Below are positions 1-64,000 of a stretch of 64,000 nt of DNA, piece by piece. Made by a program: the position numbers and the translations under genes. Below the pieces are notes generated by a model. It did not search any database, was not told the DNA's origin, and saw nothing but the letters and a program-made list of their open reading frames with translations. The stretch covers positions 120,406,001 through 120,470,000 of the forward strand of contig NC_086097.1 in assembly GCF_963921235.1 (NCBI RefSeq). The letters run 5' to 3'. Position 1 is the stretch's first letter, and the number at the start of each line of letters is the position of its first letter. This DNA comes from Mobula hypostoma. Taxonomy: Eukaryota.

Positions 1-2264
1 GACTGGACTCAGATGTGGAGGAACTGCAGGCTTTCTCTGTCACAGAAGTTGCTGGCACCGACTCAAGCCAGGAGCTGCAGACGGCAGGCTCACGACTCAA
101 CCCAGGGGAGGAATGGCAGGATCCCCAGGAGGAGACCAAAATAAGAGGTTAGACATAAGACTACCCACAGAGACTTGGAGGAACTACTGAACAATCCCAC
201 AAAACAATTCATTCCCTCCAATACAATGACTCTGCTAAGGCACTAACTGAGAGTCCTCTTCAAATAATGATAGAATCCCGGAAACACTTGCCAGGGACAA
301 TTAGCTTGACAAGATTAAACTGAACACCCAAGGGCCTCAGTGGCTCTAGTTAAGATAATGATTAGTAAATACAGGTGCTCAAGAACCCTTGAAGCTCAAT
401 GCTCTGCAGCAAGCTGGGCTCAAGTCATGTGTAGCAATGCAATTCTCATCCATGGTTTTTCCCCTCTGGACAACACCAACACATATCAGACTTGTCTCCT
501 GCTAATTAATTTCTGTAATATTGAAGTTTTCTAATTCTTTGCTGTTCTTGTGCTATCTTGAATAAGGTTGTGATTCAACCATCATCCCTTTCCTTGCTGA
601 TAATTGGTTCCCTGTTCAGCATCACGTTGATATTAAGTTCCCATTTTTTATTGCAGTCTTGCCACTGTCACTCTGTAGTCACCACCAATCCTCAGACATA
701 TCTGCGGACACAATTCTCATCTGTTAGCACCCCAAAAAAAATATTTACAACAGTGCCGTAGCTGCATGAGGTTTCAGCCTCTAGTAATCCCTCCCGAGGT
801 CATTATGCTTCATTACATTTCTTTATCCCTTTAAGATCCTCCATAGAGCTACCACTTAAACCATGCCTTTGACCATCTACTCTAGCTTTTATTTAGGTTG
901 CTGAGCACCAATGTTTAATTGATAATGCTCCAATGGAGAGCCTTGAGCAGTTTGGCTGCACTGAAAGACATTATATAAATGGAAACTGTTGTTATTAGCC
1001 ACATTATTGTTCAGGAGCTTGTAATGGAATATTCAGCCTTCCATCGTAACACTGGAATTCTGTATTTTGTAGTATAAGCTTCTTCATGACTGATATACAG
1101 GGCAAGATGAAAGCTGTTGAAGAGACTGCAATCAAATATCCAACTTATGACATCAGTCTGTCCATGTTAGCTATTCTCAGGAGCATTTTAGTTTGCTTTC
1201 TGTGCAGATGATCTGTTATTTCTCCCAGGAGAGCGGTAACAGAAATCACTGAGTCGCTTGGAAATCTTCACTCTCACAGTTTAAGTTCCCTGTTGCTTAA
1301 CCTTTACTCATTTTTTTCTCTTTCCTTTTTGACATGATAAATGAAACAAATACCAAAGAGTCTTCCTTTATCTCTTTGGAAAAGGCATCCTCTTGAATGC
1401 TGACAGTGATTACTCGCCCTCCCTTGAAACATACTGATGCAAGACAGGTTATTTTTTTCCCCCTGTATTTCCCTCTTTATTATCACAGCTGAATTATTCA
1501 GTAGCACCTGTGAGGACAAAAGAAAGCAAACAATGGCTTGAAAATGTTAAATTTTTATGTTGACTTTTTCACAAACATTTTGGTACGTCTCACAGAGGAA
1601 TGCTAGGTTCCAAACTGAATGCAAATAGAATCCTGACATTAAAGATGTGCCAAATCCTAATACAGCTGTACTTATAACCAATTTCACCCTTTGCTTATTT
1701 GCAATATAACTCTAATAAGAAAAAATATTGATTTTATTACAATGCAAAATCTAAATTAGTACATAATAAACATTCTTGTGTGGGGCCTTTCAATTACCAT
1801 TGTCTCATCTATAAGTACTTCATGTATACACATTAACATTTTACTTTGGAATAAAAATAATCATGTTACTCTCTGATTTTTGGGCAGTATGCACTGAAAA
1901 TGCTTTTGACAGTAATTTTAAACATAGCACTCTCTAAAACCATATCCCTGTGGTTTGAATAGCTGGGAGCAAACATACATAAACATTAAAGAATATTGCC
2001 CATGAAGAAAAAGATGATTAACATGCTTAGCTAATTAATCCCTCAGCATTGAACAATAAAGCACCAGCAGCTGTCTTAAGTGTCACAAACTAATTAGCAT
2101 TATTAATCTTCAGAAATAATTGTCTCATTTGTTCTATTTCATAATATCATTTCTTAATTGTGCATTGGAGATCACCAGTAATAAATGGTGACTCAGAATT
2201 CACCCGCTACTTTTTTTTTGATGAGAAAAACATAAAGATCTTTGGAATCATTCATTTATTTCTT

Positions 2265-2540
2265 TGGAGATACAGTGCAGAACAGGCCCTTCTGGTCCAA
2301 CAAACTGTACTTCCCAGAAACCAACTTATGTAATACTAGCCTAATGAGAGGACATTTGATCATGATCAATTAGCCTACTAGCTGGTAAGTCTGTGGGAGG
2401 AGACCAGAGCACCCCAAGTAAAACCACACGATCACAAGGGAACCATACAATCTCCTTCCAGGCAGTGCTGGTACGGAATTCCGAGCTCTGATACCCATAG
2501 CTGTAATAGTGTCATGCTAATCGCTTCTCTACTGTGCATA
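2265..2540 (-). mobile_element. V-SINE (HE1-like elasmobranch tRNA SINE), degenerate
   Basis: + strand tgtgggaggagaccagagcaccccaagtaaaaccacacg is the reverse complement of the V-domain motif GGGTTTCCTCCGGGTGCTCCGGTTTCCTCCCAC; decayed tRNA-like head at right end. Confidence 0.65.
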
Positions 2541-3289
2541 CAAGACAAAGCTAAAGGAAATTTCAACCAGAAAGGGAACCGAGTAATTGAAATTACTCTG
2601 ACAAATTGTTTCATGCTAACAATTTTATAACTTCAACTCACATAACATTTGATTTCATGCATTAATTTCAATTTGTGCTCCATTATAAATCATGAAATAT
2701 TCCTTCTTGAAAGATTTCCAACATTAGTTTGGATTCTGTGGGCAGTCATCTCTGGCAAACACTGTCTACAGCTCTTGGACCAGTGCAACTGGAGTCAAAG
2801 AACAGCAGATATAATCTGGAATGAGACCACGAAAACCACGGAAAAGGTTTCATTGAAGGTTTATAATAGCTTTTAAAATAAATGACTGCTAATTGTGCAG
2901 GTAATATTGTAAGAATCAGTATTACTAGTGCCAATCTTCTAATGTAAAATGAACCATCTGGCATAGGGCATTACCACTAATCTTTAAGTGAATATTCCAA
3001 TGTGCTATTCTCCCGTTATGGAAGATAACAGCAGCTTCCAAGTGCACTACTTGAGGCCTGAGTTTCACGCTTTATTTTGGTAGTTCTCTTAGATGGGGTG
3101 CAGTCTTTATGCACAGATAAATAATGCAATTGATCTTTGACAACAAATGCAGCTCAGTAATTCCAATGCCCAGGAAGTGATGAATATTTCTGCAAAGTAA
3201 GTGCTGTGGCTCTCTTTTTCTTAAAGTTACTTGTTGACAGCAGCATCAAGGATTTGCAGACCAAACAAGCCTCTAATTACTTACATGCA

Positions 3290-3530
3290 CGTTTCTCCCC
3301 TCACTTTTCTCGCCTACTTTTTACCTTCTCCTTGGGTTCAGGGATGACATTCTTCCACTCTAGGTTCATGGATTATGACATGACAAAGTCAGTCCTGTTG
3401 AAGGTTCTTGGCCCAAAGTGTCGACTGTTCATTTCTTTCCACAGATGCTGCCTGACTTGATGAGTTCCTCTAGCATTTTCCGAGTGTTTGTCAGGATTTC
3501 CAGCATCTGCAGAATCTCTTGTGTTTATAA
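3290..3530 (+). mobile_element. Degenerate Penelope pseudo-LTR fragment
   Basis: agtcctgttgaaggttcttggcccaaagtgtcgactg...agatgctgcctgacttgatgagttcctctagca matches the pLTR tail seen at 33940-34080 and 60420-60565. Confidence 0.7.
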
Positions 3531-5094
3531 CGAGGGCAATGTGGAAATGGACAGGAAATGACCGACTGGGTGAGTGGTTGGCTAGTATGTGAGGTAATGC
3601 TCCCCATCAGCTGTTTACTCTTGGTTCTTGATGAATGGATTTGACATCCCAAATATTTCTCTCCAATCTGGGGGTCAGTGGAGATGTTGCACTTTCATAG
3701 TCTTGTAAGTACAGAGTGATAATTCTGGGGTTTGGTCAAGAATGCACCTGCCTCCAATGCTACCTCTGTTGATATCTTCTGTGTAGACCACAGAACTGCT
3801 TATTTCACTTCTTTTACATCTGTTTTCTTCTTAACTGTGGTCTGGAACTTTTAGAGCCTGCAATTTATAGTTTGGAGATCAATTGAGTAATCCAGTGCTT
3901 TGCTCTCTCTGAGAAGATTCCAGGAAGCAGCTAGCACAAGCCTCGAGATGAGGCATGAGCCGATGTTCAACTCTGTTTCGCTGATTAAAGCTTCCATTAT
4001 TCACTGATTAAAGCAATGAGGAAGATTGAAACATTGAGGCAAATGCGGAACGTGAGCATTGATTACCTGCCTTCTGAGCGCTGATCCAGGGAAAGAACAT
4101 GTGTGGGCTGTCGCCACTCTGTCGTGGGAAAAGGAGCCTGTGTGGCCTATTGCTGTGCCAAAAGGGTAGGTCTCTGCATTTGAGTGCTTCCCTCTCTTTC
4201 ATGGATGTTGGACAATGTTATCGAAATTATGGAATTAGTTTATGGACAGTGGACTTTTTCACTCTTATGTTTTTTTTATATTCTGTGTTTTTACCCATTC
4301 TTTCTCTTTTTTTGTGTGTAGGGGGAAAGGGGTCTGGGGGTTGATGGTCTTGTTGTGTTTTCGTTATTTTTTTTGGGAAGAAGGCGATATGGGGACCAAT
4401 GTTCTTGTTGTGTTTCATGTGTGCGCAGGGGGGGTGTTGCTGTACTTTTTGTATGGGGGTGGGCTTGCTGTTTCTCTCTGAACTGACTTCCATGGGTTTT
4501 TTTTTTGTTTCGTGGCTATCTGGAGAAGAAGAATCTCAGAGTTGGATACTGCATACATACTTTGATAATAAATGAAACTTTGAAACTTTGAACCTTTGGA
4601 CCTTCTTCCTATTATTCTACAATCAGCACAACATACTTAGACAGTGACTGGTTAACAAGGAGCTTTTCATGACCAGTTTCCTCTTAGTTGCAAAGATAAG
4701 CTCCACTCCCACATTAAGTTTGTTTGAGGAGAAGTCTTGCAGTGGGAAAGACAGGACATATTGCATCAAGTCTGTGACACAGTCCTGCTTATTGTTGATG
4801 TTCAACAAGACTGCCTCTGTGGTAGACTTGTCGGGTAGGATTATGGCTTAAATGACACAAACAAAGGATAGAAATGAAACTCTGTGAACAGTCAAAATAG
4901 ACAAGAGTCACTTGCTGTTTCTACCAACTGATGAAAAGAAAGAGCATGTATATTGGTTGGTGCAGCATTCTGTGCAAATCATGTCCAGTTTGACTCTAGA
5001 CTGAGAGAATCCACACAGCAGACAGTGAATGAACCTTCTTTGTAGCTACCTCCTATTACTCTCTTCCCTTTATGCCAAACAAGAAACAGGTAAA

Positions 5095-6660
5095 ATCATA
5101 ATCAGGTACTTTAACTGAGTTTCTTTGAAGAAAACCTTTCCCAGTTACCACCAGTGTATAACCTGCAGCACCAGAGTTCCCAACAGGCTAAATCACTGTT
5201 ACACTAACACAGGAAATGCCTAACATTCCATGCTCAGACCACATTTCAGTAAATCAGAATCAGATCCTTCTACTACATTCATACAAGCAGAAGCTAAAGG
5301 CTCCAGAGGTTAGGACAACAAAGAGGTGCTCACTGGAGGAAATTTCTTCACATTTATATTTATATGATGGGTCTGGGACAGGACTTCTGAGATAGTGACT
5401 CCCAGGTATTTAAAGTTACTGAACCTCTCCACCTCTAATCCTCTGGATTACTGACTTGTGGACGTCTGGCTTCCCTCTCCTGAAGTTTACAATCAGTTTC
5501 TTGATCTTACTGACATTGAGTGAGAGGCTGCTGTTATTATACCACTCAGCCAATTTTTCAGTCTCCATACTTTGTGCTGATTCCTCACCACGTCTGATAC
5601 ATCCCACGAAAGTAGCGTCATCACAAACTTGTATACGGTGTTCGAGCTGTACTTAGCCACACAGTCATAGATGTAAAGCGAGCAGAGATGGGGCTAAGTA
5701 CACATCTCTGTGGTGCTCCTGTGTTGATGGGGATTGTGGAGGAGATGTTTTTGCCAATCTAGACTGACTGGGGTCTACAAGTGAGTAAATCCAGGACCCA
5801 ATTGCATAAGGAGGAATTGAGGCCCAGGTCTTGGAGTTTACAGATTAATTTTGAGGGGATGATGGTGTTAAATGCCAAACTGTAATCAATAAGAAACATC
5901 CTGATGTACGTATCTTTGCAGTCCAGATATTCCTGGATTGTGTGAAGAGTCAACAAGAGAGCATTTGCTAGAGACCCGCTGCTTTGGAAGGCAAAATAAA
6001 ACTGATTCAAGTCACCACTCAGACAGGAGCTGATATGATTCAACACCAGCCTCTCAAAACATTTCATCACGGTGGATGTAAGCACCACTGGCTGATAGTC
6101 ATTTAGACTATCACACTCTTATGGGACACCAGTACAATTGAAGCCTGCTTGAAGAAGGTGTACCACGCTCAGTTGGAGCAAGAGGTTGAAGATATCCCTG
6201 AAAACATCAGCCAGTGGGTCAGCATAGGTCTTCAGTACTCGGGCAGGTACTCTGTTTGGACTGGATACTTTCCTTGGATTCACTCTCTTGAAGGCAGCCT
6301 GCACATCATTTTCAGATACTGTGACCAAAGGATCATTGGGAGATATGGGGGCGAGTGATGGTTCCTCCCTGTTCAGATGATCAAAGCGAGCATAGAAAGT
6401 ATTGAGCTCCTTTGGAAGCAAAGCATTGCTGTCCCTCCTGTCGCAAGATTTAACTTTGTAGGAAGTTATGGCATTCAAACCATTCCAGTCTAGTTCAGAA
6501 TCTCCACTTCACCTGTGAAATGGCTTTTTGAAGATCATACCTGTGCTTCTTGTAGTATTCTTGATCTCCAGAATTGAACGCCTTTGAACCGGCTCTCAGC
6601 AGATTCCGGATTTCATTATTCATCAAGGGTTTCTGATTGGGGAAACCCCAAACAATTTCA
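5095..6660 (-). mobile_element. Rex1/Babar-type LINE fragment (RT on minus 5340-6660; short plus-strand piece 5095-5335)
   Basis: ORFs 5759-6088 (LTSTVMKCFERLV, MFLIDYSLAFNTI) and 6119-6478 (ELNTFYARF, RVNPRK, FRDIFNL). Confidence 0.8.
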
Positions 6661-6669
6661 TGGGGACAC

Positions 6670-9500
6670 ACAGAGACTTGGCCTCCACAGCTGCCTGTGG
6701 CAAGGGATTCCAGAGATTCACTGCTCTCTGCAGAAAGAAATTCCTTCTTCTCAGTTCTAAATGTACGCCACTCTATTCTGAAGCAGTGACCTCTGGTCTT
6801 AGACTCTCCAACCATAGGAAACATCCTCTCCACATCCATTCTATCAAGGTCTTTCAGCATTCAATAGGTTTCAATGAGGTGACCCCCCCATTGGAGGGAG
6901 GGAGAAGATGGCGGTGCGACGCAGCACACATAGCCTCTGCGGTGAAATGATATCGTATCTGTTAAATAGGGGCCGTGCACAATTCTGATTTGGTGGAGAC
7001 AGCCATGAGAGCACGAAGAAACATCTGGAGTAACTTCTGAAATACCCAGTTCGCTGCCGCTGCTACTGTGCAATCGAGAATCTCCGGAGGGAAGGCCCCA
7101 AAATCCTCGGCTTTGCCTGCTGCTGGCGACTGGGGCTGAGGTCGAGGCATTCAACAGAGATGGTGCTCAGTGCTCAGTGTCAGAGGGCTGATCGGAGCTC
7201 GAAGTTTTCAGAAGACTCAGAGTCAGACTGTGGTCGGGTATGGCAGGGAGAGTTTTCTTCCTTCTCCTGTCTGTGTGAGATGTGGGACTTTCAAGAGACT
7301 TTGAACTTTTTACCGTGCTCACAGCATCTTCATCAAGTTACAGTATTGCTTGTACTGTTGTAGCTGTATATTATAATTATGTGATTTTTGTCAGTTTTTC
7401 AGTCTTGGTCTGTCCTGTGTTTCTGTGATATCACACCGGAGGAATATTGTATCATTTCTTAATGCATGCCTTACTAAATGATAATAAAAGGGGACTGCGT
7501 GTCCTCATAATCTAATCATTCTTCTGAATTCCACTGAATACAGGCCCAGAGCCACAAAATGCTCTTCAGGTGACAAGTTGTTTAATCCTGGAATCATTTT
7601 CGTGAACCTCCTTTGAACCTTCTCCAGTTTCAGTACATCCTTTCTAAGATAAGGGTCACAAAACCGCTCACAATACTCCAAATGAGACTTCACCAGTGCT
7701 TTAAAACATCTCAACATTACATCCTTGCTTTTAGATTCTAGTCCTCCTGAAATGAATGTTAACATTGAATTTGCCTTCCTCACCAAAGACTCAACCTGCA
7801 AATTAACTTTTAGGAAAACCTGCACAAGGACTCCCAAATCCTTTAGCCCCTGAGATTTTTGTATTCTCTCTTCATTTAGAATATAGTCAACACTTTCATT
7901 TCTTCTACCACAGTGCACATGATCACACACTTTCTGAAATGGTATTCCATTTACCACTTCTTTGCCCATTCTCCTAATCTGTATAAGTCCTTCTGTAGCC
8001 TCTCTAGTTCCTCAAAACTACCTGCCCTTCCAACTGTCTTCACATCATTGGTGAACTTTGCAACAAAGTCATCAATTCCATCATCCAACTCAGGACATAT
8101 AAGTCCCAAACACAGTCCCAATCAGTCCCAACACAGACGCATGTGGAACAACACTCCTCACTGGCAAGCAACCAGAATAGGCTCCCTATATTCACACACA
8201 TGGCCTCCTGCTAATCTGCCACACCTTTATCCATGCTATAATCTTTCCTGTAAAACCATGGGCTCATAACTTGTTAAGCAGCCTCATTTGTGGCACCTTG
8301 TCAAAGGACTTCTGAAAATCTAAGTACACAACATCAACCAATTGTTCTTTGTCTATCCTGGTAGTTATTTATTTAAGAATTCCAACAGATTTGTCAAGAA
8401 AGATTTTCCCTGGAGGAAATTATGCTGACTATAGCTTAGTTTATCATGTGACTCCAAGTACTCCAAAACCACATCCTTAACAATTGATTCCAACATCTTT
8501 CCAACCACTGAGGTCAGTCTAACTGACCTTGCTTCTTATTCTCTCCCTTCTTGAAGAGTGGAGTGACATTTGCAATTTTCCAGTCTTCCAGAACCATTCC
8601 AGAATCTAATGACTCTTGAAAGATCATTACTAATGCCTCCACAATCTCTGCAGCCACCTCTTTCAGAATCCTGTGTGTACACCATCTGTCCAGGTGACTT
8701 ATTTACCTTCAGACCCCTGACACCTGGAACTTCCACAGTGAAGACTGATACCAAATACTTATTCTGTTTATTCACCATTTCCTTGTCTCCCATTATTACC
8801 TCTCCAGCATCATTTTCGAGTGGTCTGGCATCTACTCTTGCCTCTCTTTTACACTTTATGTATCTGAAGAAACCTTTGTATCCTCTTTAATATTATTGGC
8901 TAGCTTATTTTTGTATTCCATCTGTACCTTCTTAATGATGTTTGTAGTTGCCTTCTGTTGGTTTGTAAAAGCTTCCTATAATTCCCAATAATTTTTGCTC
9001 TATTATATGGGCTTTCTTTTGCTTTTATGTTGGCTTTGAGTTCTCGTCTTAGCTGTCCTTTAAAATAGTTCTTCCGCTTTGGGTCGTCTATATCTTGTGC
9101 CGTCTGAATTGCTTCCAGAAATTCCGGCTATCATCCCTGCCAGTGTTCTTTTCCAATAAGTTCTGGCAAACTCATCTCTCGTGTCTCTGTAATTTCCTTT
9201 ATTCCACTCTAATACTGATACATCTGACTTTAGCTTCTCCTTCTCAAATTTCAGGGTGAATTTGATCATATCATGATCACCCTTTCCTAAGAGTTCTTTT
9301 ACCTTAAGCCTTCTAATCAATTTCAGTTCATTGCATAACACCAATCCAGAATAGCTTATCCCCTAGTGGGCTCAACCACACACTGCTCTAAAAAGCCAGC
9401 TCTAGGTATTTTAGATATTCCCCCTCTTCAAATCCCGTACCACCTGATTTTCCCATTCAGTATGCCTATCGAAATCCCCCATGCCTGTTGTAACATTGCC
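6670..9500 (-). mobile_element. CR1 LINE ORF2 remnant, interrupted by a ~620-bp element at ~6890-7515
   Basis: ORFs 7505-7969 (KDLGVLV, LVKSHLEYC, LEKVQRRFTKMIPGL), 9060-9344 (GKGDHDMIKF), 6495-6860 (SKTRGH). Confidence 0.85.
6890..7515 (+). mobile_element. Non-autonomous retroelement inserted in CR1
   Basis: Starts aagatggcgg, CpG-rich 5' part, ends aataaa...cataatctaatc; splits otherwise contiguous CR1 sequence. Confidence 0.5.
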
Positions 9501-10400
9501 TTTTAACCTTTCACTTCAGCAGTCTGAGGTATCCACCTGCTTTAAGCAGGCTTCAATTATACCAGTGCCAAAGAAAAATGCAGTAAACTGTCTCAATGAT
9601 TATTGTCAAGGAGCACTTACATCCCAGTGATAAAGTGTCTTGAGAGGTCGGTGATGAAACATATCAACTTTTGCCTGACATATAGGCATCCGTTAGTCTC
9701 ATGAGACCATGGATTTGCACTTTGGAAGGTTTCCAGGGCGCAGGCCTGGGCAAGGTTGTATGGAAGACGGGCAGTTGCCCATGCTGCAAGTTGCCCCTCT
9801 CCATGCCACCGATGTTGTCCAAGGGAAGGTCTTTGGGACCCATACAGCTTGGCACCGGTATCGTCGCACAGCAATGTGTGGTTAAGTGCCTTGCTCAAGG
9901 ACACAACACGCTGCTTCAGCCAAGGCTCAAACTAGCAACCTTCAGATCACTAGATGAACGCCTTAACCACTTGCCTGACAAGGGACTTGAATAAGCTCCA
10001 ATTTTCAAACCTGAGCAATAGGTTCACAGCCAGATGCCAACTCATTAACTCTTCACTGAACCATGGAACATCTGAACAGCAAAGATGCATACATCAAATT
10101 GCTCCTTATCAACTACGCAGTAGGGAAATTCTAGGTAGTTTCTAGAGTAGGTTACAGGGTCGGCACAATATTGTGGGTCAAAGGGTCTGTAATATGATGT
10201 TGATATCTATGTTCTACGACTACAGCTCAGCATTCAATTCTATCATTCCCTCAAAACTAAGGAATAATCTTCAAGACCTTGATATCAATGCCTCCTTGTG
10301 CAATGGAAACTTCAATTTGCTCACTTGTAAATCCTAGTCAGTTTAGATTGGCAACAATATCTTTTCCACAGTTTCCATAAGCACAGGTCTGCTTAGATCC
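9500..10400 (+). mobile_element. Rex1/Babar RT fragment
   Basis: Encodes degenerate PTCFKQASIIPVPKK...CLNDY and DYSSAFNSI motifs. Confidence 0.7.
9681..9970 (-). mobile_element. tRNA-derived SINE with 10-bp TSD
   Basis: TSD ttgcctgaca at 9671-9680 and 9971-9980; minus strand begins gtggttaaggcg (A box) ... gtttgagcc (B-box-like) then gtgtccttgagcaaggcacttaacc. Confidence 0.8.
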
Positions 10401-10404
10401 CTGT

Positions 10405-11000
10405 CCCTCATGGCCACAGTAGAGGAGGGCATAGATGGAGATGTGGAATAGGAATTGGAAGTTCAAATAAAATGGGTGGCCACTGAGAGATCCCGCCACA
10501 CTCAGGTTGGAGGAGCAACGCCTTATATTCTGTCTGGGTAACCTCCGACCTGATGGCATGAACATCAATTTCTCAAACTTCCAGTAATGCCATCATCCCC
10601 TTTCTTCTCTATTTCCTGTCGAATTTTCTCTCACCTTACCTCTTTGCCTGTCCTTTGCCTCCCTCTGGTGATCCTCCCCCTTTTTCTTTCTTCCATGGCC
10701 TTCTATCCTCTCCTATTAGATTCCCCCTTCTCCACCTCTGTATCTCTTTCACCAATCAACTTCTTTACCACTCCTCCCCCCCAGGTTTCACCTATCACCT
10801 TGTGTTGCTCCCTCCCCTCCCCCTCCACCCCTTTACTCTTTTCCTCATCTTTTTTTCTCCAGACCTGCTGAGGGGTCTTGGTCCAAAATGTCGACTGTAT
10901 TCTTTTCCGTAGATGCTGCCTGGCCTGCTGAGTTCCTCCAGCATTTTGTGTGTGTTACTTGGATTTACAGCATCTGCAGATTTTCTCTTGCTTCTGATTT
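10405..11000 (+). mobile_element. Penelope GIY-YIG C-terminus + pseudo-LTR, degenerate
   Basis: cactcaggttggaggagcaacgccttatattctgtctggg (LRLEEQ.LIF.LG), polypyrimidine pLTR, degenerate hammerhead ~10862-10897. Confidence 0.8.
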
Positions 11001-14000
11001 CCTAATAGGAAGGTTTATTCATGCTGCACGGTGGGGTTTAAACTAGAGTTGCAGGGCGATGGGAACCAGAGTGCCAGAACAGTGAGTAGAGAGGTTGTGG
11101 AGGCAGATGTTGGTAAGACCTCAGACAAAGTTAAGAATCAAAAGTTTAAGCATGGTGCGACTAGTGTCCTGAGCTGCGTATACTTCAATGCAAGTAGTAG
11201 CGTAGGAAAGGCAGATGATAGTGCTGAAGATGAGGTAGATGATATACAAATAGAGGCAATATGTAGTAAGGAGAGGCTGTTGATAAGGCAAAATTGCAGT
11301 CGACAGAATGAGCTGTTATGTAAAAGGCAGACAAAATCGAAAAGGGTGAATACAGGACTGAATGTGCACAGTATACAAAATCAGGTAGATGAGCTTGTAG
11401 AGGATTATAGCTGTGAGTTTAAGGTTCAAGGAAATACATTATTTTGAAAATACAGGCAGAAAGACAGAGGGATTGTGTGGCTCTGTTGGCAAAAAAATTA
11501 AATCAAAGCATTAGAAAGAGGTGATATGGGGTCAAAATGTGCTGAATCATTGTGGATAGAGCTAAGGTATGAAGACCCTGATGGAGTTATATACAGCCCC
11601 TCAAAGAGTAGTAAGGATGTGATCTACAAGTTACAACGGGATATAGAAAATGAATGCCAAAAGGGCAGTACTAATATAGCCATGGAGGATTTTAAGAGGC
11701 AGGTAGATTTGGAAAATCATATTGGTGCTGGATTCCAAGAGGGGGAATTTCAAGAATGCCACTGAGATGGCTTTTTAGAGCAGCTCATAGTTGAGCCCAC
11801 TTGGGAATCAGCTATTCTGGATTTGGTGTTGTGCAATAAACTGGACTTCAAGCTGTTTGAGCTGACCAGAATTGCACTGAGGGCAGTAAGCGTAAAGGAA
11901 GGGGGCTGGTGATTCTGGTAAATAACAGATGGTGCAATCCTGGGCATATTACGATCAAGGAACGTGTCTGTAGCCCGGATATTGAACTTTTTGCTGTTGG
12001 ACTCCGGCCATATTATTTGCCAAGGGAAATCTCGCATGCAATTGTGGTTGTTGTGTACGTCCCTCCCTCTGCCAATCCGACGTCGGCGTGTAACATCATT
12101 TACACCGTCATAGCCAGATTACAAATCCAGCACTCGAGTGCCCTCATTACCATCTCGGGTGACCTCAACCAGGTTACCAGGTTACCATGGCTAGAACACT
12201 GCCCAACTTCATACAGTATGTGAGCTATACAACCAGAGGGGAGAGGACTCTGGATTTGATGTACGCTAACATTAAGGATGCATACAGCTCCTCTCCCCTC
12301 CCCAACTGGGAAGGTTAGATCACAACCTGGTGCATCTAAAACCCTGCTATGTGCCTCTGGTGAAGAGTAAACCTGCATCCTCGAGGACAGTGAGGAAATG
12401 GTCGGAGGAGGCTTATGGGGCGCTCCAGGGTTGTTTTGAGGTGACAGACTGGCAGGCACTCTGTGAGCCACATGGAGAGGATATTGATGGGCTCACAGAG
12501 TGCATCACTGATTACATCAACTTCTGTGTGGATTGCGATGTTCCGACAAGAACTGTCCTTTGTTATTCAAATAACAAGCCATGGGTAAAAAAAGGACATT
12601 AAGGACATCCTGAACACTAAAAAGAGGGTGTTTAGAGATGGAAATAGGGAGAAGCTGAGGGCAATACAGAGTGACCTGAAAGCCAGGATCAGGGAGGCTA
12701 AAGACAGGTACAGGAGGAAGCTTGAGTGGAAACTCCAGCAGAACAACATGAGAGAGGTCTGGAGGGGGATGAGGACCATCACTGGGTTCCAGCAAACTAG
12801 CAACAGAGGAGCGGAAGGCAGTGTGGACAGGGCCAATGAACTTAACCTGTTCTTTAACAGATCTGACAGTGTGGCCCCTGCCCATCCCACACATGAGCCA
12901 TCTGTTGTCGGCCCCCAACCAACACATATTCCATTCTCCCCTCCTACCCCTCCTCACAGACCCCCACCCTACTCTTATGACTATATGCCTTCCCACACGA
13001 AACCACCACGGTGGGCTTCACAGCTCTACAGGTGAGAAGACAGCTGAAACGTCTCAACCCAAACAAGGCTGCAGGACCGGATTCTGTCAGTACCAGGGTG
13101 CTCAAAGCCTGTGCCCCTCAGCTATGTGGAGTATTCAACCTGAACCTGAGGCTCCGGAGGGTTCCTGTATTGTGGAAGACGTCCTGCCTCGTCCCTGTGC
13201 CAAAGACGCCGCGCCCCAGCGGCCTCAATGACTACAGACTGGTGGCAATGACCTCCCACATCATGAAGACCCTGGAGAGACTTGTTCTTGAGCTGCTCCA
13301 GCCTATGGTCAGGCCACACTTAGATCCCCTCCAGTTCGCCTACCAGCCCCGACTAGGAGTTGAGGATGCCATCGTCTTCCTGTTGAACCATGTCTACACC
13401 CACCTGGACAAGCCAGACTGTTTAACTGTTTATGGTTCTATTACTATTTATTATTTATGGAGCAACTGTAATGAAAACCAATTTCCCCTGGAATTAATGA
13501 AGTATGACTATGACTATGACTATTTTATTAGAGAGCCTAAGGTAACAGAACCCTAAGGGCATATGATCATGATATGACTGGATACACGGTGAAGTTTGAG
13601 AAGGAGAAGCTGAAGTCAGCTGTATCAGTATTATAGTGGAGTAAAGAGAATTACAGAGGCATGAGAGAGAAGTTGGGCAAAATTGATTGGAAAAGAACAC
13701 TGGCAGGGATGATGGCAGAGCATGAATGGCTGCAATCTCTGGAAGTAATTCAGAAAGCCTAGGATATATACATCCCAAAGAGGAAGAAATATTCTGAAGC
13801 AAAGATGACATAACCATAACTATCAAGAGAAGTCAAAGCCAATACAAAAGACAAAGAAAAGGTATATAATAGATCAAAAATAAGTGTGAAGTCAGAGGAT
13901 TAGGAAACTTCTTAAAACCAACAGAAGGCAACTAAAAGGTTATTAGGAAGGTAAAGATGGAATGCAAAAATAAGCTAGCCAATAATATTAAAGAGGATAC

Positions 14001-15800
14001 CAAAAGTTTCTTCACATACAGAAAGTGAAAAAGACAGGTGAGGGTGGATATTGGACTGTTTTAAAACAATGCTGGTGAGGTAATAATGGGGGAACAAGGA
14101 AATGGCAGATAAACTGAATAAATATTTTGCATCTATCTTCACTGTGGAAGACACTAGCAGTATGGTGGTAGTTCCAGGTGTCAGTGGTCATGAAGCGTGT
14201 GAAGTTACCATTACTAGAGAGAAGTGTCTTGGGAAACTGGAAGGTCTGAAGGTAGATAAGTCACCAGGATCAGATGGTGTACACCTCAAGGTGGTTGAAG
14301 AGATTGTGGAGGCATTAGCAATGATCTTTCAAGAATCACTAGATTCTGGAATAGTCCTGGAAGACTGGAAAATTGCAAGTGGCTTTCAACCCACCAAGAA
14401 GGGATAGAGGCAGAAGAAAGGAAACTATAGGTTAGTTAATCAGACCTCAGTAGTTGGGAAGATGTTGGAATCGATTATTAAGGATGAGGTCTCAATGAGC
14501 TTGGAAGCTCATGATAAAATGGGACATAGTCAGCATGGTTTCCTCAAGAGAAAATTTTCCCTGACAAATCTGCTGGAATTCTTTGAAGAAATAACAAGCA
14601 GGATAGACAAAGGAGAATCAGTTGATGTTGCGTACTTGGATTTTCAGAAGACCTTTGACAAGGTGCCACACATGAGGCTGCTTATCAAGCTATGAACCCA
14701 TGGTATTACAGGAAAGATTCGAGCATGGATATAGCAGTGGCTGATTGGCAGGAGGAAAACAATGTGAATAAAGGGAGTCTTTTCTGGTTGGTTCCCAGTG
14801 ACTCGTGGTGTTCCACAGGAATCTGTTTTAGGCCCCATTCTTTTCACATTATATATCAATGATTTAGATGATTAAATTGATGGCTTTGTTACAAAGTTTG
14901 CAGACGATATGCAGATCGGTGGAGGAACTGGTAGTTTTGAGAAAGTAGAGAGGTTACAGAAGGACTTAGATAAATGCGAAGAATGGGCAAAGAAGTGGCA
15001 GATGGAAAACCGTTTTGGGAAATGTATAGTCATGCACTTTGGTAAAGAAGAAATGAAAGGGCAGATTATTTTCTAAATGGAGAGAAAATACAAAAAACCT
15101 GAGGTGCAAAGGAACTTGGAAGTCATTGTGCAGGATTCTGTAAAGGTTAATTTGCAGGTTGAGTCTGTAGTGAGGAAAGCAAATGCGATGTTATCATTCT
15201 TTTCAAGAGGACTAGAATATAACAACAAGGATATAAAGCAACAGTGAGGCTTCAGAAATTTTGTGAGCAGTTTTGGGCCCCTTGTGTTAGGAAGGATGGG
15301 CTGAAGCTGAGAGGGTTCAAAGAAGGTTCATGAAAATGATTTGAGGACTGAATGGCTGGTCATATGAAGAGCGTTTGATGGCTTTGGGTGTGTATTCACA
15401 AGAATCCAGAAGAATGAGGGGTGACCTCATTGAAATCTATTGAATGGTAAAAGGCCTTTTCCGAGTGGATGAGAAGGGGCTATTTTCTATGGTGGCAAAG
15501 TCTCAGACGAGAGGACACAGGCTCAGAATAGAGGGGCATCCTTTTAGAACAGAGATGAGGAGGAGTTTCTGTACCAGAGAGTGGTGAAGCTGTGTAATTC
15601 TTTTCCACAGGCAGCTGTGGAGAAAAAGTCTTAATGTATATTTAAGGCAGAGGTTGGTAGATTCTTGATTGGCCAGGGCAAAATGGATATGGGGAGAAGG
15701 CAGGAGAATGGGTCTGAGAGGAAAATTGGATCAACCACGATGAAATGGTGGAGTGGACTCAATGGCCCAAGTGACATGATTCTGCTCCTATATCTTATAG
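11000..15800 (+). mobile_element. Long CR1 LINE remnant (endonuclease + RT), split by Rex insertion 11845-13523
   Basis: ORFs 11526-11765 (AESLWIEL), 14102-14407 (LNKYFASIFT, KSPGSDG), 14462-14695 (QHGF, YLDFQKTFDKVPH); tail cttatagtcttatcttat ~15795. Confidence 0.85.
11845..13523 (+). mobile_element. Rex1/Babar LINE, relatively young, internally deleted
   Basis: ORFs 11909-12223 (RPYYLPRE, ISGDLN), 12330-12602 (NNKPWV), 13011-13556 (KAAGPD, PVPK, DPLQFAYQ); jumps after HLDKP to 3'UTR with (TATGAC)n tail 13503-13523. Confidence 0.85.
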
Positions 15801-15995
15801 TCTTATCTTATACACCTCTATAAAGTTATCTCTCATCTTCCTTCAATCCAAAGAGAAAAAGCCCTAGTTCGCTCAATATATCCACCTAAGACATGCTCTC
15901 TAATGGAGGCATCATCCTGGTAAATCTCCTCTGCATTCTCTCTAAAGCTTCCATATCCTCCCGATAATGAAGTGCCTAAAACCAAACAGGATACT

Positions 15996-17308
15996 ACCAT
16001 AAGCCTACAGACTCTCACAGTGACCTGGACTATTCCTCTTCCCACACTGTCTCTTGCAAAAATGCTACCTCCTTCTCGCAATTCCTCCATCTCTGCCGCA
16101 TCTGCTCTCAGGATGAGGCTCTTCATTCCAGGACAAAAGAGATGTCCTCCTTTTTTAAAGAAAGGGGCTTCCCTTCCTCCACCATCAACTCTGCTCCCAA
16201 ATGCATCTCTCCCATTTCATGCACATCTGCTCTCATCACATCCTCCTGCTACCCCACTAGGAATAGGGTTCCCCTTGTCCTCATTTATCACCCCACCAGC
16301 CTCCGGGTCCAACATATAATTCTCCGTAACTTTCTCCACCTCCAATGGGATCGCACCACTAAGCACATCTTTCCCTCCCAACCATCCCCTCACTTTCCAC
16401 AGGGATCACTCCCTACGTGACTCCCTTGTCCATTCGTCCCCCATTTCCCTTCCCACCGATCTCCCTCCCGGCACTTATCCTTGTAAGCGGAACAAGTACT
16501 ACACATGCCCTTACACTTCCTCCCTCACCACCATTCAGGGCCCCAGACAGTCCTTCCAGGTGAGGCAACATTTCACCTGTGAGTTGGCTGGGGTTACATA
16601 CTGCGTCCGGTGCTCCCAATGTGGCCTTCTATATATTGGCGAGACCTGACGCAGGTTGGGAGACAGTTTCTCTGAACACCTACACTCTGTCCGCCAGAGA
16701 AAGCAGGATCTCCCAGTGGCCACACATTTTAATTCCACATCCCATTCCCATTCTGATATGTTTATCCACGGCCTCCCTACTGTCAAGATGAAGCCACACT
16801 CAGGTTGGAGGAGCAACACCTTATATTCTGTCTGGGTAGCCTCCAACCTGATGGCATGAACATTGACTTCTCTACCTTCCATTAATGCTCCACCGCCCTT
16901 TCGTACCCCATCCCTTATTTATTTATTTGTTTGTTTGTTTGTTTGTTTGTTTATTTTTCTCTCTATCTCCTTTTTCTCCCTCTGTCCCACTCACTATACT
17001 CCTTGCCCAACCTCTGGGCTTCCCTCTCCCTGCTTTCTTTCTCCCTAGGCCTCCCATCCCATGATCCTCTCCGTTCTCCAGCCTGGTATCCATTTTGCCA
17101 ATCAACTTTCTAGCTCTTAGCTCCATCCCTCCCCCTCCTGTCTTCTCCTATCATTTCGTATCTCCCCCTCCCCCTTCCACTTTCAAATCTCTTACTATCT
17201 CTTCTTTCAGTTAGTCCTGACAAAGGGTCTTGGCCCGAATCGTCGACTGTACCTCTTCCTAAAGATGCTGCATGGCCTGCTGCATTCACCAGCATTTTGT
17301 GTGTGTTG
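15996..17308 (+). mobile_element. Penelope-like element 3' portion (RT thumb, Cys linker, GIY-YIG, pLTR) with 9-bp TSD, inserted in a minus-strand CR1 piece
   Basis: TSD caggatact 15987-15995 and 17309-17317; MSSFFKERGFP, YIGET, EHLHSVRQRKQDLPVATHFN; pLTR with hammerhead at 17208-17249. Confidence 0.9.
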
Positions 17309-17574
17309 CAGGATACTCTAAGTGTCACTTATCCAATTTTTATACAGCTGCAACTTTACCTCACAGCTCTTGAATATAATTCCCTAACTAATGAAGGCCA
17401 GCACACCATATGCTTTCTCAGCAACTCTATCAAATTGAGAACAATTTTCAGTGATCTATGGACATGGATCCCAACATCCCTCTGTTCGTTTGCACTGCTA
17501 AGAATACTGCCTTTAACCCTGTATTCTGCCTTCAAGTTTGAGCTTTCAAAGTGCATCACTTCACACCTTCCTGA

Positions 17575-17862
17575 ATTGAGAGGGCATTAGAGGAGACAGC
17601 ATTAAGGTGGTTGGAAGAAGATACAGAGGAGATGTCAGGGGTAAGTTTTTTATGCAGAGAGTGGTGAGTGCATGGAATGGACTGCCAGCAATGGTGGTGG
17701 AGGCGGATTCGATAGGGTCTTTTAAGAGATGCCTGGACAGGTACATGGAGCTCAGTAAAATAGAGGACTAGGTAACTTCTAAGGTAAGGAAATGTTCAGC
17801 ACAGCTTAGTGTGCCAAATGGCCTGTATTGTGCTGTAGGTTTTCTATGTTTCTATGTTCTAT
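17575..17862 (+). mobile_element. CR1 3' end
   Basis: RGH...QRVVSAWNGLP motif, tail ttctatgtttctatgttctatg. Confidence 0.8.
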
Positions 17863-19489
17863 GAATTACATCTGCTCAAATTTATGTTGGATAAACTTAG
17901 ATCTCTTATCTTCCATTCCCCTGACAAAAATGAAATCGATAATATAAATTAAGATTTTGAGTTCCCAAGGTTCTACATCACATCGTAGCCACGAGAAATA
18001 TTGTGCATGAATTGAAATGTCAACTTCCACACATCTACTGTTCAATGACCAATAAAATAAATCTCAAATCTGTTCACGCCTTATTCCTCACACTTTGTAG
18101 TTATGCTACAACCACTTCAGTAGCTTTTTTAAGGAACAAAAATGTGCAGTTGTATCATGTCATATAACTTAAAGTTTCCTGCAATTTGGCCTACAATAAA
18201 ATAGAACATTAAAAATCCAAAAATGTCAAGTAAGCGCAAATACAAAAACTGAAACTATTGGAAATGCCCAGAAGCTCAAGGAAAATGTATAGAATTAAAA
18301 TCTATATTTACTAACTATATGTCAGACTTTGTACTGATGAAAGAAAGAATTCATTCCAAATTCAATGTTATTTCGAAGGTGTCAGATTGTTACATTACAG
18401 GTATGCAGACAATTTGATTGTTAATATTTTAGGTAATGAAATGAAATGCGTTGAGATTGATAATACACTTAGATTAAGTACAGACAGATTAAATGTTGAT
18501 GCTGTATCTGAATTCTTTTCGCCAATCTCATTGAAATACAGAATATGCTTTCCAACTCCCTCACTTTGCTAAATGCTTTTGTTGCAGTCAAAAATATCAA
18601 ATTCCGTTTTTCTCAGGACAATGGGGTCCACTATATTAATAGGAAAGGATTAAAGCAGTGCATTGCGAGAAATGTTTCAGAAATCCTTTGGACTGAATGA
18701 CTCTGATGAATATGACATGAAGGCAACATTGTGTTCTTTCAAATTTCATTCCCTACCAATCACACAGCCAAATTGGCAACATCTCCTATTCCCAAGTTAG
18801 AGAATCATTGTTTGAAAGTCATAGCCAGGTACGTTTGGAAACAATCACTGTCTGGAAATCTCAGGAATAATCTCTACAGGTTCTAACTTGTAATACAAAA
18901 GTAAAGAGGCATTGAGAAGAAAGTTGAGGTAGTATTAAGGTGTTATTAAAGCAAAGAGGCCAAAGACCGTTGATCTTATCTCATAAACTTAATTGAATTT
19001 TTGAAGAACTAAAACTCTAGTAGAAGAATGAAAGTTGGCTTCCAGGAGGGATTTAATAAATTTCCATATAAGAGACTTTTAAGTAAAATTAAAAAAAGCT
19101 AATCTATTGATCTTGTTGAAATTACTAACCATATTAAAATTAATTAAATGTTGTTGAAATTGAAAGCTATTACTAAAGACCAGTAATATACTCAGTATTC
19201 TCAATACTTTGCATTGACTTTGTTAGTGTAATAGAGAACCATGTAACAAGATTGCCAATAACACAAACATTAATAATACCTTAACTATTGTAAAATATTG
19301 TTGTAGAATAAGTTAATGGACAGAGTTGTGCCAGAGGCTTACAGGTATCTAAGGTCATCTAGTTTGGAACAATGAAAGAATGGATTTTATTAATGGTGGA
19401 AAACTTGGTAAAACAGAAAGGCAAAGAAATTGTGATTAGTTCTTGAACTTCAATTTGGCATTCAAAAGTATTATTGAACAGACCTTAGA

Positions 19490-20270
19490 GAACAAACTCT
19501 TACTGCTCAGTCTAAACACACCACCGTGCAACTGGGTGTTGAAATTTCTAACCAGCCTACCTCAGACAGTCATCCTCTCCATCATCTTCGACATCCACAG
19601 AGCTGTGTGTTGAGCCCACTATAGTACACACGGCTCACACACGACTGCATAGCCAAACACCTGAGCTAACACATTGTCCAGTTTGCTGATGACACACCAG
19701 TGGTGGGGTTGTCACCCACGACAGGGAAGTAGCCTGCAGAGAGTTGGTGGAACAGCTCTAGAATCTGGTGACAGGCAAATAACTTCTTCCTCAATGCCAA
19801 AAAGACAAAGAAGATCGTTATCGATTTCAGGAAAACTTGCATCATACACAATCCTCTTCACATCAGCAACACAGCAATGGAAACTATGTGCACTTTCAAA
19901 ATCCTAGGAGTGCACATCTCACACACCTCTCATGGTCCCAGAACATACCATCCACAGTCAAGAAAGTTCGCTACTGTAATGCCTCTACTTTCTGAGGATG
20001 CTGAAGAGAGCTGGTCAATCCATACCAATACTCAAGACCTTCTGCAGGTGAGCATTTGAGGGCATCCTAACGAGCTGCATCACTGTGTGGTACAGAACCT
20101 GCACCTTGGAGGATAGGAGGGCACTAAAACAGAGAGTTAAAACTGACCAATGCATCACCAGTGCCATCCTACCCAACATCAAGGACATATACATAGAAGG
20201 GAGCCAGAAAAAAAGCCAGCAATATCATGAAGGATCACAATACTTATGGACTGCTTGTCCCACTCCCATA
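19490..20270 (+). mobile_element. Rex1/Babar RT C-terminal fragment
   Basis: cagtttgctgatgacaca (FADD), FKILGVHIS, WYRTCT..DRRAL. Confidence 0.75.
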
Positions 20271-20479
20271 AAGCATAGGAACAGAATAAGGCCAGTCAGC
20301 CCATTGAGTATGCTCTGCTATTCCATCATGGCTGATTTATTATCCTTCTGAAACCCATTCTCCTGCCTTCTCCCCATAATCTTTGACACCTGGATTATCT
20401 ATCAACCTCTCCCTTAAGTACACTTTTTATAAATGACCTGGATGAGGAAGTGGAGGGATGGGTTGGTAAGTAACTTATG

Positions 20480-22610
20480 TAAGAGGTGGAGCGAAATAAT
20501 GATGGCGACTCCTTTGCTTGCATCTTCAGAAGCAGCTCTATTTCCATCTTTAATATCTCTATTTTCCCTTTCAGGGTTCCTTGGAAGAATCTAACCTAGA
20601 GTTACACGCCGACTTTGGTTCTTTGCAGGAATGGAACCCGCTATCAGGGTTTCATAAGTGACCATTGTTGTTCAGCACAGCAAGGGCTCGGCCTAAGACG
20701 CCGGCTCGGATTTGGAAGCCTATGATCTCGGGGCTCAGGAGATGGGCGGATCGAGGGTTGCTGTCATGGCAGGAGGCTCGGGTGTCATCGGTGGAGTCTG
20801 GATATCTGCTGTGTGCCTGAAGACCCGAGATCTTTGAGATCTTCTGGCACAGAGCTTGATAAAAGTGAAGTAACGGTCTTTTAACATTGTAAACCAGTGA
20901 GTTGTTTGTTACGTCTCACCGCTCACTGGAAAAATACAGACACCTCCTTCTCCCTTATTAGGGAGAGAGGGAAAGCCTGAGGTATGTTATATACTGGGTG
21001 AAACGCAAAGTTTTTGGGGTAACTGCAAGTCTGGGTCTTCATTACTGCTTTGCTCACACTTTCCATTGAGTCATACTTCTTACTTCAGTGGATGGGAAGT
21101 TGATGGAGAAGATCCTGAGAGGCAGGATTTATGAACATTTGGAGAGGCATAATATGATTAGGAATAGTCAGCATGACTTCATCAAAGGCAGGTCGTACCT
21201 TACGAGCCTGATTGAATTTTTTGAGGATGTGACTAAACACATTGATGAAGGAAGAGCAGTAGATGTAGTGTATATGGATTTCAGCAAGGCATTTGATACT
21301 TGCTCACAGAAGGCAAAGAGTGGTTGTAGATGGGTCATATTCTGCATGGAGGACAGTGACCAGTGGTGTGCCTCAGGGATCTGCTCTGGATCCCTTACTC
21401 TTCGTGATTTTCATAAATGACCTGGATGAGGAAGTGGAGGGATGGGTTAATAAGTTTTCTGATGACACAAAGGCGGGAGGTGTTGTGGATAGTGTGGAGG
21501 GCTGTCAGAGGTTACAGCGAAACATTGATAGGATGCAAAACTGGGCTGAGAAGTGGCAGATGGAATTCAATCCAGGTAAGTGTGAAGTGGTTCATTTTGG
21601 TAGGTCAAATATGATGGCAGAATATAGTATTAATGTTAAAACTCTTAGCTGTGTGGAGGATCAGAGGGGTGTTGGGGTCTGAGTCCATTGGACTCTCATA
21701 GCAGCTGCGCAGGTTGACTCTGTGGTTAAGAAGACATATGGTGTATTGGACTTCATTAATCGTGGAATTGAATTTAGGAGCCGAGAGTTAATGTTGCTGC
21801 TATATAGGACCCTGGTCAGATCCCATTTGGAGTACTGCGTTCAGTTCTGGTCGCCTCACTACAGGAATGATGCAGAAACTATAGAAAGGGTGGAGAGTAG
21901 ATTTACAAGGATGTTGCCTGGATTGGGGAGCATGCCTTATGAGAGTAGGTTGAGTGAACTTGGCTTTTGTCCCTTGGAGCGATGGAGGATGAGAGGTGAC
22001 CTGATAGAGGTGTATAAGATGAGAGGCATTGATCATGTGGATAGTCAGAGGCTTTTTTTTGGGGCTGAAATAGTTGCCTTGAGAGGGCATAGTCTTAAGA
22101 TGCTTGGAAGTAGGTACAGAGGAGATGTTGGTGTAAGTTCTTTTACACAGAGAGTGGTGAGTGCATGGAATAGGCTGCTGGTGACGTTGGTGGAGGTGGA
22201 TACGATAGGGTCTTTTAAGAAACTTTTGGATAGGTACATGGAGCTTAGAAAAATAGAGGGCTATGGGTAAGCATAGTAATTTCTAAGGTAGGGACATGTT
22301 CGGCACAACTTTGTGGGCCGAAAGGCCTGTATTGTGCTGTAGGTTTTCTGTGTTTCTATGAGCGCTTGGTGGCAGGTGCAGTTACTTTTTTTTGCCGGTA
22401 GGGGGAGGGGGGATTTTTGTTTGCTGCCGCTAACGGGTGGGAGGGAGGGGAGCTGGAGGCGACTTTGGGGTTCTGACATTTAACTGCCGTTCATTCTTTG
22501 GGGCACCTCTGTTTTCCTGGATGTTTGCGAAGAATAAGCATTTCAAGATGTATATTGTATACATTTCTCTGACATTAAATTGGACCTTTGAATCTTTGAA
22601 CCTTTGAACT
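20480..22610 (+). mobile_element. Non-autonomous retroelement (same family as 44205-44960), split by CR1 21085-22360
   Basis: gatggcgactcctttgcttgcatcttc...ctttggttctttgc matches the reverse complement of ~44800-44945; tail ctttgaatctttgaacctttgaac. Confidence 0.6.
21085..22360 (+). mobile_element. CR1 LINE RT 3' part, relatively young
   Basis: ORFs 21088-21420 (YMDFSKAFD), 21293-21682 (SGVPQGS, KFSDD), 21722-22270 (LVRSHLEYCVQFWSP). Confidence 0.9.
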
Positions 22611-22611
22611 T

Positions 22612-25556
22612 TGCCTGTACAGTCATCTGTGGCAATGAATTCCACAGATTCACCACATTCTGGCTAAAGAAATTTTTCCTCATCTCTGTTCTAAGTGGAC
22701 GTCCCTCAGTTACGAGGCTGTGCCCTCTAGTCCTAGACTCACACAACATTGGAAGCATCCTCTCCAGACCCACTCTTTCTAGGCCTTTCAATATTTTATA
22801 GGTTTTAATTAGACATCCCATCATTTTTCTAAATTGCAACAAGTACAGGCCCAGAGCAATCAAATGCTCCTCATATGTTAACCCTTTCATTCCTGGGATC
22901 ATTTTAGTAAACACTTTCTAGGCTCTCGACAATGCCAGCACATTTTTTCTTCGATAAAGGGCCCAAAATTGCTTGCAATACTCCAAATGCAGCCTTATAA
23001 AGCTTCCCCATTACATCTTTGCAAATGTATTCTTGTCCTCTTGAAATGAGGATTAGCATTGCATTTGCCTTCCTTGCTACCAACTCAACATGCAAATCAA
23101 CCTTCAGGAAAACCCGCATGAAGACTCCCAAGTCCCTCTGCATCTTTGATTTTTGAATTAACTCCCCATTTAGAAAATAGTCTACATCTTTATTTTTTCT
23201 GCCAACGTGCATAACTGCTTCCCTACCTCATATTCCATCTGCCACTTTTTTGTCCATTCTCCAAATCGATCTAAGTCCTTTTGTAGATACCCTGCTTTCT
23301 CGACACCATGTGCCCCTTCAGCTGTGTGCTGTCAAACCCCACATGACCACAAAATCATCAATTCCTTTCTCAAAATCATTGACCTATAACTTGATAAGAA
23401 GCGAACCCAACACTGACCCCTGCAGCACACCACTAGTCATTGGTAGCCAACCAAAAAAGGACCCCTACTCTTTGCCTCCTGCCCATCAGCCAATCTTCCA
23501 TATGTGCTACCTTTCCTGCAATACAGTTGGCTCTTACCTTGTTTAGCAGTCTATGTTTGGCAGCTTGTCAAAGGCCTTCTGAAAATCCAAATAAGCTATA
23601 TCCACTGACTCTCCTTTGTCAATCTTGCCTGTTACTTCCTCAAAGGTTTCCAACAGATTAGTAAGCCAACATTTCCCCTTTAAAAAACCATGCTGAATTT
23701 TGCCTATTTTACCATGTGCCTGCAAGTTCTCCAAGACCTTACTCTTAATAATAAACTCCAACATTTTTCCAACCACTGAAGTCAGGCTAACTGGCCGATG
23801 ATTTCCTTTGCTCTATCTCCTGACTTTCTTAAAGAGTGGAGAGCTATTTGCAATTTTGCAGTCCTCAAACCAATCCAGAATCTAATGATTATTGAAAGGT
23901 CATTACTAATGCCTCTTCAGTCTCTTCAGCTGTCTTTCAGAACCTGGGGTGTACGCCATATTGTTCAGATAACTTATCTGCCTTCAGTCTTTTCAGCTTT
24001 CCAATTACCTTCTCCTTAGTAAAAGCAATGAAACTCACTTCTGCCTCCTGGAACTCTCACATTTCTAGCATTCTGCTAGTGTCTTCCACAGTGAAGCCTG
24101 GTGCAAAATCTGCCACTTTTTTGTTCTCCATTATTACTTCTCCAGCATCATTTTCCAGCAGTCTGATATCTACTCTTATCTCCCTGTTAATCTTTATATA
24201 TCTGAAGAAACTTTTTGTATCCTCTTTTATATTATTGGCTAGCTTACATTCATATTTCATCTTTTCTCTCTTTATGGATTTCTTAGTCACCTTCTGTTGT
24301 TTTTTTTTAAGAACTTCCCAATCCTCTACCTTTCCATTAATTTTTTGCCATATTATATGCTTGCTTCTTAGCTTTTATGCTGTCTTTAACTTCTTTTGTC
24401 AGACACGGTTGCCTCATTCTCAATTTAGAATACTTACTCATCTTCGGGAAATATCTTTTCTGCAACTCCCATATTTCCCCCAGAAACTCCAGCCGTTGCT
24501 GTTCTGCTGTCTTCTCTGCTAGTGCCCCCTTCCATTCAAATGTGGCTAGCTTCTCTCTTCTATCTATAATTCCCTTTACTCCACTGTAATAATTATACAT
24601 CTGATCTCAGCCTCTCCTTCTCAAACTGCAGGATGGATTCTATCACATTACATGATCCTGTCTCCTAAGGATCCCTTCACCTTAAGCTCCCTAATCAAAT
24701 CTAGGTCATTCCGTAATACCCAATACAAAATCGCCATTCCTCTTGTGAGCACAACTACAAGCTGTTCTAAAAAGCTATCTCATAGGTATTCCGCCAATAA
24801 CACACATAAAAGTTGCTGGTGCACGCAGCAGGCCAGACAGCATCCCTAGGAAGAGGTACAGTCAACGTTTCGGGCCAAGACCCTTTGTCAGGACTAACTG
24901 AAAGAAGAGCTAGTGAGAAAATCTTTTATGTGTGTTGCTTGAAATTCCAGCATCTGCAGATTTCCTCATGTTGGGGTACTCTACAAATTCTCTTTCTTGG
25001 GATTCAACACCAACCTGACTTTCACAATCTACCCTCATATTGAAATCACCAATGATTATCATAACATTGCCCTTTTTCATGCCTTTTCTATCTCACATTG
25101 TAATTTGTGACTCATATCCTGGGTACAGTTCAGGGACCTGTAAGTAACTCCCATCAGGGTTGTTTTACCCTTGCGGTTTCTTAACTCTACCCACAAGGAT
25201 TCTACATCTTCTGATCCTATGTCACCCCTTTCTAAGGATTCATTTTTTACCAACTGAGCCACACCACCTCTTCTGCTTGCCTGTCTGTCCTTTAGATACA
25301 ATGTGTATCATTGGATGTCAAGCTTCCCACTATGATTTTCTCTCAGCCACGATGCAAAGATGCCCTCAGCATCATATCTGCCAATTTCTATCTGTGGTAC
25401 AAGATGATCTACCTTACTTTCTATACTGCATGCATTCAGATATAACACCTTCATTCCTATATTCATCACTTATTTTGATTTTGGGCCCTTGTTACACTTT
25501 AACTTATCCCACTCACTGCAATTTTGCAGTATCATCTGCCTGTCCTTCCTCACACT
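22612..25556 (-). mobile_element. CR1 LINE ORF2 remnant, with small Penelope pLTR insert ~24797-24972
   Basis: ORFs 22543-22914, 23543-23776 (QHGFLKG, YLDFQKAFD), 24057-24290, 25077-25301 (RRGGVA, ESLWVEL). Confidence 0.85.
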
Positions 25557-26305
25557 CAACAATATCTTGTGAGATTGGTTCTTGGACCCTGGTGCTGACA
25601 TTAAAACCAGTCCAGCTTGGGTTTGTCTGATTCTCTGGATCTGTTTGCCTTGCAAGTGTCCACACCAGGTTCTTCTTGCAGGCAAGAAAGCTACCACCAC
25701 TGCAATGCCATCACATATTTTCTAGCACTAGGGGTGTATACCTTGCCAAAAATCACTCTAAGAATTATTCCCCCCAGATGGTACTGGTGGCCCAAATTTG
25801 GGGTCCTGGCTCACGGACTATTACCCTCCTAGCTGTCTCCACCTTTACTTTTCCTTTCCCCCACCTGGCCCCATCTGTCTGTTTTTATTCTCTCCACCTT
25901 TTTCTGTCTCCCAATCCAATTCTCTCCCTCTCCTACCTGGTTCCATCTACCAATCATCTTTCAGCTCTCCTTGGCCCACCAATCAGCTACTGGCCTCCGT
26001 CTCATTGCTCTTCCTTTTCTCTCTATACTGGTCATCTTCCCTCTTCCCTCGCAGTCCTGATGCAGGGTTTCAAACCAAAACATTGACAGCTCCTCTCCCC
26101 CATAGATGATGATTGATCTGTTGAGTTCCTTCAGGAGATTATTAAAGTGCATTCAGGTGAAGAATACCAGTCGAGGATGTTGTTAACAAATTCATACCTT
26201 GCCTATCAAATACAGTCAGTTCAAACTCAATCAGTAAACTTAAATCTGGGAACAATAGATTTATGTTGGCCAGGGATGTTAAAGGATAAGGAATAAAGAT
26301 TTTTT
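25557..26305 (+). repeat. Direct duplicate of 29618-30322 + 34081-34136 (Academ right end + flank)
   Basis: Near-identical sequence; ORF pairs 25676-26086/29737-30126 and 25798-26109/29859-30173 are almost the same. Confidence 0.95.
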
Positions 26306-26329
26306 CTTTACTGAGCCAGCAGGGTTGGT

Positions 26330-29300
26330 CAGTGCCATCTGAGGGGAATAATGCTCATAGTGATTCTTGGCAAGGTATACAACTCTAGAGTTAAAAAATA
26401 TGTGACAGCAATGCACCAGTTGTAGATTTATTACTTCATAAGTAATCACTTTTTGTATTCATTCCGTAATAACATCAGTACAGCAGGAAATGTTACCTCG
26501 CCTCCCAAAAGGTAAAAAAAAACTCATTTGGAGAGATTTCTGGAATTTTATCAATGACATGATATTCCATATTGTTGTACCAAATCAAAACAATCTTAAG
26601 CTTTTGTCATAGCATAAAGAATTACAGTACAATAATTCAAATGTGGGGTTCCGCTCGGCCATAATTTAGGACCCATTTGGTTTTAAAATTAATATATTTA
26701 ACTGCTTTCCATACTTTGTTTCCCATACTTTCATAACCTATTAATAATCATAATAATTTTCCAAGTCTTCCACGTCTTCCACATCTTCGTCTGAACTTTC
26801 CACAATCTCTGAGGTGGATGCCTGGTTCTCACAGTCTGCCAGTCTACACATGTCAGTACACCTGAGGCCATTTGCAACACACATACATCTTGGGAGTGAA
26901 CATCTTTTTGGATAGTTACAGGCCAGTAGATCCAGGACAGCATCGGGGGCTGGCTGGCCTTCCATCCAGTGCACCACCAACTGTTCAGCTTCCTCTTCTC
27001 TTTCCACCTTCCATCCTCTGCCAACAGGGCTTGGCACTTGTGGGTCCTTTTCCAAACATTCCATATACCAGCCTGGTAGCTAGCTTGCTGTGCATGTTTT
27101 GTTATGCAGTCCTTGCATGGTGGGAGTTGATGACTTTCAATTTCACCTTTTTTGGCACAGAAAAGGTGATACCTGAGCCCATTGACCTCTGTGGTCAATG
27201 CTTTTAGGGCATACAGGAGACATGTAAATGCCTCCAGTTTGCCCATCAGTTCTGGGGAGAGGTCCCATTCCTGAACTAACTCTAAGAATGTGTCCTGAGT
27301 TTTCCTGTTGCTAGTCAGAAGTTTTAGGGCACTTGTCTTCCCTTTGCCTGCAAAAGTGCTTACAGTGTCACATACTGTATATGCGTGCAACCAGATGACA
27401 GCCCTACAAACCTCTATGCCAACAGTGGCAGTGACCTTCCTGATGCCTATAAGCCTTGTACGGGTTCTAGTGCCACACTTCTGCAACAATGGGGCCTCAA
27501 TCTTGTCACAAAATGCTACAGACATCTGTGTCTTCTGAGCAGATCACTATAGATTGGTATCCCTCTCTCATGGCATGGGCAGCATGGAGAAGTAGGCAGC
27601 CATCTGCTTCTTGTTGACACTGAAGAGCTGACACCTCCTCACTGTCTTGAGATGTGATTCTGTAACATTTGTCATTCACAGTTGCATACAGAATCTTCTA
27701 CTGTAGCTTTGCTCTGTACTCCGCCTTCCTCCATTCATGGACTGTGAAACTAATGAGGCTATTTTTGTTACTGACTTTGGTCAGGAAGCTCCTCCACTGC
27801 CTCACCATCTGTGTGCCTGTGATACCTTGCAACTCATGACCCGTCTCTTCACCCCGTAGAGATCTTTCACTATTCTTGATAAGAGTTCTCCTTGTATGTG
27901 TTGAACACAAAATCTATTCTGCTACTCTGACTGCCTTCCCTCAGAGCCATACCCAGAACTGTTGTGGCAACATCGCTGAAAGTAACTTGATCACCTTTCA
28001 CTCTTTGGACCAAGTTCATTCCATCAACGACTGTAGCAGAGTTTCCTGGGAGTTGCTCTTCTACTGTTACATTTTTCTGCAAGGTTGTGGCTAAAGTAGC
28101 TTTATTTGTCTTTTGCAGCAATCCTTCTGGCGTGGACAGGACCCAGGGCAATGGTCCAAGGGAATGAGAAAGGATATCCTCCATACATAGACTGTGCCCT
28201 GTGCCATCACTATGATGCATCCAAGCAAAGACCCGTCTGCTTTCAAGATGATCGCCCTCCCATTTGATTTCACTTCTCTTTTCTTACACATGTCACTGAA
28301 TGTTTTCAGCTTGTTGGTTTTCATTGGGTCATGGAATTTCTTTGCTGCTGGGTCTTCCTCTAGTTTCTCATCCTTGAAGGTTGCATAGCATTGATCACCA
28401 ATCTCATATGCCTTCATCTGGTCAGAGGCAATGTCCATGGGGGCTGCCTTTGCCGTAGAGATGCTAATGAGGTCCCGCTTCTCTGCAAATGGGTTGACCC
28501 ATTCATGTACGAGGCTAACCACTGCTGAAACTGTTTCCTCATCTTTCTGGATTCTTGGTCGCTGTAGCTCAGCATGACAAAGCTCTGATTAGTTGCCTTG
28601 CACCATCTCCCTTAACTGTCCCAAGAATACACTGCGGTTCTCAGCTGTTATGTAGTAACGCTTGATAGCTCCAGCATTCAGACTGAACCGTGATGTGCCT
28701 CCAGGATTTTGTGTGTCTTTGTTCACTGTGGCTTCAATAGCCTGGTCTACAGGGATCTGCCCAAAGGGGTTGTTACTTGACAGCTGCACTGAGAATTGGC
28801 CTGTCTCGAAGGCCTGATACACAGAAGGATTCTTCTCTGGGAGGTTCATCATCTGAGCAAAGTCAGGGGACAGGTACCTGGCATAATTCATCTTATCATA
28901 GGCAAAGCACCATGGGATTATGGTTCTTGTAGCATGGAGGTGCAACTCCCAGTCCCCCTCACAAGAGGCACGCAGAAGGCCAAGTACTACGTTCTCTACC
29001 ATCTCAATGTATGATATCTAGAATCCGGATAGCTCTCCATTGTTGTGATGGAGATGTTCCAGAAAGTCTGTCCACAGGGTTATCAGCTCAGCTAAGAGTG
29101 GACTTTGCAGCAGATTGTTCAACTTCTGTTGGTCCAAGTCACTGGCCATTTTGTTCACATGGTCTAAGAATGATTTGATCATCCCACTCCTCGCTGGAAC
29201 GTTGTCCTTAACTCATGGTGTGAACTCTGCCTATGTGAGTCTCATAGTGTTTCATAGATGTACTTGTGGACCTTGACAGCGCGATTGTAGTGTTTACCAC

Positions 29301-29847
29301 CAAGGACTCCATTGATGGACCCCTCTGCGACAATTCCAGCCTCTATGCATACGTCCCTTAGACCAGCATTCCGAAATAGCCTTCCTAGGATGGCTAAGGC
29401 ATTACATATGGTATGGAATGTCCTATCCTGAGAAGAATGTTGGAGAAGCGCTCTTTGTGTTTCCAGGCAATTCCAGTGGCTTTTCAATAGAGTGCTTAAT
29501 CCATGACTACCACAATTGTTTCTAGATGAAGTTCCTTCCTCATTAGCTCTGATTGGTTCAGGATTTCAAATACTGTGGTCAACTCTGTGACAGGTGAATT
29601 GATGGTTGGCAGATACCCAACAATATCTCTTGAGGTTGGTTCTTGGTCCCTGGTGCTGATATTAAAACCAGTCCAGCTTGGGATTGTCTGATTCTCTGGA
29701 TCTGTTTGCCTTGCAAGTGTCCACACCAGGTTCTTCTTGCAGGCAAGAAATCTACCACCACTGCAATGCCATCACATATTTTCTAGCACTAGGGGTGTAT
29801 ACCTTGCCAAAAATCACTCTAAGAATTATTCCCCCCAGATGATACCG
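26330..29847 (-). mobile_element. Academ (AcademX-type) DNA transposon, 5' internally deleted, transposase pseudogenised
   Basis: ~105-bp imperfect TIRs (left cagtgccatctgaggggaataatgctcatagtgattcttggcaaggtatac; right gtataccttgccaaaaatcactctaagaattattccccccagatgataccg); coding relics IPSWTGFN, IVVVMD, TFHTICN, GKHYNRA, EGDWELHL, NYARY, DQAIEATVNK, VVDGM, EADG.LLLHA, SEDTDV, CDTVSTFAGKGK, C-terminal Cys-rich finger. Confidence 0.85.
26741..29740 (-). pseudogene. Academ transposase (DDE + XPG/PIN-like nuclease + Cys-rich finger), ~1000 codons, frameshifted
   Basis: Collinear ORF fragments 29496-29726, 29242-29487, 28589-29002, 28091-28522, 27870-28220, 27698-27910, 26731-27525, 26741-27064. 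Confidence 0.85.
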
Positions 29848-30322
29848 GTGGCCCAAATTTGGGGTCCTGGCTCACGGACTATTGCCCTCCTAGCTGTCTC
29901 CATCCTTACCTTTCCTTCCCCCCACCTGGCCCCATCTGTCTGTTTTTATTCTCTCCACCTTTTTCTGTCTCCCAATCCAATTCTCTCCCTCTCCTACCTG
30001 GTTCCATCTACCAATCATATTTCAGCTCTCCTTGGCCCACCAATCAGCTACTGGCCCCTGTCTCATCACTCTTCCTTTTCTCTCCATACTGGCCATCTTC
30101 CCTCTTCCCTTGCAGTCCTGATGTAAGGTTTCAAACCAAAACTTTGACAGCTCCTCTCCCCCACAGATGCTGATTGATCCATTAAATTCCTTCAGGACAT
30201 TAATAAAGTGCCATCAGGTGAAGAATATCAGTCGAGGATGTTGTTAACAAATTCACACCTTGCCTATCAAATACAGTCAGTTCAAACTCAATCAGTAAAC
30301 TTAAATCTGGGAACAATAGATT

Positions 30323-33300
30323 GATAAAAACTGCTGGTGAACACAGCAGGCCAGTCAGCATCTATAGGAAGAGGTACAGTCGACGTTTCGGGCTGAGACC
30401 CTTCGTCCGGACTAACTGAAAGAAAATCTAGTCAGAGATTTGAAAGTGGGACGGGGAGGGGGAGATCCGAAATGATAGGAGAAGACAGGAGGGGGAGGGA
30501 TGGAGCCAAGAGCTGGAAGGTTGATTGGCAAAAGGGATACGAGGCTGGAGGAAGCAGAGGATCATGGGACGGGAGGCTAAGGGAGAATGAAAGGAGAACG
30601 GAGCCCAGAGGATGGGCAAGGAGTTATAGTGAGAGGGACAGAGGGAAAAAAAGGAAGATAAATAAATAAACAAACAAACAGACAAATAAATAAATAAGGG
30701 ATGGGGTACGAAGGGGAGGTGGGGCATTAACGGAAGTTAGAGAAGTCGATCTTCATGCCATCAGGTTGGAGGCTACCCAGACGGAATATAAGGTGTTCTT
30801 CCTCCAACCTGAGTGTGGCTTCATTTTGACAGTAGAGGAGGCCGTGGATAGACAAATCAGAATGGGAATGGGACGTGGAATTAAAATGTGTGTCCACTGG
30901 GAGATCCTGCTTTCTCCGGCGGACAGAGCGTAGGTGTTCAGCAAAATAGTCTCCAAGCCTGCGTCGGGTCTCGCCAATATATAGAAGGCTGCATTGGGAG
31001 CACCGGACGCAGTACATCACCCCAGCCGACTCACAGGTGAAGTGTCGCCTCACCTGGAGGGACTGTCTGGGGCCCTGAATGGTGGTGAGGGAGGAAGTGT
31101 AAGGGTATGTGTAGCACTTGTTCGGCTTACAAGGATAAGTGCCGGGAGGGAGATCGGTAGGAAGGGATGGGGGGACGAATGGACAAGGGAGTCACGTAGG
31201 GAGCGATCCCTGTGGAAAGCAGAAAGTTGGGGGGGGAGGAAAAGATGTGCTTAGTTGTGGGATCCTGTTGGAGGTGGCAGAAGTTACGGAGAATTGTATG
31301 TTGGACCCAGAGGCTAGTGGGGCGGAAGGTGAGGACAAGGGAAACCCTATTCCTAGTGGGGTGGCGAGAGGATGGGGTGAGAGCAGATGTGCATGTATTG
31401 GGAGAGATGCGTTTGAGAGCAGAGTTCATGGTGGAGGAAGGGAAACCCCTTTCTTTAAAAAAGGAGGACATCTCCTTGTCCTGGAATGAAAAGCCTCATC
31501 CTGGGAGCAGATGTGGCGGTGGAATTGCAAAAACGGGATGGCACTTTTGCAAGAGACAGGGTGGGAAGAGGAATAGTCCAGGTAGCTGTGAGAGTCCGTA
31601 TGCTTATAGTAGACATCAGTAAATAAGCTGTCTCCAGAGATAGAGACAGAAAGATCTAGAAAGGGGATGGAGGTGTCGGAAATGGACCAGGTAAACTTGA
31701 GGGCAGGGTGAAAGTTGGAGGCAAAATTAATGAAGTTGACGAGCTCCGCATGCGTGCAGGAAGCAGCGCTAATGCAGTCGTCAATGTAGTGAAGGAAAAG
31801 TGGGGGACAGATACCAGTATAGGTTCGGATCATAGATTGTTCCACAAAACCAACAAAAAGGCATGCATAGCTGGGACCCATACGGGTGCCCATGGCTACA
31901 CCTTTAGTTTGGAGGAACTGGGAGGATCCAAAGGAGAAACTACTAAGAGTAAGGACTAATTCCGCTAGATGGAGGAGAGGGTGGTAGAGGGGATCTGGTT
32001 AGGTCTGGAATCCAAAAAGAAGCGGAGAGCTTTGAGACCTTCCTGGTGGGGGATGGAGGTATATAGGGACTGGACATCCATGGTGAGAATGAAGTGGTGG
32101 GGACCAGGGAACTTAAAATCATCAAAAAAATTCAGAGTGTGAGAAGTGTCACGAACATAGGTAGGAAGGGATTGAACAAGGGGGCATAAAACAGTGTTGT
32201 GGTATGCAGAAATGAGTTTGGTGGGGCAGGAGCAAGCTGAGACAATGGGTCTACCAGGACAGGTTTGTGGATCTTAGGTAGGAGGTAGAAACGGGAAGTG
32301 CGGGGTGTGGGAACTATAAGGTTGAAGCAGTGGATGGGAGATCCCCTGAGCTGATAAAGTTGGTGATGGTGCAGGAGACAATGGCCTGGTGCTCCTTAGT
32401 GGGGTCACGATCGAGGGGTAAATAAGAGGAGGTATCCACGAGTTGTCGCTGTGCCTCGGCAAGGTAGAGGTCAGTACGCAAGACTACAACAGCACCCCCC
32501 TTATCGGCGGATTTTATAGTAAGGTTAGGATTAGTGCAGAGGGAGTGGAGAGCAGAGCGTTCAGAAGGAGTGAGGTTGGAATGGGAACAAGGTGCGGTGA
32601 AGTCGAGACGGTTGATGTCCTGTTGGCAGTAAGCGATAAAGAGATCCAGAGCAGGCAGAAGACCAGAGAGGGGTGTCCATGAAGAGGAGGAGGGTTGAAG
32701 ATCGGAGAAGGGGTCATCGATGGGGGTGGGAGTGTCCTTGCGGAAGAAGTGGGCTCGAAGACGGAGCTGGTGGAAGAAGAGTTCAGCATCATGGCGCACG
32801 CGGAACTCGCTGAGGTGTGGGCGAAGGGGGACAAAGATGAGGCCCTTACTAAGGACAGAGCACTCTGCCTCAAAGAGTTGAAGGTCGGAGGAGATGGTGA
32901 AGACCCGGCACAGATGAGAAGTCGGATCAGAGGGGGGAGGGGGAGGGAGGCTGGTGGTGTCAGTGGAGAGGGGAGGGTTGGGGTGAGAAGAAGATGGAGC
33001 CTCTGAGAGCCCAGGAGCTGACGATGGGATCTGAGGGAGACGGGGTTGCAAAATGGTGGTGGGGGAAGGGGAGACGGGAGTCACAATAGCAGCACATAAA
33101 GACCTGGCCTGGAGTTCAAGGCTGGAGTCACAGCTGGTGGTTGCGCAATCGCTTTGAAGGTGTCCATGGTCGTTGGAGCTCACATTGATGGTGCTGTAGT
33201 CCGGGTTTTGAATATGCCCTGGTTGCTGGAGCCGCTGAGAACACTCCCGGCACTTACCCTTGTAAGCGGAACAAGTACTACACATGCCTTTACACTTCCT

Positions 33301-34080
33301 TCCTCACCACCATTCAGGGCCCCAGATAGTCCTTCCAGGTGAGGCGACACTTCACCTGTGAGTTGGTTGGGGTGATATACTATGTATGGTGCTCCCGATG
33401 CGGCCTTCTATATATTGGCGAGACCCAACGCAGACTGGGAGAACGTTTCGCTGAACATCTACGCTCTGTCGGCCAGAGAAAGCAGGATCTCCCTGAGGTC
33501 ACACATTTTAATTCCACCTCCCATTCCCATTCTGACATGTCTATCCACGGCCTCCTCTACTGTAAAGATGAAGTCACACTCAGGTTGGAGGAACTGTACC
33601 TTATATTCCGTCTGGGTAGCCTCCAACCTGATGGCATGAACATTGACTTCTCTAACTTCTGTTAATGCCCCACCTCCCCTTTGTACCCCATCCCTTATTT
33701 TTTTTTCTCTTTTTTCTCCCTCTGTCCCTCTCACTATAACTCCTTGCCTATCCTCTGGGCTCCCTTCCCCTTTCTTTCTCCCTCGGCCTCCCGTCCCATG
33801 ATACTCTCCCTTCTCCAGCATTGTATCCCTTTTGCCAATCAACTTTCCAGCTCTTAGCTCCATCCCTCTCCCTCCTGTCTTCTCCTATCATTTTGAATCC
33901 CCCCCCCCCACTTTCAAATCTCTTTCTATTTCTTCTTTCAGTTAGTCCTGACGAAGGGTCTTGGCCCAAAACGTTGACTGTACCTCTTCCTAGAGATGCT
34001 GCCTGGCCTGCTGCGTTCACCAGCATTTTTTATGTGTGTGCTTGAATTTCCAGCATCTGCAGTTTTCCTCATGTTTGTGT
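30323..34080 (-). mobile_element. Penelope-like element (probably Neptune clade) with inverted 3' copy and 11-bp TSD
   Basis: TSD aacaatagatt at ~30312-30322 and 34081-34091; minus-strand ORF relics KSADKGGAVVV (32314-33285), MGTRMGPSYA/YIDD/FLDL (31426-31893), GIY-YIG YCVRC..C.LLYIGET (30727-31053); 33244-34080 is a plus-strand copy of linker + GIY-YIG + pLTR. Confidence 0.92.
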
Positions 34081-34639
34081 AACAATAGATTTATGTTGGT
34101 CAGGGATTTTAAAGGATAAAGAATAAAGATTTTTTTTGGGGTTTACAGTCTAGGTCAGCTAGGATCTATCTGGGTAAAAAAAAGCAGGTGAAAAACTGCT
34201 CCTTAACCAATTCCCATGTCCCAGTATTGAGGTGTTATTCCAGTATGGGTATTTAGGTAAGGTACAAGAAGACTAGGCACTAACCATGGAGAAGATTGGG
34301 AATAATAGAATTGGCAGAAGTTCAGATGCAGATTGAGATTTATTTATCACATGTACAAAGAAACACAACAAAAAAAAAGTGTTGTTTGTGTTAACAATCA
34401 ACACACATAAAGATGTGCTGCAGGTAGTTCATAAGTGCGAACACACATTCTGGTAGCGACATAGCCTACCACAACGCTCAACAGAAAAACACAGAACACA
34501 ATGAGAAACACAACAACAACAGCAAAACAAGCCCCGTTCCTCCCTCCCATGCACACCACAGATATGGATGGTCCACTCGTCTCCAATCTTCATGTTTTGG
34601 ACAGGCCCCCAGTCTCCAGACTCCCATCTCCAGGCTTCA

Positions 34640-36365
34640 GCTATCAGGTTTCAACTTCCGGACTTTGATTTACGTAGAGCCACCAAGGTGGCAAAACGGC
34701 AACACAGGGACAAAATCCAGTCACAACTCTGCGACAATGTCCCATGCAGCGTATGGCAAGGACTGCAAGGACTGTATTGCTGACTTCAAGAGGAAATGCA
34801 GCAGTACAATGAATGTTGACCCCTCACTTGTGGATGAGCTAAATGTCTTTACTCTCGATTTGCGGTTGATAAGACTAAAAGCCTGAGGAGAGCCGGTGAC
34901 TAGACCTTCCCCTTGGTCACCTCCGAGGATGAGGCACGTAGAACTTTCCAACATGTCAACAGCCACAAGGCAATGGGGCCGGATGGCATCCCAGGGAGGG
35001 TCCGCAAAGTGTTTGCGGAGCAGCTGGCTGGTGTATTTATGGACATTTTTAATCTCTCCCTCTCCCAATATGTAGTGCCCTCCTGTTTCAAATCGTCCAT
35101 CATTGTCTCTGGACCTAAGAAAACCAAGGTACATGCCTGAACAGTTGGCGCCCTGTCACACTCACCTCAATTATAAGCAAATGCTTTGAGTTAAAGACTA
35201 CATATGCAGTATGCTACCATCCACACTGGATGACCTATGATTTGCCTACTGAACTGGTCTACTGATGACACCATAGCCACAACACTACACACCATCCTCA
35301 CTCACCTGGAGAAGAGGGATGCATACGTTAGAATGCTGTTCCTGGCCTACAGTTCACATTCAACACTGTAATTCCCTCCAGACTTGACAGGAAGCTCAGA
35401 GACCTCAGCCTGCATCCTGCCTTGTGGAGCTGGATCCTAGACTTCCTGTCGGATCGCCGATAGGTGGAAAGGATGGACTCCCTCACCTCTGCCCCTCTGA
35501 TTCTCAACACAGGTGACCCCCAGGATTGTGTCCTGAGTCCCCTCCTCTACTCCCTTTATACCCACAACTGTGCTGCCACGCACAGCTCCAATCTGCTGAT
35601 CAAATTCACAGATGTCATTGATTGGCCTTACTTCTAGCAGTGATGAGACAGCATACAGAGGAGAGGTTGACACCCTGACCCAGTGTTGCCAGGATAGCAA
35701 TCTCTCCCTCAACGTCCAAAAAGCAAAAGAGCTGATTGTGGATTACAGGAGGAAGGGAGACAGGCCACGCCGATCGACATCAATAGGACTACAGTTGAGA
35801 GGGCGAGTAGTTTCAAGTTCCTTAGTATACGCATCACCGAAGATTTCACCTGGACTATACACACCAGCTGTGTGGCAAAAAAAAACACAACAGCTTCTCT
35901 TCCACCTCAAGCGACTGAAAAAGTTTGGCATGAGCCCCAAAATCCTCAAGACTTTTTACAGGGGCACCACTGAGAAAATCCTGACTGGCTATATCACCAC
36001 CCGGTATGGGAGCTGTACCAACCTTGATCACTGAGCACTGCAGAGGGTGGTATGGACAGCCCAGTGCATCTGCGGACGTGAACTTCCCTCCATTGAGGCC
36101 ATTTACAGCAGCAGGTGCAGAAAGAAGGCCTGAAAGATCATCAGGGACACCAGTCACCCCCCCCCCCCAAACATAAACTGTTTTAGCTGCTTCCATCTGG
36201 AAAATGCTACCGCAGCATTAAAGCCAGAACCAACAGGTGACAGGACAGCTTCTTTTTACAAGCTATTAAACTTTTAAATTCACATGTCAGTACATTGCAA
36301 CAGAGTTGTAACACAATGATTTTTACTCTCTCATGTTGTAGGATGGATCAAAGATTCAAATAAAT
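34640..36365 (+). mobile_element. Rex1/Babar LINE RT remnant
   Basis: KAMGPDGIPGRV, DIFNLSL (34913-35140); LSLNVQKAKELIVDYRR (35612-36034); tail aataaatgcaaattcaaatt. Confidence 0.85.
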
Positions 36366-37589
36366 GCAAATTCAAATTGATCTGTCGTATCAATCTCTGG
36401 ATTAACTTGTGACAGCACACTGAATTCTAGGTTCAAACTTCTCCAGACTCCAGTCTTCAGGTTTTGGACAACACAGAGCATAATGAACAGAACATAATAA
36501 GCAACATAGCAACAACAGCAAAACAAGCCCCTTTCCTCTCTCTCACATACACACACATATAGACAGTCCTTCAGCCTCCAATCTTTAGGTTTTAGACAGG
36601 TCTCCAGGCTTGGGCCACAGGTCTCCGGCTTCCGGCTTTCAATCAACATTCAGGCTTTGATCTTTGGTATTGATCTCCGGATTAGCCTACGATGGCACTC
36701 TGAATTCTAGGCTCAAACTCCATGCCTGCAGACTCACTGACCCTCTTGCCTGCTCTCACGGATATCCAATCTTGGACCCACCAACCTAGGATAACCCGGC
36801 ATCCATGCATGTCCTTCGTTATATGTCCATATGGTCTTCAAACGTGGAGCAGTGTATTGGAATCTGGATATTCTCCATCCCGTGTCCACATCACTAGCCT
36901 TTGAGGGTGGTGAGGAGGCCTAACCTCTGATCTGACCTCTAACTCCCCAACATCCCTGAGCCTAAATCCTAATCTGATTTAAGACAAAGGGCCATAAGAC
37001 ATAGAAGCAGAATTACGCCATTCAGCTCATCAAGTCTTCTCCACCATTCCATCATGGCCACTCCTGGATCACACTCAACCCCCTAAGGGGACTTCTAACT
37101 CCTCCCTCTGTTTCCAGAACCTTCCTTTCGAACTTAAAAAAACAACCAAGTCTAAGCCACAAAAATTTGGTCTTGAAAACAGATATATTGTGATTGCATT
37201 ATACGCTTTACTGAATATCACTTATTTCATGAACCATGCCAATTTTTCTAATGCCTTTTATCTTGGTGCCATTTTAACCAGAGGTAATAGTTTGTAATAG
37301 TGTAGCTATCAGAGGATCCAGGAGAATAATCTCGATTTAAAGTAGACATATTCATCAATCAGGACAAAATGACTTGCATTTATAAAACATGATTTGCAGC
37401 CAATTGATGGTTTAATGTAAGCAACAAAACAGGCATATTGCTATTGCAATCAACAATGTGAGAAGGAGGACTGTTTTTAGGTGTTTGTTGGAAGATAAAT
37501 ATTGATAAAGACATTAACTAAATTAGCTGCCTTTCTTAGAATTAGAATTCTTAATGAACTGGTGATTTCACGATCTCCTCAAGGATTTG

Positions 37590-39995
37590 GTTACTTAATT
37601 CTCAAGCATGCAGGTACAGCACCTTTAAGTGGAAGTCGGTAGATCACCACAGCTAAAAAGAGAGAGGAGGGGAAAACTCCAAGCCAGGCTGAGATGAAGA
37701 GGAATCAGACTCCCTCTACCCAGCATCTTGTTAGAAAATCTGTAGTCACTGGAGAACAGGTTTGAGGGCAAGATTTTTGTAATGGAGAGAAATAAGGAAC
37801 TGCTGTGTTCTTAGTTTCATGGAGACAAGGCTCACTCCAGCTGTATCAGTAAGACCTGAAGTCTTCTCAATACACAGGATGGACTAAACTGCTGATTCAG
37901 AGAAGGCAAAAGGTGGAGGTCTCTGTTTCACATAAACTCCTTGTTGTGCTCTGACATGGTGCTTTTTGTTGTGCTCTTGTACCAGAAACATCTAGTGATT
38001 AAATGCCAACCATTCTACATACGAAGAGAGTTCCACTCCATGATCCAGACCACAGTTTACATACCACCAAAAGCCAAAGTTAACCAAACATTGAATGCTG
38101 CGATCATCAAACAAGAAACAGTCCACTCCGACACATTTCAAGTAACAGTCGATGACTTCAATCAGACTTGTTTGAAGAAATCTCTGCACAATTATCATCA
38201 GCATATAGCCTGCAGCACCATGGGTCCCAACACACTAGACCACTGCTATACTATGATAAGGAATGCCTACCATTCCATGCCAAGACTGCAGTTCAGGAAA
38301 TCTGATCACTTGGTTGTCCGTCTCCTACCTGCATATGGGCAAAGGTAAAAGAGCAAGGCTCCAGAGATTAGGACAACAAAAAAGTGGTTGTAGGAAGAAG
38401 AGAAGCGGCTATGGGATTGCTTCAAGTCGGTGGAATAGGCAGTGTTCAACAACTCATCAGAGGATCTGAGTACACCACAGTTATCATGGCATTTATAAAA
38501 ATTCTTGCAGATGAGCGTGTCCCTGCAAAATCATCCAGTGTGCTCCATAACCAGAACCCCAGATGAAACATGAGATCCACAATGTGCTGAGGGGCAGATC
38601 AGTGGCATTCAGGTTTGTCAACCAAGTAAGATAGAAGACATCCAAGTATGATCTCCAGAAAGCCATCTCAAGGGGGATGTGGCAATTCTGGACCAAACTT
38701 GAATCACCGAAGGATGCTTGACAGCTGTGGCAGACCTTGAATGCTATTAGCTCTTACTAAGTGAAACCAAGCAACAACGGTGACAACAAGGCTTCACTCC
38801 CAGTTGAAGCCAATATCTCGTATGCTTGCTTTGACCATCAAAACATGGAGGAACTTTCACAAACTCCCAGAGCCCCCGATGGTCCAGTGATTTCTGCCTC
38901 TGATTCCGATCATCCTTCAAGAGGGTGAACACACAGAAAACATCTGACCCAGACAGGACAGGGCACCTGACTGAGCACTAAAGATCTGTGCTGAGGGTTC
39001 ATGAATGCCTTTAACCTCTCACATCAGCAGTCTGAGGTACCCACCTGCTTCAAGCAGGCTTCAATTATACGGGTGCGTAAGAAGAACATGGTAATCTGCC
39101 TCAATGACTATCGTCTAGTAGCACTTGCATCCACTACGATAAAGTGCTTTGAGAGATTGGCGATGAAACCAATCAACACCTGCGTGAGTAGCAACGTGGA
39201 CCTGCTCTAACTTGACCACCAGTGCAATAGATCCACAGCAGATGCTATTTCATTGGTTCTATGATCAAACCTGCAATATCTAGGCAGCAAAGATGCTCTT
39301 GATGCTCTTTATCAACTATAGTTCAGTATTCAGTGCTATCAACCCCTCGAAACTTGGCCTCAATACCTCCTTGTGTAATAGGATCCTTGATTTACTCACT
39401 TGTAGTTCAGATGAACAGCAACAACTCCTCCACAATCACCATCAGCACAGGAGTACCAGAAGTCCGTGTGCTTAGTTCACTGCTCTAGTCGCTTTGTACT
39501 TATGACTGCTAGGCTAAGCACAGCCCCAATGCTATATTTAAGCTTTCTGATGACACTACTGTTGTAGGCCGAAACAAAGATGGTGATGAATATAGAAGGG
39601 AGAATGAAAACCTGGCTGAGCGGTGCTATAACAGCAACCTCTTACTCCATGTCAGCAAGACCAAGGAGATGATTATTGACTTCAGGAGGAGGAAACCAGA
39701 GGTCCATAAGTCAGTCCTTATTGGAGGATCAGAGGTGGGGAGGGTCAGGAACTTTAAATTCCTTGGTTTTATCATTTCAGAGGATCTGCAATTACAAAGA
39801 AAGCATAGCAGTGTCTTCTCTTCCTTAGAACTCTGCAAAGAATCAATATGATATCTAAAACTTTGACAAACTTTTATAGATGTGAGGTGGAGAGAATATT
39901 GATTGGTTGGATCATAATCTAGTATGGAAGCTCCAATGCCCTTGAACAGAAAATCTTACAAAAGTAGTGGATAGAGCACAGTCCATCATGAGTTA
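37590..39995 (+). mobile_element. Rex1/Babar LINE (EN + RT), degenerate
   Basis: CQPFYIRREF..VYIPP..DDFN..LDHCY..KSDH (37941-38348); PTCFKQASII..CLNDYRLVAL (39001-39210). Confidence 0.85.
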
Positions 39996-39997
39996 AG

Positions 39998-40765
39998 CCC
40001 TCACAACACGCTGGAGGAGTTCAGCAGGTCGGTCAGCATCTGTGGAAAAGATCGGGCCAGAACCCTTCGTCAGGACTGTAGAGGGAAGGAGCAGAGGCCC
40101 TATAAAGAAGGTGGGCGAGGGTGGGAAGGAGAAAGCTAGTAGGTTCCGGGTGAAAAACCAGTAAGACGCAGATTGGGGGACCGATTCGTCGAGCACCTTT
40201 GCTCCGTCCGCCACAACAGACAGGATCTCCCAGTATCCATCCAATTCAACTCTGCTTCCCACTCCCATTCAGCTATGTACATACATGGCCTCCGCTACTG
40301 CCATGATGAGGCTAAACTCAGGTTGGAGGAGCAACACCTCATATACCGTCTAGGTAGTCTCCAGCCCCTTGGTATGAACATAGAATTCTCCAACTTCCGG
40401 TAATTCCCTCCCCCTCCCTTCCTCCATCCCTATATCACTCTGCCTCCTCCCCCAACTGCCTACAACCTCCCTCATGGTTCCTCCTCCTTCTACTACCCAT
40501 TGTGTTTTCCCCTATTCCTTCTTCACCTTTTCTGCCTACCACCTCCCTGCTTCCCCTCCCCCACCCCTTTATCTTTCCCCTTACTGGTTTTTCACCTGGA
40601 ACCTACCAGCCTTCTCCTTCCCACCCTCCCCCCACCTTCTTTATAGGGCCTCTGACCCTTCCTCCTACAGTCCTGACGAAGGGTTCCGGCCTGAAACGTC
40701 GACCAATCTTTTCCACGGATTCTGCCCAACCTGCTGAGTTCCACCAGCGTGTTGTGAGTGTTGAT
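39998..40765 (+). mobile_element. Penelope (second family) GIY-YIG 3' part + pLTR, with inverted pLTR piece 39998-40165
   Basis: ORF 40173-40403 GDRFVEHLCSVR..LRLEEQHLIYRLGSLQP; 40000-40165 is reverse complement of ~40580-40755. Confidence 0.88.
40668..40704 (+). ncRNA. Minimal type I hammerhead ribozyme, intact core
   Basis: cagtc CTGACGA agggttccggcct GAAA c GTC gac. Confidence 0.75.
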
Positions 40766-40779
40766 TTGACCCCAGCAAT

Positions 40780-41700
40780 TTGACCTGGACCATAGCTCTC
40801 CATACCCCTCTCAGATACATACCTATCTCTATTTATCTTAATTGTTAAAATCAAATTTTTATCATCCACTTCCGCTTGCTGCTTTTTCTACACTCTCACT
40901 ACCCTCTGAGTGAAGTTCCCCTCCATGTTCCCCTTAAACATTTCACATTTTACCCTCAACCCATGACTATTAATTCTGCTCTCACCCTTAACCCATGACC
41001 TCTAGTTCTAGTCTCAATGGAAAGCAGCCTCCTTGCATTTACCCTATCTATACACTTCATAATTCTGCACACCTCTATTAAATCTCCCTTCAATCTCCCA
41101 TGCTCCAGGGAATACAATCCTAACCTATTCAATCTTTCAAGTCCTCAGTTCCCTGTAACATCCTTGTAAATTTTCTCTACATTTTTTCAATCTTGATATC
41201 TTTCCTGCAGGTAAGTGACCAAAGCTGCACACAATTCTCCAAATTAGGCTTCATCAATGCCTTATACAATTTTGACATAACATGGCATCCCCTGTACTCA
41301 ATACATTAATTTATGAAGGCCTATGTGCCAAAGGTTTTCTTTACAGCCCTGCACACCACTTTCAAGGAATTATGGATCAGTATTCTCGTGTCTCTCCATT
41401 TTACCACACTCTCTTGTGCTTATCACCCATCGTGGTTCATCCTCCCAAAGTGCAACACCTCCCACTGCAAGTTGTGATAGCCTTCCTCGCTGTCCACTAC
41501 ACCCTCAATCTTGGTATCATCTGCAAATTTGCTGAACAATTTAACACATTATCATCCAGACCATTGATATAGATGGCAAACAACAATGGACCCAGCAGCA
41601 TACACTGCAGCACAACACTAGTCACAGGCCTCCTGTCAGAGAAGCAACCATCTTCTGCCACTCTCTAGCTTTTACCACAAAGCAAATGTCTGATGCAATA
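40780..41700 (-). mobile_element. Old CR1 3' fragment
   Basis: catctgcaaattt (KFAD on minus), gcacacaattctccaaattagg (PNLENCV). Confidence 0.7.
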
Positions 41701-41719
41701 GGTTGAATAAGTACAATGA

Positions 41720-44205
41720 ATAGACAATAGACAATAGGTGCAGGTGTAGGCCATTCAGCCTTTCGAGCCAGCACCGCCATTCACTGTAATCATGGCTGAT
41801 CATCCACAATCAGTACCCTGTTCCTGCCTTCTCCCCATATCCCTTGGCTCTGCTATCATTAAGAGCTCTATTAACTCTTTCTTGAAAGCATCCAGAGAAT
41901 TGGCCTCCACTGCCTTCTGGGGCAGAGCATTCCACAGATCCACAACTCTCTGGGTGAAAAAGTTTTTCCTCAACTCTGTTCTAAATGGCTTACCCCTTAT
42001 TCACAAATTATGGCCTCTGGTTCTGGACTCCCCCAACATCGGGAACATGTTTCCTGCCTCTAGTGTGTCCAAACCCTTAATAATCTTACATGTTTCAATC
42101 AGATCCCCTCTCATCATTCTAAATTCCAGTGTATACAACCCCATTCGCTCCAATCTTTCAACATATAAGAGTCCCACCATCTCGGGAATTAAACTCGTGA
42201 ACCTCCGTTGCACTCCCTCAATAACAAGAATGTCCTTCCTCAAATTTGGAGACCAAAACTGTACACAATACTCCAGGTGTGGTCTCACCAGGGCCCTGTA
42301 CAACTGCAGAAGGACCTCTTTGCTCCTATACTCAATTCCCCTTGTTATGAAGGCCAGCATGCCATTAGCTTTCTTCACTGCCTGCTGTACCTGCATGCTT
42401 ACTTTCAGTGACTGATGAACAAGGAAACCAAGATCTCATTGTACTTCTCCTTTTCCTAACTTGACACCATTCAAATAGTAATCTGTCTTCCTGTTCTTGC
42501 CACCAAAGTGGATAACCTCACACTTATCCACATTAAACTGCATCTGCCATGCATCTGCCCACTGACCCAAACTGTCCAAATGATCCTGCATGATCTCAAC
42601 ATCCTCCACACATTTCACACTGCCACCCAGTGTAGTGTCATCTGCGCAAATTTGCTAATATTACTTTTAACCCCTTCGTCTAAATCATTAATGTATATTG
42701 TAAATAGCTGCGGTCCCAGCTCCGAGCCTTGCGGTGCCCCACGAGTCACCGCCTGCCATTCTGAAAGGGGCCCGTTAATCCCTACTCTTTGTTGCCGGTC
42801 TGCCAACCAATTTACAATCCATGTCAGTACCCTACCCCCAAAACCATGTGCTCTAATTTTGCCCACTAATGGGATCTTATCAAAGGCTTTCTGAAAGTCC
42901 AGGTACACTACATCCACTGGCTCTTCCTTGTCCATTTTCGTAGTTACATCCTCAAAAAATTCCAGAAGATTCATCAAGCATGATTTCCCCTTCGTATATC
43001 CATGCTGACTTGGACCGATCCTGTTACTGCTATCCAAATGTGCCGCTATTTCATCCTTTATAATTGACTCCAGCATCTTCCCCACCACTGATGTCAGGCT
43101 AACTGGTTTATAATTCCCTGTTTTCTCTCTCCCTCCTTTCTTAAAAAGTAGGATAACATTAGCTACCCTCCAGTCCTCAGGAACTGATCCTGAATCTATA
43201 GAACATTGGAAAATGATTACCAATGCGTCCACGATTTCTAGAGCCACCTCCTTAAGTACCCTGGGGTGCAGACCATCAGGCCCTGGGGATTTATCAGCCT
43301 TCAGTCCCATCAGTCTATCCAACACCATTTTCTGCCTAATGTGAATCTCCTACAGTTCCTCTGTTACCCTAGGCCGTCCGGCCACCATTACATCTGGGAG
43401 ATTGTTTGTGTCTTCCCTAGTGAAGACAGATAAAAAGTACCTGTTCAACTCATCTGCCATTTCCTTGTTCCCATAATTAATTTACCCGTTTCTGTCTTCA
43501 AGGGCCCAACTTTGGTCTTAACTATTTTTTCCTTCTTTACATAACTAAAGAAGCTTTTAATATCCTCCTTTATATTCTTGGCTAGCTTGCCTTCGTATCT
43601 CATCTTTTCTCCCCGGATTGCCTTTTTAGTTATCCTCTGTTGCTCTTTAAAAGTTTCCCTATCCTCTGGCTTCCTGCTCATCTTTGCTATGTTATACTTC
43701 TTCTCTTTTACTTTTATACTATCCTTGACTTCCCTTGTCAGCCATGGTCACCCCTTACTCCCCTTAGAATCTTTCTTCCTCTTTGGATTGAACTGATCCT
43801 GCACTTCCTGTATTATTCCCAGAAATACCTGCCATTGTTGTTCCACTGTCATCCCTGCTAGAGTATTGTTCCATTGACCCTTGGCCAGCTCCTCCCTCAT
43901 AGCACCATAGTCCCCTTTGTTCAACTGTAATACTGACACTTCCGAGTTTCCCTTCTCCCTCTCAAACTGTAGTTTAAAACTTATCATATTATGGTCACTA
44001 CCTCCTATTGGCTCCTTTACCTCGAGTTCCCTTATCAAATCTGGCTCATTACACAACACTAAATCCAGAATTGCCTTCCCCCTGGTAGGTTCCAGTACAA
44101 GCTGCTCTAAGAATCCATCTTGGAGGCACTCCACAAACTCCCTATCTTGGAGTCCAGTACTAACTTGATTTTCCCAGCCTACCTGCATGTTAAAATCCCC
44201 CATAA
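41720..44205 (-). mobile_element. CR1 LINE ORF2, 5'-truncated, relatively well preserved
   Basis: ORFs 43748-44203 (MGDFN, ILDLVL, GSDHN), 42615-43328 (KSPGPDG, YLDFQKAFD, GAPQGS), 42001-42396; (CTATTGT)n tail at ~41720. Confidence 0.92.
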
Positions 44206-44960
44206 TTCTTTTTCTTCACAAACATCCACAAAAATAGAGGTGTGCCCTAAAGAATGAATGACAGTTAAATGTTAGAACCCCAAAGCCCCCCATCCAACTC
44301 CCCCCTCCCATGCATAAGCAGCAGCAAAGCAACAACCCCCTCCCCCCAGCAAAAAACATCAGCACTCCCCAGCGAGCTCTCAAACGTGCAGCAAAGCATC
44401 AATAAAGACACAGACTTCCAGTACCCAAAGACTACTCGTTCACTGGGCAATTTGACATGCCACAGGCTCTCTCTCTCTCTCTCTCCCTAATAAGGGAAAA
44501 AGAGCGAGAGGGGAGACATATCAAAACAACTCACTGATTCATGGTGTTAAAAGTCTGTTGCGTTGCCTTTTCCGAGCTCTGTGACCAAAAAACTCGGGTC
44601 TCTGAGCACACAGCCAGCAGCCAGCTTGCTGCTTCCTATCTTCCATGTACTCCCATGATACATCAGGCAGCAGCACCGGACTTAAATCCGCCCACCTCCA
44701 GAGCCACGAAAATCGGGCACCTTGAAGGCGCGCTAGTATTCCAGGCCGCTTCCTTGGCATACCAACTAGGTTGGTCGTGAGGCCCCGAGAGCGTGTCCCA
44801 TTTCCGCAAAGAACCAAAGTCAGAGTGTAACTCCAGGTCAGGGTCTTCAAAAGAACCTTGAAAGGGGAAAAAACAGATATCAAAGATAGAAATAGAGCTG
44901 TCTCCGAAGATGCAAGGAAAGGAGTTGCCGTTAGGCGCCATCATCCTCCTAAGCTCCACT
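44205..44960 (-). mobile_element. Non-autonomous retroelement (family of 20480-22610)
   Basis: Minus strand starts gatgatggcgcctaacggcaactcctttcc; shared 5' and 3' blocks with the 20.5-22.6 kb copy. Confidence 0.6.
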
Positions 44961-47900
44961 ATCTCATCTTGAATGCTGAGCGACTGAATCTTCTTGACAA
45001 ACTTTTGTAACGCATTGGGAAAGGTTTCACTGCTAATGTAATGGTCTGTCTGTAGCAGCAGTGTTTGGCTTATGACAAGAGATAAAGGGGGCTTTGGAAT
45101 GTGCGCCGTCCAATGAGGGGAGTGATTTTTTCTTTCTTGTGTGTCCAAGAGTAGGTATTCATGGTCTTTTGTTCAGCGGAAGATGGAGAGAGAAGATGCC
45201 AGAATGGAGAGATCGTAGACTGCAGGATGGAGTGGACTTGGAATGGGTTGGGAGTCGACGATGCCCGGGGGAAATTGATGGGGGGGCTAATGGACGGGAA
45301 ACCCTGAGCTTCAACGTGTGCATTGGACTGTTTCATTAAAATGGGTCCTTTTCTTTTTGTTTCTCTTTACTAGCCCTCTAGTCAAATCAAGAACTATAAA
45401 ACTAATTCTTTTAATTGTATATGGTGTACATAATAGGGGAACACATCATGCAGCATCCACAAAAACAAGAGGTTTTGCACTTCTGATCTCACACATTTGG
45501 CGGGGCTGTCTTCTCTAGAGTAATGCCGCCATCTGAACCTGAGGATTACAATTGTTGGGGTATCATTCCGGGATTGATTTTGTTGGATGCTGTGTGATTG
45601 CCCTGAGCATTGAACCAGTGGGTTGTGTGTTTAAATCTGTGCTGGTGTGGATGCTGCTGGGGCGGAGTGATGATGCACATCGATGTGGTTACCGGTAATT
45701 AATGCGTGTGTGTTGAGCAGGTAGGTATCCGTACTCCTGATGAATTGTTAATTTGACTTTTAAGTACTGTTAAAGCTGTAGGCAAAGTTACGATTGTGGG
45801 ACAGAGATTTGATAAAATGGTGTGCACAGACTTTGTTTTAGTTCCATCTGGTGTTGACGTAACGGCAGCGACTGCCTGGTACTATTGGGGCCCCAGAAGA
45901 GGAGGGGATGTGGACTGTCCATACTTTCTGGGAGGAGGAGAGTGTAGGGGAGCGGGCCGAATCACAAGTCAAGTCTCCCGTAGCTGGGGGCGGAGACTTC
46001 CGAGCCAGGGTTCTCTCGTTTCTGCTTAGCGAAGGGAAGGAGTGGTCTGATTTGGAATGTCTATTGAGCCCCCATCCCTCAGTGAAGAATGAGAATTTTG
46101 AGTTAGTATCCACCCTTACCTCTGGTGAATAAATGGAAAAATGCCCAGGTCCAAAGTCTGAGCTATGGTAGGCTCCGCTTAATCTCAGGAACGAAGCCCA
46201 CCCTGAAGGGGAAGAGGAGTATGAGGCGTGGGCGGAGCTTATCTCTCAGTTGTTAGATGAGTGGCAGTGCTCTGATGACATAAAACAACAGAGATTGGTT
46301 GAGAGTTTGAGGGGGCAGGCTGCTGACATTGTGAGAGCCATAAAGTCCCGGTACTCCCTAGCCAAGGCTGCCAATTACATGGGTGCATTGGAAAATGCAT
46401 TTGGCACGACAGGAATCCCAATGGAGCTCATGACGGGGTTTCAGAACATGCATCAGGAGAATGGGGAGAAGCTTTTTGCCTACACCTTTCAGCTAGAGAG
46501 GCAGCTAAATTACTTGCGGCGCAGAGGGGTCATTCAGGTGGCTGAGGTGGATCAGTTAAGGATGGACCAGATACCAAAGGGCGCCCAGTCCCAGGACCTG
46601 ATTGCTTAGGGTCTTCGAATCTCTCATAAGATGCACCCCCCACCCTGCCATTTATTGAGCTGATCTGAGAAGTATGAGAGGAGGAGAATGCGTCGTAAAC
46701 AGAGGAGGCCTCTGTCAGCAGGGTACAGTGCTCGGCAGTGGTCCCTTGCAGTGAAGTGACCACAGATAGCTTGTCCCAGGGTGTGGTAGATGAGATTGTG
46801 GCAGAGTTGAGAACTGAGATGTCCTGGTTGTTATCAGCGGGTGTGACCCCCCTCCCCATATGATGGAGCTGATAGGGAGGTGAATCCTCTAAGGGGTTGG
46901 ACTACACAGAGGACTGCTAGCAGCCGGTGTCACGCGAAAAAGAAGGAGAGCTGCCGGTATTGTCTATTGTAACTGTGGTGAGGAGGGACACTTCAGGCGG
47001 GGCTGTGAATGATGAGAAACCTTTCAGAGAGTGAACCCCTTGGGTACCTAAGCAGACAGAGTTGTTGGGAAAACTTAAAAGAGACCCATTGAGGGGATGG
47101 CCTGGCTTATCGGGGTGAACACATTCCCAGCAATATATCAAGGAACACTCTAAAGCAAAAAACCCTATTCCTGAAGGCTTAGTTGGGCCAAGTTCCAGTG
47201 TATCACTACAGATAGAGGGCATTTATGCCAGAACCATACTTGATACAGGGTCTCAGGTCACTTTGCTGTGCTGTTCATTTTACAACCAGTATTTGACGCA
47301 TTTACCATTAACGCCATTCAGTGCATGAGAGATCTGGAGTCTTAGTGGGGATGATTGTCCTTATGATGGTTATTTGTCAGTGAAGCTGGGGTTTTCGGAG
47401 GCCAGTGTGGGAGTGACTGAGGTTCTTGATAGATTAGCACTAGTTTGTCCCGACCCCGTTGAGAAGGGTGACGTTTCAATTCTTGTGGGGACTAACACTA
47501 CTATTGTGAGGGGTCTCATGGGAGCCTGCAAGGAGAAAGCTGGAGACAGCTTCCTGTGAACATTGTCCGTTCACCTGGTGTTTCGTGCTGCTTTTCAGGA
47601 AGTGCTTGGCCAGATAACGAGTTTAGACGAGGGACCGTGTGGTTCACCCAGTCTAAGCCAATCATGTTACAGCCTGGGGAAGTAGAGAGAGTAACGGGAA
47701 ACCCCAAATTTCTCAGAATGCCCGAGGGCAAGGTCTTCTTGGTGGATGTTCGGGAAGACCACCAAGAGGAGTCGGGAGTGCCTGCTGGGGTACAAGTGAG
47801 TCCCGAACTGCAGAAGCCCTCAGTTGTACAGGTGAACAGAATGGTAGTGCTTGTCAAGCGGGCATGCCCCTGGTGCATCTTTTCCCAGTGACGTCAATAT

Positions 47901-49199
47901 CTAATGTCCCTGTAAGACAACCCAGGGAGAAACTATTGGAAAAAGGGGGAAAGTTGACCACTGAGTCATTCAACTTTGGGTTGGAAGAGGAGGTCGGTAG
48001 GGAAGATGTTGAAGCTGCAATTTTTCATTTCCACTGAGGAGCTTGATGTGGGTTATTCCAAGTGTACTCGTCACACTAATCGGGTGACTGAGAACATCCC
48101 GTTCAGAGAGAGGTCGTGGCGACTGGCCCCTACAGACATGGAAGACGTTCGGCAGCACTTGTGTAAGTTGAAGGAAGCTGGGATTATAGGACTCTGAACA
48201 GGCGTACTGTCCCCAACCAGTATACGGTCCCAAGGATCGAGAAGCGCTGGCCTGTCTGAATGGTGCGAAGTGGTTCAGTGTGCTGCAGTTGACTGGATAT
48301 TATCAGATCCCCATGAGTGAGGCTGGTAAAGAGAAAACGACATTTATATGTCCACTGGGATTCTTCCAGTTAGAAAGGATATCCCAGAGCATATCGGGAG
48401 CTCCTGCAAACTTCCAGCGGATCATGAAGAAAATGGTGGGGGATATGAACTTGCTTGAGGTATTAGTGTATCTGGATGACCTCATAGTGTTTGGGTCCAC
48501 CTTGGAAGAACATGAAGCGAGGCTACTGAAGGTACTGGGCCACCTGAAAGCTGAAGGATTAAAACTTTCCCTTGATAAGTGCCAGTTCTGCAAGACATCT
48601 GTTAGCTATGTTGGGCACATAGTCTCACGAAGTGGAAGTAGTAACTGATCTGTCTAAGATAGAGGCAGTGACCACCTAGCCAAGGCCCCAGACTGTGAGT
48701 GCTTTGCGCTCACTCCTTTAGTTCTCTGGTTTACTATTGGAGGTTCATGAAGGGCAACGTGAAAGTGAGTCACACGTTGAATCAGCTTCTGTGTGGTTAC
48801 CCTCCCTTGGGGAAGAAAGGGAGGAGGACAAAAGGAGAGGAGGGTAAAGAGTATCTTAGTCCTTCGGAACCTTTTGGACCAAGGTGGGATGGGAAATCTG
48901 AAGAGGCCTTTCAGTTGTTGAAGGAGAGGCTGACCCAGGCGCCTGTGCTGGCTCTTGCAGACCCCCGATTGCCATATAGACTCCATACAGATGCCAGCAG
49001 AGAGGCTTCCTATATCAGGACCAGGGCGCTGGGTTGAGACCTGTTGCATTTGTCAGCTGGAGTCTGTCACCCTCTGAGAAAAGCTATCCCACACACAAGT
49101 TGGAATTTCTAGCGTTGAAATGGGCTGTGGTGGATAAGCTGAGTGACTACATCTGTGGTGCCAAGTTTGAGGTGAGGACGGACAACAATCCCCTAACTT

Positions 49200-49675
49200 T
49201 AAAAACGCAAACAACAGGAATTCTGCAGATGCTGGAAATTCAAGCAACACACATCAAAGTTGCTGGTGAACGCAGCAGGCCAGGCAGCATCTCTAGAAAG
49301 AGATACAGTCGACGTTTCAGGCCGAGACCCTTCGTCAGGACTAACTGAAGGAAGAGTTAGTAAGAGATTTGAAAGTGGGAGGGGGAGGGGGAGATCCAAA
49401 ATGATAGGAGAAGACAGGAGGGGGAGGGATGGAGCCAAGAGCTGGACAGGTGATAGGCAAAGGGGATATGAGAGGATCATGGGACAGGAGGCCCAGGGAG
49501 AAAGAAAAGGGGGAGGGGGGAGAAAACCTAGCAGTTGGGCAAGGGGTATAGTCAGAGGGACAGAGGGAGAAAAAGGAGAGAGAGAGAGAAAGATTGTGTG
49601 TATATAAATAAATAACAGATGGGGTACGAGGGGGAGGTGGGGCATTAGCGGAAGTTAGAGAAGTCGATGTTCATG
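49200..49675 (-). mobile_element. Young Penelope solo pLTR inserted in Gypsy RNase H, 10-bp TSD
   Basis: TSD cccctaactt at 49190-49199 and 49676-49685; reading frame DNNPLT|YILTS resumes after it. Confidence 0.93.
49306..49347 (-). ncRNA. Minimal type I hammerhead ribozyme, intact core
   Basis: Minus strand cagttagtc CTGACGA agggtctcggcct GAAA c GTC gactg. Confidence 0.8.
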
Positions 49676-50857
49676 CCCCTAACTTACATTCTGACCTCGG
49701 TGAAATTGGATGCCACAGGCCATCGGTGGTTGGCGGCGTTGTCTGCCTATGATTTCAGCATGAAGTACCGGCCAGGAAGCCGGAACATTGATGCTGATGC
49801 TTTGTCCCGATATGCACGTGAAGGACTGGACAGGGATGATGAGTGGGAAAGCATTCCTGCCCCACGAGTGAAAGCCATGTGTCAGTTTGCCATCACGGTT
49901 TAGGCAGATGGAAAGCAAGGGCAGGATCGAGCGATGGATCAATTTGGAGCTTCCGATGTCTTAGTCACTGCGGAGTACTACGGCTTTCCCTACCAAGGAC
50001 CAGAGGGCGAACACGGTGGCCAAAGGTTATGGGAAAAGTGTTATGGATGTTCTTTAAAAGTAAAGATAAGCTTTTTTTGTTGCATGCACATTGAAACATT
50101 GAAACATACAGAAATGTGGCACTTATGTCAAAACAAATCAACAAGGATTGTGCTAAAGATAGCTCACAAGTGGCCCCACACGTCTGTACCAACATAAAAT
50201 TTCTATAACTTACTAACCCCTAAGCCTAACCATATGTCTTGAGAATGTGGGAGGAAACTGAAGCACCCAGAGGAAACCACGTACAAAAAGTATACTACTT
50301 GAGTATTCTACATTCTTGTTTAATGTCAATGGGTGGATTTTAATATTGTTTCAACAATTATGCCAGCACATCCATCTGAGGTAAAAATGTTAAATAATAT
50401 TCAGAGATGGGTGTTAATACAAATCCCTATCCTTAATTGAAAATGTGATAAGCATTTATGTCACTTGATTTCAAAGGGAATAAATTATAAAAAATATAAA
50501 AATTTTAATTTGAAATAAGACGTCAACAATCATAAAATGTCTAAAAAGTCATGGAGACAAAACTCTGAGGTGCAAGACTTGGTCTTTGCAGCACCCGAAG
50601 TTTGAACATTTCAAATTTCAATGTTCAAAGTAAATTAATTATCAATGTACACATACACTCAGTGACCACTTTATTAAGTATAGTAAGTTGCTCATAAAGT
50701 TGCCTCTGAATGTATGTCACTAAATACTACCCTGAGATTTCTGTTCTTGCAGACTTTCACAGTAGAACAAGAAAATGCAATAGAATCAATGAAAAAACTC
50801 CACTCAAATACTGATGAACAAACAATGTGCAAAAGAAGACAAACAGCAACCACAAAA

Positions 50858-50910
50858 ATACTACAACTACTACTAATAATAATAATCATCATCATCATCA
50901 TCATCATCAT
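50858..50910 (+). repeat. Compound microsatellite (CTA)n(ATA)n(ATC)n
   Basis: actacaactactactaataataataatcatcatcatcatcatcatcatcat. Confidence 0.9.
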
Positions 50911-51239
50911 AAAGAGCAAACAAATAATACTGAGAACATGACTTGTAGAGTCCATAGGTTGTGGAGTCAGTTCAGTGTTTTTCATCTGCAGCTAGTGAAT
51001 AATTCAATACCTTATATGACTGCCTACCTTTGGTTAGAGTTTACATAACTTGCTACACATGACCTGCAATGTGGAATCATTTTTGCAAAATACAGTGCTC
51101 CAGCCTATACTTTCACTTCATCTTGCGTAACTTAACCACTAAAAAACAGGAAAAAAAGACTTAACTCTCAGCTACCAGCCAATGGCCCTTCTCAGAGAAA
51201 TCATGCATCTGTACGGTTACAATGATTTTCCAAGAATTA

Positions 51240-53590
51240 GGTGTTGTTTACTTAAGTAGTCCTTCTAGGTCAAAGGTAATTTGCTTCCACTTTAGTTCTA
51301 TTAATTCTGAAGTGGTTGGTAAGTTCCCTGAAGTATTTACAGACTCATTCAGTTCTGGTCATATAATATTTAATAGTGCTTCTTCTCCTCTCGTTAGCAG
51401 TGTTTCTGTGCTCCTGTTGCAATATTTGAGGTTTCAGTGCTTCCCTTTATGCTTCTTCCCAATTTTGAGGAGTCAATGAGGATCTCAGATTCTTCAGGAC
51501 GTTGATAGAAAGCATTCTCTCTATTCGCCTTGCAATTTCTTCCAATGAGAATACTTTGAGGAGAGAGCTTCTTTGGGATTCTGGAGTTAGGCACATGGGC
51601 AAAGTGACCCAGTGATGATGGAAGCATGTGATGAAGAACTAGGGATGTCGGTCTGGAAGAAGATGTTGCCATTGATTCCCCCAGAGACTTGGAGAATTTG
51701 CAGAAAGATCTGACATGTGTACTGTAAGCTTCCCATGTCCTTGAAACATGCAATGATGCAGGGATTATTGCTGATCTGCAGAATATGAACTTGAAGCCAG
51801 ATTTGGGGATTTTCTCTTTTCCTCAGGAGGCTTGGCTGGTGAATTGGTGGTTGTCGTGAAGTTCAGAAAGAGGTCATTTCCAAGGTGTAAGAAGTGTTCT
51901 ATGTTTTCTAAAGTCTTTTATTGATTTTGATTGGTGAGATAGTAGTCATAGGGCCATAGGCTTCTAAAGCACAGAAAAAGGCTCTTCAGCCCATCAAGTC
52001 AATGCCAAACTATTATTATGCCAACTCCCGTTGACCCCTATGTATACCATAGCCCTGTGCACCTGTCTCATCATATACTTATCCAAATGTTTCTAAATCA
52101 AACCTGCATTCACTACTTCCTCTGGCAGCTGGCTTCACACACTCGCCACTTTCTGAGTGACAAAGTTCCCCCACATATTCCCTCCAAATATTGAAGAAAA
52201 ATATAAAAAATGCTGGAGGAACTCAGCAGGTCAGGCAGCCTCTCTGGTGAGAAATAAACAGTTGACATTTCAGGCCAAGAGCCTTGATTAGTATTGGAAA
52301 ATAAGGGGAAAGAAACTAGAAGAAAATGATAGGGGGAAAGGAAGGAATGCAAGCTCAAAGGTGATAGGTGATGCCAGATGGTTGGTGGAGAGGGGGATGA
52401 ACCATGAAGCTGTAACTTGATAGGTGGAAAAGGTAAAGGGTTGAAGAAGAAGGAATCTGATGGGAGAGAAGAGTGAACCATGAGAAAAAATGGAAGAAGG
52501 GACACTAGGAAGAGGTGATAGGCAAGTGAAGAGAAGTGAAGAAATAAGAGGGGGTCCTGAGTGGGGAATAGAAGAACGGGAAAGGGGGAGGGGGGAGTTA
52601 CTGGGTTAGAGAAGTTAATGCTCATGCAGTAGTAGGCTATCCAGGTAGAATATGAAGAATTGCTCCTGCAACCTGAGAGTGGTGGCCACATCATTGCAGT
52701 AGTGGAGGCTATGAGGCTAGGGATCAACATGTTGGAATGGAAATGGGGATTGGAATTAAAATGGTTGGCCTTCAGTAACTCCTGCTTGTCGCAGATGGAG
52801 TGAAGGTGTTCCACAAAGTCCCCTAATCTACATTGTGTCTCACCAGTATACAGAAGGCTGCATCAGGGGCACCAGACAACAGCAGATTTGCAGATGAAGT
52901 GTTTCCTCACCTGGAAGGAATGTATTTTACCTTTCACCCTTAATCTATGAACTCCAGTTCAAATGTCACCCAACCTCAGTTGAAAAAGCCTGCTTGCATT
53001 TAACCTATCTATACCCCACTACATTTTGCATACATCTACAAATCTCTTCTGATTCTCCTATGCTCCTTTGTAGTGTAGGAGTGGGGTGGGTTGGTTGGTC
53101 AAGGTTCATTATCTGCTGATGCTTAGTGTGAGGCTTTTACCATTGGATGTTTCAGGAAATAAATCATCAATGACTTTGTACTCTGCTTTACTGTGTGCAT
53201 ATGAAAATATTATCTGTAATCTGAAAATAGATTACTATATTTGATGTGGCCATTGTTCCAAATGAAGACATTATTGATATTGAAGAAGGTCATGTATAGC
53301 GCTGGGATTTTTCTTAGCATTTTTCTTGGAGTTGTCATTCATGTACATAATGTCCAATATGCTTCTAGATGAACAGAATTGAAGCTATAGTTCAGGGAGC
53401 TAATGATAGAGGCAGTTGAGAAGGGTCTTAGCAACAAATTTCCCACTTGAAAACAGCAAGGAGAGCCTTCTGTAGTTATTACAGTCAGTCATCATTATTA
53501 CTGCCTCTCTGAGGTCCCACCTCTTTCCAGGCATGGACAAAGACATTGTAAATATGTAATGAATCATTTTCAGTACCAAACTTTAGAACT
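51240..53590 (-). mobile_element. Old LINE (probably RTE-type) remnant interrupted by CR1 tail and degenerate Penelope (52190-52920)
   Basis: Minus strand EHFLHLGNDL (FxYLG-like) ~51880; Penelope part: EHLHSICDKQELLKANHFN in ORF 52113-52814. Confidence 0.5.
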
Positions 53591-54984
53591 TCAGCACATT
53601 TATTATGTACTTCAAAGGCATTATAAATTTTGAGCAGCATGTTCTCTACGCAAAAGTAAAGATGATCAAGTTTTTAAAAACAGGCAGAAAACAAAAGAAT
53701 TCATGGGTTCATAAACAGGGAGTGTCGGCTGATAATAAGCATGAAAAGAGCAGAAATGGCTGGCTACATTGGAAAGAGTGCCATGTTTGGTTGCACAATA
53801 GATAACTGACTCATGTTTACTGAGATAGCTGAACAGTATTTAAAAGCAAATGAAATTGCCAATGAGAAGAGAGTGCCAATTTTGCTGAGTGCATTGGTTT
53901 TAAAGCCATATAGTTTGCATAGAAATTTAACTGCTCCAACCAGACCAGCCAAAATGAGCTTGGCTGAAGTCATGAAAATAATACAGGAACATTTAGAACT
54001 AAAACCATTGCTGATTGCAGAAACACTTTAGGTTTCATAAGCAGAATCAGGAGGTGAAATCTACGTCAGTATATGTTTCTAAATTGAAGAGTCTGTCTAA
54101 GCATTTTCAATTTGGTAATGGTCTTAATGATGCATTAAGAGATCATTTTGTTTGTGGAATCTTACAAGAAAACATTCAAAACTGGCTCCTAAATAAAGGA
54201 CATCTAACATTTAAAAGAGTAGTTGAAATAACTGTATCAATGAAAACCTCATAGAGACACTATTGAGCTGCAGTCAGGAATGAAATTATGTGGGAACAAA
54301 TTTGCAACATCTAAACAGAAATAGGATTGGTGAACAAATTTTTTGTTGCTGCAGGGGCTTACATAAACCAGAAGTATGCAGATTTAAAGGTGAAATTTGC
54401 TGAAAATGCAACAAAATAGGAATAATATGCTGGGCAAACAAAAATTAATGGGCTTCACTGGGAAGAGGAAAAAATAAAAATCAAGTTGCAGCATCAAAAA
54501 GAAAACTAATCCGCATGGTTGTTAAAAAAAATCTTATGACAGTGACACAGGACTGTGTAGCCTTGAGATTTTCATGTGAAAACTAATGATAGAGAATAAA
54601 TATGGCCTACACGAGAAGTGAACAGCAAGATAATTAAAAAGAGATTGGGCACTGGCTCAATGTTTCAGTCATTGTACAAAATGAGTTTGAACTGCACTGC
54701 AAAGATACTGAACCAAAGCCTGCAGATATCCAACTAGGAACTTTTGCTGTAGAAAACAACTCCTGTGGGGATGACAGCGAAGTACAGTAGCCAACAAGCT
54801 ACATTGTGCCATTGTGCTTGTATGTGGTAAAAACAGGAGGGACAGTGTTATGGGGACAAGAGCGGCTGAGACAACTATAACTTGATTGGAGATCCATCCA
54901 CTACTTGTATGCCTCATCCCATGCAATAGAGCCAACTGAAAGCAAATTAAGGAAGGCACGGGACGATGCCACAACTGTCTCTAT

Positions 54985-55860
54985 GCTGAACACCATGTAT
55001 CATTGCCCAACAGGGGATAACATAGTGTTGATTCCAACCTCTGTGCCTCTGGTTGGAAAGTATATTGGACCAAGGAAGGACCATGTTTCTCAGTGGAATC
55101 ATGAATGAGACATAAGTAGTAGCCCAACTTAAACAGTTTTTATAGGTGACATACCTGAGAAAGCTTCTGATATGTTAGCCAGACAGTTACTTCCAAAATA
55201 TGGCTTGGTTTTAAGTTGGAACAGAGTTCAAGGAGTTTCAGGGAGGTTGCAAGCATTTGGCCTTTGTGAGCATAAAGGACCAGAACCGACTCTGCATATA
55301 TTAAGGTCGTTGCATGAACTTCAAGTGAGAGATAAAAAGCTGCTTGTAAAAGTAGATGCAAAGACCAAAAGCAAGCTAGATGAATGGAATTCCAAAAAAA
55401 GCAGTCAATGGAGATACAAAGACAAAGGATTTATCAGATTGATGTTGTCGATGAAGAAAGCAAGATGAATGATCAGATTGTAAAGGGAGCAATAGATGGA
55501 TTAATAAGAGAATACTCCAGTGATCTAAATGGATCTTCCCAAGGCTAAGATGCACATCCAGAAAAGAAGGTAAAAGAAAAGAAAGAGAACTATGAAATAA
55601 ATGCTATGGAAATGGGAGAGAATAAGCACTACCTAATTTCTCGAAAAATTAGCATATTCAGAAATACAAGTAACTAGAAGTAAAAGGAAGGTGAGAAAAA
55701 GGAAGGTGAGAAAAAGAAAGGTGGAAACAAGAGAAGAGAAATGAGAAAGAAGAAGAAAAGGATCAAGTGTGGGATAAAGAGAGGGAAAGAAGCTGGGACC
55801 AGTAGGGAACCAAGGATTGAAATAGATCCAGAGAGAAAAGCTGAGCAAAGGAAAAGAAAG
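54985..55860 (+). pseudogene. RBM25: Processed (intronless) partial RBM25 pseudogene: RRM + start of RE/RD-rich region
   Basis: GKYIGPRKDH; TVFIGDIPEKASDMLARQLLPKYGLVLSWNRVQGVSGRLQAFGLCEHKGPEPTL..KKLLVKVDAKTKSKLDEW; DQIVKGAIDGLIREYSSDLN; INAMEM..LISRKISIFRNT; NRSREKS; contains stops and frameshifts. Confidence 0.93.
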
Positions 55861-56673
55861 GTGTTCAGAGCTTTCAGAACTACTTCCTGCAGTTCCAGAT
55901 TCAACTCCCACAACCATCCTGTAGGAGGCCCCAGATCCTGAGATTATTTCACAGCCACACGTCTCACTTGCCAAGCAGAGTGATCTCCCTTGTCAGGAAA
56001 AACATTATCCCACAAGAATAAGAAAGCCTCCACAGCGATTAAATCTTTAGACCTGAATGGGACAGTATAAAATTTACTATGCTGTGAATGTCTATATATA
56101 GTAGTCATATTATAGTAGTTATATTATATAGTACACTGCATTTGTCAACGTGGAGTGGGAAGCGAGTTTTTAAATCTGGCGAGAGCAAAGGATGTTGGGA
56201 ATGGGGAGGGTGGAGGGCTGCAGGAGGGGTGTGGAACAGGTGCCAGAGGAAGAGTGCCAGGTGTAAGGGGGGTGGTACAGGAGCCAGCCCTGAGACACCA
56301 GGCAAAGTCATTTGATTCCAAACAATTGGTTTATTGGTTACAGAATGTCTGCCTGGTGCTTCCAGCTCCCTCCCCTCTCCCTTCCCCTTTTCCCAACCAT
56401 GATTGCCTTCCCTCTGCCTCCTTCTCACTTTCAGTCCACAATAGAGTCCCATATCAGAACCAGCTCTATCATCACTCACATACGTACATCATGAAATTTG
56501 TTTTGCTTTGTGGCTGCAGTAAAGTATAATATATAAAATTACTACAGTACTGTACTATGCAAAAGTCTTAGGCACCTTAGCTATATACAGTATATGTGCC
56601 TATGACATTTGCACAATTCTATATATATATACATTCTATATTGTGTTGAAGTTTATAGCTAAGCAGAGAGGAG

Positions 56674-56910
56674 TGTTGTGTATTTAATATTTCAGTAATA
56701 TTGGAGTAATATTCAAAATATATTGTTTAAATAAGCATCTTTATTTGTTTACATAATTCATATGGGTAATATGGAAAAAATGTGTGGATTTCATACATCA
56801 TGATGCAACCATGTGACAAGTGCATTCTTTGCTTAAAAGTAAGCACAAAGTCAGACACACGTGTTTTCCCCTCAATTAGTCTTTATGCTTTGGAGTTACA
56901 AAACATAACA
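56674..56910 (+). repeat. 3' LTR of the Gypsy element
   Basis: Follows polypurine tract; TGTTG...TAACA termini. Confidence 0.7.
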
Positions 56911-58039
56911 AGTTGCACATTGCATATTTTTTAAAAAGGCTTGGAATTCAAATCGAATGATTTTATATCCAGAGGCTGCAATTTAAACTCTGAAATCCGG
57001 GTCAGTTGAAATGTCTTCTTCTGCTTGCAGTCTACCAGTGGATAAAGTGATGAAAGAGCTTGATCTGTCAGAGTTAGCAACAGTCTGAATGCTCAAATAA
57101 ACTGCAGACAGACTGCTTTTAACAGATTTCTTCTCTAATAGACTTGGAAGAGCTGGTGGATAACAAGTATAGTTAAAATAAACATAATACATAAGATGCT
57201 GGAGGAACTCGGCAAGTCAGGCACCATCTGTGGAGAGCAGTAAAGTCAATATTTTGGATCAACACCCGTAATTACAATTGAGACCCTTCATTGCATTGAG
57301 ACCTTTCATCAATAATAACACTGTCGTGGTTCTACCTATTGACAATTCTTTGGAGAGATGTTTGCCAAATGCCTCCTAATATAGTAAAGCCTCCTGTTCC
57401 ATTCCTTCTCATTTACTCGTGGATACATCAGGTTAGCCATAGCACTCTGTTGAAAAGCTATTAATTTCTGTAAGCACACCCCCTGCTCACAGCCTTTGCT
57501 GTCTATTTGTTTCCTTCTGCTTGTCCTCCCTTTCTTTGCAGGTATAATATTACTAACAGGATCCCACAGTCCACTGCTTGAAGCCTCTTAAGAGTTCGTG
57601 TTCACCTGCAACTGAAACCACGTTGTTATTCCAAAAGTATTATTTCATCTGATGAAAATCATTCTAAAACTTTCTAGTTTCAGGCAAATTCCAACAGATG
57701 ATTCTTAGATATTGATAGACATTACCATTGTACATATAAACGTAGGACATAGTTCAATAAACAAACTCTATTTGTTCATTCATGGAATTGAACAGACAGG
57801 AAACTGTAGGGTCTCTATGTTTCAAAGGATTCAATGTATAATTATTATCAAAATATGCATGCAGTATAGAACCCTGAGATTCATCTTCTTCACAGACAGC
57901 TACAAAACTACTTGCACTAGCCACAGATAAAACAAGTATTGTGTGAATGCTCACATACCTTTGTTAACATGAAGCTGCACAGGCCAACAATGTTGGTATC
58001 TCACTCATTTGTATTTAATAGAAAAGATTTTATAAAAGA

Positions 58040-58315
58040 CTTTATTTGTCACATGTAGATTGAAACACACAGTGAAATGTGTCCTCTGTGTTGAGGATAT
58101 ACTGGAGGCAGCCTACAAGTACCACCACGTCTTTGATGCCATCACAACATGCCCACAACTCACTATCCCTAACCGTATGTCTTTGGAATGTAGGAGGAAA
58201 CTGAGAGGAAACCCACAAAGTCACGGGGAGAACATATGAACTTACAGTAATGGGAATTAAACCCCAATCATACAGTTGGTGCTGTAAAGTGTTTCATTAA
58301 CTGCTACGTTACCAG
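58040..58315 (-). mobile_element. V-SINE (HE1-like)
   Basis: ggaggaaactgagaggaaacccacaaagtcacggggagaac...gggaattaaaccc; a partial copy is at ~50080-50285. Confidence 0.7.
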
Positions 58316-58532
58316 CTTTGAGCTATCTTCTGGCTGGTCCTCAATTGGGGAGGTGAGAGTTGACCATGGATATTGCATCCTTGCTGTCTAGAAACACAAA
58401 CCTGGGCAGTATGATATGGAGAGCAAGCTGTTGCCCATGTAACAAGCTCCCTCTCTCCATGCATCTGATAAACCCAAAGCGAAGGCAGAGGCCAATACAG
58501 TTTGGTACCTGCAGCTTCTCAGGAGTTGCCAG

Positions 58533-59389
58533 TGTTACGAGAATACACATAAAATTAAGATGTTTGCTGGCCTGGGCTAGCATCAGTGGCATCAGCAGTT
58601 GGTCTGCCACCTGCCCTCAGGGGAAGGAGAGATAAGGAACAATGGAGCAGCGTCTGGAGATGTGTAATGAAGGAACGGGGGAGAGAGAGAGCTGTCTGGA
58701 GCGGCTCCCCTCTTTGAACCTTGAACTGTTTGAAGTGATGGACAGGCGATACCCCAGCAGGGGGATAAAAAGGGACCGGTTCGCTAAGGCAGACACACAC
58801 GCCACCCGAGGTAACGAGACCCTGGAAGCGGTGCGCCTCTCACGAGTGGGTGAGAAGTATCAGACAACGACCAGGGTGGAAAGGTACGATCAGCGGGAAC
58901 CCGGTGTGTGTCCGCCCTTGCCTGGGTGCCGGGTTCACTGCAGAGGATCGACCGCATCTGGAGGAGGGGTCACAGTCGGTGACCTCAGGTGACATCACCA
59001 AGGACCCGCCCAAAAGTTCCTTGTGAGCCATCTTGCCGGTTTGTGAGTGAAGCTGTACTGAATGATCAGTTGTTCCTGTTCTCTCTGTCTCTCTTCCCCC
59101 ACCTTGTCCATCGTCATGGCAACGATTACTGCGAACTGAACTGGACTGAACTTTGAGTCATTTTGAAATTTGGTCATTTACCCCTAGACAACGATAGAGC
59201 TTGATTGATGCTGTTATCTTAATTCTGTGCACATGTGTGTTTATCATCGCTGAACTGTTGCATTTATTATCCTTTCGATTACTGTGTTGCTTGTTTCTTT
59301 AATAGAACTTTCTTAGTTCTAGTACTCCAGACTCCAACTGAGTGATCCATTTCTGCTGGTTTGGCAACCCAGTTACGGGGTACGTAACA
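58533..59389 (+). mobile_element. Young solo LTR (857 bp) with 4-bp TSD
   Basis: TGTTACG...CGTAACA termini; TSD ccag at 58529-58532 and 59390-59393; CpG-rich; strand inferred from gggataaaag and aatagaa placement. Confidence 0.9.
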
Positions 59390-60279
59390 CCAGTCAGGTT
59401 GAACTCAATGTATGGAGCCTTGGGGACTCCAGCTCCAGATTTTTCCTTAAGGGTTTACTCCTGAAGCCTTCCCCATGAGTGGGTATAGCCGCAAAGCAGT
59501 GGAGGTTTGAGATCAGACTTTTCCTTCTCCTAGATGAGCTGCCAACCCCAGATGATGAACCCCATCTGCCCGAAGCAACTGGTTTTGGGGGGCCAGTAAC
59601 CCACCTTTGTCCTTTCTTCTGTCAGTAGAAACGGTCCTGATGAGCTTAATAACTAAGTCACATGCGAAGGTCAGGAGCTGAGCTTGGTTATCAGAGGTTA
59701 TTTGAGGCACATGCCATTGGGACTATTTAATAGCTTGCCCCTATTACTGCCCTCAGCCATAACAACCTTAAGGAACTGATCCTCAATTATAAAAACACAA
59801 ATTAGAAGGCACATGTGCTTGTAATGACAGACTGATGCTAATTGGTTCTAAGTTGTCCCATTCCACTAGAGAGAGATTTCATAATGAAATATTGGAATAT
59901 CTCAGCAATAGTTTTATATTTTGTTTTATATAGTGTTTTATAAAGTACTTTATTTTCTGTACTTTCCCTTGTTTTTGTTTTGTTGCCATTTTATGCAATT
60001 TGTTTTTGTTTGCGCATCGGGGAGGGGAGGATTGATGATTTTTCTTTGAACGGGTTTCACGATTCTTTCTTGTTTTGAGGCTGTATGTGGGGAAGGTGAA
60101 TCACAGGGTTGTATAATGCAAACATACTTTGATAATAAATGTATTTTGAATCCTTTGAAGAGCGTGAGTTGTTACTGGACCCCATGGTAGAGCCCAGCAG
60201 AAGAGCAGTGACAGATCTACCAACTCTGTATCCCATACTTACAACAGGTCTGCAAATTACTTGCATGAAAACAGCCAAA

Positions 60280-60565
60280 GGCCTCCTGTCCCATGATCCT
60301 CTCGTATCCCCTTTTGCCTATCACCTGTCCAGCTCTCGGCTCTATCCCTCCCCCTCCTGTCTTCTCCTATCATTTTGCATCTCCCCCTCCCCCTCCAGCT
60401 TTCAAATCCCTTACTCACTCTTCCTTCAGTTAGTCCTGACGAAGGGTCTCGGCCTGAAACGTCGACTGCGCCTCTTCCTATAGATGCTGCTTGGCCTGCT
60501 GCGTTCACCAGCAACTTTGATGTGTGTTGCTTGAATTTCCAGCATCTGCAGAATTCCTGTTGTTG
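60280..60565 (+). mobile_element. Young Penelope pLTR fragment
   Basis: Nearly identical to the reverse complement of 49210-49492. Confidence 0.9.
60427..60468 (+). ncRNA. Minimal type I hammerhead ribozyme, intact core (predicted cleavage after GUC at 60463)
   Basis: cagttagtc CTGACGA agggtctcggcct GAAA c GTC gactg; stem I AGTC/GACT, palindromic ACGT stem III. Confidence 0.8.
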
Positions 60566-61196
60566 TCATTTTCAAGATTTGCTCACTCTTGGAGACTGGT
60601 GGAGGAAAATTCATTTCTTGTTCAATATATTCCTAGAGCCATTGGTGACATACCAAACCTTTTCAAACTTCTAAAGTTGCAACACTTCTCCTATTGAGTG
60701 GTGTCACAACAGCAACCTTGCACTCACTGTCAGTAACACCAACAAATTGATTGTGGACTTCAGGAAGTGGAAGTTGAGAGAACACACACCAAGTGCTCAT
60801 TCAGGGATCAGCAGTGGAAAGGGTGAATAGTTTCAGATTCCTGGGGGGGTCAACATCTCTGAAGATCTATCCAGGGCCCAACATACTGATGGAATTACAA
60901 AGAAGGTATATCAGTGGCTATATCTCATTCGGATATAGCTATAGAGATTTGGTATGTCTCCACAGACGCTAGCAAACTTCTACAGATGTACCATGGAGAG
61001 CATTCTAACTGGTTTCATCTCCGCGTGGTAGAGAAGGGCCACTGCACAGGATTGATAAAAGCTGTAGAGGGCTTCAGACTCAGTTAGCTCCATCATGGAC
61101 ATTAGCCTCCTCTGCACTGAGGGCATCTTCAAAAGGAGATGCTTCAAAAATGGGGCATCCATCATTAAGGGCCCCCACAACCCAGGATGTGGTCTC

Positions 61197-61612
61197 TTCT
61201 TTTTCTTTGTCATTTATTTTTTATTGAGGTTCATCAACAAACAAACATTTCCATAAGATGTATTTCTACATATAATATCATATAGTCATATTTGTCACAA
61301 ATGTCCACATAATATTTATCTGAGGCATACACTTATAGAAAGGAGAGGAAAGTTAGAACAATCAAAAGAAGAATACTATGTACAAAGTAGGGAGTGATTT
61401 TTTTTTACAACATGTTCATTGACTTATGAGAATAAAATCAGGCCTATGAGGTGTTATGTAGTTAAACCATTTTTCCCAGTATGAACCAAATTGTTCCAAC
61501 TTACGATTAACAGATGCTGTTATCCTCTCCATTTTGTAAATGTCCACCCATACATTTAAAGTTGGGCTCTCCTGTGATAACCATTTCCTGGTTAGGATCT
61601 TTTTACCAGCCA
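61197..61612 (-). mobile_element. 5'-truncated L1/Tx1-type LINE 3' end
   Basis: ORF 61416-61613 AGKKILTRKW..PT..W...ME.IT......F..YW.KW resembles the fish L1 ORF2 C-terminus; aataaa + A-rich tail on minus. Confidence 0.7.
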
Positions 61613-61832
61613 TTTGCAGTCAGAGAGGAGGTACAGGAGTATGAAGGCACAAACCCAATATTTTAGAAACAGCTTCTTCCCCTCTGCTATCAGATTTCTG
61701 TACGGATAGTGAACAAATCCATAAACTCTGCTTCAATATTTTGCCTATCTTTTTGCACTACTTATATAACTTTATATTTTATAGTATTTTTATGCATTGC
61801 TCTGTACTGCTGCCACAAAGCAATACATTTCA

Positions 61833-62030
61833 GAACATAATACTCACAAAATACTGGAGGAACTCAGCAGGCCAGGCAGCATCTATAGGAAAGAAAAAAC
61901 AGTCGACATTTTGGGCAGAGACCCTTCATCAGAGCTCTTTTCCACAGATGCTGCCTGGCCTGCTGAGCTCCCCCAGCATTTTGTATAATACTTTGATTCC
62001 CAGAATCAGCAGATTTTCTCTTGTTTGTGA
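61833..62030. mobile_element. Palindromic mini-Penelope (inverted pLTR ends)
   Basis: caaaatactggaggaactcagcaggccaggcagcatct ... agatgctgcctggcctgctgagctcccccagcattttg. Confidence 0.8.
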
Positions 62031-63599
62031 TTTCACAACATATGTCAGTGATATAAAATCTTCTTCTGATTTAGATTCTGAATGCTAAATCGCCAACCTT
62101 CTCCCCACTGCTCACAGTCATTTGGAGCGCTACTGGGAGGAGATCGTCTTTGCCCGTGTGTCAGTGGATGGTGTTCTTTTCAGTGATCTGTGCTCTTCAT
62201 AGCCTGGCTGGGCCACTGAATGGTTGCATAATGAGGATCCAGGGAGGAGCAGGGTCTCTGGCTCTGAGTTGGACTTGGGGAGTGAGGATAAATTTGGAGT
62301 GGAATAAGGGGTCTATTGGGGAGAATAGACTATGCTGAACTTTGCTCTCATTGAGGTCAGGATTTTTAATGTATTTCCTTGCTCGAAGGCCAGCAATGTG
62401 GACATAGGACTAGAGGCATCAGGGAAGCCAGTGACATGGATGTGTGATGAAAGTCATCTATGGATGTCCGGCTGTCCTGACTCCCCGTGTGACAACACTT
62501 GCAGACTGGCTCCAACAAATTCCGATGAGTGTTGGCTGTTAACACAAATATCTGTTTCGAAGTGCATGTGATAAATAAATCTGTCTGAATCTGAATTTTA
62601 TAAAAGGCCAAAACTGTCTGCAAAATTAATTCTGTAACGTTCTTTTTTAAATTGCCCTGGCCCTGCATTGATTAACAAGGAAATCCTTAGTGAAATTTCT
62701 CACCTGCGTCATAATATGTCGGGAGCTGTGTATGGGTATGAGGTGCCCACCCTGAGGAAAGGACATGATAACATCTCCAAGCATTTTGCTGACAGTCACC
62801 TATGGGGAGAAAGTGTAAAGCTGATGATCTATGAGCTATGTGCACCTTGAGAGAAGGTGTTAAATTCAGTACAGAGAATCAGAAACAGAATTAGGTTTAT
62901 TATCAGTGACATATGTTGTAAAATTTGTTGTTTTGTAACAACAGTATAGTGCAAGACAAAAATTACTAAAAGATACAACGGGTGTATCTATGAACCTCAA
63001 GCACAACAGCTGTCAACTATCTGCAAATGTCCAGTTAGACAAACTAGGCCACTGCTACCATTAGCCTGAAAGAAACTCAAATCCATTAAAATGACACAGT
63101 ATTTGTTTGTGATTATAGATAATCCCTATAGACACTAACATTAGATCATTGACTTTGAAGGATTGTGCATATATTTTGGACTAATGGCTGCTTCTCCATG
63201 GGCATTGCCAAATTTAAATAAAGGATACCATATCTGACTTTCATTTTCAGCAAGCTATTGATGTAAGTCTTCCTGGGATTTATTAAATCTAGCAAGTATT
63301 TTGAATTGTATGAGATCTTGGCATTATCACTTTTAATGCTTGCCCGTGCATATCCTGAGGAAAACTCTGCCCTTAATGCAGTCATAGTTATTGCATGCTT
63401 GAAGCCATTAGTTGAAGGAATACCTTTATTAAACTTTTAAATTTCATTCAAAGGTTCAGTTTTGTTTCATTTCATGACAGATGAGGATTGGAATATTGTC
63501 TAGCTAGGGAGTCGGACATTTCAGTTTCTGATCCAGTTCACACTGAGCAGACATGCTGTCAGGTAGAAATTATATTATCCCCCAGAGGAAAGGAATAAA

Positions 63600-64000
63600 T
63601 TTCAGACAGGGCATAACCGTCCTTGGCATTATCATATCAGAGAATCTGTCCTGGGACCAGCATGCAAGTGCCATTACAAAGAAGGCTCAACAGTGCCTCT
63701 ACTTTCTTAGAAACTTGCATAGATGCAGCATGTCATCAAAAATTTTGACAAATGTCTATAGATGCACCGTGGAGAGTATCCTGACTGGTTGCATCATAGA
63801 CTGGTATGGAAACACCAATGCCCAAAAAATAGAAAAACCAAGATAAAATTAGTAGATACATTCCAGTCCTTCTCAGGCAAAGCCCTCACCCCCCCCACCC
63901 CCATTGAGCACACCTACAAGGAGTGCTGTTACAAAAAGTAACATCCAACATCAAGGAGCCCCACCATACAGGCCATGCTCTCTTCTCGCTGCTGATATCA
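63600..64000 (+). mobile_element. Rex1/Babar RT C-terminal fragment
   Basis: LGIIISENLSW..KKAQQCLYFLR..YRCTVESILTGCI.DWYGN. Confidence 0.85.

Follow-up and report, generated by a model that had tools for sequence, protein, structure and literature searches.

How a piece of RBM25 coding sequence came to lie between the gag side and the 3′ tail of an LTR retrotransposon, and whether the resulting chimera has multiplied, are the questions raised by a locus in a window of 64,000 nucleotides (the whole stretch of DNA that was analysed). The original prediction proposed double template switching onto a spliced host mRNA, as well as a possible amplification of the product as a non-autonomous family. 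Copies were surveyed in contigs of four public runs (X1, X6, X9, and X21) matching at ≥80%. X1, X6, and X9 represent organisms A, B, and C, respectively, and X1 is possibly the source sample and, hence, not independent.

The element and its boundaries

Sequence, translation, and alignments give the order broken gag/protease region, RBM25 piece, pol-like tail, polypurine tract, and LTR, with an element length of about 2.7 kb once the insert at 56098–56631 is subtracted:

53660–53755 (+): 5′ leader remnant, its start uncertain between 53660 and 53744; the 5′ LTR and the primer-binding site are missing in the window copy
53756–54967 (+): broken gag, protease region, and linker, with several stops and frameshifts, recognized by translation and gag look-alikes
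54968–55859 (+): RBM25 fragment, intron-free and on the same strand, both ends cut inside the coding sequence
54977–55024 (+): optional 16-codon RBM25 segment, from protein alignment
55133–55345 (+): decayed RBM25 RRM domain (Pfam RRM_1, E 0.0037, under the cut-off)
55852–56050 (+): element-derived 3′ coding tail of 63 codons, likely the pol C-terminus, with its stop at 56048–56050
56098–56631 (no strand assigned): very high-copy repeats inserted later into a TA-rich site of the 3′ UTR; not family sequence
56662–56673 (+): polypurine tract, read from the sequence, immediately 5′ of the LTR
56674–56910 (+): 3′ LTR of 237 bp, TG...CA, with a short terminal inverted repeat

The polypurine tract and the 3′ LTR are located downstream of the RBM25 piece, where they had been predicted. 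The 5′ edge of the LTR is marked by the mixed loose ends found before 56674 in about 500 contigs per DNA run (527, 475, and 538 in X1, X6, and X9), whose flanks are unlike one another (agreement 0.34), and beyond 56916 contig depth drops to single copy. LTR variants without 120–127 nt (within 56761–56889) occur in all four runs, which suggests LTR subfamilies. At the other end of the element, no 5′ LTR was found in the 64-kb window, where self-BLAST returned no second LTR and local alignment scores did not exceed those of shuffles; in the contig comparison, contigs sharing the unique flank cease matching at 53659 (X9), 53711 (X6), and 53772 (X1). The ortholog in organism C matches only as far as 53659, its remaining 57 letters being unlike, and that in organism B matches to 53711, so one might speculate that the 5′ LTR was lost only in the A/B line.

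In three-frame translation, the gag-like frame opens at the ATG at 53756 and is interrupted by stops and frameshifts. Downstream of it lie what we take to be a remnant of a Cys/His-rich knuckle and a protease-like stretch, and the gag-side region also contains an 8-bp tandem duplication at 54802–54817. Two stop-free pieces, 53810–54028 and 54015–54251, are similar to gag clusters of retrotransposons in the Atlas, a likeness that serves as a lead only: the Retrotrans_gag set accounts for 25 of 30 matches at 0.92–0.94, and the other look-alikes are DUF7041, DUF1759, and a weak Ty3_capsid. Pfam gave no match for any of five element pieces read through with X, and the single-sequence structure model of gag is poor (pLDDT 49). 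The “Gypsy” label and the reading of the tail as a pol C-terminus, neither of which has a database match, are plausible. Searches for an autonomous relative through the gag ORF (0 of 89 candidates) and for a chimeric protein through the junction ORF (0 of 7) were negative, no relatives of the element were found among viral contigs or prokaryote genomes, and six window ORFs had no identical entry in the exact-match protein collection. Several apparent hits were rejected, namely two proteins matched in the 50%-cluster library (repetitive and apparently spurious), a single bacterial locus from a metagenome scan (a false positive), and a PDB match at E 0.36 (chance); Rfam gave only two matches in the window, both sub-threshold. 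The distance from the gag start to the 5′ junction corresponds to 404 codons and the coding sequence after the 3′ junction to 63, too short for RT, RNase H, and integrase, from which we infer that the pol core is missing.

The RBM25 fragment and its junctions

A search with the RRM frame retrieved 26 of 85 candidates at E ≤ 1e-3 with 73–78% identity, the 21 of them named by their source being called RBM25, RRM/PWI-domain, hypothetical, or unnamed proteins, and the best match was an RBM25-like protein of Heptranchias, indicative of a cartilaginous fish. With the shark-type proteins P0028 and P0027, tblastn reached E 2e-75 and 3e-71, respectively, and the piece matches shark RBM25 at about 70%. 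P0028, a cluster mate of the Heptranchias protein, aligns from 54968, and a teleost full-length RBM25 (P0022) carries the alignment on to 55859, the final segment, of low complexity, aligning at E 3e-5. The piece is collinear with the proteins without a gap, 417 nt corresponding to 139 aa and 228 nt to 76 aa.

This piece had been described as a same-strand, intronless stretch of about 875 bp that follows gag/protease-region sequence from about 54978. Strand, lack of introns, and order hold, while the length becomes 888–892 nt, with an end at 55855–55859, and the boundary moves upstream to 54968 because the codons A-T-T, formerly given to pol, match shark RBM25 (residues 12–14 of P0028). The predicted truncation at both ends is borne out, both cuts falling inside the coding sequence, and the captured fragment lacks about 450 RBM25 codons as well as the 3′ UTR. 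Moreover, an ORF at 54881–55105 crosses the 5′ junction without a stop, and the upstream pol-side frame is in frame with RBM25 in the window copy. Inside the piece, a 15-nt unit is repeated 3.1 times at 55682–55727, a region where 15 gap letters appear in the ortholog from organism B, possibly one unit fewer.

At the protein level, the piece would span three exon joins, as judged indirectly from isoform differences and apparent intron read-through in relatives, so origin from a single exon, which would have contradicted the prediction, did not hold. At the point matching 55025, Heptranchias isoform X1 has four extra residues compared with isoform X2, and the window follows isoform X2 without a gap. 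Past the KKEKKEE motif, both Heptranchias models depart from RBM25 homology in a manner resembling intron read-through, and the window goes on (about 55588); in turn, P0028 and three teleost-type contig proteins depart from homology past RDTHK, where the window again goes on (about 55670). The 16-codon segment at 54977–55024 is present in all three shark-cluster proteins of the alignment and absent from all five teleost-type proteins. Since the captured RBM25 holds this segment, one particular isoform was captured, and the family preserves an ancient RBM25 splice isoform.

Neither a poly(A) tail nor a target-site duplication (TSD) accompanies the RBM25 piece, in agreement with what had been claimed: the longest A-run in 55400–55900 is 5 nt, the longest word common to both flanks is 6 nt and equalled by 213 of 500 shuffles, and no TSD candidate was found upstream. 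For the element copy itself no TSD can be read in the window, because the 5′ LTR is missing. The features of a LINE-made processed pseudogene, i.e., a 3′ poly(A), TSDs, and an intact mRNA 3′ end, are therefore not found in a fragment that ends mid-CDS without tail or TSD. It is conceivable that a LINE-made RBM25 retrocopy was inserted into an LTR element, that deletions removed its 3′ part, its tail, and the central pol, and that non-autonomous amplification followed, since cartilaginous fishes are rich in retrocopies, whose counts track non-LTR content in a 244-genome preprint (bioRxiv 10.64898/2026.06.26.734816), microhomology at the junctions is only partly apparent, and the age of the founder leaves time for deletions. 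However, besides the missing poly(A) and TSD, such a history requires at least one extra deletion ending exactly on the RBM25/element border, and the same-strand orientation and the presumably replaced core fit the one-step model described by Tan et al. 2016 (PMC5131818) instead, which makes this origin very unlikely.

The 3′ junction was predicted to lie in a purine run, and this is where it was found. Tail-matching contigs bear other sequence upstream of the tail; in three plus-strand tail contigs, 106, 329, and 562 upstream letters lie outside the matched piece, and these letters likely come from elements keeping their own sequence there. Seven of the eight listed non-orthologous tail contigs begin their match at 55852–55862. 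As RBM25 homology extends to 55859 and tail contigs match from 55852, the 8 nt of the purine run 55852–55859 are claimed by both partners, an overlap that would fit microhomology and that, being low-complexity purine, could also be due to chance. At the 5′ junction, where microhomology is presumed, the comparison with host RBM25 shows a match of three codons (54968–54976).

An exchange at the DNA level would likewise leave microhomology and neither poly(A) nor TSD. By this route, recombination or double-strand-break repair would have introduced an RBM25 cDNA, or a processed pseudogene already present, into an element that was integrated by then and later amplified, and a contig joint from 55556 to 55874 in X6 does represent a secondary rearrangement in the family. 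Nevertheless, this route presupposes either free cDNA or an older pseudogene derived from the same isoform, neither of which was seen, and the documented route in Tan et al. is RNA template switching (PMC5131818), so patching at the DNA level appears highly improbable. The X6 contig in question (organism B, depth 80.7) carries 18 letters between the two joined positions and is devoid of about 300 nt of RBM25, and an 8-nt purine word occurs twice near the joint, at 55561 and 55851; the joint suggests shorter deletion forms in the family.

Copy number, age, and decay

A different-family origin of the two flanks, which would have spoken against the chimera, did not hold, given the joints between LTR and leader as well as those between tail and polypurine tract across the insert. 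The LTR end (56908) is joined to the gag leader (53744) in 16 contigs in total (6 in X1, 7 in X6, and 3 in X9), which places the 5′ and 3′ parts in the same family and indicates that this LTR serves as the 5′ LTR elsewhere; the copies with these joints may or may not carry RBM25.

The ratio of mean RBM25 depth to unique-flank depth in three bins (55076–55627) is 766 in X1, 924 in X6, and 684 in X9, a mean that leaves out the low-complexity bin 55628–55811 (depth 279, 976, and 224, respectively). The same ratio for gag is 1272, 844, and 1033, and the RBM25/gag depth ratio is 0.60, 1.09, and 0.66, and the bin with the 5′ junction shows no dip in depth (X1, 24,051). Summed contig depth is a rough proxy that is inflated by short overlapping contigs and does not equal copy number, and single listed places give 13–513 times single copy; thus, “hundreds” of copies is safer than “a thousand”. 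An RBM25 depth of 0.6–1.1 times that of gag and hundreds of times single copy implies that the chimera itself was amplified. The predicted amplification as a non-autonomous family is therefore supported by read depth in three organisms, and a family of hundreds of chimeric copies is likely. The arrangement typical of non-autonomous LTR families, that is, many dispersed copies without pol enzymes that keep the LTR and the polypurine tract, is found here with about 500 LTR 5′ edges per run. The depth dip at 55628–55811 (279 versus about 12,000 in X1) had given rise to the idea that the window copy is a rare long form, which was dropped, as dips in depth are uninformative as such, the stretch is low-complexity, and contigs covering RBM25 sequence at 55822 still number 40, 35, and 44.

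Depth is uneven, and long junction-spanning contigs are few among the matches listed, which comprise only the longest ones out of about 219,000 pieces. Both observations would fit a chimera that occurs once or was produced by the assembly, with unrelated RBM25 pseudogenes as the source of the RBM25 depth. Nevertheless, X21 record 10, a diverged paralogous contig (47 differences over 251 letters), runs across the 5′ junction, and X6 record 19, the ortholog from organism B, runs across the 3′ junction, which speaks against an assembly artefact; moreover, there is no fall in depth at the 5′ junction, and the depth of RBM25 stays close to that of gag in the three organisms. We therefore consider a one-off or artefact extremely improbable. 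X21 is no more than a presumed RNA run, and its junction contig is not counted as proof of transcription.

In organism C, one contig reaches from the LTR into the unique flank (56683–57233) and, thus, the insertion is older than the split corresponding to a flank divergence of about 10.6% (2.2% for organism B). Decay is evident: the CpG observed/expected ratio is 0.13–0.21 throughout, and changes in the RRM affect 15 of the 72 columns that do not vary among 26 RBM25 proteins and 6 of the 17 that do (Fisher p 0.22), a neutral-looking pattern with no significant sparing of invariant columns. The intact ORF under purifying selection that characterizes a functional captured gene is not found in the window copy, which carries stops and frameshifts. 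In the rows listed from the contig survey, a one-base shorter sequence at 55021–55023 makes up about 43–52% of depth and the host-like state at the frameshift near 55440 only about 6–16% per listed place; both count weakly against a selected fusion protein, gaps near contig ends being undercounted. Joints from 56097/56098 to 56632 in all four runs show that other copies skip 56098–56631, and this stretch is therefore a later insert of 534 bp that splits the 3′ UTR, with a depth of up to 230,000 in X1 and a 10-nt direct repeat at its ends. Composite in structure, the insert consists of very high-copy repeats and includes a small hairpin at 56558–56613, with 18-nt arms that are 89% alike.

Proposed origin and known captures

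Very probably, the chimera arose when reverse transcriptase switched templates twice, to and from an RBM25 mRNA packaged together with the element RNA, and the product then spread in trans. The original reading is supported, and flanks of different families, a poly(A) tail or TSD at the RBM25 piece, and a single-exon origin, the three findings set against it beforehand, did not appear. During minus-strand synthesis, the enzyme would have left the element at the purine run 55852–55859 and moved to the co-packaged mRNA, an RBM25 isoform with the optional segment, of which about 890 nt were copied. A return to the element near 54968–54977 would have dropped the core with RT, RNase H, and integrase. 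With LTRs, leader, and polypurine tract retained, the product would have stayed packageable, and it would have spread by means of enzymes borrowed from intact relatives. The window copy would have inserted before organisms A and C split, followed by loss of its 5′ LTR, arrival of the 534-bp insert, and decay.

In this process, the RBM25 piece was most likely a passenger. An active role, which seems unlikely, would imply that an in-frame Gag-protease-RRM fusion of the founder, or an RNA rich in host exonic signals, aided escape from silencing or packaging and drove the amplification, and that the copies might today be a source of small RNAs directed at the essential RBM25 message. If true, this would be among the largest host-gene amplifications in a vertebrate. 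The likely hundreds of copies provide replicates for the question of whether the cargo aids the spread of the element.

LTR-mediated retrocopies of animals, as described by Tan et al. 2016 (Genome Res; PMC5131818), derive from partial mRNAs cut at both ends, with more loss at the 3′ end, and replace part of the internal ORF. According to the same account, they have neither poly(A) nor TSD, some are non-autonomous, and some older ones are without the LTR part on one side. The RBM25 element resembles them in its mRNA-derived, spliced insert, its flanks from the same family, and the lack of poly(A) and TSD. However, microsimilarity was measured by Tan et al. (PMC5131818), whereas it is only partly apparent in the RBM25 element (the 3′ purine overlap), which likely exists in hundreds of copies in three related vertebrates.

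Crocodilian endogenous retroviruses have also captured host mRNAs, namely those of KIT-ligand in CrocERV29 and nectin3 in CrocERV31 (PMC4299795), and are likewise vertebrate LTR-type elements in multiple copies shared between species. Unlike the RBM25 element, they are described as retroviruses that number nine and six copies, retain pol, and have near-complete ORFs on which purifying selection acts (PMC4299795). In contrast, the pol core of the RBM25 element appears to be gone, its host fragment is partial, the window copy is decayed, and its copy number is far higher. Host gene segments inside an LTR element, as with RBM25, are also described for Bs1 of maize and human HERV-K/FAM8A1 (PMC13317346, PMC5131818). 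Bs1 comprises pieces of three genes and is now a transcribed chimeric gene, and FAM8A1 is described as an untranscribed pseudogene (PMC13317346, PMC5131818).

The mechanism of capture is known, and its scale here is unusual: the published animal cases compared have one to about ten copies, and the RBM25 family likely hundreds. A single capture event can thus spread part of a host gene massively through a vertebrate genome with no need for LINE activity, here in at least three related species. No publication on an LTR family carrying RBM25 was found in a search mainly of the open literature, with Repbase and Dfam outside its scope and the preprint covered by its main text. These observations are relevant for retrocopy censuses, where amplified LTR chimeras may be counted among retrocopies. 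The top retrocopy parents of cartilaginous fishes in the preprint are MIPOL1, SUDS3, SDF2L1, SLU7, and ZNF276, and its main text does not mention RBM25 (bioRxiv 10.64898/2026.06.26.734816); some of the retrocopies of these five genes may be amplified LTR chimeras.

Other repeats are present in the window. A second, different LTR-type element at 45902–49900 (+) has a PNMA-like gag (Pfam E 1.6e-21) and a broken RT/RNase H, and self-BLAST gave no DNA match between it and the RBM25 element. Furthermore, a dispersed repeat occurs as two 267-nt copies, at 49199–49465 and 60309–60575, which lie in opposite orientation and are 93% alike.
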